From: Candidatus Latescibacterota bacterium
Lineage (GTDB): Bacteria > Latescibacterota > UBA2968
Assembly (NCBI GenBank): GCA_965204375.1
Contig: OZ241986.1
Location: 992,001 to 1,056,000 of the forward strand
Length of the DNA: 64,000 bases
Reading direction: 5' to 3'
In this document: one piece after another, positions 1 through 64,000 of the stretch
How the letters are laid out: every line of letters starts with the position of its first letter
Numbering within the stretch: position 1 is the first letter of the stretch
Program-made: the position numbers and the translations under genes
Notes under the pieces: generated by a model
Seen by the model: only the letters and a program-made list of their open reading frames with translations
Databases searched by the model: none
What the model was told of the DNA's origin: nothing

Positions 1-368
1 CCAAGCGTTGAAGTGATTGCCAGGAGAGCGGGCATCGAGATAGCATCAGCGACACCGCCGAGAACTCGAAGAACGACCAGATGGACCCAATCGTTCGCAA
101 TCAGACACAAAAGGGATGAAACTGAACCGAGGGCTGTACCTACCAGAATGAGACGTTGCCGTGAGAAGCGATCCGCAAGGGCACCTGCGAAGAATTGGGC
201 GACTACCACTGTGGCAAGGGCCGCCGACACGACTATGGGTATCTGGTACGTTTTGGCCCCGAGTTCTGTGCTGAGTCTCGGCAATACGGGAAGGCTGACG
301 AGAGTACTGAGGAAGATGATGAACGCCATCAAGCCGATGGCATACATTCTATGCAGGTCAGATGTCAT
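1..368 (-). CDS. MFS transporter, 5' part (runs off window)
   Basis: Manual minus-strand translation from ATG 368: MTSDLHRMYAIGLMAFIIFLSTLVSLPVLP...GALADRFSRQR (MFS motif A, hydrophobic helices). Not in the ORF track. Confidence 0.85.
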   Translation of the reverse strand, partial: MTSDLHRMYAIGLMAFIIFLSTLVSLPVLPRLSTELGAKTYQIPIVVSAALATVVVAQFFAGALADRFSRQRLILVGTALGSVSSLLCLIANDWVHLVVLRVLGGVADAISMPALLAITSTL

Positions 369-446
369 TATCTATGCCTTGTCAATTAGCTACAGAAGAT
401 ATATTGAGCCGCCGATCCAAATCTCATAACGGTCTCAGCAGGCCGT

Positions 447-1439
447 TTACGTCGTTAAGATGTTGTCGATTGTCCGCAGTTCGTCCTCGGTGAAATTCAG
501 GTTGTCGAGGACACCGACGCTGTCCTCGATTTGTTCGGGGCGGCTAGCTCCACAAAGCGCCGTCGTGACCGCATCTTGTCGAAGGACCCAGGCGATGGCC
601 ATCTGGGCGAGGGTCTGACCGCGGGCGCAGGCGTGGTCGTTGAGCTTGCTGATTTTGCCGATGGTTTTTTCGTCGAGGCGATTTTTGAGCGGGTGACCCG
701 GGCGAGCGGCGCGGGAGTCTGTGGGAATGCCGTCCAGGTATTTATCCGTGAGCATGCCGCTGTTGAGGATGGAGAAGGCGATGCAGCCGATGCCTTCCTC
801 GCGCAGTACGTCGAAGAGGCCATTGTTTTCGGGTTGTCGGGTAAGCAGATTGTATTTGGGCTGATGGATCAGGCAGGGCGTACCTGAGTCGCGCAAGATT
901 TGCGCGGCCTCTCTGGTTTTACCGGGCGGATAATTAGAGATGCCAACATAGAGGGCGCGACCTGAACGGACGGCAAAATCGAGGGCACCCATGGTTTCTT
1001 CAAGCGGCGTGTCGGGATCGGGGCGATGGTGGTAGAAGATATCGACATAATCTACCCCCAGGCGTTTGAGACTTTGATCGAGGCTGGCAACGAGGTATTT
1101 CCGCGAGCCAAAATTGCCATAGGGTCCGGGCCACATATCAAATCCGGCTTTGGTGGAGATGATCAGTTCGTCCCGGTAGGGCGATAGGTCGAGTTGGAGG
1201 ATGCGACCGAGGGTCTCTTCGGCAGAGCCATAGGGCGGTCCATAGTTGTTGGCCAGGTCCAGGTGTGTGATGCCGTGGTCGAAGGCGGTGCGCACCGTAG
1301 CACGCCCGGTTTCAAATATATCGACGCCGCCAAAATTATGCCACAGACCGAGAGAGATCAGGGGTAGTTGAATGCCGCTATTGCCGCATCGTCTATATAT
1401 TATGTTATCGTAACGCGATTGGGATGGGAAGTCGGACAT
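447..1439 (-). CDS. gpr: Aldo/keto reductase, L-glyceraldehyde 3-phosphate reductase (YghZ/Gpr)-like
   Basis: YRRCGNSGIQLPLISLGLWHNFG, DLANNYGPPYGSAE, ISTKAG motifs. Start moved to ATG 1439 after an AAGGAG RBS. Confidence 0.9.
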   Translation of the reverse strand: MSDFPSQSRYDNIIYRRCGNSGIQLPLISLGLWHNFGGVDIFETGRATVRTAFDHGITHLDLANNYGPPYGSAEETLGRILQLDLSPYRDELIISTKAGFDMWPGPYGNFGSRKYLVASLDQSLKRLGVDYVDIFYHHRPDPDTPLEETMGALDFAVRSGRALYVGISNYPPGKTREAAQILRDSGTPCLIHQPKYNLLTRQPENNGLFDVLREEGIGCIAFSILNSGMLTDKYLDGIPTDSRAARPGHPLKNRLDEKTIGKISKLNDHACARGQTLAQMAIAWVLRQDAVTTALCGASRPEQIEDSVGVLDNLNFTEDELRTIDNILTT

Positions 1440-1523
1440 GAAGGCTCCTTTGCTATAGAATGGTTTGTTCACTCCTCATTAGTTGATCGCCGAAAGAATC
1501 GCCCGCTTGGAGGCGGTTAAACC

Positions 1524-1577
1524 AGCTAACGTGTTAGTGCCCCGAACCACGCAGCGGTTCGGGGCACTGTGTTAGCA
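1524..1577 (-). repeat. attC-like site of the higBA cassette
   Basis: AGCTAAC...GTTAGCA boxes around the 13-bp stem AGTGCCCCGAACC/GGTTCGGGGCACT, 23 bp past the higA stop. One spacer is shortened. Confidence 0.7.
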
Positions 1578-1600
1578 GACGTTGTCCTTCAAGGAACGAG

Positions 1601-1909
1601 TTACCCATCTCTATCCGGGTGCGGTCGCACTTCTCGCTCCAAGCGGTCCGATAGCTCGTCCTCTGCTACATCTAGTGCATAGTCCATCTGAATGCCCATC
1701 CAGAATTTGGGTGACATGTTGAAGTAGCGAGCGAGCCTCAGGGCCGTATCAGCAGTAATACCTCGTTTTCCCAACACAATCTCGTTTATACGTCGGGGCG
1801 CCACACCGATGGAGAGCGCGAGGTGGTTTTGACTCAGATTCATCGGCTTGAGGAACTCTTCCAACAACACTTCCCCGGGATGAACAGGAGCCAATTTCTG
1901 AGCACACAT
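1601..1909 (-). CDS. higA: HigA antitoxin (XRE HTH)
   Basis: PVHPGEVLLEEFLKP...RRINEIVLGKRGITADTALRLARYF. Confidence 0.95.
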   Translation of the reverse strand: MCAQKLAPVHPGEVLLEEFLKPMNLSQNHLALSIGVAPRRINEIVLGKRGITADTALRLARYFNMSPKFWMGIQMDYALDVAEDELSDRLEREVRPHPDRDG

Positions 1910-1921
1910 AGGTCTGTCTCC

Positions 1922-2203
1922 TTAGTGATAGTCCACAATCTCAACGTTGTAGGCATCCCCATTTCGCCAGGTGAAACAGATTCGCCATTGGTCGTTGATT
2001 CGAATGCTATACTGGCCTGCCCGATCGCCACGAAGTTTCTCGAGGCGATTAGCTGGTGGCACCCGAAGATCAGCTAATGTCGTTGAACGATTGAGCATGC
2101 GAAGCTTGCGAAGGGCGGTCTGTTGAATATCGCTGGGTAGCTTTCCAGATCGGGTGCGTTGGAATATTCGTCGGGTTTCTCGATCTCTGAAGGATCGTAT
2201 CAT
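1922..2203 (-). CDS. higB: HigB (RelE-family) toxin
   Basis: MIRSFRD...LRVPPANRLEKLRGDRAGQYSIRINDQWRICF...EIVDYH, upstream of higA. Confidence 0.95.
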   Translation of the reverse strand: MIRSFRDRETRRIFQRTRSGKLPSDIQQTALRKLRMLNRSTTLADLRVPPANRLEKLRGDRAGQYSIRINDQWRICFTWRNGDAYNVEIVDYH

Positions 2204-2213
2204 GCATACAATA

Positions 2214-2246
2214 TATAACGTTAAGCATTAAACGACAAGCGTTATA
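2214..2246. promoter_or_regulatory. Candidate higBA operator
   Basis: Inverted repeat TATAACG-N19-CGTTATA directly upstream of higB. Confidence 0.45.
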
Positions 2247-2294
2247 CTTGACGGAAATACAACCTATGGCGAAATTTGCTATAGAATCGTTTGC

Positions 2295-2744
2295 TCACGC
2301 CTCATCGCGTAATGCCAGATGAAAGCCATGCCAGTCATCGAGGTCATTGAGGTCGGTTCCGAGCCACTCTTTGCCAGACTGGGGCAACCCAAGAACCTCA
2401 AGCATTTCGCTTCGGCCAGGCTCTGGCTTGGGGAACGAGAGGATGCGTTCGTTGAATTGGTCAATCGCCTCCGGGGTCAGGCTTCCCGGTTTCGCATTTT
2501 CCTTCACCCAGGCCTCGAACGCCAGGTAGTCCGGTTGCGACGCGCTTACGAAAGCGACAGCGGTGGTCGAATCAATTCCCAGAGCGTCGAGTAGCAGGCC
2601 ATCGAATCCCCCTTCACCCGCTCTGTATTCATCTGCCAATTTGCCCTTTGCCGACAGACGCATTTTCAACCATAACCTCGGAAGATGAACTATGCCCAAC
2701 GGGCCTTTCGTCCGGGTGCTGATGAGTGGAATATATGTCTCCAT
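2295..2744 (-). CDS. DUF5069-like protein
   Basis: GPLGIVHLPRLWLK...FD...L..LGI motif, RBS AAGGAG. Confidence 0.65.
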   Translation of the reverse strand: METYIPLISTRTKGPLGIVHLPRLWLKMRLSAKGKLADEYRAGEGGFDGLLLDALGIDSTTAVAFVSASQPDYLAFEAWVKENAKPGSLTPEAIDQFNERILSFPKPEPGRSEMLEVLGLPQSGKEWLGTDLNDLDDWHGFHLALRDEA

Positions 2745-2837
2745 TGCGAGTATCTCCTTATTAGTGATTATTGTGGCCGAAGGCCGCAGTCAGCAAAATA
2801 GGCCGGTTTGGATCTCATAAGAAACGGTAAGGGGAGA

Positions 2838-3623
2838 TCAGTGCCGGGTTTCGACCGTCTTTCCGAAGCCTCCGTAGAGCGCGAACAGACCTTTCTTCCA
2901 AAGCACATCAACGCTCTCAAACCCGACTTTTGATAGCAGAGAGAGATGATGTGGAATATCCAATGGAGAATCTTCTATCAAAGAGTTCTTCAGGATCGGC
3001 TCAACTCTATCTTCTGGAAAGTTCCGTCGGAGCAACTCTGCCCAATCCTCGAATCCAAGCATGGTCAGTTCTGCTTTTGAGCCGTGAACGTGATCAAGGC
3101 ACAAAAAGCATCCGCCTGGCTTGATCCAATTGAGAATCCGTGTGTATAGACCCTCGTATTCCGATTCTAGCCTGCCATGACACAGCGCATACGATGAGAC
3201 CACACAATCGAACGAATCGGCTTCAAGTTGTACGTCATCATCAGCGAATAAATCCCCGGCAACGGTTCTGAACTCAGCACCGATCTCCTCCAGCTGTCTC
3301 GCTGCTTCCGTCAGAAGCTTTTCCGATACATCCACGAGCGTAACCTGGCTCTGGGGAAACCGCTCCAAAACAAGCTTCGAGAGCCTGCCCGTTCCAGCTC
3401 CCAGGTCCAGAACAGAAGGGGCGGGGGGAACAAGGGTGGCCATAGTTCGGAACATGAGATCGTGCGTGTACTGAAAGTCGGGTGAGACCTTGCTCGCATT
3501 TGGGAAAAAATTGAAAGCGTCGATCACATCCCGAAAACCTTGGTTAACCTGCTCCCGCGTCTCCTTGATGGCAATTCCTTGATCCAGCATATCCCGAATC
3601 TCTGAAAACGCATGATCGTCCAT
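2838..3623 (-). CDS. Class I SAM-dependent methyltransferase
   Basis: VLDLGAGTG, FDCVVSSYALCH, KPGG. Start moved to ATG 3623 (GGAGA RBS). Confidence 0.9.
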   Translation of the reverse strand: MDDHAFSEIRDMLDQGIAIKETREQVNQGFRDVIDAFNFFPNASKVSPDFQYTHDLMFRTMATLVPPAPSVLDLGAGTGRLSKLVLERFPQSQVTLVDVSEKLLTEAARQLEEIGAEFRTVAGDLFADDDVQLEADSFDCVVSSYALCHGRLESEYEGLYTRILNWIKPGGCFLCLDHVHGSKAELTMLGFEDWAELLRRNFPEDRVEPILKNSLIEDSPLDIPHHLSLLSKVGFESVDVLWKKGLFALYGGFGKTVETRH

Positions 3624-3678
3624 TCTAAGTCTCCATAATGTCTCTACGGTTCTGCTGTGTCCTCGCCTTCCTGCATGC

Positions 3679-4086
3679 TCAGTCACACGCTTGCTGCTCA
3701 AAGTTCCTCACGATCATTCCACGCGCTTTCTCGAAGCCAAGTCTTCCGTAGAATCTCTGGACCTCCTGGTCACAGATCAGGTCAATCATGTAGAGATCTT
3801 TGAGTTTTCGGACCATGCGTCTGACCAGATTAGATCCGATGCCTTTCTCTTGCCATTCCGGCAGCACCTCAAGATGTGGGATATAGGCGCACGAAACACC
3901 GTCCGATATGGCGCTGATGAAGCCAATCACCTTCCCCTCAGAAGAGACTGCAAGAACCACGTAGTCGCTTCCCTTTAGGATTCTTAGATGCGTCTCGGGG
4001 GAGGGAGGGTTAGGCCATCCGACAAAGAACCCCTTTAGGTTGTTTGATTCGATCCCGTCGGCAGTGTCTTGATATATAATCTGCAT
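3679..4086 (-). CDS. GNAT N-acetyltransferase, copy A
   Basis: LEVLPEWQEKGIG acetyl-CoA motif, FYGRLGF. Near-identical to 8352-8780. Confidence 0.9.
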   Translation of the reverse strand: MQIIYQDTADGIESNNLKGFFVGWPNPPSPETHLRILKGSDYVVLAVSSEGKVIGFISAISDGVSCAYIPHLEVLPEWQEKGIGSNLVRRMVRKLKDLYMIDLICDQEVQRFYGRLGFEKARGMIVRNFEQQACD

Positions 4087-4088
4087 TG

Positions 4089-5744
4089 TCAGCAGCGCCT
4101 CGCCAGGGTTGGAGACCAGTCACTGGAGAGCCAATCTTTCCATCGACGTGCCAAATCCATTCGCGCATCTCGCAGCGAGTTTGAATGGGGTATTTTCCCT
4201 GGTTCTGGAGGTGAGTTAAGCGGGAATTGCTGTCCTGTTATTGCTTCTAACGCATCTCTTCTGGCCGTGAAGTTCGCTACGCGACCCATTTGGGCGTCTT
4301 CTTCAAGGCCAGCGGCGATTTCTGCGGTAAAATCTGGATAAGCCATTCTTGCGGCCAGTAGAAGCGATTGATAACGAACATCTAAGCTCGTGTCGTTGAA
4401 GAGATTGGAGAATGACGTTTTACAATCGAGCCACAAATTCTGGCACTTTTGCAGCGAGTAAACGCCCGCCATCCGGACGTTCGGCGAAGCATCTCGGAAC
4501 GCGTCCTGTATATGGTTCGCGTTTATCTGATCCGGTTCGGTTGCCAGAGCACATAAGGCTGCTGTGCGAACCTCTGCTATAGAGTGTTTTACGTGCTTAC
4601 TTATTGGCTCTATTGCTTGAGGCGGGATGGCATCTCCAAGAAAAGAAAGGATTGCATCCTTCACTTCCTCATGATCAGTGCTGTTGAGTTTTGCCAATCT
4701 ATGCTGTAGGGGGCGGTTCCGCCACGATGACCAGTTTTGGAAGGGGGCAATCGAAGGCTCAGGGGTACTCTCTGTTTCTTTGATTGCCAGCGCATCACGC
4801 ACGGATACGAGGCCAGCACGCAGTTCTGACCATTGAGGTTCTTTCTTTGATGAAGCGATGAGCGCTGCTTTCATTTCCGAGGCTGTCCAATTGGGGTGGG
4901 CTTGCCACAAACAGGCGGCTGCTCCAAGCAGAATTGGTCCTGCGAAGGATGTGCCATTTGTGCGGGCATAGCCATCTGGAAGGCTGTCTATTTTCGCATA
5001 AAGGAGTTGCGCGATCTCTACATCAGGGAGGGCAATGTTCGCCGCAGGTGCCAGAATTTGAGGAACCCATTTTCCCTCAAATGTCGTTCCACGGCATCCT
5101 TGATACATTTCGGCTCGAGATGGATCTCCGCTCGGTGGGATTATGATGCCACCCACAGATAGCACAGAAGGGGATGCGGTCTGCGCTACAGAAGCAGTCT
5201 GGTCAGGTACATTACCCGATCCCGAGATGACAAGTACGCCTTTCTCGGCCAGTTCTTCGCACAAAATGCGAACCGGTTCCATCTGCCAGGGGAGAATGCC
5301 TGAGTCTGTCCGAAATGAGCGCGCTGCCATAACCGCTCGAATCTCGTACTTTCGCCAATTGTCCCGAACCCATTCCAGAGCTTTCATATCTGGTAAATAT
5401 TTATCAGGATTCGATTTATGCTCTGGGAAGTACATACCAATGAGAAACAGGTCTGCTTCTGGTGCTACACCTGTGTATAATCCCTGCGATGCAGCCCCTG
5501 ACCCAGCAGCACCAGCGGCGACACGCAGCGCGTGCGAACTACCTGCTGCCCAGGGTTCGGGTTCTGAATAAAACACTTCGGGGTGTGGTTCAGAATCCAT
5601 CACATGTACTATGTGGGTTGTACGGTGTCTATTTGTACTGATGTCGGGATGATTTGAAAATCTTCCATCGACAACAGCAATACGGACACCTTTCCCCGTA
5701 AGCTCAACAGGAACTTGCAGAAAGTCTCGCAGTGTTGGCCACAC
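4089..5744 (-). CDS. S8 subtilase with C-terminal HEAT-like repeats
   Basis: TGKGVRIAVVDG (Asp), SSHAL (His), GSGN, NGTSFAGP (Ser). C-terminal VRTAALCAL/VRMAGVYSL/VRYQSLLL repeats. No signal peptide seen. Confidence 0.85.
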   Translation of the reverse strand: MWPTLRDFLQVPVELTGKGVRIAVVDGRFSNHPDISTNRHRTTHIVHVMDSEPHPEVFYSEPEPWAAGSSHALRVAAGAAGSGAASQGLYTGVAPEADLFLIGMYFPEHKSNPDKYLPDMKALEWVRDNWRKYEIRAVMAARSFRTDSGILPWQMEPVRILCEELAEKGVLVISGSGNVPDQTASVAQTASPSVLSVGGIIIPPSGDPSRAEMYQGCRGTTFEGKWVPQILAPAANIALPDVEIAQLLYAKIDSLPDGYARTNGTSFAGPILLGAAACLWQAHPNWTASEMKAALIASSKKEPQWSELRAGLVSVRDALAIKETESTPEPSIAPFQNWSSWRNRPLQHRLAKLNSTDHEEVKDAILSFLGDAIPPQAIEPISKHVKHSIAEVRTAALCALATEPDQINANHIQDAFRDASPNVRMAGVYSLQKCQNLWLDCKTSFSNLFNDTSLDVRYQSLLLAARMAYPDFTAEIAAGLEEDAQMGRVANFTARRDALEAITGQQFPLNSPPEPGKIPHSNSLRDARMDLARRWKDWLSSDWSPTLARRC

Positions 5745-5822
5745 TATGAATTACTCCTCAAGAAGAGATGATTTTTTTGCGCGATTTTTCGGGTGTTGTG
5801 TTTCTCTTTTCGATTGGACATT

Positions 5823-6317
5823 TTACACAAAATCAGAGGAAAGCGCTCCCAAATATCCAACTCGCTTTTCGGGATCCCGGTATTGAATCAGTTCGTAGTG
5901 CCCAATCATAAATCCTTGTGCTTCCCAGAATTTCAAGGCTTCTGGATTGTCCCGTCGGACATTTAAATCGATCCGATCAATTCCCAGGCTATCGGTAATT
6001 TCTATGGCTGATTTTACCAGGAACGTCCCAATGCCTCTCCTGCGCCTGGCAGGAACAACGTAGAAGTCGTTTATCTCTGCTCTGGTGCCAGAGATGGAGA
6101 ATGAAATAAATCCCACTGGGGATCCTTCGCTTAGCCCCCAAAATACCCTTGTTTCAGTGCTGGACAGGGGAAATCGATCTGCGAAATACGAATCCCGACT
6201 ATCAGGTGTACATACCGTATCTGCATGTGGCATGATCTCCAGCCAGTAAGCTTCGACGAGTGGACGAAATCGGTTCTGGTCGGCTGGAATTACCCGTTCG
6301 AAATTGATGCGTTCCAT
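5823..6317 (-). CDS. GNAT N-acetyltransferase
   Basis: FYVVPARRRRGIG, N..ALKFWEAQGF. Confidence 0.9.
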   Translation of the reverse strand: MERINFERVIPADQNRFRPLVEAYWLEIMPHADTVCTPDSRDSYFADRFPLSSTETRVFWGLSEGSPVGFISFSISGTRAEINDFYVVPARRRRGIGTFLVKSAIEITDSLGIDRIDLNVRRDNPEALKFWEAQGFMIGHYELIQYRDPEKRVGYLGALSSDFV

Positions 6318-6366
6318 AATAAATCAGACTCGTTCTATATATCATTTCTGCCTATTAAATCGTCTG

Positions 6367-7116
6367 TTACACTTCCTCTATTTTGAAATACCTGTAGAAG
6401 TGCTGAATGCCGCATTCAGGCCGCAGAACCTCGTAGGTAAAGCAACGTTCGCATTTTTCAGGTGAGTCGGCTATGGCGATTGCGGTTTGGAACCGGGTAA
6501 TCGCCTCAATATCCGGGCGGAACCCGCCGCGCAGAAACTGACCCCACAGTGCCCAGAACTGAAGCTCATATCCAACAGGCTTGGCCGAAGCGAGGTACTC
6601 GGGTGGAAACAGACGGCGATAGGCATCGATGTTGTAGAGCCACGAGCCTCCACGCACAGTCTCTGCCTCCGTATGCCTCTCCCTTACGTCTCGAAGAAGA
6701 CGGGTTAGCTCACGATGTCTGACACCGACACGTTCAAGGCTCAGAGCGCCCTTCCCAGAAGTATCGGCGTTGCGAAAGTGAAGACGGACCGTGGGCTCGT
6801 CATGGAAAGGGTAGCTATACCAGAAGCACCCGAAGCCGTCCAGGGGATTGATCGATGGTTCGTCTTTCTCGCGTTCGAGATAGTGGTCGTAGGCCCAGCG
6901 ATCCGGCTCACTCGTATTTCGTAGTCCTCTCAAAAAGTTCTGCCAAGCCTCACTTTCTTGCGATGTCTCTTTTGTGACTCGAATGTTCAAAAGTGTCCGA
7001 AGGATTGTGCAGTCGATCAGGGTATCTTTCAGGGGGCTATGAGACAATTCGGACATACGTCTGGCAAAGGCCAGTTGGACCGAGATGAACTCATATGGTA
7101 GGCCGAGTTTGGGCAT
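6367..7116 (-). CDS. Hypothetical protein
   Basis: 249-aa ORF co-oriented with its neighbours. Its stop lies in GTTACAC (possible attC R-box remnant). Confidence 0.7.
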   Translation of the reverse strand: MPKLGLPYEFISVQLAFARRMSELSHSPLKDTLIDCTILRTLLNIRVTKETSQESEAWQNFLRGLRNTSEPDRWAYDHYLEREKDEPSINPLDGFGCFWYSYPFHDEPTVRLHFRNADTSGKGALSLERVGVRHRELTRLLRDVRERHTEAETVRGGSWLYNIDAYRRLFPPEYLASAKPVGYELQFWALWGQFLRGGFRPDIEAITRFQTAIAIADSPEKCERCFTYEVLRPECGIQHFYRYFKIEEV

Positions 7117-7212
7117 TTACGATGTACCTGAAAATACTGGAATAGACCTTTGCTTGGCGAAAAATTCCTTCAAACGACAATCCCAAGCGTTGGGCGGCCG
7201 CACGCGATGCTT

Positions 7213-8115
7213 TCATTGCACCTGCCCCATAGGCCATTCTGAGGTCGGCCTACCTTCCCAAGTTGATCGCCGAAAGAATCGCCCGCTTGGAGGACGGCTA
7301 AACCAGCTACTAATTGCGATTCCCCAAAAGTGCTCAAAGGATCTGTCTTTTAGATTCGCGTCACCGAAGTCGTAGTGCGACAGGACCTCGTCGAGGAATG
7401 ACTCTCCGTAAATCCAGAACCCATAGAAATCCTTAGCGGGATCCGTGATTTCGATGTCCCCCCAGTCTATAATCCCAGTAAGTCTTCCGGTCGAGGGGTC
7501 ATGATAGATGTGTTTGTACCAGAGGTCGTTGTGAGCCAGCACAGGCTTGTATGAATGATTGATGCTTTCACTTTTTTCGATCCATGCTTCGAAAACATCG
7601 CGGACCTCACGTTGAAGCTCATCTGCTCGTTCAGCGAATAACTCCTTCCACATCCTGCGTCGCCTAACCGATGCGTCGCCCTCTTCTACGCCGAGGCTCC
7701 GTGCCTTCGCGACCGGGTAGCTGTGGAGTTCGCTGATGAAAACACCCAGCCTCTGAGCGGCCTCGCTGCGGTTTGCCTTGGAAAGTCTCCAAAACCGCCA
7801 CGGCGAGAGTCGAGTCCCCGGAATTGTGTGGTATCCCGCAAAATCTGACGCCTCCGGCACGAATGCATAGTCGGGAATGGGAATGGCATTCAGCCTGCTT
7901 CTAAGTGCCCCCAGAACGGTTCGCTCCCGCGTCAGATTCGTATCTTCATCGTTCTCGAACCGGAAAGCGATGCCATTGTCCAACAGAATCATTACATGAT
8001 CGGGATCGGCAATGGTCTGAACTCTTCGGTAATTTTCCCACATGAGATATGGAAAGGCGTCTCTAATTCTCTCCAAGTAGTGGCTGGAAACCAATGGGGG
8101 CATGGGGGCCTCCAA
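7213..8115 (-). CDS. Aminoglycoside phosphotransferase (APH)-family protein
   Basis: LAHNDLWYKHI and GIIDWGD motifs. Confidence 0.9.
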   Translation of the reverse strand: MEAPMPPLVSSHYLERIRDAFPYLMWENYRRVQTIADPDHVMILLDNGIAFRFENDEDTNLTRERTVLGALRSRLNAIPIPDYAFVPEASDFAGYHTIPGTRLSPWRFWRLSKANRSEAAQRLGVFISELHSYPVAKARSLGVEEGDASVRRRRMWKELFAERADELQREVRDVFEAWIEKSESINHSYKPVLAHNDLWYKHIYHDPSTGRLTGIIDWGDIEITDPAKDFYGFWIYGESFLDEVLSHYDFGDANLKDRSFEHFWGIAISSWFSRPPSGRFFRRSTWEGRPTSEWPMGQVQ

Positions 8116-8120
8116 AGAGA

Positions 8121-8182
8121 ATTAACTGCCGCGATTTCCGCTAACGTTCTCTCGGGCTGAGAACAGCCGTAGGCAGTTAGGC
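8121..8182 (-). repeat. Degenerate attC-like palindrome
   Basis: CGCTAAC (8139) and ATTAACTGCC...GGCAGTTAGGC (to 8182), with an inner GTTCTC/GAGAAC stem. Confidence 0.4.
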
Positions 8183-8351
8183 GGAGGCGCGAATCCGATT
8201 TTTACCAGACCCGCGTCCCTTTGTATTCGAAATGAATCCCAAGCATTTCAATTATGTTCTGCAGCCTGATCAGTCATCTTGGTCATGAATTGCCTCTTTA
8301 GGTCTCCACAATGTCTCTACGGTTCTGCTGTGTCCCCACCTTCCTGCATGC

Positions 8352-8780
8352 TCAGTCACACGCTTGCTGCTCAAAGTTCCTCACGATCATTCCACAAGCT
8401 TTCTCGAAGCCAAGTCTCCCGTAGAATCTCTGGACCTCCTGGTCACAGATCAGGTCAATCATGTAGAGATCTTTGAGCTTTCGAACCATGCGTCTGACCA
8501 GATTAGATCCGATGCCTTTCTCTTGCCATTCCGGCAGCACCTCAAGATGTGGGATATAGGCGCACGAAACACCGTCCGATATGGCGCTGATGAAGCCAAT
8601 CACCTTCCCCTCAGAAGAGACTGCAAGAACCACGTAGTCGCTTCCCTTTAGGATTCTTAGATGCGTCTCGGGGGAGGGAGGGTTAGGCCATCCGACAAAG
8701 AACCCCTTTAGGTTGTTTGATTCGATCCCGTCGGCAGTGTCTTGATATGTAATCTGAATCGAAATTTGCTGCGCATCCAT
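8352..8780 (-). CDS. GNAT N-acetyltransferase, copy B
   Basis: 8302-8756 is a direct repeat of 3629-4083 (offset 4673). Confidence 0.9.
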   Translation of the reverse strand: MDAQQISIQITYQDTADGIESNNLKGFFVGWPNPPSPETHLRILKGSDYVVLAVSSEGKVIGFISAISDGVSCAYIPHLEVLPEWQEKGIGSNLVRRMVRKLKDLYMIDLICDQEVQRFYGRLGFEKACGMIVRNFEQQACD

Positions 8781-8920
8781 TATTTTTTAAGACAGTCCTT
8801 TCCTTTTATCCTGATATTATGACTCTCTTCAGCAGAGATCCAAATGGCGCTCCACTTGTATCAGTCAACCCATGTCGTCTTTGAAGTAAAAACCCTTATC
8901 TCGTCCTCCAGACTCTTTAG

Positions 8921-10651
8921 CCTGAAAAATTCATAAAAAAGGTAGTTTCCTTATTCAAGTCATTGTATTATTATAGGTTATCACCATAACCATTGTACAA
9001 TAGACTTGGAGGAAACTACCATGGGGTCACAAGATAAACATCGCAAGGTTCCTTTGGCAAGCATTTTCGGCAAACGTGTCAATATCGCCTTTGATGGGGG
9101 CATTCTCACCAGCGATAGCGGCGCGTTATTGCTTCGAGAAGTAGAGGCAAAATCTGGCATTTTAACACGCATGAGTGCTGCGATCACGGATCGTCGGCAT
9201 AAGAGTTATGTGAGGCACTCCGTCGCAGAGTTGGTCAAGCAACGGGTGTTCCAGATAGCCTGTGGGTATGAAGATGGCAATGATTGTGATGCCTTACGCA
9301 GCGATCCGGGTATCAAGGCCGCCTGTGGTGTCTTGCCGCTTTCAGGTAAAGACTTGGGCAGTCAACCCACGATGAGCCGGTTTGAGAACCAGATCAGGCG
9401 AAGCGACTTGTATCGGATTGCCCGTGCCTTCCTCGATTGTTTTATCGCTTCGTATAAAAAGCCGCCCGAGGCGATCATCTTAGATATTGATGATACACAG
9501 GATACGGTTTATGGGACCCAGCAGTTGTCCCTATTCAATGGCTATTACAATGCCTACACCTATCAGCCCTTGCATATTTATGAGGGACAAACCGGTAAGT
9601 TGATCACTACGATATTGCGTCCCGGTATCCGTCCGACCGGCCAACAGATAGTCGCCATTATCAAGCGTTTGGTGGCCTATCTGCGTCAGGCTTGGCCTGA
9701 TGTGGCGATCATCTTGCGGGGTGATGCCCACTTTTCTTGTCCGCAAGTCCATCACCTTTGTGAGACTGATGACCTGTATTTTATCTTAGGACAGACCAGC
9801 AATGCCAAGCTTTGTGAGGCGGCACAACCCCTTATCGCGCAGGCCAAAAGGCTTTATGCACATACAAAGGAGGCCGTGCGTCTTTTTACCTCGTTTTCCT
9901 ATCAGGCAAAGAGTTGGAACAAGGCACAACGCATCGTATGCAAGGTCGAAATCAGTGACCGAGGCCAAAACACACGCTTTGTCGTGACCAACCTGAAAAG
10001 TTCAATGGCGTCCTTTATCTATCAAAGCGTCTATTGTGCGCGCGGACAGATGGAAAACTTCATTAAAAATCACAAAACCTTTCTCCACTCTGACCGCACA
10101 TCCTGTCACAGCTTTACTGCCAATCAGTTCCGCCTCTTTCTCCATTCTGCCGCCTATGTCTTGATACAGACATTGGCGCAAATAGGATTCAATGGCACAA
10201 GGTGGATAAACGCGCAGGTCAATACCATTCAAAATCGCTTCCTCAAAGTCGCAGGACGCGTCTGTGAGTTGAATACGAGGATCACCTTCCATCTGCCTGT
10301 GTCCTTTCCTTTGCAACACGTCTATGATAAAATCCTGCACAATCTGGCAAAGGCGTTTCCCTAACCCAAAACGCAGGAGGGCAGAGATGGCAAGCAGAAG
10401 GCAGACAACATCACTGGCGCAACAGACACAGACACCGCCTTGTGCTGGGCAAAGACTCGGCAGGCAAGGGCAAGGGGGAACCTGTGGCCTTTTTGACTAC
10501 CACAGGCACGCACAACCAATGACATTGACCTGTCAGACCCGGTAAAAATACAATCGGGAGCGACAAAAACAGAAAATCACGGACAGAGGGCTTACAACAT
10601 CGAAATGATGACATAAATAGCCTATTCATAAACTTTCATGAATTAGTCGGG
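8921..10651 (+). mobile_element. IS1380-family element, copy 1
   Basis: Imperfect TIRs CCTGAAAAATTCATAAAA / TTTCATGAATTAGTCGGG. TTAG target duplication, with the right copy split by IS5. Confidence 0.92.
9006..10364 (+). CDS. IS1380-family DDE transposase
   Basis: FDGGILTSDSG, GYEDGND, SQPTMSRFEN, LDIDDT, LRGDAHF, YCARGQMENFIK. Confidence 0.95.
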   Translation: MEETTMGSQDKHRKVPLASIFGKRVNIAFDGGILTSDSGALLLREVEAKSGILTRMSAAITDRRHKSYVRHSVAELVKQRVFQIACGYEDGNDCDALRSDPGIKAACGVLPLSGKDLGSQPTMSRFENQIRRSDLYRIARAFLDCFIASYKKPPEAIILDIDDTQDTVYGTQQLSLFNGYYNAYTYQPLHIYEGQTGKLITTILRPGIRPTGQQIVAIIKRLVAYLRQAWPDVAIILRGDAHFSCPQVHHLCETDDLYFILGQTSNAKLCEAAQPLIAQAKRLYAHTKEAVRLFTSFSYQAKSWNKAQRIVCKVEISDRGQNTRFVVTNLKSSMASFIYQSVYCARGQMENFIKNHKTFLHSDRTSCHSFTANQFRLFLHSAAYVLIQTLAQIGFNGTRWINAQVNTIQNRFLKVAGRVCELNTRITFHLPVSFPLQHVYDKILHNLAKAFP

Positions 10652-10654
10652 TTA

Positions 10655-11583
10655 GAAGCTGTTTTAAAATTATGGAGAAATAAAAAAAAGAGTTGAAAAA
10701 GCGTATTCATCAGTCCAAATTTAGGGTATCCAAAAACCTTAAAAAGAAAGGACATGCGATGAATACGCCAAGACAATATCCGACAAATGTCACCCAAGCG
10801 CAATGGCAACTGCTGATCCCCTTGTTGCCCAAACGCAAATGGCAAAAAGGAGGTCCCGGACGTCCACCTGCCAATTTGCGACGCGTGTTTGATGGCATCC
10901 TGTATCTGACGAAGACGGGCTGCCAATGGCGCATGCTGCCTCATACCTTTGGCTGTTGGCAAACCGTGTATGGCTATTTCAACAAATGGCGCGAGCAAGA
11001 CATCTTTCAGCAGGTGCAACAAGCACTCTCACGTAGGGAGCGCAAACGGCAAGGGCGCAAGCCTGACGCATCAGCAGGCTGTATTGACAGCCAAAGTGTT
11101 AAGACAGCAACACAAGCAGACTCAAAGGGTTACGATGCGGGAAAGAAGATCAATGGACGAAAACGCCATCTGCTTGTCGATACCCTCGGACTGGTCATCA
11201 GCACCTATGTCTCACCGGCTAATCTCCAAGATCGTGATGGCCTCAAAAAGGTGCTCAATCAGTATTTTGAAACAGGCGTGACACGCTTACGCAAGCTGTG
11301 GGTTGATGGCGGATATCGCGGCGAAGACCTCAAGGAATGGGTCGCTGATAGAAAACAAACACATAAGATTGATCTTGAGGTCGTTACCCCAAAAGGGGAA
11401 GGCTTTCAAATAGTCAAACGCCGTTGGGTCATTGAACGCACCTTTGCTTGGTTATTCAATTTCCGCCGACTGTCAAAGGATTATGAACGCTTAACGGACA
11501 ACAGTGAAGCCTTTATTCACATCGGTATGATTTATCTCTTAATTAACAGACTTGCTTAAACGCCAGGGTTTTAAAACAGCTTC
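10655..11583 (+). mobile_element. IS5-family element (IS1031-like)
   Basis: Perfect 15-bp TIR GAAGCTGTTTTAAAA and TTA duplication (10652-54 / 11584-86). Confidence 0.92.
10759..11559 (+). CDS. IS5-family transposase
   Basis: YPTNVT..QW, TGCQWRMLP, IDSQSVKT, GKKINGRKRHLLVDTLG, RWVIERTFAW. ATG 10759 follows AAAGGA. Confidence 0.93.
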   Translation: MNTPRQYPTNVTQAQWQLLIPLLPKRKWQKGGPGRPPANLRRVFDGILYLTKTGCQWRMLPHTFGCWQTVYGYFNKWREQDIFQQVQQALSRRERKRQGRKPDASAGCIDSQSVKTATQADSKGYDAGKKINGRKRHLLVDTLGLVISTYVSPANLQDRDGLKKVLNQYFETGVTRLRKLWVDGGYRGEDLKEWVADRKQTHKIDLEVVTPKGEGFQIVKRRWVIERTFAWLFNFRRLSKDYERLTDNSEAFIHIGMIYLLINRLA

Positions 11584-11668
11584 TTAGAGATTCCTCAAGT
11601 TCTTTAATCTCAGGCTCCGACGCATTCATGAGTCGCAGATTCTCCAATCGAAGCTGTGAACAGCCACA

Positions 11669-12487
11669 CTATATTTCGTCAATAACATCCTTGACTTTAC
11701 GTACACCATCTTCGCTTATCTTCCAGGTCAATCCAAGTCGTGAACCGATTTCCCTGCGCTGTTCCTCATGTAGTTCCGCCAGGTTATAGTAAGCCTTCTT
11801 GAGGGAATTCCGTGTTGGCTGAGGGAATAGGGTAGCAAATCGGACGGCCAGGTGCGATGGCATCCGCTGCTCGAACTGCCTGGGCGTGAATTTGTGTTCT
11901 CCCTGCAGATATGCATGCCATTTCTCCACGATGTCGCGTAGATCGGCAAACGACCAAGCTGCGGAATAGTACTCACCACGCTTCGTGTGCAAAACAACAT
12001 ACACAAGCCAGGCCCAGAGACGTTCGTCTTCATGGATCAACAGTTCCTTACTCGGAGTCGGCCTACTCTGGACGCGTCCTTCATCATTCGACGTCTGGCA
12101 CCACTCTTCAAGCCTGTCTGACTTCGACCAGATAAGGTGAAAGGGTGCTCCCTCCCAACCGGGTAGGTCCTCCTCTATATACAGATTGATGTCTGCTTTG
12201 ACGCAGGGCTCGAAAAGATAGATAACGAAATAGTTCTTGATGTGATCCGCATCAAATCGGTGGAACCACGGCTCGGTCGCCCAGTGCCACCTTTCAGACC
12301 AGACAGTATCTCGGTTTTTCTGAGAATCAAGAACGACCCCTAAATCAAGGTCGGATTGCTCGTCCATCTCCCCGGTAGCCTGACTTCCGCTGGCGAAAAT
12401 GCCGATGACTCCGTCTATGTCTCTGAAGTGTCGCAGCAGACTGTCAAAAATGCGTCTGTGCTCAGGGAGATTGGCTGTATCGAGCAT
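11669..12487 (-). CDS. Nucleotidyltransferase (antibiotic NTase-like fold)
   Basis: GS.A.G..D..SDLD motif plus a helical C-terminal domain. Confidence 0.8.
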   Translation of the reverse strand: MLDTANLPEHRRIFDSLLRHFRDIDGVIGIFASGSQATGEMDEQSDLDLGVVLDSQKNRDTVWSERWHWATEPWFHRFDADHIKNYFVIYLFEPCVKADINLYIEEDLPGWEGAPFHLIWSKSDRLEEWCQTSNDEGRVQSRPTPSKELLIHEDERLWAWLVYVVLHTKRGEYYSAAWSFADLRDIVEKWHAYLQGEHKFTPRQFEQRMPSHLAVRFATLFPQPTRNSLKKAYYNLAELHEEQRREIGSRLGLTWKISEDGVRKVKDVIDEI

Positions 12488-12521
12488 TAGAAGAATCCTT
12501 TGCCAGTATTTTGTGGCTGTC

Positions 12522-12620
12522 TGTTAATGTCCTGGGGTTTGCGAACCCCGAACGAAGCGAAAGGTTGTCCGATAGAGCCAAGCGGCGAATGGCGCGTAGC
12601 GCAATACCGTGCTGTTAGAT
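12522..12620 (-). repeat. attC site
   Basis: TGTTAAT-N5-GGGGTTTGCG ... CGCAATACC-N5-GTTAGAT. The arms pair with one extrahelical base. It lies 10 bp after the stop of the upstream gene. Confidence 0.7.
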
Positions 12621-12630
12621 GAAGTGCGAT

Positions 12631-13446
12631 CTATCGCTTTCTTGATATTACGAATAAGACATTGTCGCTAGCAAAGTCGTTCGCTTCGACTATATCGCCT
12701 TGCGTTGAACTTATGTCGAAGCCATTCGTTGCCAATAGGCTCTCGATCTCGCTTTCGGTGAAATAGTGGTCCCATGTGATGAACTCCTTTGGATCTTGCC
12801 TATCCTCCAGTACTAATGTTCGTATTCCCCAAGCTCTCTGGTCCGGAAAGTGTTTGCTCTCGTCCAACAAGAAGTGCGAAGATCTCGCCCAAAATCCACT
12901 ACCGGAAACGTAGTTCCAGTCTCGTGATTCGTATTTGCTGTCGCTCAAGCGTGGCCCAAATATGTCGAAGAGAAACAATCCGTCCTTTACGAGATGTTCA
13001 TGAACGCGACTCAGAAACGTCATTTGTTCACGCGGCAAGAGAGCACCAAAGTCGCAATAGATGCAGATAGCCGCGTCATACATGCCTTCAATAGGATCAG
13101 AGAGATAGTCTCCGCATTCATAGTGGATCCGAAGACCGCTCTTTCGGGCACTCTTCTTGGCGTACTCAATAGAAACCGGATTAATGTCCATGCCGGTTAC
13201 GCTGAACCCTTTGGCTGCCAGCCTGGTTGCGTATAAGCCTGGACCACACCCCAGATCCAGGATGCGTTTTGCTCCTTTACATTGCTTCGCCACCCAGTCA
13301 ATCGTTTTGCTGATGATATGAGGCTTTCGACTGGCCCCATCTGAATCTGGATCCAGGTGAGCAGAGAGCATCGCTTTAGATACATGCGGATCCGTCCAGA
13401 TATTCGCATTCCCCCGGCGGCTGTATATAAGTGTGCTCGGAAACAT
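12631..13446 (-). CDS. Class I SAM-dependent methyltransferase
   Basis: ILDLGCGPGLY, YDAAICIYCDFG. ATG 13446 follows GAGG. Confidence 0.9.
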   Translation of the reverse strand: MFPSTLIYSRRGNANIWTDPHVSKAMLSAHLDPDSDGASRKPHIISKTIDWVAKQCKGAKRILDLGCGPGLYATRLAAKGFSVTGMDINPVSIEYAKKSARKSGLRIHYECGDYLSDPIEGMYDAAICIYCDFGALLPREQMTFLSRVHEHLVKDGLFLFDIFGPRLSDSKYESRDWNYVSGSGFWARSSHFLLDESKHFPDQRAWGIRTLVLEDRQDPKEFITWDHYFTESEIESLLATNGFDISSTQGDIVEANDFASDNVLFVISRKR

Positions 13447-13607
13447 GGGTTCCTCTTTGTGCAGGAAGATAAGTTTCATGTGATTAGACAAATAGGATAG
13501 GGGTCAGGTTTTCCGACTGAGCTACTTAAGGGAAAGTTAGCAATTGAAGGTATTGCTTTTGTGCGCGATTTGGCAGGGTGGGATTTGGGCACTGTTTTTG
13601 CGATTCA

Positions 13608-14309
13608 TCAGGGCTTCCGACCAAAGCCGATGAAGACATTGTCCCAGGATTCCCCCAACTCGGAGACTCTGAGTATCCGGGAGTCGTGAAATCCAGCTTC
13701 CACGAAGAGATCTTGAACTTCCGATTCGTCAAAGTAGTGCCAGAAGACAGGATCTTTTTTACCTTCCTTCAAGACCACATCTCCGTCATCCAGCCCCTGC
13801 TGGTTGATGCGCTTATATCTGGAATCGGCTTCTAATAGTCTTAGCGTTCTCGTCCGATCGTGGACAGTGAGGGATGAAAGGCCCCCGGCGACGAGTATGC
13901 GGAACGCTTCCTGGAGCAGGGTCTGGCGAGCTTCTCTTGAAGGAACGTTCGCGAGAATTTGGCTCCAGAAAATGACGATGTCGTAAGTCCTGTCCGGCTC
14001 TGGGATATTGGTACCGTTTGTCAGCTCAAATTCCACATAACTGTGTCTTTGGTTAGCGATACTCCTGGCTGCCGTGATCATATTTTCAGATATGTCAATT
14101 CCTTTGACTCTGTATCCGAGCGTCTCAAGAGCGAACGCCTCGCGTCCTGCTCCGCATCCGACGACCAGGACTTTACCCGAGATAGGGAAGAACTGGTCGA
14201 TAGCAGCCTTTTCATACTTACGAAGGCCCTCAGCAACTCTCTGAGTGTACTTTTCGACAGCATCGGCCGTAGAGTAATTCGCGAGAACTCCATCTGTGAG
14301 TGCGGCCAT
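13608..14309 (-). CDS. Class I SAM-dependent methyltransferase
   Basis: VLVVGCGAGRE, GIDIS, RILVAGG. Confidence 0.9.
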   Translation of the reverse strand: MAALTDGVLANYSTADAVEKYTQRVAEGLRKYEKAAIDQFFPISGKVLVVGCGAGREAFALETLGYRVKGIDISENMITAARSIANQRHSYVEFELTNGTNIPEPDRTYDIVIFWSQILANVPSREARQTLLQEAFRILVAGGLSSLTVHDRTRTLRLLEADSRYKRINQQGLDDGDVVLKEGKKDPVFWHYFDESEVQDLFVEAGFHDSRILRVSELGESWDNVFIGFGRKP

Positions 14310-14322
14310 GCGTGCTCCTTAA

Positions 14323-15636
14323 TCAGGCATCAAAATAACTGAGTCGATCGCCTTCTGCTTCCCAGAGTTCTTCAAACATTTTTCGGATGTCGGGTAAAGA
14401 TACGACGGATGCAGTAAGTGGGTCCAATGCACAAGCATGGAATGCCGCTTCTTTATCTTTTTCCATTGCAGCTTTGACGGAGAGTTCTTGTACGGAGATG
14501 TTGGTCATGTTTAATGCAGCGCACTGAGGTGGGAGTTCACCAACGTAACAGGGATGAATGCCTTCTCTATCGACCATGCAGGGTACTTCAACACAGCATT
14601 CGTCGGGAAGATTGGTGATAGATCCGTTGTTCATGACGTTGCCGTTGAAGACAAATGGGACACCTGTGATTTTTGCTTCTATGATTGAAGAAGCGTATTC
14701 GTGGGATGCTTGCAGTTTTGGGACTTCGGCTTCGGTATCGTTGTCTGTGATGCCTGTGTCTTTCATCCAGGAACGTTTGCGGCCTTCGGGCAATTCCATA
14801 TAGACGGGATCGCGTTCTGGCAGGTTGTAGATGTCCCGCAATTCCTGAGTGCGCTGGAAGTAGGGGAGGTATTCTGAATTGTGTCGGGTGCTTTCGGTGA
14901 CAAAATAGCCAAATTGCTTCATCATCTCGACCCGCACCAGGTCGTCTTTGAAACTGGGATGGGTGTCAACGGCTTTGAAGATGCGAGGGTACAGGTCTTC
15001 GCCATCTTTGTTGAATTTTAGAATCCAGGCCTGGTGGTTAATCCCTGCAACGAGGTAACTCACATCTTCGTAAGGAACGTCAATGCCATTTGCCAGTTTT
15101 TTTGTCGTGCCCTGTACGCTGTGGCAGAGGCCGACGTTTTGGATGGATGAACCGATAGAATGCATCCAGGTGAGCATGGCCATGGGGTTGGTATAATTTA
15201 ACATGAGTGCATCGGGGCAGTGTTTTTCCATGCTTTTGCAAAATGATAGGTGCTCGTGTGCGGTGCGAAGATAACGGAACACACCTCCCACGCCTACTGT
15301 GTCGGCGACAGTTTGGTTAATGCCGTACTTTTTGGGGATGTTGATTTCAGATGCGTAAGGTTCGCCCCAGTAGGCTGCGCCCCCAATGGATACGGCAGTG
15401 ACGACAAAATCTGCGCCGGGCAATAATTCTTCGCGATCAGTGCTGGCGATGCATTTGCCGGGGAGTCCATGGCCATCAATGGCGCGGTTCACGTAATCGT
15501 GTACCTGAGTCAATCGCTCTTCGTTGATATCACAGAGTGCGATTGTGGAATCGTTTAATAATTCACGAGATAAAATATCGATGGACAGTCGGCTTCCGAA
15601 TCCACTGCCAGCACCAATGATTACAATTTTTGCCAT
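14323..15636 (-). CDS. GH4 alpha-galactosidase/glucosidase (MelA-like)
   Basis: KIVIIGAGS, LNYTNP, VGLCHSVQ, AGINHQAW, VTES..HNSEY. Confidence 0.92.
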   Translation of the reverse strand: MAKIVIIGAGSGFGSRLSIDILSRELLNDSTIALCDINEERLTQVHDYVNRAIDGHGLPGKCIASTDREELLPGADFVVTAVSIGGAAYWGEPYASEINIPKKYGINQTVADTVGVGGVFRYLRTAHEHLSFCKSMEKHCPDALMLNYTNPMAMLTWMHSIGSSIQNVGLCHSVQGTTKKLANGIDVPYEDVSYLVAGINHQAWILKFNKDGEDLYPRIFKAVDTHPSFKDDLVRVEMMKQFGYFVTESTRHNSEYLPYFQRTQELRDIYNLPERDPVYMELPEGRKRSWMKDTGITDNDTEAEVPKLQASHEYASSIIEAKITGVPFVFNGNVMNNGSITNLPDECCVEVPCMVDREGIHPCYVGELPPQCAALNMTNISVQELSVKAAMEKDKEAAFHACALDPLTASVVSLPDIRKMFEELWEAEGDRLSYFDA

Positions 15637-15681
15637 TAAAACCTCCAGTATTAAAAGGTAATGAAATCAGCGAGTGAGGAA

Positions 15682-16542
15682 TCAGGAAAACACCGGTGCC
15701 TGGAACACATCCTCGAATTCACCGCGGTCCTTCGCCCGCTGATACTCCCACTCGTAGGGCGATTCCCTAAGCCTGCTGGGCCCGTTCCTTACATCGTGTC
15801 CGATGTCGCTTTGCCTGGGGTAATGGCTGTAGATCATGAGCCTCCGCGGACGACCGGAAATATTCGGTCTGGAGTTGTGGACCAGCACCGAATGGAAGAG
15901 CATGACGGAGCCGGGCGGCGCCAACAGGTCGATTCCCCCCTCGAAATCGATCAAATCCGGTAGCACTTCCCACCCCCTTTTGTTGGGCGGTCGGTGATGT
16001 TCCAGGTGCTTTTTGTGACTCCCCGGCCAGACGTGAAGCGGTCCGGACGATTCGTCGCATGAATCCATGGTCACGGCCGAAGATATGATCTCTTGCGGGT
16101 AATCCTGCGCCAGATAATACGCCCAATCGTTGTGGACCGGAAACCGGTCTTCGCGATCGACCAATGGGATGCCCTCGATCGCTTCGGGTAGCGGCTCTTT
16201 GTAGTTCAGCTTCTCCTCCATGAGCATCGGCTCGTCACCCATGAGCTGACGCATGGGTCCGATGAGTCGTTCGTCGGCAGACACTTCGGCCAGGAACAGC
16301 GACAGGTCGTTAATGGGTTGGATCTTGCGCACCATCGGCCCGGTAGATGTCTGCAGAATATCGAGTCGCCCGCTTTTTCGCCCGTTGGCCAGGGAAGAGT
16401 TGATGATGAGCTCGAGTATCCGGTCCGCTTCATGTTGCATGCGAGCGACTTCCTCGACGTTGAATGCCTGTGGGAGCACCAGGTAACCGTTCTCGCGGAA
16501 GTGCTCCAGGTCTTCGCCTGTGAGTTCCGTTTTCACCGCCAT
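15682..16542 (-). CDS. Phytanoyl-CoA dioxygenase (PhyH) family
   Basis: F.ENGYLV, HND (HxD), PGSHK, VHNSRPN..R. Confidence 0.9.
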   Translation of the reverse strand: MAVKTELTGEDLEHFRENGYLVLPQAFNVEEVARMQHEADRILELIINSSLANGRKSGRLDILQTSTGPMVRKIQPINDLSLFLAEVSADERLIGPMRQLMGDEPMLMEEKLNYKEPLPEAIEGIPLVDREDRFPVHNDWAYYLAQDYPQEIISSAVTMDSCDESSGPLHVWPGSHKKHLEHHRPPNKRGWEVLPDLIDFEGGIDLLAPPGSVMLFHSVLVHNSRPNISGRPRRLMIYSHYPRQSDIGHDVRNGPSRLRESPYEWEYQRAKDRGEFEDVFQAPVFS

Positions 16543-16583
16543 TCCCTCCTCCTTTGGTTGGTTTTTATTGTTTGCTTACAAAA

Positions 16584-16617
16584 AATCCCCGCCAGATAGA
16601 TTTACCCGATAGGGATT
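16584..16617 (-). terminator. Terminator-family hairpin T1, after hicA
   Basis: AATCCCCGCCAGA...GGGATT, followed by a U-run on the minus strand. Homologous to T2-T4. Confidence 0.55.
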
Positions 16618-16645
16618 GAGTAATTAAACTGTTTAGAACATTACC

Positions 16646-16861
16646 TTACAGATCATCGGGAGTCAAGCCCGTGCGTTTCGCAATTCGAGATAACATGCGT
16701 GGGCCTATTTCATCTCGATCATGAAATGCAAATACGTAATTTGGCCACCCGGGGCGAGCTAAAATTCGATGAGAAGTGCCTGACTGACGTTTTATAGTCC
16801 ACCCCATTCGCAGAAGAGCCGCCAAAACCTGCCGCGCTTTTGTTGATGGCCATCGATTCAT
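16646..16861 (-). CDS. hicA: HicA toxin
   Basis: GW..KRQSGTSH (GSH motif), HDRDEIGP.ML..I. Confidence 0.9.
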   Translation of the reverse strand: MNRWPSTKARQVLAALLRMGWTIKRQSGTSHRILARPGWPNYVFAFHDRDEIGPRMLSRIAKRTGLTPDDL

Positions 16862-17058
16862 ACTGATCCTGCAAAGACTTCACCTAATTCTGGGATTTCT
16901 TCACCGTGTTCTAGACGATCAGCTATCACTCGCAAGGCCAATGCTTTTACTTTCAAAATGGCTTCTTTTTTATTCTCTCCATAAACCATCACGCCAGGCA
17001 ATTCTGTTACTTCAGCAAGCCATCGGCCGTCTTCTTCTTTTTCCGTTTCTATATTCAT
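16858..17058 (-). CDS. hicB: Short HicB antitoxin
   Basis: EEDGRWLAEV.ELPGVMVYGE..EA. 4-bp overlap with hicA. Confidence 0.9.
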   Translation of the reverse strand: MNIETEKEEDGRWLAEVTELPGVMVYGENKKEAILKVKALALRVIADRLEHGEEIPELGEVFAGSV

Positions 17059-17313
17059 GACTATAATCTCCTGGTGCCATAAAGCCTGTGATCGCCTTTA
17101 GCAAATATATCGACCTTTTTAGGGTTAAGCAAGACACTATGCAGCTTCTCTGCTTCTATGGGAGATAACTTCATTGATGACCACCACTCTTAACCAATAA
17201 GAGATCGCTACGATGCATAAATTACATACTCCTGATTCTTTTTGTCAAAGCGAATGTCTAATTGAGTGAGATAATTGTTTCCGACATTTTTTAGCATTTC
17301 GACTATGTGAATC

Positions 17314-18348
17314 TCACAACTCTTCTTTCGACCGACCTGGCACCCGCCTGTTTACAATGTCCTGTCCCGTTTGTCCTAACTCGTTCGTTTTGGGCCAGGA
17401 TTTGTCGAGATATCTCTTTGCCTGGGCCTCAAACGCCTTGTATTCGTCGGCGCTGATCTTCCCGTCATGATCCCTATCAATGAATGGGAAGAGCCATTCA
17501 AAATCGGGTCTGTCACTGGCCCATTCATGCCAGGAAGACCACTCCTTTTGGGATGTGGCGTATTTCTCCTGGTAATTGAGCTGCACAACCCTCCTCATGG
17601 CAATGTCTATCAGTTCCTCTTCCCAACTCAGGAATTCATCGCCATTAAGATTTGCCCGGTGCCAATCGGGGTGTGGGAACTCCTCATAAGAAACGTAGCC
17701 GTCCTTGTTTCTGTCTAATTTCCACCAATAGGTTTTGGCATTTTGCAAGCGTTCAGGTTCTATGCTAGCTTCCAGTTGCTCAATTCCTTTAAGCCGTTGT
17801 ACCTGTGCAGACTGCCGCCCCTCCTCCGTCAGCAAGTGCTGATAGTCGGCCAGCGCCTCTCGTTTAACCATTAGCATAGTTCCGTAGTGACCACCCTGAT
17901 TGATTAATTGACCCGTGGCGGTTCTCCTGTCACCGGCAATCACTGCCGTAAAAATTGCCCAGGTTCTGGTTCCTGCCTGACGCTCTAAAACCATCATGCT
18001 GTGGGGACTCCCCTTATACCATTTGCCTGTAATGTTGCCCCGCAAAATCCTTTCAGCGATAGGTCTGATTGTCGAGGGCGGATCGAAGGGGTGTTTGAGT
18101 TGCCCATTGATCCCAGTGATTGCCTCTCCGTCCTGCTTCAGTTTCAGATACATGATGCCATTCCCTGTCGGGGCATTCAGAAACATGGTCGTGAAGCAGA
18201 CCCATTCTCCGGATACGTCAACGCCGCCATCTTGTCCTCCTGTTTGTTTGGGCAAAATCGCCTGGCGGTTCGCGATTCTGTCTTCCAGATTGAGGTGCTT
18301 GATGATGGCCATTTCAAGTTCCGGGGTGAATGATTTCTCAGGCTTCAT
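17314..18348 (-). CDS. EF-hand-containing hypothetical protein
   Basis: DRNKDGYVSYEE, NLNGDEFLSWEE, DRDHDGKISADE. True start is ATG 18348 after GGAAGGAG. Confidence 0.75.
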   Translation of the reverse strand: MKPEKSFTPELEMAIIKHLNLEDRIANRQAILPKQTGGQDGGVDVSGEWVCFTTMFLNAPTGNGIMYLKLKQDGEAITGINGQLKHPFDPPSTIRPIAERILRGNITGKWYKGSPHSMMVLERQAGTRTWAIFTAVIAGDRRTATGQLINQGGHYGTMLMVKREALADYQHLLTEEGRQSAQVQRLKGIEQLEASIEPERLQNAKTYWWKLDRNKDGYVSYEEFPHPDWHRANLNGDEFLSWEEELIDIAMRRVVQLNYQEKYATSQKEWSSWHEWASDRPDFEWLFPFIDRDHDGKISADEYKAFEAQAKRYLDKSWPKTNELGQTGQDIVNRRVPGRSKEEL

Positions 18349-18580
18349 TCTCGCTCTCCTTCCAAAGCATGTTTTATCAAACAGCCCGTAAAACCCACAC
18401 CCTTCAGGTGTGGGTCGCATGGCGAAGGGCTTCTGGTTCCCTGCTTTCGCAGGGACATGCTTATGGTGTGGTGCTTTAGCATTGGGCATATCGCTCAAGG
18501 CGATAGGAGTGGTGGAGCGGTGTACAAGTGCGCCAGCACTTCATTATTGTGATTCGTCCGTTAATTTTACAAAAAATAGC

Positions 18581-18609
18581 TTGACAAAATACGCTCATAA
18601 GTATATATT
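18581..18609 (+). promoter_or_regulatory. Sigma70 promoter of the tnpB remnant
   Basis: TTGACA-17 bp-TATATT. The ATG is 7 nt downstream (leaderless). Confidence 0.7.
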
Positions 18610-18615
18610 TTTATT

Positions 18616-18729
18616 ATGTTTAAGTCCATAAAATACAGACTGCGCCCGACGAAAAAGCAAGAGAAAGTCTTGCTGGCACATGCTGCCATAAACATTTTGA
18701 CGTTGGGGCTACAACGTCAGGCGACCTAA
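18616..18729 (+). pseudogene. tnpB: Internally deleted tnpB (37 aa)
   Basis: MFKSIKYRLRPTKKQEKVLLAH (TnpB N-terminal motif) fused in frame to AAINILTLGL (TnpB C-terminal NAAxNI motif). Confidence 0.8.
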
Positions 18730-18766
18730 CCGCCAAGAAGCCCAACTGCTCTATCGTTGGGAGTAG

Positions 18767-20191
18767 TCACCTCTGCAAACATGACGGATCTACTTCCACA
18801 GAATTTGCTGTGTGTTTGTCCAGTTGATCAGACAATTGGTGGACAACATCTGCATATTCTGGATCTCGTGCTATATTTGTGAATTCTTCTGGATCAGCGT
18901 ACACATCTGCGAGGAAGATGTCTTCATCTTCAGATTTCGGTTTTTCGCCATCAAGCAACACATTTTTATCAAGGCGATACTGGCTCGTGCGTATGCAGCT
19001 TCGCCGCGGCCAACCGCGATCACCATACCAATCGCCACGGCCACCATTGGGTGCCATCTTGCTGAATGGCCGGCCATATCCGATTGTAGAGTAGATACAG
19101 TCGGGTGGTGGATCAGTGAAAAGATCGCGGCCTTTGAATTGCGAAGGTGTTTCGATGCTGGTAAAAGAAAAGAGTGTTCGTGCAATGTCCAGACTGTCGC
19201 AGATGTCATCCCGCACTTGCTCTGCAGGTATGGTGCCTGGCCAGGAGATTAGAAGTGGTACGCGATGCACTGTGGGCGTGTAAGTCAGTTTTTCGAAGGC
19301 GCCTGTCTCGCCAAGTGGATTGCCGTGGTCCGCACCAAATACGATGAGGGTTTGTTCCTGGCGACCAGTTTCCTCAAGAAACTCTAAGATCCGTCCGACT
19401 TGCGTGTCAATCCAGGCGACCTGTGCGTAGTAGTGAAGGCGTCCCGCACGGAGTTTTTCGAGATCCATTCTGGCCACACCAAAAACTTCGGCAACGCGTT
19501 TTTCAAATGCAGAGAGGGTGTCGGGCAGCGGATCGGGCAGGCCGGGGTCTTGATCGTCGAGAAGCTTTACATATTGTGCGGGAGGTAATACCGGTGTGTG
19601 GGGCTGAAGAAGGGAAATGCGCACGAGATAAGGGGAGGTTGCTGTTTGGAGCCAGTGTAAGGCATTTTCAACGACTGAGTCGGGAGGATAGGGTTCATCG
19701 TCTGGAAAAATACCGCCGTTCATGCCGCCGTAGGGCGAGCGGATCATCTGCACAGCGTCTTCGCCAAGATGTTCCCAGATTTTCATTTCACCACCCGTTC
19801 CGTCGTGGTATTGGAAGATTTCATGCCCTGGATTGGCACCTGGACGTATTTCGGGGGCAACATGGATCTTTCCAAAATTGGCAGTTGAATAGCCGTTCTG
19901 TGAAAATACGTTAGGGAAAGTTTGCAGGATACGGGGCAACCGGAAATTTGGCCATGCACCTTCATTGTTGTACACGCCTGTGTCTTCGGGATATAGACCA
20001 GTTAGCGTGCAATATCTGGAGGCAACACAAACAGGCGCATTGCAAAAGTTATTTGTGAATCGCACACCGCTGCTCGCCAAACGGTCGAGATTTGGCGTGC
20101 GCAACTGCAATCTGGGATGCCCATAACAGTCCAGCGCATCGGTGCGCAGTTCGTCACAGTAAATCCAGATAATATCAGGTTTTTCAGGCAT
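18767..20191 (-). CDS. Sulfatase
   Basis: KPDIIWIYCDELR, TPNLDRLA, CVASR (CxxxR), GKIH, ADHG. Confidence 0.92.
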   Translation of the reverse strand: MPEKPDIIWIYCDELRTDALDCYGHPRLQLRTPNLDRLASSGVRFTNNFCNAPVCVASRYCTLTGLYPEDTGVYNNEGAWPNFRLPRILQTFPNVFSQNGYSTANFGKIHVAPEIRPGANPGHEIFQYHDGTGGEMKIWEHLGEDAVQMIRSPYGGMNGGIFPDDEPYPPDSVVENALHWLQTATSPYLVRISLLQPHTPVLPPAQYVKLLDDQDPGLPDPLPDTLSAFEKRVAEVFGVARMDLEKLRAGRLHYYAQVAWIDTQVGRILEFLEETGRQEQTLIVFGADHGNPLGETGAFEKLTYTPTVHRVPLLISWPGTIPAEQVRDDICDSLDIARTLFSFTSIETPSQFKGRDLFTDPPPDCIYSTIGYGRPFSKMAPNGGRGDWYGDRGWPRRSCIRTSQYRLDKNVLLDGEKPKSEDEDIFLADVYADPEEFTNIARDPEYADVVHQLSDQLDKHTANSVEVDPSCLQR

Positions 20192-20212
20192 AAAAAGTTC
20201 GGCCTTTGTTTT

Positions 20213-21487
20213 TTAGATGTCTTTTTTGGGGACAACTGCGCCGTGTAGCACGAGTAGGTCGTGTAAATCAGAAAGCGGAACGTCGCGGGGTGTTGTTTCC
20301 AAACGCACAGATACTGCTGCTGCAGCACCCGCTGCCTGTCCCATAGCCATTGAGGATGCCTGTACTCGCAAAGCAGAATTTGCAAGTCGGTCACTGCTCA
20401 CACTGCGTCCAGCGACGAGTAAATTATGACTGTTTTTAGGGATCAGTGCGCGTAGAGGAACTGTCGCAACGGTGCCTTCAGACAGTGGTTGGGGCTTTAC
20501 ACCGTCTTTGTCATGGAGGTCAATTGGATAAAAAGAGTACGATACAGCGTCCTCAAAATGTCGGCCACTGGTATAATCATCGTGGGTTATCTGCACCTCT
20601 CCAACAATGCGATAGGTTTCGCGCACAGCGGTTTCTGCCTGCGCTTTTAAAACGCGGGCATTTTCGCATCCAGGCAGTGAACGTACAAACCGCAAAATCC
20701 GCAACAAAGATTGTCGCCCTGCAATGTTGGTTTTTGTATGCCTGTCAGAGGTCGATGCATCAGCGCCAAATACGTGCTGGGCATTTTCTCCGCCTTTTCC
20801 AAGGTAGCCGATGAACCGTGCGCGCGGATTGCTTACATCGCCGTGTTGTAATCGGCCATCTTTCATGGCTGCGATAAACTGTCTCTGAATGACATCTTCG
20901 TCCAGCGTATCAACATCATAACCACCCAGTTTAAAAATCAATGTGCCCGGTTGTGTTTCTTCTTCGCGCAAACGAGGAAAACCGATCTGGCCCACAATAT
21001 TTGCGCCGCCGGTGCAGTCAATTAGCTGTTTGGTCAGGATGGTGCGCCGCAGGTTTTTTCCGACAGTCTCGATTTTCCAACCTCTGTCTGTTTCTAAAAC
21101 TTGCGTCGGTATTTCATAAAAGTGCAATTGCACGCCTGCTCGAGTACAGGCTTCTTCTGCAAGTGCCGCATATACAGGGCCATTGATGCGTATCTGGTGC
21201 ATCCAATGGCGCTCAGGAGCGACTGAAAAATCCGGCAGTTGGCCACTGTCAAGTGCTACTGCTTTTATAACCAGTTCCCATCCAATGCCCGCGACAATCT
21301 GCTTTCCCCAGGCATGAAAAAGTCCGGGGAAGGAAACGCCGCCTGTTGTGGTGACACCACCGAGTTGACTGCCAGATTCAACCAGAGCTGTGCGAAGTCC
21401 CGCGCGACCCGCTTGTATGGCAGCAATCGTACCCGCTGTGCCTCCTCCAACTACGAGCACATCTACCTCGTCTTTTATATGCTCCAT
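20213..21487 (-). CDS. FAD-dependent oxidoreductase
   Basis: VVGGGTAGTIAAIQA, IDCTGG, RETYRIVGE, NLLVAGR. Confidence 0.9.
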   Translation of the reverse strand: MEHIKDEVDVLVVGGGTAGTIAAIQAGRAGLRTALVESGSQLGGVTTTGGVSFPGLFHAWGKQIVAGIGWELVIKAVALDSGQLPDFSVAPERHWMHQIRINGPVYAALAEEACTRAGVQLHFYEIPTQVLETDRGWKIETVGKNLRRTILTKQLIDCTGGANIVGQIGFPRLREEETQPGTLIFKLGGYDVDTLDEDVIQRQFIAAMKDGRLQHGDVSNPRARFIGYLGKGGENAQHVFGADASTSDRHTKTNIAGRQSLLRILRFVRSLPGCENARVLKAQAETAVRETYRIVGEVQITHDDYTSGRHFEDAVSYSFYPIDLHDKDGVKPQPLSEGTVATVPLRALIPKNSHNLLVAGRSVSSDRLANSALRVQASSMAMGQAAGAAAAVSVRLETTPRDVPLSDLHDLLVLHGAVVPKKDI

Positions 21488-21574
21488 ATTTTCTGCTTTC
21501 TTTTAAAAAACGAACCTTTAGTTCGGAAAATATGTGGGATGCTTGATGGATTGGCAATCTCTTTATGTTGTCGA

Positions 21575-22561
21575 TCACGGCTTCCAGGCGAATCGACCAT
21601 ATCGAGGCGTTTTTGGAGGCACGATCGGTAACTCCTCCCACCCGGACCTGGTTTCAACCATGATTTTCGGGCCACCCTTTTTAGGATCTGGAAAAGCCCG
21701 AGTCACAAATCCATCGGGAGACCATGTGGGATCATCACCACGCCCTGCTTTTCGCTTATTATTCCCATCACTATCGACAACCCATACATTCCAGGTTTCG
21801 CCGATCAGCTTGTCTCTTTCGCGATCTTGTCTCCCTGTGAATTTGCTCATATGGATCATCTCCACACCTTCCCAATGGGCGATCCACTTGCCATCCGGTG
21901 ACCAGGCAGGGACTTTTTGTTCGATGGGAAGCTTGAGGGTCTCGTCATGTTCAGCAGACGTTGGTGAAATTGGTTTGGCATCACTGCCATCGAGATTGCT
22001 CAACCAAACCCTGTAGTTGCCGCTTCGATTTGAAACAAAGGCCACCTTTGTTCCTTTCGGCGAGACAACGGCCATCGAATTGCTGAACTTAATTTGTTGA
22101 GGATCGCTGAACAATCGCCTCGATTCCATGGTCTCCGTGTTCATGATGTGCAACTGGCTGTTTTCAGCGGGGTCTTTTCCTGGTTTGAATATCATCCATA
22201 CGATGTGTTTAGAATCAGGAAACCAGGAAGGTATCAAATTTCTCCCCGATTCTGTGAGTGCTTTCTGATTACTGCCATCAAAGTTGGAGATCCAAAGAGC
22301 CATTCCTTTTTCGCTCTGTTGCACAAATACAATTTTACTGCCGTCAGGAGACACGGCAGGCATCATACATTCATGATTGGAATTTGTAATTTGGCGCCTG
22401 GATGAACCGTCCGCCTTGATGTGATAGAGTTGTAGTATGTTATTCTCATCAGGGCAACTGACAATAATCTCACGCATTTGAGACTCTCCAGCAAACAAAC
22501 CATCTGACACGCAAGCAATCGTAAAAATAGCCAGGATCAATATTAAGAATGATTTCATCAT
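21575..22561 (-). CDS. Secreted TolB/PD40 beta-propeller protein
   Basis: Signal peptide MMKSFLILILAIFTIAC and repeated P.(W/V)SPDG..I.F. The first 16 aa of the tracked ORF come from a NUDIX stub. Confidence 0.8.
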   Translation of the reverse strand: MMKSFLILILAIFTIACVSDGLFAGESQMREIIVSCPDENNILQLYHIKADGSSRRQITNSNHECMMPAVSPDGSKIVFVQQSEKGMALWISNFDGSNQKALTESGRNLIPSWFPDSKHIVWMIFKPGKDPAENSQLHIMNTETMESRRLFSDPQQIKFSNSMAVVSPKGTKVAFVSNRSGNYRVWLSNLDGSDAKPISPTSAEHDETLKLPIEQKVPAWSPDGKWIAHWEGVEMIHMSKFTGRQDRERDKLIGETWNVWVVDSDGNNKRKAGRGDDPTWSPDGFVTRAFPDPKKGGPKIMVETRSGWEELPIVPPKTPRYGRFAWKP

Positions 22562-22566
22562 ACGTG

Positions 22567-22912
22567 TGAGAATCACCCCGGCAACGCCTGCTTTTACGTA
22601 ATGTGATGGCATCATTAAACGGTCCGTCGTATTGTGAAAATCTCAAGAGAAAGTCTAATCATCTTCGCTTGTATCAGTCAACCCATTTCGTCTTTGAAGT
22701 AAAGTCTTTGATCTCTTCTTCCAGGTCCCTCAGAGATTCCTCAAGTTTCTTTATTTTCGCCTCCGGTGCATCCTTAAGTCGCGAGTTCTCCAATCGAAGT
22801 TGCAGGATTTCACGCTGCGTAACATAGCCGTAGCCTTTGAGTTGAGTTACAAGATTCGGGAACCCAATATACTGCATGTCCCAGTTCAGGAAGGAAGAGG
22901 GGGTCGGGTTGG
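22567..22912 (-). pseudogene. Deleted duplicate: NUDIX 5' stub plus 3' part of the 33479 gene
   Basis: 22567-22890 matches 33372-33695 (offset 10805), then jumps to a match with ~34007-34028. Confidence 0.85.
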
Positions 22913-22926
22913 CTGATTCTCGCCTT

Positions 22927-23904
22927 TCAATCTATGCCTTCGATTGCCGCCTCGCCCATACGAATCGCCGCATCAGGGAGAGCGAGTATTCGGTCTTCCA
23001 ATCCCCAGGTTCTCCGATTAGGCGACTTCGGCCCCCATTTCCGGTGGAGCTGGCAGAGGCGCTTGGCATAGTAGGCCGCGAAGATGAGCGGGAGTGCGGC
23101 ACGTTCATCAGCCAGGGGAGGCCGGATTGAAAAGTACCCCTCCACGAACCGCTGCATTTCCTCATCTGTAAGCTGTCGACCTGCGGTCCCCATCAGCCAT
23201 TGCATCCGAACCATCACTACATCCTCAAGCGCCGGAGCGAAGTGAGCCGAATTGAAGTCGGTAAATCGGACCTCACCTGACGGGGAAGCAATCGTGTTCC
23301 AGCTTCGCACATCTCCACGACAGAAGAGCCACCGGACGTTCATCTTGTTCGGCGTGTTATTCAACTGTGCTCGAAGCCGAGTGACAGCATCTGCCCCGTT
23401 CGAGGAGAACGTCGTCCTCTCGCAATACTCGAGAGCATCAGAGATGTACCTCTGCGCATCTTTGACTTCTGAACGGTAGGCTGGAAAGTCTTCGCTCGCA
23501 TCGTGAACCCGTGCTAGAGCCTCCCCCACGTTGCGGAGAGTATCGACGCGATCTACGACCTCTCCTTCCAAGATGCTCTCCACCGAAATCACCAGGTCTC
23601 GAACGGACTTATAGAGGCTACCATCCGTGGTTGGACGGATGTCAGGACACGGCGCGCCGCGATCGGCAAGGTGTCGAACGAACTCCACAATGGTTTTGGG
23701 ATGGGTCGAGCCGTCCCACCCCGGATTCACGCGGAACACAACGCGTCCGTCCCGCAGACTATCACAAAAGAAGACGCACCGCGAATTCGCCCTGCGGACG
23801 CTGGTTACTTCCAGATCCCAGAATCGCTTGCAGAGATCCATAATTTCTGGCTGATCAGGCAGCGGGCCCGTTTCGTCTCTAGATCTGGGATAGCGTGGTT
23901 CCAT
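22927..23904 (-). CDS. Phosphotransferase (APH/homoserine kinase type II-like)
   Basis: G.ALARVH, CRGDVRSWN, FTDFN. Confidence 0.8.
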   Translation of the reverse strand: MEPRYPRSRDETGPLPDQPEIMDLCKRFWDLEVTSVRRANSRCVFFCDSLRDGRVVFRVNPGWDGSTHPKTIVEFVRHLADRGAPCPDIRPTTDGSLYKSVRDLVISVESILEGEVVDRVDTLRNVGEALARVHDASEDFPAYRSEVKDAQRYISDALEYCERTTFSSNGADAVTRLRAQLNNTPNKMNVRWLFCRGDVRSWNTIASPSGEVRFTDFNSAHFAPALEDVVMVRMQWLMGTAGRQLTDEEMQRFVEGYFSIRPPLADERAALPLIFAAYYAKRLCQLHRKWGPKSPNRRTWGLEDRILALPDAAIRMGEAAIEGID

Positions 23905-23944
23905 TGGTTTTCTCGGTCCAGGACTGGCCGTAGCGGCGCATTGC

Positions 23945-23965
23945 AGGTAACGGCCTGCGGTTGCC
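23945..23965 (-). repeat. attC half-site (R' arm only)
   Basis: AGGTAACGGCCTGCGG, 40 bp upstream of the gene start. No partner arm. Confidence 0.35.
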
Positions 23966-23993
23966 TATTAAGAGCAAGATAAATGCTGAAGAA

Positions 23994-24026
23994 AATCCCC
24001 GTCAGATAACCTACTGAACGGGGATC
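23994..24026 (-). terminator. Terminator-family hairpin T2
   Basis: ATCCCCGTCAG-N8-CTGAACGGGGAT, followed by TTTCTT on the minus strand. Confidence 0.7.
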
Positions 24027-24055
24027 TATATCACGAAACAGGTTCTATGATAAAC

Positions 24056-24265
24056 TCAGGTAACCCGCTCTCTTCGTTCACTTGGATGAAGCGAAAGATA
24101 CTCTCTCACCTCGAGATTCATCCGATCTATTTCGGCCAGATAGCCGCCTGCCGATAACCAATAGTTCTGTGGATTGGTTTCAACCTGTCGAAGCTTTTCT
24201 ACTTGTCGCTGAAAATACTGGATGCGTTCCTTGGTCGCCTCAAGTTCCTGATCGTTCTGAATCAT
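24056..24265 (-). CDS. 69-aa helical protein (putative orphan antitoxin), copy A
   Basis: GAGGTG RBS. Differs from 38571-38780 by 1 aa. Confidence 0.75.
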   Translation of the reverse strand: MIQNDQELEATKERIQYFQRQVEKLRQVETNPQNYWLSAGGYLAEIDRMNLEVREYLSLHPSERRERVT

Positions 24266-24524
24266 CGCTGATCACCTCTACTATTCCACGTCGTGTCTGG
24301 TAAATCACCATTATGATCGAATTCAGGCCAATTCTTCATCTGGAGTCAGGTCTTCCAGAATAATCTGTTCGGTTCGGCTTCGGTTTGGCTACTATTATAC
24401 AATATAGCTTTCTATACAGGGCATTTCCAGCGAAATTTTTTTCTATTCTATGCTCAAGTATTTGGATGAAGAGCCGAATAGTTCAAAGCCGTGCATAGTC
24501 GTGTGATGCAGCGTGCTCACTTCG

Positions 24525-24721
24525 TTACGGCGGTAGAAGCTCTGTGGAGAGGTCCCCCGAGAAACCTCTCGCTTTGATTTGCGCCACGAAGCCATCGATC
24601 TCTGCCTTGAAATAGCTGGCCATCGAGGACAGTGACCGAATCGCTCTGCGCTCTTGAGGCGGCGAAGTCTCGCCATCTTTCCAGACTTTCCTCTATCCGG
24701 CAGGCCTCGCCTTGCCACTCC
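24525..24721 (-). pseudogene. Internally deleted remnant of the kinase-LRR gene
   Basis: 24525-24602 matches 42098-42175 and 24609-24721 matches 43225-43337. About 1 kb is missing. Confidence 0.85.
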
Positions 24722-24738
24722 TATTGTTTTTCGTCTTC

Positions 24739-26285
24739 TTATTCATACCGTAGAGCATCTACTGGATTGGAAATTGCGGCCCTTACGGTCTGAGAACTCA
24801 CTGTCATCAGCGCAATCACAAGCGATAGAACCCCTCCTAGCAGAAACGGCCAAATGCCAAGTTGAATTCGATAGACAAAGTCTTGCAGCCACGCATTCAT
24901 AGTATAATACACAACAGGCCAGGCAATGATATTCGCAATGATGATCAGTGTCATAAAATCTTTAGAAAGTAAGAAGATGAGATCGGGTATGGAAGCGCCG
25001 AGTACTTTGCGGATACCAATCTCTTTTGTCCGCTGGGTTACAGTAAAAGATGCCAGTCCGAACAGCCCCAAACAGGCTACCAGGATCGCTAACCCTGATA
25101 CCAGATTCAGTACTCGGTTCAGACGTACTTCCTCCCGATAGCTAAGTGCGATCATTCCGTCCACAAAGTTGAATCTCGGCGGTTGATGAGGTATCCATTT
25201 CGACCAAGTGTTCCGCAAAAATGTCATGGTTTCCTGGACACTGTTTGGACTGATGCGAAAGGAGAAACGTCTCTGTCGAATCGCTTGCTGTCCTCAAATC
25301 CAAATTGCGGCCCTCAACAAGCTCCATACCGAAAGTGTCCAAGAAATGTTCATCAATACCGAACACCACAACGTTCCGCTCATTGTTTGGATCGCCTTCC
25401 AAGTAAACAGTGGACACATCCTTCACTTCCACCGGGACACGCTGAGATGCAGACATTTTCAAGATGTTGGGATGTTGCAGGAAAGACCGTTTGACGGCTT
25501 CATACTGGTTTAGTAGAGACGGATCTTGGTTCAAGATGGGAGTTCGAACGATGTAATCTTGGTCAAAACCTAGATCCCGGTTTCTGATAAACTCCATTTG
25601 CTGATCTATGACCAGGGTACTGAGAATGAGACAAATTGAAACGGTAAACTGAAAAATGATGAGCCCTTTTCGAAAACCAATACGTCTTGTGCCAGTTCTT
25701 ATCGTTCCTTTTAAAGTTTCTACCGGTTGAACGGCAGAGAGAAAGAAAGCCGGATAACTGCCCGCAATGATGCCGACAATCAGGGCGAGACCCACAAGGC
25801 TCAGGAACATCATACCCTGACTGGTAGCTTCCAAAGTCAAGTTCATCGGAAACGACTGTTGCCTGGTCACCAGTGTATTAAATGTAGGCAACATGAGTTT
25901 GGCCAATCCATAAGCGAAGACAAGTGCCATCAAGGACAGCAAAATGGACTCCCCTTGAAATTGTACAATCAGTTGCCGCCGGAAGGCACCGACCACTTTT
26001 CGCATACCCACCTCTTTCGCCCGATCCGCTGACCGAGCCGTGGCCAGGTTCATAAAGTTGATGCAGGCAATCAACTTTTCCTGCAGGATGTTTGATCTCT
26101 CTCCAGACTTTGAAAATCCTGTGTCCATTGGGATGGTAACTGGCATGTTTGAATTCGTCCTGAATAAAAAGCAGGATTAAAATGCCACAGGCCATCCCCA
26201 CCGACAGCCCGAGGGTGTTGATTACAGAATAGGTTTTGTGGCGTATCAGATTTCGGATGGCAACAGTAAGATAATTTCTGAGCAT
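24739..26285 (-). pseudogene. MacB/FtsX-type ABC permease, multiply deleted and frameshifted
   Basis: MLRNYLTVAIRNL...; LIACINFMNLATARS..RAKEVGMRKVVGA; RTKEIGIRKVLGAS...NPVDALRYE, spread over three frames in 1.55 kb. Confidence 0.85.
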
Positions 26286-26372
26286 GGTTTCCTCCCGTGA
26301 ATTCGGTTCTCGCAACTATCTATTGTGTCGTGAAAAAGGCTGTTCATATCGATCTTGATTTTTGTTTTTTTC

Positions 26373-26412
26373 TCATATATTTTTTAGAAATACATCATAT
26401 ATTTTTTAGAAA
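26373..26412. repeat. 18-bp direct repeat (22-bp period)
   Basis: TCATATATTTTTTAGAAA at 26373 and 26395. Confidence 0.85.
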
Positions 26413-26506
26413 CACAAACCTAATCAGATAGAGAGCTTGTCTGACCCGTGCGCGTGTTCAGCGCAGCACCAGGCTCGCCCGAACGCTCTATCAGAGGAGA
26501 AACTGA

Positions 26507-28030
26507 ATGGCTGGCAAAACCCATCCAGAAACACTGCTTGACCTGCTCGAATCGGGCGCGCCGTCGCACCCGGCTATCGTGGCCCCCGGCGGGCCTATTG
26601 TGAACTACGACTCGTTGCGGCGTCAGGTGTGGACGCTTGCGGCGCAACTCCGCGCTATGGGCATAGATCGTGGTGACAGGGTAGCCATCGTCCTGCCCAA
26701 CGGCATAGAAGCGATTGTGACATTTTTGGCGGTCGCTGCGGTTGGCACGGCGGCTCCGCTGAACCCCGCCTACAGGCCCGCAGAGTTCGAGTTCTACTTG
26801 GACGACACCAACGCCACGGCGCTCATCACCTCGGACGACGGAGGCGAGGAGGCCCGCAGTGCTGCCCCGGCCTCGGTGATGGATATCCGGGCCGCGCTCG
26901 ACGAAGAGGGCCGCGTCAGTCTGACGGGATCCGGAGCCGTAGCGGAGGGGCGCGAAATCGCTCCGTCAGAGCCTGACGACGTGGCACTCGTGCTGCACAC
27001 CAGCGGGACGACCAGTCGTCCCAAGCGCGTGCCGCTGGCGCACCGGAATCTCACTGCATCCGTCGAGAACATCGTCGAGACCTACGACCTGTCCGACAGA
27101 GACGTATCGCTCTGCGTCATGCCGCTGTTTCACGTGCACGGGCTGATGGCATCCACGCTCTCGACTCTGCACTCGGGCGGGACCGTGGTCGTGCCGCCGC
27201 GCTTCAACCCGCTGGGGTTCTGGCCGCTCGTCGATGAGTATGAAGTCACGTGGTTTTCCGCGGTGCCGACGATGTTCCGGGCACTGCTGTCCAGGGCCCG
27301 GAGTGGGCGTGCGTCCCAGAATGCGGATAGACTGCGCTTCATCCGCTCGTGCAGCGCTGCCCTCGCCCCGGCTACAATGCAGCAGATGGAGTCGATTTTC
27401 GGTGTACCGGTGATCGAGGCCTATGGCATGACAGAGGCCGCACACCAGATGGCGTCGAACCCCCTGCCTCCTGACAATCGCATCCCCGGCTCAGTCGGAC
27501 AAGGGACTGGCGTGAAGATCGGGATTATGGACGAAGTGGGCGAGTTTCAGACGCCGGGTACGGTTGGCGAGGTGGTGATCAGTGGCCCCAACGTGATCCG
27601 GGGATACGAGTCCAATCCCGAGGCGAACGCTTCTTCGTTTGTCGGTGCTTGGTTCAGGACCGGAGACCAGGGCGAGCTTGACGAGAACGGTGTGCTGACG
27701 TTGCGGGGCCGGATCAAAGAACTCATCAACCGCAGTGGCGAGAAAATTTCTCCGGTCGAGATCGACGAGGTGCTGCTGTCGCACCCCGCTGTATCGGAGG
27801 CCGTGTCGTTCGGCGTCCCACACCCCACCCACGGAGAGGAGCCTGCCGCGGCGATCGTTCTCGGATCCGAGGCAACGGAGAAGGATCTGATCGCCCACTG
27901 CCGGCAGAGCTTGGCCTCCTTCAAGGTCCCGCGCAAAATTCACATCGTAGATACCATCCCGCGGACGGCAACGGGTAAGGTGCAGCGCCGGATCGTCGCG
28001 GAGGTTATCACCGGAGGGCCTTCGACGTGA
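26507..28030 (+). CDS. Acyl-CoA synthetase, oxalate--CoA ligase-like
   Basis: LHTSGTTSRPKRVPL.H.NL, LFHVHGL, RSCSAAL, EAYGMTEAAHQMASNPLP, PRTATGKVQRR. Confidence 0.85.
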   Translation: MAGKTHPETLLDLLESGAPSHPAIVAPGGPIVNYDSLRRQVWTLAAQLRAMGIDRGDRVAIVLPNGIEAIVTFLAVAAVGTAAPLNPAYRPAEFEFYLDDTNATALITSDDGGEEARSAAPASVMDIRAALDEEGRVSLTGSGAVAEGREIAPSEPDDVALVLHTSGTTSRPKRVPLAHRNLTASVENIVETYDLSDRDVSLCVMPLFHVHGLMASTLSTLHSGGTVVVPPRFNPLGFWPLVDEYEVTWFSAVPTMFRALLSRARSGRASQNADRLRFIRSCSAALAPATMQQMESIFGVPVIEAYGMTEAAHQMASNPLPPDNRIPGSVGQGTGVKIGIMDEVGEFQTPGTVGEVVISGPNVIRGYESNPEANASSFVGAWFRTGDQGELDENGVLTLRGRIKELINRSGEKISPVEIDEVLLSHPAVSEAVSFGVPHPTHGEEPAAAIVLGSEATEKDLIAHCRQSLASFKVPRKIHIVDTIPRTATGKVQRRIVAEVITGGPST

Positions 28031-29010
28031 GGTTTGCATTGGTCGGTGCCGGAGCTATTGGGGCCTACCTGGGTGCTAAGCTCAGCGTGGCCGGTCACGA
28101 AGTCTTCCTGATCGCGCGTGGTTCGCATCTTCAAGCCATGCAGTCGCGCGGCGTCAGCGTGCGGAGTCCAGAAGGCGACATCAAGGCCCGTCCCACCGCA
28201 ACGGACGACTACAGTCTGGTGGGCGAGGTTGACTTCGTCTTTCTCACGGTGAAGGCCCACAGTCTGCCAGAGATCGCTCCCAAGCTGGGACCGCTTCTCG
28301 GGCCGGAGACGGCTGTTGTATCGACCCAAAACGGAATCCCGTGGTGGTACTTCCAGGGTCACGGCGGCCCCTGGGACGGAAGGCGAATCGAGAGGTTGGA
28401 TCCGAACGAGGTCGTCTCTTCCGCCATTCCCGCCGAGCGCGTCATCGGATGCATCGTCTATCCTTCGGCTTCCATTGCCGAGCCAGGGGTGATCGAGCAT
28501 GTGGAGGGCAACAGGTTCGCGATCGGCGAGCCGGATGGCTCGACCAGCGACAGGTGCAGAAGGCTGGCCGACGCCTTGAAGAAATCAGGCCTTCGCTGCC
28601 CGATCAGGTCCCGGATACGGGGAGACATGTGGGTCAAGCTGCTGGGGAATGTCGCCTTTAATCCCATCAGCGCGCTGACTCGCGCGACGCTGGTCGAGAT
28701 CGCCACGCATCCCGAAGCCCGCGCTCTGGCTCACTCCGTCATGGAGGAGGCCGACGCGGTGGCCCGCGCCCTTGGCGTGAGGGTGCCAATCTCGGTCGAG
28801 CGGCGCATCGCCGGAGCTGTCGCCGTGGGCGAGCACAAGACCTCTATGCTTCAGGACTTGGAGACCGGTAGGCCGATGGAACTCGAAGCCGTTGTGGGCG
28901 CTGTCATCGAGCTTGGAGAGATGCTCGACGTTCCCGTGCCCAACACCAGGGCCGTGTACGCGGCCACCAGGCTCCTGGACGAGATCGCTACGAGGAACAG
29001 GACGGTCTAA
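28027..29010 (+). CDS. Ketopantoate reductase-family protein (PanE2 / oxalyl-CoA reductase-like)
   Basis: VGAGAIG, QNGIPWWYF, WVKLLGNVAFNPISAL, HKTSMLQD. GTGA overlap with the ligase. Confidence 0.85.
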   Translation: MRFALVGAGAIGAYLGAKLSVAGHEVFLIARGSHLQAMQSRGVSVRSPEGDIKARPTATDDYSLVGEVDFVFLTVKAHSLPEIAPKLGPLLGPETAVVSTQNGIPWWYFQGHGGPWDGRRIERLDPNEVVSSAIPAERVIGCIVYPSASIAEPGVIEHVEGNRFAIGEPDGSTSDRCRRLADALKKSGLRCPIRSRIRGDMWVKLLGNVAFNPISALTRATLVEIATHPEARALAHSVMEEADAVARALGVRVPISVERRIAGAVAVGEHKTSMLQDLETGRPMELEAVVGAVIELGEMLDVPVPNTRAVYAATRLLDEIATRNRTV

Positions 29011-30071
29011 CCGACGTATGAGCCGGTGAGTTCGCTGGATACGCAATCCGGCTCCTTCGAGACCACCTCGGCCCATATGGATGCTGTTTGATCCAGTGAC
29101 AACTTGAGTTGAGACTTGTGTAGATCCTCATTGAGGAGCCACGAACCAATTTCCCCAGTACGAACTGCATACCACGTATAGGCATACAGGACATCGCGTT
29201 TGTCATCGAGTTCCGTGATCTCCTCGCCCACGGCCAGGCGGGATGGATACGATGTGATGTGCCGCTCCACAACATTAGCGGGAGCCTTGGCGTACCTTGC
29301 TTCTACCTCATCCGCCGTAAGAGAGAACAGGCGAATGAGGCGATTCGCAATTCCTTCTTCCTGGTGCTCGCGAGCTAGAACGCAAAAACGAGTGAAAGCC
29401 CTTCCAAAGGACCGATCTCCATGCCCCCACCTTTCCTTCAGATATGGGATTATCACACGTGCGAGTTCCTGTATAGAGATCCCTGCCTCAATCAGACTAC
29501 CTGCCTCCAGATGTGACTGAACTCGCTGAGCGAGACTGGTTACACGTCTGATTCGCTCGATTTGGCGTGCCCGGACAACCGATGGGTCAAATCGACCATT
29601 GGAAAGTAGCACAACAAATGCAGGAGTATCGCAATCCTCAGACGCGTGAACTGATTGACCGAGGTGGCTCTTGTCGGTCGCATGGAAAGTCCTCTCGTTG
29701 GCCATCAACTCATCTAAGTGACGCTTGCCTTTGATCAAGTCGTCTGCCTCGTCGGCTGTAAAATGAAGTCGGCCTGCGTCAACAGACGTCGGCCATGTGT
29801 CTCGAGCCCACTCCCTTGTGATGGACAAAGCAAGCTCGTCCACTCTTTTTGGAAGACTGTCGTCCGCCACTCTGGTAGTAATGTAGATGAGGTCTATATC
29901 TGATATAGGCCACGCCATTCCTCGCCCAACGCTACCCCCTAGAATCACACCTGCAACGCCAGGAACAGATGCGATCCGTTCGATGGCTTCAACGGTTCGC
30001 TCCTGTAGAATGAGTTCCCAGTTTTCCAGGTGCGCTTGGAAGAGATCAGTTCTAAACAAAATCGAACTCAC
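29007..30071 (-). CDS. Nucleotidyltransferase-domain protein
   Basis: LGGSVGRG.....SDIDL. Confidence 0.75.
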   Translation of the reverse strand: MSSILFRTDLFQAHLENWELILQERTVEAIERIASVPGVAGVILGGSVGRGMAWPISDIDLIYITTRVADDSLPKRVDELALSITREWARDTWPTSVDAGRLHFTADEADDLIKGKRHLDELMANERTFHATDKSHLGQSVHASEDCDTPAFVVLLSNGRFDPSVVRARQIERIRRVTSLAQRVQSHLEAGSLIEAGISIQELARVIIPYLKERWGHGDRSFGRAFTRFCVLAREHQEEGIANRLIRLFSLTADEVEARYAKAPANVVERHITSYPSRLAVGEEITELDDKRDVLYAYTWYAVRTGEIGSWLLNEDLHKSQLKLSLDQTASIWAEVVSKEPDCVSSELTGSYVG

Positions 30072-30075
30072 TTTC

Positions 30076-30135
30076 GCATAACTACGGGATTAACGAACTG
30101 TTACGGTAATTTATACCAAATCTATGTATCTCCGA
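30076..30135 (-). repeat. att-like repeat X, copy 1
   Basis: GCATAAC core. 30079-30135 matches 47479-47535 at 52 of 57 positions. Confidence 0.7.
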
Positions 30136-30238
30136 CCTTGCGGGAATTCTTCTCTTCAGAGGTTGTATCCCGAACATGTTCGCAGATGCTTCCTCTGGAG
30201 GCATCATTTCTATTCAGAACCCGCCTCCTTTAGCACCA

Positions 30239-31366
30239 TCACACCGTCGTCTCCAAATACACCTTCAACGCTGCAGCCAGATCGCGTCCAAATACACGCG
30301 CCAGTTCTGGACTTGTATTCAGATCGCCCACATTGGCATAGGGAAACTCAATTGCCGTTGCCAATTGAACGCCCGGTAATTCACTCGCCCACCGACCAAA
30401 GCTCTTGCCAACTGCATAATTCTCTGCCGTATTCCACTCCACGCCAAAGGGCAAATTATCCGCTGCATAAAAGGGCAAGCCTCCCGTTCGTTCCGCTTCC
30501 AAAATATGCGAAAACCGCATCTGTTCCTGCCAGTGGGCTTCTGACTCAGACCCCACCAGATAAATCGTCTCATTTCGATTCCTGCGAATCCACGGACAGT
30601 GCAGATCAATCGCTACCTTCAGTTTGCCAGCGTTCCAATCCGGTACCCTTTCTCGAATCACAGCCGTTTCAATATGCACACTCTCCCCGACATAATCCCG
30701 GTTGTGATCCCGCGGCTTCCGATTCTTCCCCTGATCGCCATCCTCCACACCGTCTTTATCTACAAACGGAATCACCAGACATTCAACCCGTCCCTGAAAC
30801 CAGCGCCCCAAATCACCCTCACCAAGTATCGCCGCCATCATGCCTTCCAGCACATATGACTGCATCATCTCACAGCAGTGGTGTCGCGCCGTAATCAACA
30901 CGCGCAGATCCGCCCCACCGTCCAGCCGCCCCACATACAACATCTCAACATCACGTCCTTTGTGCGTCTCGCACAACGTCTCAGCCACCAGATAATCCGA
31001 ATCCACATACGACGCCAAAAACCGGTCCAGATCGGCCTGCACATACGGCATCCCAAAACTGAACCGCACATCATCCGCGTCATTCGCAAACGCATACACA
31101 AACGACTGTCCATCCACCGCATCATTACCCAACCAGCGCCACGTCATCCCACCGTCTTCACTCATCCCAGGACCACGCGTGCCAATCACATTGCTGCCGG
31201 TAAAGTGAAACCGCACGGTTCGGCCTGCTGCGCCACGCACCCGAAAATACCAGTAGAACCAATCGCGATCCGTATCGCGCAGATCCTGCTGAACAAACAC
31301 ATCATCACCGTCAATTCGCTCAGCGATGATATTCCCACCCGGAAAATCACAATCTATCATAATCAT
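30239..31366 (-). CDS. M14 zinc carboxypeptidase (cytosolic type)
   Basis: DFPGGN, WFYWYF, ARHHCCE, DHNRDY, IDLH, IEFPY. Confidence 0.88.
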   Translation of the reverse strand: MIMIDCDFPGGNIIAERIDGDDVFVQQDLRDTDRDWFYWYFRVRGAAGRTVRFHFTGSNVIGTRGPGMSEDGGMTWRWLGNDAVDGQSFVYAFANDADDVRFSFGMPYVQADLDRFLASYVDSDYLVAETLCETHKGRDVEMLYVGRLDGGADLRVLITARHHCCEMMQSYVLEGMMAAILGEGDLGRWFQGRVECLVIPFVDKDGVEDGDQGKNRKPRDHNRDYVGESVHIETAVIRERVPDWNAGKLKVAIDLHCPWIRRNRNETIYLVGSESEAHWQEQMRFSHILEAERTGGLPFYAADNLPFGVEWNTAENYAVGKSFGRWASELPGVQLATAIEFPYANVGDLNTSPELARVFGRDLAAALKVYLETTV

Positions 31367-31485
31367 TGAACACGCTTCTTTATGATGTCGATTTGCATTT
31401 ACTCCTCCACTATCCATTGGATCCGTCAGTGCTTCGTAATCTGAGGATGCTGATAGGGGTTGGTTTTTGTCTTGTTTTAGGCACT

Positions 31486-31935
31486 CTATTTAAGTGCAAA
31501 TTCTAATAAGGGAATAGTGCGCCCCGGAATCGCCCCTGAAGGTACTTCTCCAATTCGAACGGAACCTCTTGACAAATAAAATGATTCCGCATACGGATCT
31601 GAGTGGATAGACATTTTGTGAAAACCTAACTGCCTCGCTTGATCAATCGCATGATCCCAAAGTCTCTTCCCATATCCCTGGTCTATTTTGCTTGGCTCTA
31701 TAAATAAATCAGACAGTTCGAGTTCATTCTCTCTGGTTTTTAGCCTATAAAAGCCGACGACCTGTTCCATTTCTTCTATCACATAGACGGTGTGATGGCT
31801 AATGTCTTGTTGGGTATAAGTTAGATCCTGGCGGCATGCTTCAAGAAAATCTGCATCGTAGTTCCAATGCGCTTTTGAGCGCACTGCAAGGCTACTCAAT
31901 TTTTCATTTTCTTCAGCTTTTGCAGTTCTGATCAT
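31486..31935 (-). CDS. GNAT N-acetyltransferase
   Basis: RSKAHWNYD, LFIEP....GYG, SDPYAESFY. Distant paralog of 46935-47420. Confidence 0.9.
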   Translation of the reverse strand: MIRTAKAEENEKLSSLAVRSKAHWNYDADFLEACRQDLTYTQQDISHHTVYVIEEMEQVVGFYRLKTRENELELSDLFIEPSKIDQGYGKRLWDHAIDQARQLGFHKMSIHSDPYAESFYLSRGSVRIGEVPSGAIPGRTIPLLEFALK

Positions 31936-31983
31936 TGGAGTGATCCCGATAAGTTGGGAGAAGGCCGAACCGCTCTTGAAAAG

Positions 31984-32016
31984 AATCCCCGCCAGAAAAC
32001 TTATCTCGCAGGGATT
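31984..32016 (-). terminator. Terminator-family hairpin T3, after the PIN module
   Basis: AATCCCCGCCAGA...TCTCGCAGGGATT. Confidence 0.6.
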
Positions 32017-32102
32017 TTATGGTGTAGAAATGGTTGATAATGGCAGACTAAATTTGCTACGCGGCATACCTACAGGAGTCAATAGTGTAGAATATCAAAC
32101 GA

Positions 32103-32276
32103 TCAACCTAAATTTTCAATCACTGGTTTGGATCCTATCAATCGATCCTGATACTCTTTCTGGCGTTCCATGTAATAAGCGACCAGTTGTGCAGGATCAT
32201 GGTCGAAATGTGCTGAGATACGGTGACGTATCTTCCGAATTTCGTCTATGACTGGGTCATTCTGATTCTTTTTCAT
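32103..32276 (-). CDS. Small partner (antitoxin-like) of the PIN protein
   Basis: DPVIDEIRKIRHRISA.FDHD. Overlaps the end of the PIN gene, GGAG RBS. Confidence 0.7.
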   Translation of the reverse strand: MKKNQNDPVIDEIRKIRHRISAHFDHDPAQLVAYYMERQKEYQDRLIGSKPVIENLG

Positions 32277-32751
32277 TGTTATCTCCAAGTAGCTCTAAGG
32301 GCGTGACCAAGGTTGGCACAAATAGCCCCAGCAAAGTATTCACGCGACGAATGTGGCCAAATTTGTTTGCATTGGCCAAATGACGACAATTCCAGGTGGC
32401 CAAAAATTCGCATTTGTGAAAAGACGCCAGTGCCAAATGGATCGCATCACCTCCAGGGTCAGCGGGCATTACCTTGTGCTGAATGTACGTCTGTACGATT
32501 TCCAAAATCGCTGGCTCGATGGCCAAAAGGGGTAGATCCCGAACAACAGCCAATCGTAGTTCCGTGCGCTCTGGAATATCGCCCATTAATTCGTCCAGAA
32601 CTGCTGGACTTGTCACCAGGTCATATTGATTTGGCGCATTGTCCCACCACTCCCGAGTCCAGTCCCGTCGAGCTATAATATCAGGAGCAGTGCGTCTTTC
32701 GACGTAAAAACTGGGAATCGATGTTTCAACATAGACACGTGGTTTGGTCAT
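32257..32751 (-). CDS. PIN-domain (VapC-like) protein
   Basis: VYVETSIPS, S.AVLDEL, DAIHLALA, LATWNCRHLAN. Confidence 0.88.
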   Translation of the reverse strand: MTKPRVYVETSIPSFYVERRTAPDIIARRDWTREWWDNAPNQYDLVTSPAVLDELMGDIPERTELRLAVVRDLPLLAIEPAILEIVQTYIQHKVMPADPGGDAIHLALASFHKCEFLATWNCRHLANANKFGHIRRVNTLLGLFVPTLVTPLELLGDNNEKESE

Positions 32752-33012
32752 ACTTAATAAAATACCGCAATTAGCTTGGAAAGGGTAGAGTAAAATGGGT
32801 ATTGCCTTCAGGCTGCTTCTAAGGGCATCCAGGACGATCCACTTCGGCTAACGTACCCTAAGGCGCGAAGCCTTTCAAGGGGCGGAAATACAGTGCATGC
32901 CATAAACTATGGTTTTCTGATTTCTTGTTTTGATTCCTCTTTTTCAAACCACGCTTTGCGGCAAATTCGTCCGGCAGCAGTGCTTTGGTAGCCTTTCGGT
33001 CTCGTGAGACCT

Positions 33013-33417
33013 TCACAAGCTCGTGGTTTTCAGTCGCTCAATTATCTTCCTATCCGCCTCGAATGCCATATCTGTTGGCGGCTCATCGAGAGGGAATAGC
33101 TGGACTTCAGCGGCATCGTCCCCTGCGACCAGATTCCCGCCCTTTTCTTTAACGAAAAACCATACTCCTACCACACTCCGCTCAGGCGAGTGATGAGTCG
33201 AGAGCACATCTACAATATCACCGACTTCTACATCCAGGCCAGTCTCTTCCTTAATCTCGCGCCTCACGGCAGTTCGGACGTCCTCACCAACCTCAACATT
33301 CCCGCAAGGGATACACCACTTTCCTTTGTTTGTCCCGTATTTGCGGCGAATCATTACAATTTGGTTGCCTCTGAGGATCACCCCGGCAACGCCTGCTTTT
33401 ACGTAATGTGATGGCAT
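33013..33417 (-). CDS. NUDIX hydrolase, copy A
   Basis: GNVEVGEDVRTAVRREIKEETGL Nudix box. Confidence 0.92.
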   Translation of the reverse strand: MPSHYVKAGVAGVILRGNQIVMIRRKYGTNKGKWCIPCGNVEVGEDVRTAVRREIKEETGLDVEVGDIVDVLSTHHSPERSVVGVWFFVKEKGGNLVAGDDAAEVQLFPLDEPPTDMAFEADRKIIERLKTTSL

Positions 33418-33478
33418 CGTTAAACGGTCCGTCGTATTGTGAAAATCTCAAGAGAAAGTCTAATCATCTTCGCTTGTA

Positions 33479-33991
33479 TCAGTCAACCCATTTCGTCTTT
33501 GAAGTAAAGTCTTTGATCTCTTCTTCCAGGTCCCTCAGAGATTCCTCAAGTTTCTTTATTTCCATTTTCGGTGCATTCTTAAGTCGCGAGTTCTCCAATC
33601 GAAGTTGCAGGATTTCACGCTGCGTAACATAGCCGTAGCCTTTGAGTTGAGTTACAAGATTCGGGAACCCAATATACTGCATGCCCCAGTTCAGGATTGT
33701 GTATTGAGCCAGCTTCTGACCTTCCACTTTAAAGGTGACAAACTTCTCTTTTGGTACCTGAGAAACGAAAATAAAGCCCTGCTTCCGAAAGCGCTCATTG
33801 TCGCTATTCTCAGCGAGCAATCGAGTTAGTCCTTGAACTTTTCGCAAGTGTTCATCGACTGTGCTCACAGCCTTGCTAAATTTCTGGTGATTGAATTGGT
33901 CCAGCCTGACTTTCCACCAATCCTCTGCATGTGAAACCGTTGTTGAAAGGAGTACTGCAAGTAGGGTGAAAGCAAGAATACGATTGTCCAT
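33479..33991 (-). CDS. Secreted hypothetical protein with C-terminal coiled coil
   Basis: Signal peptide MDNRILAFTLLAVLLSTTVSHA, GGAGG RBS. The only full copy of four. Confidence 0.75.
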   Translation of the reverse strand: MDNRILAFTLLAVLLSTTVSHAEDWWKVRLDQFNHQKFSKAVSTVDEHLRKVQGLTRLLAENSDNERFRKQGFIFVSQVPKEKFVTFKVEGQKLAQYTILNWGMQYIGFPNLVTQLKGYGYVTQREILQLRLENSRLKNAPKMEIKKLEESLRDLEEEIKDFTSKTKWVD

Positions 33992-34026
33992 GTGGCCCTC
34001 CATTTCAAGGAAGAGGGGGTCGGTTG

Positions 34027-34161
34027 GCAGTGGGGACATCTCGCGAGACCGTTGTTCGCATCCCTTGCCTGGAAAATACTCTCGATTCTCACAAGCAGAC
34101 CAATCCCCACTTCGTCGATTAGCTCTTCATCCCAGATTCGTTGAGCGTCCTTAGCATAGAG
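34027..34161 (-). pseudogene. Stub of a paralog of 35652-36371
   Basis: LYAKDAQRIWDEELIDEVGIGLLVRIESIF...RCPHC versus LYATDAQGIVDEELIEDVGIGLFVRIESIF...RCPLC. Confidence 0.8.
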
Positions 34162-34266
34162 CTCCGCCTCCACAACCTTGTGGTAATCGTATTAAAAGCC
34201 GTTCTTGATCATCTTTAAAAAGGACATGGACATCTGTATGCCAAACATCCATTTAGTGGTTTATCC

Positions 34267-35463
34267 TCATATACTTAGCTTCTTTTTCAGTGCCTCAACC
34301 ATGCGTCGTTGAAACTCTTCAGCTCTCCCATGCGCTTTTGCTGCCTTATCATTGGCCGCATCGGGATTCTTTGCTATTTCTAAAACTGTTGGTACATAGT
34401 TCTCAACATCTTCAGGCCGATCTATGTCAAAAAGCCAATCATGAAGCCCTATATCACGCCACATAAAACCTTTAATGCCCTGCTCGGCAAACCGACCAAC
34501 GATCGCCGGAATCCCATTACCAATACACATGATGGGGGAGTGCATCTCAAGCCCAAACAGTCCTGCAGACCGAATGTAGGTACTGAGCGCTTCGTCGGTG
34601 AGCCAATAGGTTTCCTTCCATACAACATCCTGGCAAACGTCCTCCGGAAGCTTATCAATAATCATTTCTTTACCAAGCGACATTTGGGAGATGTCTTCGG
34701 GACAGACTAGAACTTTCATGTCTGTCTCTTGAACAATTCTGATTATTGCCTCACGCAATATAGCATGATCGTGCTCTTTCATCTCCTCGTTGCGCTTCTG
34801 TTTCTCTACGTCAACGGGAGCATTTGGATCGAACGGAGATGAGACCTCCCAATAATTACCGCCTGGGGGAAGAGGAAATTTACGATACCTGGGAATACAG
34901 CATAGAAATTTGCCATGCTCAAGGCCATGAGCAGAGAGAAAGCGGTTGGCAGTCTGGTCGTTGCGCACATCCGTACTAAAGGTAGCATCCGGTCCAAACT
35001 CCATAATTGGACACTCAACTCCTTGGTTCTGTGCTCTTTGGAGGGAGACGGATTCCCGGAAAAAGAGGAACTCAGCATGGGTCAGAAGGTCTCTCTGATC
35101 CACTGCTATGGAATCTCCGAGACCAATGCCAAAGACGCCATAGGGTTTGCCCGTTTCTTCGCGCCACCGCTGAAGTTCATCTTGCCCTACAAGAACGGGT
35201 GCCGAACCATGCAAAAAAAAGTCGCACTCCTGAAATGCAGATTGTACTTCATGCTCTTTCTGGATGATTTGTAGATTGGGAAACCTCCTTAGGATCATCT
35301 CCTTTACACCATCTCTAACGTTTTTTGGCCATAAAACAATCTCTACTTCCGGCAGATAGGTATTGATCAAGTTGATAGTACCAATTGTATGCGCGATATC
35401 ACCAATGTTGATACTATGCCATGACCCTCGTAGAAGAATTCGAGGCCGTCTCTGTAGCTTCAT
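34267..35463 (-). CDS. Polysaccharide pyruvyl transferase-family protein
   Basis: NIGDIAH, FFRESVS, FGPDATF, GLEMHSPI. Confidence 0.85.
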   Translation of the reverse strand: MKLQRRPRILLRGSWHSINIGDIAHTIGTINLINTYLPEVEIVLWPKNVRDGVKEMILRRFPNLQIIQKEHEVQSAFQECDFFLHGSAPVLVGQDELQRWREETGKPYGVFGIGLGDSIAVDQRDLLTHAEFLFFRESVSLQRAQNQGVECPIMEFGPDATFSTDVRNDQTANRFLSAHGLEHGKFLCCIPRYRKFPLPPGGNYWEVSSPFDPNAPVDVEKQKRNEEMKEHDHAILREAIIRIVQETDMKVLVCPEDISQMSLGKEMIIDKLPEDVCQDVVWKETYWLTDEALSTYIRSAGLFGLEMHSPIMCIGNGIPAIVGRFAEQGIKGFMWRDIGLHDWLFDIDRPEDVENYVPTVLEIAKNPDAANDKAAKAHGRAEEFQRRMVEALKKKLSI

Positions 35464-35651
35464 TTATAACCACCTTACTTATAGGGTGAAAGGATTAGCG
35501 TCACATCAAGTCCACTGCTTGATCTTGTAGATGCTGTAAGCTCAATTTGGTAACCATCACCCAAAGATTTCAGACAGGCAACATTCGCAAGGTGTTTCAT
35601 TAGGTTTGAAAGTGTTGTTTGTTTTCGTGGGCGATATTGTTCGGTGGAAAA

Positions 35652-36371
35652 TCATGACTTACTCGATTTGTCCCTCTGCGCCAACATCTGTTGTCTAACT
35701 TTTCTCTTTAAGTTCTTCTTTCTCTCCCGCTCTTCCTTTTTTTTCTGCCGTTCCTCTCTTTTTGTTTTGCGATGCTGTTGGCTTTTTTTAACCTTCTGAA
35801 TCCATTCTGCTCTATTGGCTAAGATTTCAGGGTTACTCTTTTCGCCATATGAAAGCTTGTTTAGAAAATCTATAATTTCATGCTGTCTTCCTCCAATTAA
35901 ATCTGTGGCTCCAGGCCGAGTCAGTCCTCCCTCAAGTTCCCAATGATACCTATGAATCAAGGTGTCTATGAGGATCATCTTCTCTCTTGGAGATCTCGCA
36001 GTCTGGTATTTCTGGAGGAACTCTTGGAGAAAGACTGTGAGACCAGAGGCAGCAAGATGCTTACCTTGTTTGGCTTTATGATACTCGCCCCAGGTGAGTT
36101 CCCAGTTGCACGATTCGCATCTCAGAATCGTATCCTTCATACCGTCGTGGTCTATCTGGCGATCACATAATGGACATCTTGCTCGCCCAGCACTGGCTTC
36201 TCGTGCTTTGAAAATGCTTTCGATACGAACGAAGAGTCCAATCCCCACGTCTTCAATAAGCTCTTCGTCTACTATGCCCTGTGCATCAGTTGCATAAAGG
36301 CGGGCTATTTTTTCTCTTGGAACTCGACTTGCCCAAGTTGGCCTGTCGTGTCTTGGTTTCGGGTTGCTCAT
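35652..36371 (-). CDS. Hypothetical zinc-ribbon protein
   Basis: CPLC...CESC and a basic C-terminal coil. Confidence 0.75.
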   Translation of the reverse strand: MSNPKPRHDRPTWASRVPREKIARLYATDAQGIVDEELIEDVGIGLFVRIESIFKAREASAGRARCPLCDRQIDHDGMKDTILRCESCNWELTWGEYHKAKQGKHLAASGLTVFLQEFLQKYQTARSPREKMILIDTLIHRYHWELEGGLTRPGATDLIGGRQHEIIDFLNKLSYGEKSNPEILANRAEWIQKVKKSQQHRKTKREERQKKKEERERKKNLKRKVRQQMLAQRDKSSKS

Positions 36372-36536
36372 GTATTCCTTAGAGATTTTTCAGGTTGGTC
36401 GATTTGGTGACAAACTCGAAGAACTGGATCTTTGCGATATCCCGATTTGTCACCCGGAAATAGCCATATTTGGGGTTGATATTGGCACTTGTAATCTTGC
36501 ACCGCCTTTTGAGCGAATGTCGAATCCTGTCCAAAG

Positions 36537-37136
36537 TTAATGCTCAAATAAGATGGCCCCAACAGCGTCGAGTCGATATTGGTCGCCATCGTATGCAATC
36601 GTCGTAACGGAGCATTCACGCACTACTTCACCACTGTATGGGGCATTGCAGAATTTCGGACTGATGTAACTCAGTTCTTCAGACGAAAAAACGTTGAGAA
36701 GGAAGTCTGCTAAGACACCGCCATGGGTCACCCCGATCACAGTATCTTTGGATGACTGAAGATAGCAATCGGAAACAAATGCCTCAATGCGTCTGCCAGC
36801 CTCAATGCTTGAATCGCCAACACTGGGTCGGTAATCTCGTTCTGTGTTACAACGTTCCCACTAAGCCATGAATGTATCGAAAGATTGTCCTTCGATGTCA
36901 CCCCAATTCATTCGTTCACGTAGCCGTGAATCTTCAGTAACTTCGAGATTCAAAATGGCGGCGATGATCTCTGCTGTCTCTCTTGTTCGCGCCAGTGGAC
37001 TGCTGAAGATTCGTGCGATGCCGTTTGATGCTAACTTCCTGGCGAGTCGTTCTGCTTCTTCTCGACCCTCTGATGTCAATGAAGGATCGCCGATCTTGCG
37101 ATTTCTCTTACCGTGGCGAATAAAGTGAAAACGCAT
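36537..37136 (-). pseudogene. Histidine phosphatase copy with a nonsense codon
   Basis: Colinear with 43626-44225. CAG is changed to TAG at 36861-36863. Confidence 0.88.
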
Positions 37137-37166
37137 TAACGCTGCCTGTCTTTCGAGTTTTTTTGT

Positions 37167-37232
37167 GCATAATTTGTCGGAGTGAGGGGAATACTTGCGC
37201 CGCTTGCGTGTAACGTTCCGGTCGTGTTAGCC
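37167..37232 (-). repeat. attC-like site (probably hybrid)
   Basis: GCATAAT...GTTAGCC. The GNAT stop TAA lies inside the R'' box. The arms pair only partly. Confidence 0.55.
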
Positions 37233-37751
37233 GAAGCTGCCAGTCTCTGCAACAAACCGGTTCCTGTTCGTCTCGATATTGTAATCAGAGAATCGCATTC
37301 CAGCCTTCTCAAGAACTCGGTTGGATGCTTTGTTTTCTGGCATGGCCGTGGCGACGACGCGTTTGATGGGTGTTTCGTCAAGTATGTAATCAATAGCAGT
37401 TCGGGCAAATTCAGTCGCAAAGCCCTCTCCCCAGAACGGCTTTCTTATCATATAGATAAGGTCACCCTCTTCGGAATCCGGATCGTGAAGCATGTACGTA
37501 AGGGTGCCCAACCCCACGACTTCTCCATCCGATTTCCGAACCAGCAGTCCGGGACCCCATCCGTGCAGGTCGCAGTGCCGAATGCAGGAATCAAGCCACG
37601 CTCGCGCTTCGGCTGCCGACAGCGGCTTGCATTCGCCGAAATGCCTCATCATCTCTCCATCTCCGAAGATCTCCTCGAAGATCGCAAGATCGTCAGGAGT
37701 ACATTGCCGGAGAATAAGTCTATTTGTCTCAAGTAGGCACTTGCATCCCAC
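37227..37751 (-). CDS. GNAT, RimJ/RimL family
   Basis: LETNRLILR, FWGEGFATE, N.ASNRVLEKAGM. Confidence 0.9.
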   Translation of the reverse strand: MGCKCLLETNRLILRQCTPDDLAIFEEIFGDGEMMRHFGECKPLSAAEARAWLDSCIRHCDLHGWGPGLLVRKSDGEVVGLGTLTYMLHDPDSEEGDLIYMIRKPFWGEGFATEFARTAIDYILDETPIKRVVATAMPENKASNRVLEKAGMRFSDYNIETNRNRFVAETGSFG

Positions 37752-37837
37752 AAGTCTATTCCTTTTTTTAAAATCACGCTTTGCGGCAAATTCGTCCGGC
37801 AGCAGTGCTTTGGTAGCCTTTCGGTCTCATGAGACCT

Positions 37838-38242
37838 TCACAAGCTCGTAGTTTTCAGTCGCTCAATTATCTTCCTATCCGCCTCGAATGCCATATCTGT
37901 TGGTGGCTCCTCAAGAGAGAATAGCTGGACTTCAGCGGCATCGTCCCCTGCGACCAGATTCCCGCCCTTTTCTTTAACGAAAAACCATACTCCTACCACA
38001 CTCCGCTCAGGCGAGTGATGAGTCGAGAGCACATCTACAATATCACCGACTTCTACATCCAGGCCAGTCTCTTCCTTAATCTCACGCCTCACGGCAGTTC
38101 GGACGTCCTCACCAACCTCAACATTCCCGCAAGGGATACACCACTTCCCTTTGTTTGTCCCGTATTTGCGGCGAATCATTACAATTTGGTTGCCTCTGAG
38201 AATCACCCCGGCAACGCCTGCTTTTACGTAATGTGATGGCAT
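37838..38242 (-). CDS. NUDIX hydrolase, copy B
   Basis: 37758-38422 repeats 32933-33597 (offset 4825), with 2 aa differences. Confidence 0.92.
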   Translation of the reverse strand: MPSHYVKAGVAGVILRGNQIVMIRRKYGTNKGKWCIPCGNVEVGEDVRTAVRREIKEETGLDVEVGDIVDVLSTHHSPERSVVGVWFFVKEKGGNLVAGDDAAEVQLFSLEEPPTDMAFEADRKIIERLKTTSL

Positions 38243-38303
38243 CTTTGAACGGTCCGTCGTATTGTGAAAACCTCAAGAGAAAGTCTAATCATCTTCGCTT
38301 ATA

Positions 38304-38422
38304 TCAGTCAACCCATTTCGTCTTTGAAGTAAAGTCTTTGATCTCTTCTTCCAGGTTTCTCAGAGATTCCTCCAGCTTCTTTATTTCCATTTCCGGTGCA
38401 TCCTTAAGTCACAAGTTCTCCA
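38304..38422 (-). pseudogene. 3' stub of the 33479 gene
   Basis: Encodes ...EIKKLEESLRNLEEEIKDFTSKTKWVD*. Confidence 0.8.
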
Positions 38423-38508
38423 TGTGAGCCTACTCACTGTGGAGAAATCCAAGAATGAAGTGACCTTTCGGCTTGTTTCAGGCGCTCTATTTAACAAATG
38501 TTGAAGAA

Positions 38509-38541
38509 AATCCCCGTCAGATAACCTACTGAACGGGGATC
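38509..38541 (-). terminator. Terminator-family hairpin T4
   Basis: Identical to T2. Confidence 0.7.
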
Positions 38542-38570
38542 TATATCATGAAACAGGTTCTATGATAAAC

Positions 38571-38780
38571 TCAGGTAACCCGCTCTCTCCGTTCACTTGG
38601 ATGAAGCGAAAGATACTCTCTCACCTCGAGATTCATCCGATCTATTTCGGCCAGATAGCCACCTGCCGATAACCAATAGTTCTGTGGATTGGTTTCAACC
38701 TGTCGAAGCTTTTCTACTTGTTGCTGAAAATACTGGATGCGTTCCTTGGTCGCCTCAAGTTCCTGATCGTTCTGAATCAT
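38571..38780 (-). CDS. 69-aa helical protein, copy B
   Basis: 38496-38811 repeats 23981-24296. Confidence 0.75.
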   Translation of the reverse strand: MIQNDQELEATKERIQYFQQQVEKLRQVETNPQNYWLSAGGYLAEIDRMNLEVREYLSLHPSERRERVT

Positions 38781-40131
38781 CGCTGATCACCTCTACTATT
38801 CCACGTCGTGTTTTGTCCCGCTTCGGTTTGGCTACTATTATACAATATAGCTTCCTATACAGGTCATTTCCAGCGAAATTTTTTTCTATTCTATGCTCAA
38901 GTCTTTAGCCTGAAAAATTCATAAAAAAGGTAGTTTCCTTATTCAAGTCATTGTATTATTATAGGTTAGAACCATAACCATTGTACAATAGACTTGGAGG
39001 AAACTACCATGGGGTCACAAGATAAACATCGCAAGGTTCCTTTGGCAAGCATTTTCGGCAAACGGCTTGACCTCGCCTTTGATGGGGGCATTCTCACCAG
39101 CGATAGCGGCGCGTTATTGCTTCGAGAAGTAGAGGCAAAATCTGGCATTTTAACACGCATGAGTGCTGCGATCACGGATCGTCGGCATAAGAGTTATGTG
39201 AGGCACTCCGTCGCAGAGTTGGTCAAGCAACGGGTGTTCCAGATAGCCTGTGGGTATGAAGATGGCAATGATTGTGATGCCTTACGCAGCGATCCGGGTA
39301 TCAAGGCCGCCTGTGGTGTCTTGCCGCTTTCAGGTAAAGACTTGGGCAGTCAACCCACGATGAGCCGGTTTGAGAACCAGATCAGGCGAAGCGACTTGTA
39401 TCGGATTGCCCGTGCCTTCCTCGATTGTTTTATCGCTTCGTATAAAAAGCCGCCCGAGGCGATCATCTTAGATATTGATGATACACAGGATACGGTTTAT
39501 GGGACCCAGCAGTTGTCCCTATTCAATGGCTATTACAATGCCTACACCTATCAGCCCTTGCATATTTATGAGGGACAAACCGGTAAGTTGATCACTACGA
39601 TATTGCGTCCCGGTATCCGTCCGACCGGCCAACAGATAGTCGCCATTATCAAGCGTTTGGTGGCCTATCTGCGTCAGGCTTGGCCTGATGTGGCGATCAT
39701 CTTGCGGGGTGATGCCCACTTTTCTTGTCCGCAAGTCCATCACCTTTGTGAGACTGATGACCTGTATTTTATCTTAGGACAGACCAGCAATGCCAAGCTT
39801 TGTGAGGCGGCACAACCCCTTATCGCGCAGGCCAAAAGGCTTTATGCACATACAAAGGAGGCCGTGCGTCTTTTTACCTCGTTTTCCTATCAGGCAAAGA
39901 GTTGGAACAAGGCACAACGCATCGTATGCAAGGTCGAAATCAGTGACCGAGGCCAAAACACACGCTTTGTCGTGACCAACCTGAAAAGTTCAATGGCGTC
40001 CTTTATCTATCAAAGCGTCTATTGTGCGCGCGGACAGATGGAAAACTTCATTAAAAATCACAAAACCTTTCTCCACTCTGACCGCACATCCTGTCACAGC
40101 TTTACTGCCAATCAGTTCCGCCTCTTTCTCC

Positions 40132-41517
40132 GAGATATTGTCAAATGTTGTGGATGGGTTTAGAACGCATCCTTTATGATTATGCAGCGATTTTGCGTTC
40201 ACCATCTACGAATTTCACCCCGTCAATGACGAGGGGTATGAGCTTGTAACCGCGTAATCTGACCCATGTTTTTTCAGCTTCAAGAGCCAGTTTATACACC
40301 ATCGCCATTGTGGCTTTGACCGATCCGCAGCCTTTTGTCTGCCTCGTGCGATGCCTGACGGTAGCAAAAGTCGATTCAATCGGGTTGGTGGTGCGTAAAT
40401 GGATCCAGTGTTTGGCAGGAAAATCATAAAAGGTGAAGAGCACCTCAAAATCTTTGGTGAGGCAGTCACAGGCTTTTTCATAGCGATCCTGATACAGACT
40501 CAAGAAGTGGTCATAGACCTTGTGCGCGGCCTCTTTTGTCGGCGACTGATACATATCTTGAAGGAGTCTCTTGGCATCCGGCTGCACAGATTTGGGTAGC
40601 TTATCCAACACATTAGCACTCTTATGCACCCAGCAGCGCTGATGTTTCGTGGCAGGGAATGTCTCTTCCAATGCGTGCCAGAAGCCCATTGCCCCATCGC
40701 CTATGGCAAGAGCAGGGGCAAGGCGCAACCCGCGTGCTTTGACATCCAGTAAGAGGGTTTTCCAAGATAAGGTGCTCTCACGCTGTCCCTGCTCTATGGC
40801 AAGGACTTCCTTTTTACCTTCTGCTGTGGCACCAATGAGCACGAGAACACAGGGGCGATCATCAGACAGGCGTACGTTAAAATAGATACCGTCTGCCCAG
40901 ATATAGACATAGGCTTTATCGTGCAAGTCGCGCTTTTGCCATTGTTTATACTCGTCTTCCCAAATACGCTTTAAGCGCGTGATATTGGCTGGTGAAAGCC
41001 CTGGTGCGCCTTTGCCTAAGATCGCTTCGAGTGCTTGTGGGAAGGCCGAGGTAGAGACCCCTTTCAGATACAGTGTGGGGATCAATGTATCAATGCTCGG
41101 ACTGCGACGGGCATATTTAGGCAGGATCGCACTGGTGAAGTGCTCCCCGTCTCGACGATCGTGAACGCGGGGTTGTTTGACGGGTATTTTACCAATACCA
41201 GTGGTGACTTCTCGGGCAGGATGATACCCATTTTTGACCACCTCACGATGACCCTTTTCATCCACCTGATCAGCAAATCGGGCTATGTATTCATTCACTT
41301 CATACCGCAAGGCGGCACATAACATCTTACGCGCACCATTTCTTATGACTTCCTCGAGGCTCTCGGCCAGTGTATCTTGCACTATGCTTTCCACTTCAAA
41401 TGGGGTATATTCTTTCACGAGCGTGTCCTTTCTCCCTCCTGGAGGGATTTTAGGTTTTTGTGATACTATAGGATACGCTCTTTTCTTTTACTCATCCACA
41501 ACTTTTGAATATACCTC
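40132..41517 (-). mobile_element. IS256-family element
   Basis: 25-bp imperfect TIR GAGATATTGTCAAATGTTGTGGATG / CATCCACAACTTTTGAATATACCTC. 9-bp duplication TCTTTCTCC. Confidence 0.93.
40180..41418 (-). CDS. IS256-family (Mutator) transposase
   Basis: LYLKGVST, WADGIY, GDGAMGF, QRCWVHK, RTTNPIESTF. Confidence 0.95.
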   Translation of the reverse strand: MKEYTPFEVESIVQDTLAESLEEVIRNGARKMLCAALRYEVNEYIARFADQVDEKGHREVVKNGYHPAREVTTGIGKIPVKQPRVHDRRDGEHFTSAILPKYARRSPSIDTLIPTLYLKGVSTSAFPQALEAILGKGAPGLSPANITRLKRIWEDEYKQWQKRDLHDKAYVYIWADGIYFNVRLSDDRPCVLVLIGATAEGKKEVLAIEQGQRESTLSWKTLLLDVKARGLRLAPALAIGDGAMGFWHALEETFPATKHQRCWVHKSANVLDKLPKSVQPDAKRLLQDMYQSPTKEAAHKVYDHFLSLYQDRYEKACDCLTKDFEVLFTFYDFPAKHWIHLRTTNPIESTFATVRHRTRQTKGCGSVKATMAMVYKLALEAEKTWVRLRGYKLIPLVIDGVKFVDGERKIAA

Positions 41518-42097
41518 TCTTTCTCCATTCTGCCGCCTATGTCTTGATACAGACATTGGCGCAAATAGGATTCAATGGCACAAGGTGGATAAACGCGCAG
41601 GTCAATACCATTCAAAATCGCTTCCTCAAAGTCGCAGGACGCGTCTGTGAGTTGAATACGAGGATCACCTTCCATCTGCCTGTGTCCTTTCCTTTGCAAC
41701 ACGTCTATGATAAAATCCTGCACAATCTGGCAAAGGCGTTTCCCTAACCCAAAACGCAGGAGGGCAGAGATGGCAAGCAGAAGGCAGACAACATCACTGG
41801 CGCAACAGACACAGACACCGCCTTGTGCTGGGCAAAGACTCGGCAGGCAAGGGCAAGGGGGAACCTGTGGCCTTTTTGACTACCACAGGCACGCACAACC
41901 AATGACATTGACCTGTCAGACCCGGTAAAAATACAATCGGGAGCGACAAAAACAGAAAATCACGGACAGAGGGCTTACAACATCGAAATGATGACATAAA
42001 TAGCCTATTCATAAACTTTCATGAATTAGTCGGGCTAGATGAAGAGCCGAATAGTTCAAAGCCGTGCACAGTCGTGTGATGCAGCGTGCTCACTTCG

Positions 42098-43483
42098 TTA
42101 CGGCGGGAGAAGTTCTGTGGAGAGGTCCCCCGAGAAACCTCTCTCTTTGATTTGCGCCACGAAGCCATCGATCTCCACTTGGCTCAAGTTATCATTTCCG
42201 CCTATAATAAGCCGGCCACCCAAGTGAGTCAGGTTCTTCAGCCCTCTCAGGCTTCTTAGTCGTGGATTGTTGCTGATTTCCAAATGGCCGCCGATGGACG
42301 CAAGATGCTCCAGGCCTTCCAGACTCTCCAACTGTTCGTTCTGGCGTATATAGAGGAAGCCTCCGATTTCCTTTAGTGCTTGCAGTCCATTGAGGACGGC
42401 AAGGTTGTTGTTGGCTGTAACATGTATGCCGTGGGAGACGTACCGTAAACTTCGCAGCCCCTGCAAGTCTCGCAGGGAGTGGTTAGATACGATCAGCAAG
42501 CGACCATCAATAGACTCGATCCTGTGAAGCCCCTCCAGCGACGCCAGCTTTGGATGGCCGTCCACGCGGAGATCCCTTGGTACAGTTTTGATTCTGTTTA
42601 GGGATGCGATGCTCTGTAGTGATTCGTTGCAGAGCATGTAAATGTCTTTGCCTACTCTCTCTACATTGAGCCCATCCAGGTTGAGCAAGTCGGGATTCCG
42701 AATAAGCTTCAGGTCCTGCGCTACATTGGTGATTGTCTCACATTGGGTAATGGTATGAAGACCATCGCATCGGAAGATGCATAGATCACCGTACGTGGCA
42801 GCCAGACGATTGTGCGATATGTCCTTCTCCTGAAGGCTTGGCGATAGGTAGGAAAGGATTGTCGTCAGGTATTCAGGCCATTGATGGTCGGTCATATCGA
42901 TTCTGCATACTCGGACGTCCAGCTTGTCAATCAGATCATCCGTCATTTCTCGAAATGCGGTATAGAGTTGGGTGTAGCCAACGAATCCTCGCCACCCGTT
43001 ACTCTTAGCCCGAGCCCGTGTGGTGACCTTCAGGTTGATCTGGGTGTCCTCCCAGCGATTTCCTCGGTCATCACAGGTACGTCGCATGAAACTCGGCACA
43101 TCAGACTGAGTCAGATAAACCACAGTCGGGTTGAGCTGCGAAACTGCATCAATGACTCCTCGAACGTAGTTCGCGATTGTGACCCGTTCAACGTCGTTGA
43201 AGAATAGCTCTGCCGTATTGCGATGAAATAGCTGGCCATCAAGGACGGTGACCGAATCGCTCTGCGCTCTTGAGGCGGCGAAGTCTCGCCATCTTTTCAG
43301 GCTTTCTTCTATCCGGCAGGCCTCACCTTGCCACTCCATCCGAGTTGGATGATTTGGATCCTTCTCGTGAATGTGTGCGGTTGGTATCCCGTTCCGTTCA
43401 AGCTGCGAGCAAAGGAACTCGGCAGTATTGGTTTTCCCGGATCCCGGGATTCCTTCCACAAAGATCAGCTTGGTGTCCAGCAA
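42098..43483 (-). CDS. P-loop kinase fused to Receptor-L-type leucine-rich repeats
   Basis: IFVEGIPGSGKT Walker A and about 7 repeats of L.SLEGL..L..IGG.L.I..N. Probable TTG start after GGAGG. Confidence 0.75.
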   Translation of the reverse strand: MLDTKLIFVEGIPGSGKTNTAEFLCSQLERNGIPTAHIHEKDPNHPTRMEWQGEACRIEESLKRWRDFAASRAQSDSVTVLDGQLFHRNTAELFFNDVERVTIANYVRGVIDAVSQLNPTVVYLTQSDVPSFMRRTCDDRGNRWEDTQINLKVTTRARAKSNGWRGFVGYTQLYTAFREMTDDLIDKLDVRVCRIDMTDHQWPEYLTTILSYLSPSLQEKDISHNRLAATYGDLCIFRCDGLHTITQCETITNVAQDLKLIRNPDLLNLDGLNVERVGKDIYMLCNESLQSIASLNRIKTVPRDLRVDGHPKLASLEGLHRIESIDGRLLIVSNHSLRDLQGLRSLRYVSHGIHVTANNNLAVLNGLQALKEIGGFLYIRQNEQLESLEGLEHLASIGGHLEISNNPRLRSLRGLKNLTHLGGRLIIGGNDNLSQVEIDGFVAQIKERGFSGDLSTELLPP

Positions 43484-43625
43484 GGCAGCCTCCAGGATGG
43501 CTGTAGTACTCTGCCTAAAATGGCATCTCATGAGCTTGTTAGTTCGATTACATAAACACCAGAACGGATGCAGTTCTATGAGGCGTACATTGCCTTGTTT
43601 GCAATAAATCGAATCCTGCTCAAAG

Positions 43626-44225
43626 TTAATGCTCAAATAAGATGGCCCCAACAGCGTCGAGTCGATATTGGTCGCCATCGTATGCAATGGTCGTAACGGA
43701 GCATTCACGCACTACTTCACCACTGTATGGGTCATTGCAAAATTTCGGACTAATGCGACTCAGTTCTTCAGGCGAAAAAATGTTGAGAAGGAAGTCCGCT
43801 AAGACACCGCCATGGGTCACCCCAATCACAGTACCTTTGGATGACTGAAGATAGCAATCGGAAACAAATGCCTCAATGCGTCTGCCAGCCTCAATGCTTG
43901 AATCGCCAACACTGGGTCGGTAATCTCGTTCTCTGTTACAACATTCCCACTGAGCTATGAATGCATCGAAAGATTGGCCTTCGATGTCACCCCAATTCAT
44001 TCGTTCACGTAGTCGTGAATCTTCAGTAACTTCAAGATTCAAAATGGTGGCGATGATCTCTGCTGTTTCTCTTGTTCGCGCCAGTGGACTGCTGAAGATT
44101 CGCGTGATGCTGTTTGATGCTAACTTCCTTGCGAGTAGTTCTGCTTCTTCTCGCCCCCCTAAGGTCAATGAAGGATCGCCGATCTTGCGGTCTCTCTTAC
44201 CGTGGCGAATAAAGTGAAAACGCAT
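43626..44225 (-). CDS. Histidine phosphatase (PGM family)
   Basis: IRHG, SSPLARTRETA, LRE, VTHGG. Confidence 0.9.
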   Translation of the reverse strand: MRFHFIRHGKRDRKIGDPSLTLGGREEAELLARKLASNSITRIFSSPLARTRETAEIIATILNLEVTEDSRLRERMNWGDIEGQSFDAFIAQWECCNRERDYRPSVGDSSIEAGRRIEAFVSDCYLQSSKGTVIGVTHGGVLADFLLNIFSPEELSRISPKFCNDPYSGEVVRECSVTTIAYDGDQYRLDAVGAILFEH

Positions 44226-44255
44226 TAAGCCTACCTGTCCTCCTATTTTTCTTGT

Positions 44256-44316
44256 ACACAATTTGTCAGAGTGGGGTTGAGGTAGAAAAGAGGACTCACA
44301 GCTTATCGTGTTAGCC
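44256..44316 (-). repeat. attC-like site (hybrid)
   Basis: ACACAAT...GTTAGCC. The left ~20 bp are shared with the 37167 site; the right arm is different. Confidence 0.5.
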
Positions 44317-44876
44317 ATCCGGCGTGCCCGATGCGTGCTTGCTAGGACGGTACGCGTGCGCTCACTGCACAAGGTTACGAGTCAACAACATTCAATCCTT
44401 TATCAATCGGATATATTTCTTGAGTATTCCCCGATTTGTGCTTCATTCAAGCCCACCAAAAGCACGATTTTTAAACAACTCCAAGGTGATCCAGGAATCC
44501 AACGCCCATAGGTTATTTCATAGTTGCATCGACGCGGATCATCTATATTCAAACGGGAAAGCCAGATCATTTTTCCATCCGTAGACTTTTCTTCAACTGG
44601 GTACGCAATCTTCAGTGCTTCTAATTCGCTTTGGTCAATATCAGAGGGCACTTCTCTAAACGTCTTGTCCATTTTTTTGTCGTCGAAACCCATTACAACC
44701 TTGGGCCATCTGCCGTATTCCATTGCTTTTTCCAAATTACTGCAAAAGATCGGAGCACTTGTTGGATTAACATCTACTCCATTGTTTAATATATACTCGA
44801 ATCTGTCGATAGATACTGCTCTGTATTCTAGGGAAACCATTTCTTTCAAAGAAAAGAAGCCAGGAAATGTATCTAC

Positions 44877-46597
44877 CCCGACTAATTCATGAAAGTTTTT
44901 GAATAGTCTATTTATGTCATCATTTCGATGTTGTAAGCCCTCTGTCCGTGTTTTTCTGTTTTTGTTGCTCCCGATTGTGTTTTTACCGGGTTCTGACAGG
45001 TCAATGTCATTGGTAGAGCGTGCCTGTGGTAGTCAAAAAGGGCAGAGGTTCCCCCTTGCCCTTGCCTGCCGAGTCTTTGCCCAGCACAAGGCGGTGTGCG
45101 CCAGTGATGTTGTCTGCCTTCTGCTTGCCATCTCTGCCCTCCTGCGTTTTGGGTTAAGGTCCTGCCCTTTTCAGATTGTGTAGGATTTTATGATACAGAT
45201 GTTGCAAAGGATAGGACACAGGCAGATGGAAGGTGATCCTTGTTTTCAACTCACAGACGCGTCCTGCGACTTTGAGGAAGCGATTTTGAATGGTATTGAC
45301 CTGCGCGTTTATCCACCTTGTGCCATTGAATCCTATTTGCGCCAATGTCTGTATCAAGACATAGGCGGCAGAATGGAGAAAGAGGCGGAACTGATTGGCA
45401 GTAAAGCTGTGACAGGATGTGCGGTCAGAGTGGAGAAAGGTTTTGTGATTTTTAATGAAGTTTTCCATCTGTCCGCGCGCACAATAGACGCTTTGATAGA
45501 TAAAGGACGCCATTGAACTTTTCAGGTTGGTCACGACAAAGCGTGTGTTTTGGCCTCGGTCACTGATTTCGACCTTGCATACGATGCGTTGTGCCTTGTT
45601 CCAACTCTTTGCCTGATAGGAAAACGAGGTAAAAAGACGCACGGCCTCCTTTGTATGTGCATAAAGCCTTTTGGCCTGCGCGATAAGGGGTTGTGCCGCC
45701 TCACAAAGCTTGGCATTGCTGGTCTGTCCTAAGATAAAATACAGGTCATCAGTCTCACAAAGGTGATGGACTTGCGGACAAGAAAAGTGGGCATCACCCC
45801 GCAAGATGATCGCCACATCAGGCCAAGCCTGACGCAGATAGGCCACCAAACGCTTGATAATGGCGACTATCTGTTGGCCGGTCGGACGGATACCGGGACG
45901 CAATATCGTAGTGATCAACTTACCGGTTTGTCCCTCATAAATATGCAAGGGCTGATAGGTGTAGGCATTGTAATAGCCATTGAATAGGGACAACTGCTGG
46001 GTCCCATAAACCGTATCCTGTGTATCATCAATATCTAAGATGATCGCCTCGGGCGGCTTTTTATACGAAGCGATAAAACAATCGAGGAAGGCACGGGCAA
46101 TCCGATACAAGTCGCTTCGCCTGATCTGGTTCTCAAACCGGCTCATCGTGGGTTGACTGCCCAAGTCTTTACCTGAAAGCGGCAAGACACCACAGGCGGC
46201 CTTGATACCCGGATCGCTGCGTAAGGCATCACAATCATTGCCATCTTCATACCCACAGGCTATCTGGAACACCCGTTGCTTGACCAACTCTGCGACGGAG
46301 TGCCTCACATAACTCTTATGCCGACGATCCGTGATCGCAGCACTCATGCGTGTTAAAATGCCAGATTTTGCCTCTACTTCTCGAAGCAATAACGCGCCGC
46401 TATCGCTGGTGAGAATGCCCCCATCAAAGGCGAGGTCAAGCCGTTTGCCGAAAATGCTTGCCAAAGGAACCTTGCGATGTTTATCTTGTGACCCCATGGT
46501 AGTTTCCTCCAAGTCTATTGTTTAATGGTTATGGTGATAACCTATAATAATACAATGACTTGAATAAGGAAACTACCTTTTTTATGAATTTTTCAGG
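44877..46597 (-). mobile_element. IS1380 copy 3
   Basis: Same TIRs, inverted. CTAC duplication (44873-76 / 46598-601). Confidence 0.93.
45154..46512 (-). CDS. IS1380-family transposase
   Basis: 452 aa, near-identical to 9006-10364. Confidence 0.95.
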   Translation of the reverse strand: MEETTMGSQDKHRKVPLASIFGKRLDLAFDGGILTSDSGALLLREVEAKSGILTRMSAAITDRRHKSYVRHSVAELVKQRVFQIACGYEDGNDCDALRSDPGIKAACGVLPLSGKDLGSQPTMSRFENQIRRSDLYRIARAFLDCFIASYKKPPEAIILDIDDTQDTVYGTQQLSLFNGYYNAYTYQPLHIYEGQTGKLITTILRPGIRPTGQQIVAIIKRLVAYLRQAWPDVAIILRGDAHFSCPQVHHLCETDDLYFILGQTSNAKLCEAAQPLIAQAKRLYAHTKEAVRLFTSFSYQAKSWNKAQRIVCKVEISDRGQNTRFVVTNLKSSMASFIYQSVYCARGQMENFIKNHKTFLHSDRTSCHSFTANQFRLFLHSAAYVLIQTLAQIGFNGTRWINAQVNTIQNRFLKVAGRVCELKTRITFHLPVSYPLQHLYHKILHNLKRAGP

Positions 46598-46807
46598 CTA
46601 CCAAGTCAAATTCACTGATTGTGACAAATTGGTGTTCCTCTCCATCTTTTTCAAGGTTCAGCACGTAAAAAGGTACACCTTGAACTTCTTTTATTTTATG
46701 ACATTTCATAGAAGGTCTGTTCCTATAAATGAGATGATCTTCGTTTTTCGTGCGCGGTTTTGATTTTTTGGATGAAGCGGTTGGACACTTGCATGTGCGC
46801 CAATTTC

Positions 46808-46912
46808 AGGTAACGTTCTGGCCACTTGCAAACCCGCCGAAGCACAGCGTAGGCGGGTTGCCGTCAGACCAAGGAGTGCAAGCGACGTAGTGAAAAAGTG
46901 GGCGTGTTAGCT
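46808..46912 (-). repeat. attC site
   Basis: AGGTAAC..CCACTT...AAGTGG..GTTAGCT, with inner stem AACCCGCC/GGCGGGTT. Confidence 0.65.
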
Positions 46913-46934
46913 GGTCGTGCTCTTCCCCGCCTTC

Positions 46935-47420
46935 CTAGGATTCTTGCGTTTTGGACCTCAAGTCGATGATGAAGACTGGCAGCATCCTTCCTCGGATGCT
47001 GGTAGAGGGAGTTGCGCCCACACGTCTTGCCCCGACCGCAAGGTAGAAGGCCTCCGCATTTGGGTCTCCGACTATCTTTATGGTCTTGATTCCTTGGGTT
47101 CGTGCTGTTTGGAGAACATGCTCCACCATCATTCTTCCGTAACCCTTCCGAATCGTCGCAGGATCTACGAATAGGTAGTCTATCTCCGCCTCTCTTGGCC
47201 CGATCGGTACCATTCTGGCAAAGCCAACGACATTCCCGTCACAATCTTCAACAACATATGCAGCATGGTCAGAAATGTCCTCCGCGGAGACCGTTAGTTC
47301 ATTTTTGAAGCGTTTCATGGAGTCAGCGTCATATCCCCAATAGGCTTTGGACCGGAAAATCAGCCGACTGACCGCACCAGCTTCGTTTGGTTTTGCTCTT
47401 CGAATCACTAAATACTCCAA
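46935..47420 (-). CDS. GNAT N-acetyltransferase
   Basis: RSKAYWGYD, LFVDP..IRKGYG, GDPNAEAFY. Confidence 0.9.
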   Translation of the reverse strand: MEYLVIRRAKPNEAGAVSRLIFRSKAYWGYDADSMKRFKNELTVSAEDISDHAAYVVEDCDGNVVGFARMVPIGPREAEIDYLFVDPATIRKGYGRMMVEHVLQTARTQGIKTIKIVGDPNAEAFYLAVGARRVGATPSTSIRGRMLPVFIIDLRSKTQES

Positions 47421-47475
47421 GAATTAAAGAGATTCTATCGCCCCATGAAGACCAATTGCAGGAGATCCGCATGCT

Positions 47476-47555
47476 GGCTAATTACGGGATTAACGAACAG
47501 TTACAGTAATACATACCAAATCTATGTATCTCCGAGTAGGAAAGTGTTGTTAGGG
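47476..47555 (-). repeat. att-like repeat X, copy 2, at the upstream edge of the array
   Basis: GGCTAAT core, 57-bp match to 30079-30135, and a non-complementary GTTAGGG at 47549. Confidence 0.6.
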
Positions 47556-47583
47556 ATAGTGAAGATTCCTGATGATAGCAGTA

Positions 47584-47880
47584 CTACATTTTATTGCGTG
47601 CTTCTAACCATCGCTTTAGCGAACTTTGGCTCTCTCCTGAAGGCCGGCCAGCCCATACATTTTCGACGCTAATATCCTCATCCAGATCAGGCCAATGGAT
47701 GCCTTCACCTCGACCGATGAGTCGCCAATTCTTGCGCTCTTGAGGAGTGCCATGCAGTAGGCGAGGATACCATTCTAAAGGGACGCTTATGCTTCGTCCA
47801 TCGACTAAGTCGATCACGAGTGACTCTTCGTCGATAGAGATACGCTCCACAAGCATAGGTTTGCATGTCATATATATCAT
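47584..47880 (-). CDS. DUF2442-family protein (putative antitoxin), orphan
   Basis: DGRSISVPLEWYPRL..........W...G.GIHWPDLDEDISV. Confidence 0.88.
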   Translation of the reverse strand: MIYMTCKPMLVERISIDEESLVIDLVDGRSISVPLEWYPRLLHGTPQERKNWRLIGRGEGIHWPDLDEDISVENVWAGRPSGESQSSLKRWLEARNKM

Positions 47881-47900
47881 TGTTTTTCAATGATGTAAAG

Positions 47901-47937
47901 ACTAAAAGCCCACATCCAGAGGACATAGGCTTTTAGT
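47901..47937. terminator. Hairpin at the island/core boundary
   Basis: ACTAAAAGCC-N17-GGCTTTTAGT, after the 47971 stop. Confidence 0.55.
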
Positions 47938-47970
47938 GTTAATCCTACCTTTCTCAACTGGTTTTATAGA

Positions 47971-48720
47971 TCAAATTTCGGTCTTTTCTTTTAGAGATAG
48001 AAGTTGATCGCGCAGTTCTGCGGCGCGTTCGAAGTCTTCGAGGCCCACGGCTTCGCGGATCTGGTCGCGCAGGTCTTGAGATAGGGATTTGGGGCGGTCG
48101 CGGCGAATCTCGTCTGCCCACTCCTGGAGGAAGGCGATCTCTTCGCTTTCTTCAATGAGGTCGTGCCGATCAAATTCCCTGAAGAAGGCTCGGAGTTCGT
48201 CAATGCCTTCGTCTATTTTTGACAGTGCCATATCGTAGGCTTCGCGTTCGAGGTACATCAGGACTTCAGCCCTTACGCGGTGTCCAATGACAAAGGGACG
48301 ATAGTGCTCAAACGCCATACGATCTTCCTCATCTTCTGCGTATTCTTTGACAAAGTCGAAAAGTTCGAGGTTGCGTTCGGCGTCTTTTTTGGCGTTGAGA
48401 TATTCGCCTATTTCGAGAAAGCTAATGCGGCGATGATAATATTGGAGGGCTTCCATCTGGAGTTCCATACAGTTTTCAGAATTGAGCGCAAAGTTTTCTG
48501 GACCGCGTTTTTGCGCCAGCGCTTTGTAATAGTGCAAGAGCGATTCATACCCTTCGGGCTGTTGACCGTCGGGGCGGCCGGTGACATCCATTTGTAAGAT
48601 GCCCATTTCGATGCGGAGTTGAACTTTGGCGCGACCATCATTTCCTCTGATTTTGCGAACACACAATTGCCCGGGTTCACAGGGCCAGTCATCCAGAAGT
48701 GGCTGAATATCTTTACTCAT
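47971..48720 (-). CDS. Conserved protein with C-terminal UvrB/UvrC motif
   Basis: QLRIEMGILQM...GRPDG, AV..EDFERAAELRD. Confidence 0.85.
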   Translation of the reverse strand: MSKDIQPLLDDWPCEPGQLCVRKIRGNDGRAKVQLRIEMGILQMDVTGRPDGQQPEGYESLLHYYKALAQKRGPENFALNSENCMELQMEALQYYHRRISFLEIGEYLNAKKDAERNLELFDFVKEYAEDEEDRMAFEHYRPFVIGHRVRAEVLMYLEREAYDMALSKIDEGIDELRAFFREFDRHDLIEESEEIAFLQEWADEIRRDRPKSLSQDLRDQIREAVGLEDFERAAELRDQLLSLKEKTEI

Positions 48721-48839
48721 CGGTGCGTATCCTCCATTGATAGATTGGCTTAGGAAAATAAGCTCGCAAGCAGTTTACGATAATCACTATATGTTGTCAA
48801 GAAATTAGCGGTGAAAGGTGGGGGTATGATTTTCACACC

Positions 48840-49892
48840 TCATCGCACTTCGGGTATTGACACACTCAGTTCATTTGCTGTTTCGACTGTGTTATCCCAG
48901 GTTTCGTCTTCGATAAAGACACCTTCTGCTTCGCGTTTGGTGCGCGTATCGTGTTCGATTTCCCCTGGGAGATAAATTTTATCGACACCGGGCTGGGTGC
49001 GAGAGGACTTGATCCAGTCGCAGAGACGACCTATTTCGTTGAGATAGTCAGAGAGGTCGATAAAGCTGTCGATTTTAATGGCGATGGCGATATAGCCACT
49101 GCCGCCTCGCGTGGGTTGTTCTGAACTGCATCCCGCCCATGAGAGACCGCCCGCGATGGCGTCGATCATCATGCCCAGGCCATATCCTTTGTGGCCCTGA
49201 GGTCCGCCCAGAGGCAGCATTGCCACAGCGTCGCCATTACCTTTGAAGCGATTGGGGTCATTCACGGGATTGCCGTCTGAGTCTATGAGCCAGCCATCGG
49301 GTGTTTGTTGCCCGCGCGCGCGATATACGTCGACTTTGCCACCGGCAGACATGCTGGTGGTTATGTCGAGCATGAGGGGAGGTCCGTTGGGTGTGGGGGC
49401 ACTGAAGGCTATGGGGTTGGGAGGCAGACGTCGGCTCGTGCCACCAAAGGGAGCGGTGAAGCGTCCGCCGCCATTGAGCATGAGCAAGCCAATGCAGTTG
49501 CGTTCAGCCGCTTTGGGCGGATAATCGCCCAGGCGACCGATATGACTGGATCGGTGAACAGCTATGGCGCCGATGGTGTGTTCGAGGGCGCGGTCAGTAG
49601 CCATTTGCATGGCTTTGTGGGCGACGACAATGCCGATGGTGCGCTCGGCATCAATGACGGCTGAAACGGGGGTTTCTCGAATGATTTTGAGTTCGCGCAC
49701 GGGTTTGATGTTGCCACTTGTGATGGCGCGGATATAGCCCGGCGTGCGAATAACACCGTGCGAATCGTGTCCGTAGAGGTTGGCATCCACGAGGTGGTCG
49801 GCTACGATGTGCGCCTGATCTTCTGGAAATCCCGCAGCACTGTAGAGTTCGCGTTGCAGGGTTCGAAGATGGGTTGCGTCAATAATGGGCAT
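48840..49892 (-). CDS. Ldh_2 (malate/L-lactate dehydrogenase)-family oxidoreductase
   Basis: ANLYGHDSHG, HIGRLG, NPIAF, GHKGYGL, LPGE. Confidence 0.9.
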   Translation of the reverse strand: MPIIDATHLRTLQRELYSAAGFPEDQAHIVADHLVDANLYGHDSHGVIRTPGYIRAITSGNIKPVRELKIIRETPVSAVIDAERTIGIVVAHKAMQMATDRALEHTIGAIAVHRSSHIGRLGDYPPKAAERNCIGLLMLNGGGRFTAPFGGTSRRLPPNPIAFSAPTPNGPPLMLDITTSMSAGGKVDVYRARGQQTPDGWLIDSDGNPVNDPNRFKGNGDAVAMLPLGGPQGHKGYGLGMMIDAIAGGLSWAGCSSEQPTRGGSGYIAIAIKIDSFIDLSDYLNEIGRLCDWIKSSRTQPGVDKIYLPGEIEHDTRTKREAEGVFIEDETWDNTVETANELSVSIPEVR

Positions 49893-49939
49893 ATAGTTAT
49901 GTCCTTTCGAAAAGAATGCGCGTGTGTGCCGGAATCCGT

Positions 49940-51118
49940 CTATTGGATCGCCTGGCGAACCCAATTGAGCGCGGAGAGCGGCATGATACCGTAGTTGTAA
50001 AAGGCGAATTTGGTCACGCCTTGTTCTCGGGCCGCTTGTAGATTGGCACAGAGGGTTTCTGCATCGGGGGAGGCTGGGGGATAGGCTTGTAGTCCGACAA
50101 CGAGTTGGTCTGGACTCTGGAGGATGGGTAAAAGTTCAGAGACTCGCGTTCTGGTGCGTTGGGGATCAGCAGTATAAGAAAGAATTTCTACACTGTCAGC
50201 AATTTGTGCAATGGCTTTGGGATTCGATCTCGTGATTTTTGAATCGCCCATCAAGATATAGGAGAGCGGGACATCAACGGACGCTTTGAGTTCGCGCACG
50301 AGGGATGTGACAATTTCTTCGCGCATGGCGTCAAATGCTTCGAGGTCTGGTATTGTGCGTTTGAGTTCTGTGATCGTTTCCCGAACGGGTTGACCGGTTT
50401 CAAAGGCCGTGCGGATTTTTGCGGTGACAGCACTTTGTAGCCGGGCAATGTCGATATTGGCTTCCATCGCTTGTTTTTTGCAGCTATCGCAGAAACAGAG
50501 TGAAAAGAGGTAGCGTCCGCCAGGGCCCAGGTCAATACCGTGTTTGGCGTGGTAGTGCAGGTGACCCCAACCGGAGTAGGCGAGGGATTCGCATTCGAGG
50601 AGGGAGATGCCGTAGTTGAGAACGAGATCGCGAGAAAGAGCGATAGCAAAGGCGCGTACGTCTGGGTTTGCCGGGCAGAGGGCCGATGTGCTGATGTCAC
50701 CTGTGCAGCGGACTTCGGCACATTCGGGATGGGATTGCGCCAGGTAGGAGTTGTGAAAAAATACGGTCCATGAATTGAGATTTATACCAGCGGCTTTTGC
50801 GGCTTTTGCGGCTTCGCCCCACCAGTTTTCATTTTGCATCAAAGGGCTAACATGTGGTTTGATCGCGCCGTAGAGCGATTCCTGTGGCTCAAAATAAATC
50901 GCTGATTGTGAGACCTCGAGTGTGTTATTGGCGGGGAGATGGGGGCGCAACATGTCAAAGGTGTGGTAAGCCGACGCGAGGTTGATGGCGTCGAGTTTAA
51001 CTTCTTCGCGAAGTTTGTGGAGAACGGCGTCATAACCTTCGTCGCGTAAATCCCAGGGATAAGTCCACATGGTGGCGTTGAGTGCAGGCATTGGGATGCT
51101 CCTTTCTCTGTGAGACAT
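49940..51118 (-). CDS. Hypothetical protein (probable TIM barrel, glycoside-hydrolase-like)
   Basis: WTYPWDL, LASAYH, LCPANPDVR, FYNYG. Confidence 0.65.
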   Translation of the reverse strand: MSHRERSIPMPALNATMWTYPWDLRDEGYDAVLHKLREEVKLDAINLASAYHTFDMLRPHLPANNTLEVSQSAIYFEPQESLYGAIKPHVSPLMQNENWWGEAAKAAKAAGINLNSWTVFFHNSYLAQSHPECAEVRCTGDISTSALCPANPDVRAFAIALSRDLVLNYGISLLECESLAYSGWGHLHYHAKHGIDLGPGGRYLFSLCFCDSCKKQAMEANIDIARLQSAVTAKIRTAFETGQPVRETITELKRTIPDLEAFDAMREEIVTSLVRELKASVDVPLSYILMGDSKITRSNPKAIAQIADSVEILSYTADPQRTRTRVSELLPILQSPDQLVVGLQAYPPASPDAETLCANLQAAREQGVTKFAFYNYGIMPLSALNWVRQAIQ

Positions 51119-51173
51119 GGTATTTTCATTTTGGATAATTTCAAAGTGATTTTTGAAACGGGTTGAAAGGGGA

Positions 51174-51202
51174 TTGACTTTTTTCCCAAAATATGGTATA
51201 AC
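51174..51202 (+). promoter_or_regulatory. Sigma70 promoter
   Basis: TTGACT-17 bp-TATAAC with an extended TG. Confidence 0.6.
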
Positions 51203-51236
51203 CTGTTTTTGTATTCAACATTGTTTGGAGGAATGG

Positions 51237-52250
51237 ATGACAAAACTCGGATTGGGTGTGATTGGATGCGGCAATATGGGCGCGAGTCTGGCCAATGGTG
51301 CGCGGGATTTGGACTGCGCTGAAGTGGTTTGTGTCAGCGATGTGGATAGTGAAAAAGGCCGGGCACTATCCGAGAAAATAGACTGCGATTACGAGGTGGA
51401 TTATCATACCATGCTGGCGCGGGAGGATGTGCAGGCGGTCATGATTGCCACGCCGCCGTTTTTGCACAGTGATCCCACGATTGCAGCAGCCCGAGCGGGC
51501 GTGCATGTGTTTTGCGAGAAGCCCATGTCGCCGACGCTGGCGGAGTGTGATGCGATGATCGCCGCGTGTGAGCAAGGCGGGGTTAAGTTGGGTATTGGGC
51601 TGGTGTGTCGCTTTCACCCGGTGCATCGCAAGGTGCGCGATTTGGCTCGCGGGGGCGATTTGGGAACGCCTTTGTGTTTGATGGTCCATCGCCTGGGCGG
51701 TGGCTGGGGCGGTGTGTGGTCTGCAACATGGCGGAAGTCAAGGGATAAAAGTGGCGGTACGCTGATGGAAGTGAATGCGCATGAAATCGATTTTATGCGT
51801 TTTGTGATGGGCGATGCGGAATCGGTTTCTGCGGTGGGTGGGCAGTTCGTACAGACGGAGACAGATTTTCCAGATGTGGCACTCGTTTCCGTGCGATTCA
51901 AAAACGGTGGGGTAGGGGTATTGCATTCCAGTCAGGCAAGTGCTATTGGCGGTTATGGTGGTCGGTTGGATTGCGCCGAAGGCTCAGTGGTCTTCCCCTC
52001 GTTTTGGGGCGGTGAAGGTGGTTTGCGCTACAAGCGATACGATGGTGGTGAAACGGCGATTGCCGCGTCGGAGTTATCGCAAGATGAAAGCCCGGTGAGC
52101 CAGGAGATTCGCGCATTTTGCGAAGCGGTGCTCAATGGGGAGGAGCCACCGGTGTCTGGCGCAGATGGTCGGGCAGCCGTGGAGATTGCGTTGGCTGCTT
52201 ATCAGTCCATTGAAACGGGCGAAGCAATTGTGCTTCCATTTGAGGAATGA
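51237..52250 (+). CDS. Gfo/Idh/MocA oxidoreductase
   Basis: GVIGCGNMG, ATPPFLH, CEKPM, SGGTLME...HEID. Confidence 0.92.
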   Translation: MTKLGLGVIGCGNMGASLANGARDLDCAEVVCVSDVDSEKGRALSEKIDCDYEVDYHTMLAREDVQAVMIATPPFLHSDPTIAAARAGVHVFCEKPMSPTLAECDAMIAACEQGGVKLGIGLVCRFHPVHRKVRDLARGGDLGTPLCLMVHRLGGGWGGVWSATWRKSRDKSGGTLMEVNAHEIDFMRFVMGDAESVSAVGGQFVQTETDFPDVALVSVRFKNGGVGVLHSSQASAIGGYGGRLDCAEGSVVFPSFWGGEGGLRYKRYDGGETAIAASELSQDESPVSQEIRAFCEAVLNGEEPPVSGADGRAAVEIALAAYQSIETGEAIVLPFEE

Positions 52251-52256
52251 GACATC

Positions 52257-53495
52257 ATGGCGCGAAAATTTGATATTCCAGAGTTTTACAAAAGTCCGAT
52301 TATTTCGCAGGTTAAAAGAGCGCGACAATTATTGGATCCCAAAAAGCGCGATTTGCAGCCATCGGTTCTGGATTTTGGGCCTGTGCGATTTTCTTTGGCG
52401 CGGCATTTTGGGTTTTGCTTTGGCGTGGAGAATGCCATTGAAATTGCGTATAAGACCCTGGAAGCCCATTCGGATCGGCGCGTGTTTTTCCTGAGTGAGA
52501 TGATTCACAATCCCAATGTGAATGCAGATTTGCAGGATCGCGGCGTGAAGTTTATGTTTACGCCGTCTGGCGAACAGCTCATTCCGTGGGACGAACTTGT
52601 ACCCGAAGATATCGTGGTGGTGCCTGCTTTTGGTACAACTGTGGGAACGCAAGAGGAATTGGCCCGGCGAGGGATTGATCCCTATCAATACAATACCACA
52701 TGTCCATTTGTCGAAAAGGTGTGGAAGCGCAGTGCCCAATTGGGTGATGGGGATTATACTGTTATCATTCACGGAAAGACCATACACGAAGAGACGCGGG
52801 CGACTTTTTCACACGCGGTTCAAAATGCAGAGGTCGTAGCTGTACTGAATTTGAAAGAAGCGCGTATTCTATCAGATATTATTCGGGGCAAACGCGATCT
52901 CGGCGCTTTTGAACGGTATTTTAGACACAAGTGCTCACAGGGATTTGACCCCAGCATCCATTTGTCGCGCATCGGTGTGGTGAATCAGACGACGATGTTG
53001 GCTACTGAAACGCATAAAATCGCCGGGATCATTCGGCAGGCACTCATAGATCGGTATGGAGCGGAGAATATCGAAGATCATTTTGCGGATACATCAGATA
53101 CGCTTTGTTATGCCACCAACGAAAATCAGAATGCGACATATACGCTTATCGAGCGTGGAGCAGACATCGCTCTGGTTGTAGGGGGCTACAATTCTTCGAA
53201 TACATCGCATATTGTGGAATTGTGCGAGGAAGCCATGCCGACGTTTTTTGTGAAGGATGCCGGGGAGTTGATTTCAGAACGCGAAATTCGGCACTATTGT
53301 CTCAGGTCGCACGGGGTGGAGATTGCCGAGAATTGGTTGCCCGATAAAAGACCTGTGGATGTCGCACTGACATGTGGTGCTTCGTGTCCCGATGCCGTGG
53401 TAGATAGTGTGCTGTTGCGCGTGTTGTCTTTTTTTCCCGATGCGCGGGATGTAAATGATGTGCTGGCGTTGTACAGGGCGATGGAGCCTGTGTAA
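52257..53495 (+). CDS. ispH: 4-hydroxy-3-methylbut-2-enyl diphosphate reductase
   Basis: FGFCFGV, IHNP, TTCPFV, NQTT, TLCYAT, GGYNSSNT, GASCPD. Confidence 0.95.
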   Translation: MARKFDIPEFYKSPIISQVKRARQLLDPKKRDLQPSVLDFGPVRFSLARHFGFCFGVENAIEIAYKTLEAHSDRRVFFLSEMIHNPNVNADLQDRGVKFMFTPSGEQLIPWDELVPEDIVVVPAFGTTVGTQEELARRGIDPYQYNTTCPFVEKVWKRSAQLGDGDYTVIIHGKTIHEETRATFSHAVQNAEVVAVLNLKEARILSDIIRGKRDLGAFERYFRHKCSQGFDPSIHLSRIGVVNQTTMLATETHKIAGIIRQALIDRYGAENIEDHFADTSDTLCYATNENQNATYTLIERGADIALVVGGYNSSNTSHIVELCEEAMPTFFVKDAGELISEREIRHYCLRSHGVEIAENWLPDKRPVDVALTCGASCPDAVVDSVLLRVLSFFPDARDVNDVLALYRAMEPV

Positions 53496-53512
53496 TATGG
53501 AATGAGAGACGT

Positions 53513-53977
53513 TTACTCCTCTCCTAAGACTTCGAGAAGCCTGCGAACTTTTTCCAGTGACTCCTTTGTTTGCAAGCGTAGTAGTGCAGAAAGCACAGCT
53601 TTTCCGTCTTCAGAAGACAGTAAAATGTTCAGTTCTCTGAGTTGTTCTGTTGTGAGTGTATTAATCCGGTCGCTTACAATACTGCTCAACTCGGGATCGC
53701 GTTCTCGCGGGTAAACGATAGTTGTTTCGGGATTTGCACCCAAAAGGACCTCCGGCGAAACGCCCAGGGCAGTAGCAATAGCGACCAGAGTATCGGTTCG
53801 AGGCACTTTTGTCTCTGCTTCAATGCGAGATACTGTCGCCTGATCAATATTGGCCGCATTGGCGAGGTCGAGTTGAGACCAGTTTTTTGCGTGCCGTAAT
53901 TCCCTTATTTTTCGTCCGGTTACGATCATAAATGAAAAATAAGGTAATTTTATGGATTTATTTATGTTCATAGGCAT
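53513..53977 (-). CDS. XRE-family HTH regulator
   Basis: IRELRHAKNWSQLDLA......TVSRIE....P. Start may be 53929. Confidence 0.85.
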   Translation of the reverse strand: MPMNINKSIKLPYFSFMIVTGRKIRELRHAKNWSQLDLANAANIDQATVSRIEAETKVPRTDTLVAIATALGVSPEVLLGANPETTIVYPRERDPELSSIVSDRINTLTTEQLRELNILLSSEDGKAVLSALLRLQTKESLEKVRRLLEVLGEE

Positions 53978-54011
53978 ATATTGCGATTAAAAATATGTAT
54001 TTATACATATT
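53962..54011. promoter_or_regulatory. Candidate XRE operators
   Basis: Perfect palindrome AATATGTAT-TT-ATACATATT (53992-54011) and a second ATG-N8-CAT site (53964-53977). Confidence 0.55.
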
Positions 54012-54041
54012 ACACGTTTGCATTTTTGGATTGGAGCCGCT

Positions 54042-54842
54042 ATGAGAAAAATGTATTGGACAGATCTGAGAACTTCTAAAATTCAGTGTGCAAACGCAGA
54101 CGGTTCAGATGTCAAAGATCTCGTTACGACTGGATTGCGTATTCCAAATAGCATCGCCCTGGATGGAGACGGGGGTAAGATGTACTGGACGGACGCTGGA
54201 ACGTCCAAAATTCAGCGTGCAAACCTGGATGGTTCAGATGTCGAAGATCTCGTTGTTACCGATGTATATCTTCCAGGCGGAATGACGGTGCATGGAAAGA
54301 AGAAAAAAATATATTGGACAGACGCGGCCTGGGGAGAGACCGTGGAGTGCAAAGTACAACGAGCGGACCTGGATGGCTCTCATGTCGAAACTCTCGTTTT
54401 CACCGAAATGAGTATTCCCAACGGTATCGTCCTGGATCTGGACATGGGTAAGATGTACTGGACGGACTTAACTAAAATTCAACGAGCGAACCTGGATGGC
54501 TCTCATGTTGAAATCCTCGTTTTCACCGAATTACTGCCATTGGGGATTGCCTTAGACGCAGGTGAAGGGAAGATGTACTGGACGAACTATAAGGGTGCTG
54601 GCGTGTCTAAAATTCAACGAGCGAACCTGGAGGGCTCCGATGTTGAAGATCTCGTGACTGAAGGATTGGATCGTCCGTCGGGGATTGCTCTGGATGTCGT
54701 CAGAGGGAAGATGTACTGGGGGGACTATGACAACTATGGCACGGCTAAAATTCAATGTGCGAATTTAGATGGTTCAGATGTTGAAGATCTTGTTGCTACG
54801 GGATTGGATCGCCCATCGGGGATTTCACTGTGCTGCTTCTAA
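54042..54842 (+). CDS. LDL-receptor class B (YWTD) repeat beta-propeller protein
   Basis: Six KMYWTD...KIQRANLDGS.VEDLV...P.GIALD repeats. Confidence 0.88.
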   Translation: MRKMYWTDLRTSKIQCANADGSDVKDLVTTGLRIPNSIALDGDGGKMYWTDAGTSKIQRANLDGSDVEDLVVTDVYLPGGMTVHGKKKKIYWTDAAWGETVECKVQRADLDGSHVETLVFTEMSIPNGIVLDLDMGKMYWTDLTKIQRANLDGSHVEILVFTELLPLGIALDAGEGKMYWTNYKGAGVSKIQRANLEGSDVEDLVTEGLDRPSGIALDVVRGKMYWGDYDNYGTAKIQCANLDGSDVEDLVATGLDRPSGISLCCF

Positions 54843-54862
54843 TACCTCCACCTTTTCAAGGG

Positions 54863-54891
54863 TTGACTTTCGCTTTTGCATGGGCTATATT
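54863..54891 (+). promoter_or_regulatory. Sigma70 promoter of the candidate RNA
   Basis: TTGACT-17 bp-TATATT. Confidence 0.7.
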
Positions 54892-54897
54892 GGAACC

Positions 54898-55146
54898 ACA
54901 CAAGAAAGGAGGTGGTCGAATGAGTGAAATGACCAGTGGAGGTGGCTGTCGTTAGGTGCGCCTCTGCCAGGAGCGGGAATAGCATCTCGAATGGTAGCGC
55001 ACCTGGCAATCCAAGACAGCCATCGAACGGCTTGTTATCTGCCACATTGGCGATTTTTTGACAATCGCGAGGCAGAAACTTCCGTCAGACGATGCGCCGC
55101 ACGGAGATGGGTCGGTTTTCCGACACCCGACGTGCGGCGCTTTTTT
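54898..55146 (+). ncRNA. Unidentified structured RNA with extended SD and an 11-codon ORF (54920-54955)
   Basis: Own promoter and terminator. Stems GGTGGCTGTC/GACAGCCATC, GTTAGGTGCGC/GCGCACCTGGC, TCTGCC/GGCAGA, GCGATT/AATCGC. Confidence 0.65.
55094..55146 (+). terminator. Intrinsic terminator
   Basis: GCGCCGCACG...CGTGCGGCGC followed by TTTTTT. Confidence 0.8.
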
Positions 55147-55159
55147 GTGGGTTTCTAAC

Positions 55160-55187
55160 TTGACAAAATTGGATTATACTGTACCTT
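55160..55187 (+). promoter_or_regulatory. Probable rplM promoter
   Basis: TTGACA-16 bp-TACCTT. Confidence 0.45.
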
Positions 55188-55239
55188 CAAAGGCTTAAAA
55201 TACTTTGAGATTTCAAATATTTGGAGAGGAAGTGAAAAG

Positions 55240-55671
55240 ATGATGACACCGAGTGCCAAAAAAGGTGATGTTGAACACACCTGGTATGTCGCCGATGCAG
55301 AAGGCAAGATACTGGGGCGATTTGCCAGTGGCGTTGCCCGAATTTTGCGCGGCAAACACAAGCCTTTTTATACCCCCCATGTTGATACGGGGGATCACGT
55401 AGTTGTTATAAATGCCGAAAAAATTCAGGTGAAGGGCAATAACAAAGCCCAGCAGAAGGTTTATACGAGCTATAGTGGGTATCCCAGCGGGCTTAAGAAG
55501 CAAACGCTGGAAGACGCGCTGGAAAAGCGCCCCACATTTGTACTTGAGCACGCGATTCGGGGTATGTTGCCCCACAACAAATTGGGGCGACAGATGATCA
55601 AAAAGGTCCGTATTTACGCCGGGCCAGAGCACCCACACCAGGCTCAGTCTCCTGAGCCTATTGATTTATAG
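55240..55671 (+). CDS. rplM: 50S ribosomal protein L13
   Basis: [37 protein letters not shown]. Confidence 0.98.
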
Positions 55672-55684
55672 AGGAGGTGATTAT

Positions 55685-56080
55685 TTGGCAGTTGAACCAC
55701 TGAGTTCTGCTACGGGGCGTCGAAAAACATCGACGGCGCATGTGAAACTTTTCCCTGGAACGGGATCGATTGTTATCAATGGGCTTTCCGCGCTCGATTA
55801 TCTCAAACGGGAGACATTGGTGATGATTATCGAACAGCCCTTAGATGTGACCGAGACCCGGGGGACTTATGATATTGTTGCCAAAGCAAAGGGGGGCGGT
55901 TTGACCGGCCAGGCCGGCGCCGTGCGATTGGGTATTGCGCGCAGTTTGCAAAGCGTGAATACGAGCAATCACAAACCCCTGCGTCAGGCGGGCTTGCTCA
56001 CGCGCGATCCGCGCAAAGTGGAACGAAAAAAACCCGGGCAACCCGGCGCGCGCAAAAAATTCCAATTCTCCAAGCGTTAA
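55685..56080 (+). CDS. rpsI: 30S ribosomal protein S9
   Basis: TGRRKTS, GGGLTGQAGA, RDPRKVERKK, QFSKR. TTG start after AGGAGGTGA. Confidence 0.98.
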   Translation: MAVEPLSSATGRRKTSTAHVKLFPGTGSIVINGLSALDYLKRETLVMIIEQPLDVTETRGTYDIVAKAKGGGLTGQAGAVRLGIARSLQSVNTSNHKPLRQAGLLTRDPRKVERKKPGQPGARKKFQFSKR

Positions 56081-56102
56081 ACCAGAGTATTTTATCTGGA
56101 TA

Positions 56103-56176
56103 TCACATGTATCCTGATTGCTTCACGGGTGCCAGATGGCAATGCGGCAATATGAGGGATGCAGAGGACAAACCCA
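56103..56176 (+). promoter_or_regulatory. rpsB 5' leader (S2 autoregulatory, t44-like)
   Basis: TGTATCC/GGATGCA stem, CGGGTGCC..GGCA, GAGG..AAACCC (GGGU/ACCC pairing). Confidence 0.65.
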
Positions 56177-56192
56177 AAGTGCAGGAGGTGAC

Positions 56193-56951
56193 ATGGCTGT
56201 TGTTTCAATGAGGCAACTGCTCGAATCTGGCGTTCACTTCGGGCATCAAACCCGGCGGTGGAATCCAAAGATGCAGAAGTACATTTTTACAGAACGCAAT
56301 GGTATTTACATTGTCGATTTGCAAAAGACGCAGATGCAAATCGAAGCGGCATATCAGGCTGTGCGCAAGGCTGCCGAAACAGGCCAGCCGATTCTTTTTG
56401 TGGGTACGAAGAAACAGGCCAAAGACATCATTTCAGATGCCGCTGAACGCTGCGACATGTTTTTTGTCAACAACCGCTGGTTGGGGGGTATGCTGACGAA
56501 TTTTCAAACTATTCGGCAGAGCATTCGCCGCCTGGATACGCTGGATAAAATGGCCAGCGATGGCACATATGAGCAGTTGACCAAAAAGGAAGTGTTGCGT
56601 TTGGAACGCGAGCGCGATAAGTTGCAAAAATCCCTGGGCGGGATCCGCAGCATGGGGCGTTTGCCGGCACTCGTATTTGTCGTGGATACCAAAAAGGAAA
56701 AAATCGCAGTCGCCGAAGCGCGCCGCCTGGAAATTCCGCTTGTAGCGATTGTCGATACCAACTGCGACCCGGATGAGGTTGACCATCCCATTCCGGGCAA
56801 TGATGATGCAATGCGGTCCATTGCGCTGGTTACAAATTTGATGGCCGAGGCCGTGATCGAAGGGACAACTGTTCGACAGGATGAAGAAGAAGATGCCCCT
56901 GTGCCAGATGCAGGCCCTGAGATTACAGAAATTGATCCCAGCAATAATTAA
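56193..56951 (+). CDS. rpsB: 30S ribosomal protein S2
   Basis: [35 protein letters not shown]. Confidence 0.98.
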
Positions 56952-56974
56952 ATCAAAAGAGGACGGAGATTGAA

Positions 56975-57574
56975 ATGGCTATTTCTGCAAAAATGGTTCA
57001 GGAGTTGCGTGCCAGAACCAATGTGGGCATGATGGATTGTAAACGAGCGCTTGAAGAGGCCGATGGCGTCATGGATAAGGCTGTTGAGTTGTTGCGTAAA
57101 CGGGGCATTGCCAAAGCCGAGAGCAGGGCGGGACGTCAGGCCAAAGAGGGAGCGATTGCGTCTTATATCCATGCGGGAAGCCAATTGGGGGTTTTGCTCG
57201 AGATCAATAGCGAAACCGACTTTGTAGCGCGTACCGATGAGTTCCAGACGTTTTCAAAAGACGTGGCTATGCACATCGCCGCCGCCGCACCTCTTGTTGT
57301 GAATCGCGAGGAAGTAGATGCCGAAATGCTGGAAAGGGAAAAGAATATTTATCGCGACCAGGCACTCAGCGAAGGCAAACCCGAGCACATCGTGGATCGA
57401 ATTGTGGAAGGCCGCATGGAAAAATACTATGAGGAAGTGGTCTTAATGGAACAGGCTTTTGTCAAAGATCCGGACAAAACTATTCAGGATCTGCACTCAG
57501 AATTGGTGGCCAAGTGCGGTGAAAAAATTACCATTCGCCGATTCGCCCGTTTTGTCTTGGGTGAGGAGAGTTAG
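56975..57574 (+). CDS. tsf: Elongation factor Ts (short form)
   Basis: GMMDCKRAL, NSETDFVAR. Confidence 0.97.
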   Translation: MAISAKMVQELRARTNVGMMDCKRALEEADGVMDKAVELLRKRGIAKAESRAGRQAKEGAIASYIHAGSQLGVLLEINSETDFVARTDEFQTFSKDVAMHIAAAAPLVVNREEVDAEMLEREKNIYRDQALSEGKPEHIVDRIVEGRMEKYYEEVVLMEQAFVKDPDKTIQDLHSELVAKCGEKITIRRFARFVLGEES

Positions 57575-57603
57575 GCGTTTATAATGCCCAGAGGAGGTAC
57601 GCC

Positions 57604-58161
57604 GTGATTGATGAGATTATGGCTGAAGCGCGAACGGCTATGCAAAAGTCTATTATAGCCCTGCAAAATGAGATGGGTACAGTGCGAACGGGGCGTGCCA
57701 ATGCGCATTTGCTGGATCAAATTCGGGTCGAGTATTACGGTACACAGGTGCCGATTAACCAGGTCGCTACAGTGGGCGTGCCAGAACCGCGTTTGATCGC
57801 GCTTCAACCCTGGGATAAGTCGGCGATTCCACTGATTGAAAAGGCAATTCTGGAATCGAATTTGGGATTGACACCGACCAACGACGGTACGATTATTCGG
57901 TTGCCCATTCCGCAGTTGACGGAAGACCGCAGGCGAGAACTGGTGCGGGTGGTGAGGCAATATGCCGAAGAAAGCCGCATTTCGGTTCGCAATACCCGTC
58001 GCGATGCCAATGAACTCATCCGCGATGCGCAAAAAGAAGGCGAGATTCCCGAAGACGATGCCAGGCGCACAACAGATCGCGTGCAGGATTTGACCGACGA
58101 GTTTGTCGCAAAAATTGATGAGGTATTAAAAGAAAAAGAAGAAGAAATTATGGAAGTTTGA
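57604..58161 (+). CDS. frr: Ribosome recycling factor
   Basis: RTGRAN, YYG, P.LTEDRRRELV, RNTRRD. Confidence 0.97.
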   Translation: MIDEIMAEARTAMQKSIIALQNEMGTVRTGRANAHLLDQIRVEYYGTQVPINQVATVGVPEPRLIALQPWDKSAIPLIEKAILESNLGLTPTNDGTIIRLPIPQLTEDRRRELVRVVRQYAEESRISVRNTRRDANELIRDAQKEGEIPEDDARRTTDRVQDLTDEFVAKIDEVLKEKEEEIMEV

Positions 58162-58185
58162 TGTGGAACGAGATCTGCTGAATTG

Positions 58186-58225
58186 AAGAGGCCATCTCCA
58201 TTGCGAGGTGGCCTCTTGATTTTTT
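58186..58225 (+). terminator. Intrinsic terminator after frr
   Basis: AAGAGGCCATCTC...GAGGTGGCCTCTT followed by a T-run. Confidence 0.75.
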
Positions 58226-58251
58226 GAGTCGGAGAAGTGCTCCTGATACCT

Positions 58252-58767
58252 TTAGTATTTGATAGCATAGACCTCGACAAATTCGCCGTAGTGCCAGACG
58301 TAATACGCCGTGCGATAGTGCGATTTGGATCTGCCTGTTCGCGCGGCGCGTTCGACGGCTTCGGGAGGGTTGACGATTAAGAGTTTGCTGTCGAGGCGAA
58401 AACGGAATCCCAGATGCGTGACAAAGGGCGCGAAGATCACACTGCCTGTTCGCGCGTCGATAACGGCGAATTGCTGGCATTCTTCGCCGCAAAACCACCG
58501 CACAATGGTTTGGTCGCCCGCAAAATTGGGACCGATTTTGGCACTGTGAATCAAGCGGTCTTTGAATCGAAGCGCACGCGGATGGCTCACGAGATTGACA
58601 GGACGCGGTTTGTCTTTGTAAATTTGGTATTCGGGAATCGCAAACTGCTCAAATTCGGGTTTTTCAGTCACGGGACCAGGGGCTTCGGGTAACCGCGGGT
58701 CGGGCATACAGGCGATAAAAAACAAAAACAGGATGGGGGAGATCGACTTGTATTTTGGCATGCTCAT
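58252..58767 (-). CDS. Hypothetical lipoprotein
   Basis: Hydrophobic N-terminus with FIAC lipobox, GPNFAG...W.CG..C. Confidence 0.7.
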   Translation of the reverse strand: MSMPKYKSISPILFLFFIACMPDPRLPEAPGPVTEKPEFEQFAIPEYQIYKDKPRPVNLVSHPRALRFKDRLIHSAKIGPNFAGDQTIVRWFCGEECQQFAVIDARTGSVIFAPFVTHLGFRFRLDSKLLIVNPPEAVERAARTGRSKSHYRTAYYVWHYGEFVEVYAIKY

Positions 58768-58966
58768 GCGTCATTTCTCGGCGATGGTAGATGTCGTTGA
58801 TGCCATTAACTACGCACCAAATGGCTTTTTCGTCAAGTTGCGTTATCATTTTGCGGCGGTTGTGTTTGCCTGAACAGCACCGCTGAGTATCGCGCGTTGC
58901 TTGACTCCCCACTATCCATTGGGTACATTTGCATACCATTCACGTCATGATATAGAGGAGCCTGTT

Positions 58967-60046
58967 ATGAGCAGCACATTTGGTCGCGCATTTCGCATCA
59001 CCACATGGGGGGAGTCACACGGTGGTGGCGTTGGTGTTGTTCTGGATGGATGCCCACCCGGTCTGGAGATCAGCGAAGAAGATATCCAGATTGAACTCGA
59101 CCGCCGCAAACCTGGCCAGAGCAAAATTACCACACAGCGCAAAGAAGAAGACCAGATAGAAATCCACTCGGGTCTTTTTGAGGGTAAAACTCTTGGCACG
59201 CCCATCTCGATGATGGTGTGGAATCAGGATGCGCGTTCCAAAGATTACGAAGAAATACGGACCAAATACCGCCCTTCGCACGCCGATTACACATATCAGC
59301 AAAAATACGGTATTCGCAACTGGAAAGGAGGGGGCAGAGCCAGTGCGCGCGAGACCATCGGCCGCGTTGCAGCAGGTGCGATTGCCCGAAAATTGCTCAA
59401 ACGCGATTGCAATATCGATATTATCGCTTATGTGCGTCAGGTTCACACCCTTGTTGCCAGTGTCGATCCCGTCGGGGTTACTCGCGAGCAAGTCGAGTCG
59501 AATATCGCCCGCGTGCCCGAACCCGAGATTGCCGAGCAAATCATTCGGCGCATCGACGCTGCTCGCAAAGATGGCGACTCTCTCGGTGGCGTGGTAGAGG
59601 CCGTTGCCCATCGCGTTCCTCCCGGCTGGGGCGAACCCGTCTTTGACAAACTCGAAGCTGATCTCGCCAAATCCATGCTTTCACTGCCCGCCTGCAAAGG
59701 CTTCGAATCCGGCTCTGGTTTTGGCGGTATTGCGATGACTGGCTCTGCACACAACGATCCTTTTTACAACGATGGTGGCGGCATTCACACGCGCACAAAT
59801 TATTCTGGCGGCATTCAGGGCGGTATCTCCAACGGCGAACCCGTCGTCATTCGCGCAGCTTTCAAGCCGACTGCCACGATTTTGGCCGAGCAAGAAACCG
59901 TTGATATCCACGGCAATCCCACCACTCTCAAAGGGCGCGGTAGGCACGACCCCTGCGTCTTACCTCGCGCAGTTCCCATTGTCGAAGCGATGATGGCACT
60001 CGTACTGGCAGACCACTATTTGCGCCAGCGCGGACAAAGAGGGTGA
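58967..60046 (+). CDS. aroC: Chorismate synthase
   Basis: [38 protein letters not shown]. Confidence 0.97.
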
Positions 60047-60049
60047 AAA

Positions 60050-61696
60050 ATGATTGATTCCCGAATTTTCACCTGTATTAAAAATGCCAACTCCCACACC
60101 TATCGCTTTCCGTGGCGGAACTTTACGCATCTCTTAAAAGATCGCGCAGAGCGTCAGCCAGATAAGCCCGCGTTGATCTTTTGCAATTGCGATACGGATG
60201 CTCGCACGGTTATTACCTATTCTGAATTTGAACGCCTCACCGCCTCACTTGCAGGTCTGATGCACCGCGAATACGGTATAAGATGCGGCGATTGCGTCGG
60301 TCTGGCCTTGCCCAATTGTGCAGAAATTCCCCTGCTTACCCTTGCCCTTTTTCGCCTCGGCGCAACTTCTGTTCCTCTCGATATTGCCAAAGATGTTCCC
60401 GAGCGCAAGCGCTACAAACTGCAGAATGCCGGAGCTAAGCTGCTCGTTGTTTTGCCCGAACATGCAGAAATTCAACGCCGCGCATTACCCGATATCCAGA
60501 TTGCGACAACAGAGCAGTTGCTCGCCGCCGATGGATATGACGCGGTGGATATCGAGCCTGAGTGGTCTGGCGATCCAGAAGGCGAACAAAACACCAGCAT
60601 TGTGCTGTACACATCGGGTACAACAGGCCAGCCCAAAGGCGCGTGTATTACCCGACAAAGCCTCACTTCCAATGCCGATGGCATCATTCGCTGGCTCGGA
60701 TTTGATGCACGCGAACGCCTCAACCTCGTTTTACCACTCCATCATATCAATTCCACTACGTTCTCGATCACCAGTTTCATGGTGGGGGGGAGCCTTGTGC
60801 TCAACTCGCGCTACAGCGTTTCGGCGTTCTGGCGTATCATATCGCGGGAGCGGGCGACATCTGCGAGTATTGTACCGACGATTATGGCCGACTTGCTCGC
60901 CCGCGCCGATGACTTTGAGCGCGAGGGCTATGACATATCACCACTAAAAAAAATTATGATCGGTTCGGCACCTGTCCCGCCCAATATTGCCTGCCAGTTT
61001 GTCGATCGCTTTGGCGTTCGTCTCGTTCAAGGGTATGGCTCAACCGAAGTCAGTTTGCGCGTTACCGGCGTACCGCCCGGTTTGCCCGATGAACAGTACC
61101 GCGATGTGCTGGAACAAAATGCCATTGGTGTTGAGCTTGCCAATAATAATATAAGAATTGATGGTGGGAGAAACGAAGGCGATGTCGGTGAAATTCTCGT
61201 GCGCGGTCCCGTGGTTGCCAATGGCTACCTCAACCAGTCCAAAGACACTTCCGAAGTTTTTTGCAATGGCTGGTTCCGCAGTGGCGACATGGGGTATTTC
61301 CGAGACATGTATAACCATCGTTTCTACTTTATGCACGGTCGAAAAAAAGAAATCATCATCAAAGGCGGTGTCAATATATCACCCATCGCGGTTGAAAATG
61401 CCCTGCTCGACGCCTGTCCAGAACTCGACGCTGTTTATGTGATCGGCCTTCGTCATGACCGATGGGGGGAAGACGTTTGTGCAGTCGCTATTTTTAGATC
61501 TGAGATTGACCAGCCCAAAGCTGCCCAGGATATTCTCAGACGCGGACAAAACGGCCAAATCCCGGGCCTGAGTACCTATGAAGCTCCTTCGCGCATTATC
61601 CCAATTACATCTGAAGATCGTCCGTTGACCTCTACGGGTAAAGTGCAGCGCAGCACCCTGCAAGAGATTATCCAAAACCAGATTGACGATACTTAA
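60050..61696 (+). CDS. AMP-binding acyl-CoA synthetase
   Basis: YTSGTTGQPKG, QGYGSTE, WFRSGDMG, TSTGKVQR. Confidence 0.88.
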   Translation: MIDSRIFTCIKNANSHTYRFPWRNFTHLLKDRAERQPDKPALIFCNCDTDARTVITYSEFERLTASLAGLMHREYGIRCGDCVGLALPNCAEIPLLTLALFRLGATSVPLDIAKDVPERKRYKLQNAGAKLLVVLPEHAEIQRRALPDIQIATTEQLLAADGYDAVDIEPEWSGDPEGEQNTSIVLYTSGTTGQPKGACITRQSLTSNADGIIRWLGFDARERLNLVLPLHHINSTTFSITSFMVGGSLVLNSRYSVSAFWRIISRERATSASIVPTIMADLLARADDFEREGYDISPLKKIMIGSAPVPPNIACQFVDRFGVRLVQGYGSTEVSLRVTGVPPGLPDEQYRDVLEQNAIGVELANNNIRIDGGRNEGDVGEILVRGPVVANGYLNQSKDTSEVFCNGWFRSGDMGYFRDMYNHRFYFMHGRKKEIIIKGGVNISPIAVENALLDACPELDAVYVIGLRHDRWGEDVCAVAIFRSEIDQPKAAQDILRRGQNGQIPGLSTYEAPSRIIPITSEDRPLTSTGKVQRSTLQEIIQNQIDDT

Positions 61697-61782
61697 ACCC
61701 CCTGTCTGCGATTGACACAATTTGTCTGGTGTATTATATACCTGCGTGGGGACTGGCTACTGACCACTTTCTGGTGATTGTC

Positions 61783-62103
61783 ATGATGCGTATTTTTCTC
61801 CTTCTTTTTCGTCTCTTGCGCGTACGCGGTGTATTGTCAATCATCTCTCGACTCCCAAAATACTTGCGCCTTACCTGGCGACTCTTATGGGATTCCCGCA
61901 TACCTTTATTGCCCAAAATGTTTGTCGTTTTAACTGTTTTATACGGGCTTTCTCCCTTTGATATTATCCCAGAAGCGATTCTTCCCCATATCGGATTGGG
62001 AGATGACATCGTGTTTGTTATCCTGTCTATTCGCAATTTGATCGCGGCCAGTCCGCAGAATATCGTTCAGGAACACGCCCGCAAGATTGCAGAGAAATCG
62101 TGA
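61783..62103 (+). CDS. DUF1232 (YkvA) family protein
   Basis: Y.LSPFDIIPE....IGLGDD. Confidence 0.85.
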   Translation: MMRIFLLLFRLLRVRGVLSIISRLPKYLRLTWRLLWDSRIPLLPKMFVVLTVLYGLSPFDIIPEAILPHIGLGDDIVFVILSIRNLIAASPQNIVQEHARKIAEKS

Positions 62104-62106
62104 TTT

Positions 62107-63231
62107 ATGTCCCGCCTGGATTTCAAAACACAGATCGCCGCCGATCTTCTGACCTGGTATCGCGAACACAAACGCGATTTGCCATGGCGGCAGACAGACG
62201 ATCCCTATCGCATCCTGCTGTCTGAGTTTATGCTCCAGCAAACACAGGTCAATACTGTTATTCCCTATTACCATCGTTTTCTCGACCGTTTTCCCACGGT
62301 TTACGACCTCGCCAGGGCATCACAGGATGATATCCTCAAAGCCTGGGAAGGATTGGGCTATTACGCTCGCGCCCGCAATTTGCACAAAGCCGCGCATTCT
62401 ATTGCTATGGACTTTGGCGGCACCGTGCCCGATACTTACGATGAACTCAAATCCCTGCCAGGATTTGGGCCTTATACCACAGCCGCAGTTTTGAGCATTG
62501 CTTATGATCGCGACCATGCCGTGCTCGATGGCAATGTTATTCGCGTTATCACGCGCCTCTTTGATATCGGCGACGATGTCACGCAAACCCGCGTCAAAAA
62601 TCAGCTATGGGATCTCGCCCAGGCTCTGTTGCCAAAAGGTGAAGCTGGCACCTACAATCAGGCGATTATGGAACTCGGCGCAATGGTCTGCACCGCCAAA
62701 AATCCGGTGTGCGATCAGTGTCCCGTGCAAAAATACTGTGCAGCGTACCGAGTGGGCAATCCGCAGCGTCTGCCCGTCAAAGGAAAAAGGAAGCCGCGTC
62801 CTCATCACACGCTGTGTGCGGGCATTGTGTGGCACAATGACAAAGTGCTCATTACCCAGCGTCCGCAAAATGGCTTGCTCGGCGGGCTTTGGGAATTTCC
62901 CGCAGGAACGCAACAGGAGGGGGAATCTCTGCAAGATACCTGTATGCGAGGGATAAGAGAAACTACGGGTATTGATGTCGAAATCAGCGATCGCTACCGC
63001 ACCGTCAAACACGCTTTTACACACTTCAGTATCACCCTGCACACTTTCCAGTGTCACTATGTCAAAGGCAGAGCGCGTCCACTCCTGTGTGACAATCTCG
63101 CCTGGGTTGTGCGTGCCGAGTTCAATGCTTATGCTTTTTCTCGCACCAGTCGCAAACTCATTGAGTATCTACAACAAGATGTCCAACCCGACCTTTTTGC
63201 ATTTGAAAACAATATCAGGGAGGTTCCATGA
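62107..63231 (+). CDS. mutY: A/G-specific adenine glycosylase
   Basis: RDLPWR, SEFMLQQTQV, W.GLGYYARARN, DGNV.RV, C-X6-C-X2-C-X5-C cluster motif. Confidence 0.97.
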   Translation: MSRLDFKTQIAADLLTWYREHKRDLPWRQTDDPYRILLSEFMLQQTQVNTVIPYYHRFLDRFPTVYDLARASQDDILKAWEGLGYYARARNLHKAAHSIAMDFGGTVPDTYDELKSLPGFGPYTTAAVLSIAYDRDHAVLDGNVIRVITRLFDIGDDVTQTRVKNQLWDLAQALLPKGEAGTYNQAIMELGAMVCTAKNPVCDQCPVQKYCAAYRVGNPQRLPVKGKRKPRPHHTLCAGIVWHNDKVLITQRPQNGLLGGLWEFPAGTQQEGESLQDTCMRGIRETTGIDVEISDRYRTVKHAFTHFSITLHTFQCHYVKGRARPLLCDNLAWVVRAEFNAYAFSRTSRKLIEYLQQDVQPDLFAFENNIREVP

Positions 63232-64000
63232 AACTCGAAAACAAAATCGCGCTTATAACAGGCGCGGGATCGGGCATTGGCAAAGCCATTGCGCTCGAAA
63301 TGGGTAGCGCAGGCGCGCATATTGCCGTTAACGATCTCACTGCCGAAACTGCCGAAACCACCGCACACCAGATCAAAGCTCTCGGGCGCGGGGCTCTTGT
63401 CATTCCCGCAGATGTGGCCGACTCGGGGCAGGTCGAGAATATGGTTCAGCAGACGCTCAATCGCTTTGGGCGCATCGATATTCTGGTCAATAATGCCGGT
63501 GTGTACATTCCCCAGGACGGTGGCGTTACAGCTATTACAGATGAGGCGTGGCAGCGCATTCTCGATGTCAATCTCAACGGGCCTTTTTATTGCAGCCGCG
63601 CTGTTGTCAAAGACATGATAGCACGCAAGCAGGGCGGCAAAATTATTAATATTTCGTCTGTGCAGGCCGAAGTTGCGCATTTCGACGCTTCTGCCTATCA
63701 GCCTTCTAAAGCCGCTGTGGTTATGCTCACGCGAACCCTTGCCGTGGAACTTGCTCCTTACAAAATCAATGTCAATGCCATTGGTCCGGGGGCTATTGCA
63801 TCCGAAGGTATGGGCGCGTCACTTGGTCTTGAAGTTATCGATGCCTACCGCAAACGCATTCCCTGGGGTGCTCGCGGATATACCCGCGATATTGGAACTG
63901 TCGCCACCTTTCTGGCTTCGGAAGATGCGCGCTATATCACGGGCCAAAACATCTATGTCGATGGCGGTTATTTGTCCGATAGCACACCGACAGAGTTAAA
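63228..64000 (+). CDS. SDR oxidoreductase (3' end outside window)
   Basis: Manual translation MKLENKIALITGAGSGIG, LVNNAG, YQPSK, ITGQNIYVDGG. Confidence 0.92.
   Translation, partial: MKLENKIALITGAGSGIGKAIALEMGSAGAHIAVNDLTAETAETTAHQIKALGRGALVIPADVADSGQVENMVQQTLNRFGRIDILVNNAGVYIPQDGGVTAITDEAWQRILDVNLNGPFYCSRAVVKDMIARKQGGKIINISSVQAEVAHFDASAYQPSKAAVVMLTRTLAVELAPYKINVNAIGPGAIASEGMGASLGLEVIDAYRKRIPWGARGYTRDIGTVATFLASEDARYITGQNIYVDGGYLSDSTPTEL

Follow-up and report, generated by a model that had tools for sequence, protein, structure and literature searches.

The locus at positions 54863–55146 of the window (the whole analyzed stretch of 64,000 nucleotides, from a Candidatus Latescibacterota contig) is a real, self-contained gene that consists of a promoter, a structured RNA of about 250 nt and an intrinsic terminator, and the rplM gene lies directly downstream (Table 1). 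The promoter, anti-SD complement, short open reading frame (ORF), hairpins and terminator that an earlier note had read from the sequence are all present at the positions it gave.

Table 1. Features of the RNA gene and the adjoining region (window positions)
Feature	Position	Strand	Details
Sigma-70-type promoter	54863..54891	+	TTGACT 54863-54868, 17-nt spacer, TATATT 54886-54891
Predicted transcript start and conserved 5′ ACAC	54898..54901	+	A 54898, 7 nt past the -10
SD1 AGAAAGGAGGTGGTC	54903..54917	+	Complement of the whole free 16S 3′ tail, 15 nt, one G-U pair
P1, small hairpin with ATG in loop	54911..54937	+	54911 and 54913-54917 with 54931-54935 and 54937; RNAalifold consensus
Mini-ORF MSEMTSGGGCR*	54920..54955	+	ATG, 10 sense codons, TAG 54953-54955
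SD2 GGAGGTGG, inside the ORF	54938..54945	+	Belongs to the 5′ strand of P2
P2, long hairpin	54941..55024	+	Lower stem 54941-54949/55016-55024; upper stem 54965-54971/55002-55008 and 54973-54975/54998-55000
Internal-loop motif CAATCC	55007..55012	+	Opposite the stop codon; G(C)GAAUYCC in other phyla
P3, second hairpin	55029..55083	+	Several compensatory pairs (RNAalifold); order-specific insertion
Intrinsic terminator	55094..55146	+	Stem 55094-55103/55131-55140 plus apical stem, GC-rich, then TTTTTT 55141-55146
TTGACA, likely -35 of a separate rplM–rpsI promoter	55161..55166	+	rplM CDS 55240-55671

The promoter matches the consensus at 10 of 12 positions and is the only promoter-like site called by a promoter scan of 54000–56200; in the alignment, both of its hexamers are kept across the order to which the window belongs. 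The 5′ ACAC is invariant in all 18 relatives and also opens the consensus of the Rfam family RF02471 (see below). The terminator hairpin appears in the single-sequence fold, carries compensatory changes (RNAalifold) and is retained in every constrained fold. Beyond it, the -35 element claimed for a separate rplM promoter stood in part: a TTGA-type motif is aligned at this position in 14 of the 18 relatives with an alignable 3′ part (the alignment has 19 rows, of which L032 diverges in the 3′ part), but the promoter scan did not call the TTGACA, so a separate rplM–rpsI promoter is proposed rather than detected. A metatranscriptome contig of 197 nt spans exactly 54898–55094 at a depth of 76, flanking contigs of the same run having depths of 3–14, and contigs of three other RNA runs extend from the upstream gene across the element into rplM. 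Such contigs are no proof of start, end or level, and their depths and uncovered parts were not used as evidence beyond the weak hint of expression, and of the start, given by the 197-nt contig beginning exactly at A 54898.

The 16S gene of the same genome ends in ...GGATCACCTCCTTTCT, and the 15-nt match of SD1 with one G-U pair, as originally proposed, is therefore real for this organism. When GGAGG-centered 15-mers were scanned on both strands of the 6.34-Mb genome, full 15/15 pairing with the 16S tail was found at two sites, SD1 and the 16S gene's own antisense strand; the next-best sites pair at 14 positions (one site) and 13 positions (11 sites). SD1 is thus the strongest ribosome-binding site of the genome, and its sequence is invariant or almost so among relatives.

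The transcript folds at -116.8 kcal/mol compared with -84.9 ± 4.6 kcal/mol for shuffled sequences (z -7.0; 0 of 200 shuffles as good). Covariation among collected homologs was examined with RNAalifold, which on 18 relatives gives 58 consensus pairs, of which 19 have compensatory changes. Together with the promoter and terminator, these results support the claim of an unannotated, structured RNA gene that is probably transcribed independently. P1 is aligned as the same helix by model R1, which was seeded from other phyla, but shows no covariation in the order alignment or the cross-phylum set; inside the order this is because its pairs are invariant. In P2, 54945/55020 changes from G-C to A-U (RNAalifold). 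R1 aligns this helix as 54941–54950 with 55015–55024, and in the 35 other-phylum sequences its closing helix is 96.9–97.1% paired, against 22–53% when the partner is slid, with two pairs changing on both sides. The stop codon of the ORF lies in the internal loop between the lower and upper stems of P2, and the motif facing it is shared by nearly all of the cross-phylum sequences listed and by the consensus of Rfam as well as that of R1. P3 is missing from most other-phylum members, in which the terminator directly follows P2. An alternative pairing of GTGGT with a 5′ ACCAC, part of the original proposal, did not hold up: the ACC precedes A 54898, where the transcript is predicted to start, and relatives do not keep it. 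The idea that the 3′ strand of P2 is a complement of 16S helix 45 was rejected because covariation links this strand to the 5′ strand of P2 (GGUGACUG with CAGUCAYC). The GCGAAUCC loop does not fit what we take to be the consensus of a K-turn or T-loop.

The locus is a divergent homolog of a known Rfam family, RF02471 (Ms_IGR-5), described in its Rfam entry as an actinobacterial sRNA of unknown function. The match scores 39.1 bits, below the gathering cut-off of 45, with an E-value of 2.2e-7 on the region; in the whole genome the locus is the only match (E 5.1e-7). RF02471 is the single significant family among the 8 matches listed for 54700–55350 at E up to 10. Scores step down from Mycobacterium (176 bits) through Blastocatellia MAGs (52.3 and 49.6 bits, above the cut-off) to Latescibacterota (30–47 bits), and one genome of the same taxonomic family as the window (G024) exceeds the cut-off at 46.6 bits. 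Caulobacter and Thermus control genomes match at E up to 1, which is taken as chance since none of 14 controls matches at E up to 0.001; the Corynebacterium glutamicum control has no RF02471 match. Model R1, built from 35 sequences of other phyla, gives one full-length match in the 64-kb window (54895–55027, 60.1 bits), although part of this score, like the conservation of SD1 and SD2 in the cross-phylum set, is circular because both the set and the R1 seeds were gathered with a window-derived motif; this circularity spares only the Rfam match and the relatives collected by BLAST. The novelty claim of the earlier note therefore survives in part: this kind of RNA is already catalogued, albeit through a sub-threshold match (E 5e-7), while its function is uncharacterized. 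Its exclusion of tmRNA, 6S, SRP and RNase P agrees with ARAGORN (0 genes) and Rfam (0 gathering-threshold matches) in the 64-kb window.

The likeness to M. smegmatis IGR-5 (ncMSMEG15794c) covers the whole architecture. Ms_IGR-5 RNAs begin with ACAC and then an extended SD, GRAAGGAGGUGGUC, and window positions 54898–54917 are aligned to RF02471 positions 1–20 with posterior probability '*'. A small hairpin surrounds the start codon, GAGGUGRCUG pairs with CAGYCACC (a helix that is our own reading of the family and carries no annotation in the Rfam structure line), the stop follows right after the motif, and a GAAUYCC loop precedes the 3′ strand; the SD2-region motif appears in the Rfam consensus as GAGGUGgCUG. 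Both RNAs have a promoter and a terminator to themselves and occur once per genome, and the M. smegmatis IGR-5 transcript likewise begins with an A according to NAD captureSeq mapping. By contrast, the window's host lies outside Actinomycetota, its ORF is one register off (GGGCR* versus EVAxx*) and has 11 codons rather than the modal 12, P3 is an additional hairpin before the terminator, and the element is fixed upstream of rplM. Supplementary tables aside, the accessible literature on Ms_IGR-5, RF02471 or ncMSMEG15794c describes no function; nothing was found under M. tuberculosis names such as ncRv0812 and ncRv10813, and none of the titles listed for actinobacterial small RNAs with anti-SD or short-ORF features concerns an RF02471-type RNA.

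Within the window's order the element is nearly universal: BLAST finds it in 40 of 41 genomes, the sole miss being a genome that is 92% complete, and 51 of 52 other genomes of the order carry it, versus 0 of 115 in the rest of the phylum. Relatives with the exact motifs occur in Actinomycetota, Acidobacteriota, Planctomycetota and six other lineages, a MAG labelled Latescibacterota being among the carriers, and each of the 10 other-lineage genomes has a single copy. The proposed tie to translation genes is confined to the window's order. At 16 of the 19 loci there, rplM is directly downstream on the same strand while the upstream gene varies, but in ten loci of other lineages the neighbors are unrelated, and Pfam scans of the 83 surrounding stop-to-stop frames that reach 130 aa or more find no common neighbor. 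One Mycobacterium MAG has the element in a place where it follows an Aminotran_4 gene and faces a convergent gene for a THAP4-like heme-binding protein. By M. tuberculosis gene order, this is presumably a different intergenic region from that of ncRv10810c, a leader element mentioned in a 2026 preprint on Rv0810c. Identity with ncRv10810c was rejected because the two regions are taken to differ.

The constant position upstream of rplM in the order would suit a cis-acting leader or attenuator of rplM–rpsI, in which translation of a leader peptide sets passage through the terminator, and the contigs from three RNA runs that join the element to rplM point in the same direction. We nevertheless regard this explanation as quite improbable. 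When the footprint of a ribosome at the stop codon was forced to be single-stranded, the terminator stayed intact in 7 of 7 relatives and no shared antiterminator emerged; a conserved TTGACA follows the terminator, and the neighbors outside the order are unrelated, with a convergent next gene in the Mycobacterium MAG. Nor is the Rfam L13 (rplM) leader, presumably RF00555, among the 8 matches listed for the region.

The ORF begins 7 nt past the GGAGG of SD1, and its TAG is at offset 4 after SD2. The distance from SD2 to the last sense codon (CGT 54950–54952) is 7 nt, equal to that between SD1 and the ATG, and SD2 is invariant in relatives except for one G/A position that covaries with its P2 partner. 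The ATG, the 11 codons and the TAG are kept in all 25 distinct variants of the order, which contain no in-frame stops, although the two alternative frames have 47 and 28, and the 9-nt variable segment of ORF and loop has no indel across the order, whereas other loops are rich in indels. Among exact-motif loci, 118 of 119 have a start 7–14 nt past the GGAGG and a stop 3–6 nt past SD2 (TAG 103, TGA 8, TAA 7). A frame opened by ATG, GTG or TTG is found in 113 of 122 distinct sequences, which have 13 different SD1–SD2 distances, versus 20.4 ± 4.1 (maximum 36) in 200 spacer shuffles, a count that overstates the number of independent observations because most of these sequences are inter-related Actinomycetota. 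The unique SD1, the kept frame and the conserved fold indicate that selection, not accident, accounts for both the extreme SD and the 11-codon ORF. A GTG or ATG right after the TAG is also conserved in the order; the frames behind it differ in length.

The peptide is an unlikely object of this selection. Dual-function sRNAs are known, and a combined sRNA and micropeptide gene had been among the options considered; its RNA half is supported. An mRNA for a functional micropeptide of 11 residues, MSEMTSGGGCR, with RNA structure only controlling the synthesis of the peptide, would agree with the strictly kept frame, start and stop in the order and with the C-terminal SGGGC[SR] common to an Eisenbacteria MAG. 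Other phyla, however, read the homologous nucleotides in other registers: EVAxx* in most lineages, RWLxx* in Planctomycetota and GGGC[SR]* in Latescibacterota and Eisenbacteria. With three registers in use across phyla, the peptide is not conserved. Within the order, residues 2–4 vary freely and non-conservatively (S/N/I/T, E/D/K/I and M/S/E/Q/T/K/L, respectively), whereas the conserved residues are encoded by the P1 and P2 strands, where six third-codon positions are nearly invariant, which indicates selection on the RNA. A micropeptide gene is therefore very improbable.

The same position of SD2, the stop and the surrounding codons in helices or conserved loops raises the question of whether the SD-like motifs, ATG and stop are simply structural nucleotides of an ordinary untranslated sRNA that acts by base-pairing or protein binding. 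M. smegmatis IGR-5 was, according to the title of Li et al. 2013, recovered by pull-down with heterologous Hfq, in keeping with such an RNA. Structural constraint would not be expected to confine the position after SD2 to TAG, TGA and TAA, to keep a matching-frame start over 13 spacer lengths, to exclude indels from the 9-nt loop segment alone, or to match SD1 to the entire 16S tail. Ribosome footprints are in addition reported on the Ms_IGR-5 homologs of M. abscessus and M. smegmatis (PMC4974804). An untranslated sRNA is thus improbable, and translation of the frame in the present organism is likely by these arguments.

Several known systems share single features with this RNA. Leader-peptide attenuators of the trpL and ermCL type place a short translated frame before an intrinsic terminator and couple ribosome position to folding. 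The window RNA likewise has a short frame ahead of an intrinsic terminator, but it lacks an antiterminator alternative and a run of regulatory codons, another, likely promoter follows the terminator, and other-phylum members have no same-direction downstream gene. The STAB-SD, which Agaisse and Lereclus are said to have described in 1996 as a 5′ stabilizer of the Bacillus thuringiensis cryIIIA mRNA, is reportedly a near-perfect SD a few bases from the transcript 5′ end with the potential to pair with the 16S tail and protect the transcript from degradation, as SD1 might. It is said to have no start codon after it and to lie in the leader of a long mRNA, whereas the window RNA has a start, a frame and a stop and no downstream cistron. 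tmRNA (SsrA) is also a stable small RNA with an internal short frame translated to a defined stop, but the window RNA has no tRNA-like domain and uses its own SD and ATG instead of a resume codon. At the prfB frameshift site and at translational coupling junctions, an internal SD-like motif lies a few bases before a stop. SD2 is similarly placed to pair with the 16S tail of a ribosome reaching the stop, but the window RNA has no conserved second frame for a shift or re-initiation.

The reading that we favor, with a probability of roughly 0.55 judged from sequence comparison, is that the locus encodes a stand-alone RNA homologous to RF02471 that engages and is translated by ribosomes, and whose translation opens the main helix. 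Transcription would start at the gene's own strong promoter and stop at the gene's own terminator. SD1, at the 5′ end, would capture a 30S subunit, and P1, with the ATG in its loop, would melt; the ribosome would then translate the 11-codon frame, the peptide itself being irrelevant, and in doing so would have to unwind P2, the 5′ strand of which is SD2. When the ribosome stops at the UAG, SD2 and the last sense codon would be 7 nt apart, a spacing like that used in initiation. This placement suggests that a terminating ribosome may hold SD2 and keep P2 open, a step that is deduced from spacing. The RNA may thus switch back and forth between a closed state and one opened by the ribosome, in which the conserved strand CAAUCC...CAGCCAUC becomes free; the constrained folds contain no conserved alternative structure for the opened form. 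Overall, the RNA would report on, or tie up, initiating ribosomes, and among the options first raised for the locus, an RNA that captures or stalls ribosomes is the best reading.

A more specific form of this reading, which is possible but rather doubtful, is a trans-acting ribosome-capture RNA that would be to the ribosome what 6S RNA is to RNA polymerase. Such an RNA would dock the 30S subunit on SD1 and park the terminating ribosome on SD2, thereby buffering the free-ribosome pool or reporting on it; once opened, it would release a conserved strand to a partner, and in the order it would be wired to rplM–rpsI. If true, at least nine bacterial lineages would have retained this RNA, each in one copy per genome. 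What is conserved is a complement of the whole 16S tail, a presumably translated frame with a freely changing peptide and a second SD-like motif before the stop, and this pattern suggests that the RNA acts directly on the ribosome and not by way of a peptide or an adjacent gene. Since cultured carriers exist (M. smegmatis mc2 155 with IGR-5, Streptomyces lividans with SLIV_16488), the ribosome idea is directly testable. For annotation, the consequence is that the cut-off of Rfam RF02471 misses the Latescibacterota branch of the family, and that an RNA listed by Rfam as an actinobacterial sRNA is now found in a Latescibacterota lineage and in eight other lineages in named records.

Curated Rfam thresholds and ARAGORN gave no match in the window. 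With E-value reporting, the only family that the region matched well was RF02471 (Ms_IGR-5, described as 'Actinobacteria sRNA'), whose whole model aligned with 54898–55047 at 39.1 bits (E 2.2e-7), and this was the single RF02471 match in the whole genome (E 5.1e-7). The unannotated structured RNA gene of the earlier note is real and was well described, as its promoter, anti-SD match, ORF and fold are all present on reading the region; its novelty falls with the Rfam match, although the score stays below the family cut-off of 45. The element is very probably a member of the catalogued Ms_IGR-5 family.

Across 185,579 species genomes, at least 119 loci contain two motifs of the window, AAGGAGGTGGT and GAGGTGRCTG, at a spacing of 12–42 nt. 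Among the matches listed, most are from Actinomycetota, and the other labels are Acidobacteriota (Blastocatellia, Terriglobales), Planctomycetota, Latescibacterota, Zixiibacteriota, Sumerlaeota, Eisenbacteria, Heliobacteriaceae, and Syntrophobacter; the Latescibacterota record (L066), on which the placement of the window's organism rests, has the same form as in the window's sister family. When twenty of the listed loci were scanned against Rfam, RF02471 was matched exclusively, with bit scores declining stepwise: Mycobacterium 176, Nocardia 133, Micromonospora 98, Kineococcus 85, Cellulomonas 67, Blastocatellia 52 and 50, Acidimicrobiales 49, Zixiibacteriota 42.5, Syntrophobacter 33, and Latescibacterota 30.5. 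Seven of the twenty, including both Planctomycetota and those from Heliobacteriaceae, Eisenbacteria, and Sumerlaeota, had no match at E up to 0.01. A covariance model (R1) built from 35 sequences of other phyla, with hairpin P1 and the closing helix of hairpin P2 as its only structure, gave exactly one match in the window (54895–55027, full length, 60.1 bits, rough E 1.7e-15), a score that is partly circular because the seeds were gathered with the window's own motif; the RF02471 match is free of this circularity.

Of the 41 genomes in the window's order, 40 gave a BLAST match to 54860–55160 (the exception is 92% complete), one match each, apart from three with additional short fragments. Searched for the exact motif, 168 genomes of the phylum include 52 carriers, all within the order (30/30 and 21/22 for its two families, and the window's own genome); none of the 115 genomes outside it is a carrier. 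Likewise, RF02471 at E up to 0.001 is matched in 40 of 151 genomes of the phylum, and in none of the 102 outside the order. R1 is matched in about half of the evenly drawn Actinomycetota (73/151, or 67/145 without six unpublished genomes, all of which matched), as a single copy in all carriers but one, and in at least 10 of 121 Acidobacteriota, where long insertions lower the score and so make this number a minimum. Ten genomes from ten other lineages have one copy each. These counts indicate a family that is widespread yet patchy. The actinobacterium Corynebacterium glutamicum, a control, had no RF02471 match at E up to 1, and some lines of actinobacteria seem to have lost the RNA. In two relatives, an RF02471 match away from the motif-bearing element (G039:C1:4400352-4400529) and a 35-nt fragment 94% identical to the part from SD1 to the ORF start (G017:C1:4613936-4613970) may be second copies or remnants.

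In Mycobacterium smegmatis, IGR-5 (ncMSMEG15794c; PMC10454040) maps to the gap between MSMEG_5794 and MSMEG_5795; a study that describes it as validated yet uncharacterised recovered it by NAD captureSeq, starting at an A (bioRxiv 10.1101/2021.12.14.472595). Streptomyces lividans and S. avermitilis also transcribe homologues (PMC8079986, PMC8780764). As far as the available text of these sources on Ms_IGR-5/IGR-5 extends, no function is assigned to the family.

Positions of features of the element in the window
Feature	Position	Description	Basis
Promoter	54863–54868, 54886–54891	TTGACT, 17 nt, TATATT	Consensus scan
SD1	54903–54917	AGAAAGGAGGTGGTC, anti-SD complement	
Mini-ORF	ATG 54920 to TAG 54953–54955	MSEMTSGGGCR	
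SD2	54938–54945	SD-like motif inside mini-ORF	
P1	54911–54917 with 54931–54937	Hairpin, ATG in loop	RNAalifold
P2 lower stem	54941–54949 with 55016–55024	Hairpin	RNAalifold
P2 upper stem	54965–54971 with 55002–55008	Hairpin	RNAalifold
P3	About 55029–55083	Hairpin	RNAalifold
Terminator	55094–55140	Followed by T6	RNAalifold

The single 16S gene of the genome ends in ...GGATCACCTCCTTTCT, so that the 15-nt complementarity of SD1 with one G-U pair, asserted earlier from the textbook tail, holds for the organism itself. Among GGAGG-centred 15-mers on both strands of the 6.34-Mb genome, full 15-position pairing with this tail occurs only at SD1 and in the antisense of the 16S gene, followed by one site at 14 positions and eleven at 13. 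The likely rpsI start (TTG near 55685; 55672–55690) follows GAGGAGGTGAT, which by the same count runs for 13 positions against the 16S tail. Ribosomal protein genes of this genome thus commonly have long SDs, and SD1 marks the extreme of their range and is not a lone outlier.

The 258-nt stretch has a folding energy of −116.8 kcal/mol versus −84.9 ± 4.6 for shuffled sequences (z −7.0), and none of 200 shuffles folded as well. In 18 diverse relatives, aligned at 74% mean column identity, ACAC, SD1, the ATG, the stretch GACCAGTGGAGGTGRCTGT and the TAG are invariant or nearly so. Their RNAalifold consensus contains 58 pairs, 19 with compensatory changes, and a compensatory G-C to A-U change occurs at 54945/55020, within SD2. 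In upper P2, two-base indels among the relatives exclude a conserved protein frame on either strand, and the pairing GGTGCGC 54956–54962/GCGCACC 54998–55004 of the window's single-sequence fold is incompatible with the TGCCAGG/CCTGGCA of the alignment consensus. In Actinomycetota (L037, L038, L042, L045, L048, and other loci), GUCC is frequent in the loop of the hairpin after P2, as is GGUCCC in Acidimicrobiales; it may pair with GGAC (GGGAC) in the P1 3′ strand as a pseudoknot or alternative pairing.

Among the matches listed, 118 of 119 loci have a mini-ORF that starts 7–14 nt after the GGAGG of SD1 and stops 3–6 nt after the second motif, of 11–18 codons (mode 12), with ATG (57), TTG (39), GTG (14) or CTG (8) as start and TAG (103), TGA (8) or TAA (7) as stop; the triplet after the second motif therefore varies solely among stop codons. 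In 122 distinct sequences (the listed loci, deduplicated, plus the window's relatives), an ATG/GTG/TTG frame is kept in 113, versus 20.4 ± 4.1 after spacer shuffling (maximum 36 in 200 shuffles), counts that overstate independent observations because the sequences are related and most are from Actinomycetota. This frame retention, and the ribosome-protected reads reported in PMC4974804 on Ms_IGR-5 homologues of M. abscessus and M. smegmatis, make an untranslated sRNA a less likely reading. SD1 and SD2 lie 31–53 nt apart, at 13 different distances whose differences are not multiples of three, in a search that would have admitted distances down to 23. In the window's order, 65 loci reduce to 25 distinct ORF variants, all with the ATG in the same place, 11 codons and TAG, with no in-frame stop, whereas the other two frames contain 47 and 28; the 9-nt variable segment has no indel.

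A gene for a functional micropeptide would also keep its frame, but is less probable, as residues 2–4 vary freely in the order and the register differs between phyla: EVAxx* (GAG GTG GCT ...) in 93 sequences, GGGC[SR]* (G GAG GTG GCT as GGA GGT GGC TGT) in 16 from Latescibacterota and Eisenbacteria, and RWLxx* (AGG TGG CTG) in four from Planctomycetota and one other. This register change is the strongest single argument that the frame is kept and the peptide is not; the mini-ORF is a selected feature, and the peptide itself is not.

The GGAGG of SD1 (54908–54912) lies 7 nt upstream of the ATG, and that of SD2 (54938–54942) lies 7 nt upstream of the last sense codon, CGT 54950–54952. With these equal spacings, a ribosome with the stop codon in its A site would have SD2 as far from its P site as SD1 is at initiation, and might be held at SD2 while terminating. 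As SD2 overlaps the 5′ strand of P2, it can either pair with the 16S tail or take part in P2, not both. The best-supported reading (probability about 0.55) is a stand-alone RNA that engages and is translated by ribosomes, with translation toggling the main helix. GTG directly follows the TAG (54953–54958), and a start-type codon, GTG or ATG, is kept there in relatives (columns 59–61 of their alignment, A1), with following frames of differing length; ribosomes could re-initiate there behind SD2, or it may simply belong to a stem.

At 16 of 19 loci examined, the next gene downstream is rplM, in the same orientation (one exceptional contig ends early, and two have a different neighbour); the window's upstream gene was found at none of the other loci examined. 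This position would suit a leader or attenuator of rplM, which is nevertheless less plausible than a stand-alone RNA: the terminator hairpin is conserved with covariation (RNAalifold), and when seven relatives were folded with the stretch covered by a ribosome at the stop codon, or the entire 5′ part, forced single-stranded, all seven retained it with no shared alternative pairing. Moreover, TTGACA (55161–55166) follows the terminator, with a TTGA-type motif aligned in 14 of 18 relatives with an alignable 3′ part; flanking genes in ten other lineages belong to unrelated Pfam families, and the next gene in a Mycobacterium MAG is oriented towards the element. A consensus scan of 54000–56200 found no second promoter-like site besides TTGACT–TATATT.

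Thirteen RNA-labelled runs contain part of the stretch. Four metatranscriptome runs from four studies were compared with the window as contigs, which leave ends, strand and level unspecified and may derive from DNA: one has a 197-nt contig exactly on 54898–55094 at depth 76 (flanking-gene contigs, 3–14), and three have contigs spanning the upstream gene through rplM. These contigs are a weak hint of expression.

The upstream gene (54018–54842) encodes a repeat protein with the motif KMYWTD...KIQRANLDGS...LV, which we take to resemble YWTD beta-propeller repeats. Its product matches itself at a second offset in tblastn, and joints in the RNA-library contigs skip 138 or 269 bases within it, a pattern that strain differences in repeat number would produce. 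Further downstream, judging by their translations, an EF-Ts-like gene (56975–57574) is followed after 30 bases by a ribosome-recycling-factor-like gene (57604–58161), without the uridylate kinase gene that sits between these two in many bacteria.

The fixed place of the element upstream of rplM-rpsI in the order may stem from regulation shared with ribosome synthesis, or from some read-through. As a very probable member, the element extends Ms_IGR-5 to a form that scores below Rfam's cut-off and lies outside the family's stated phylum.
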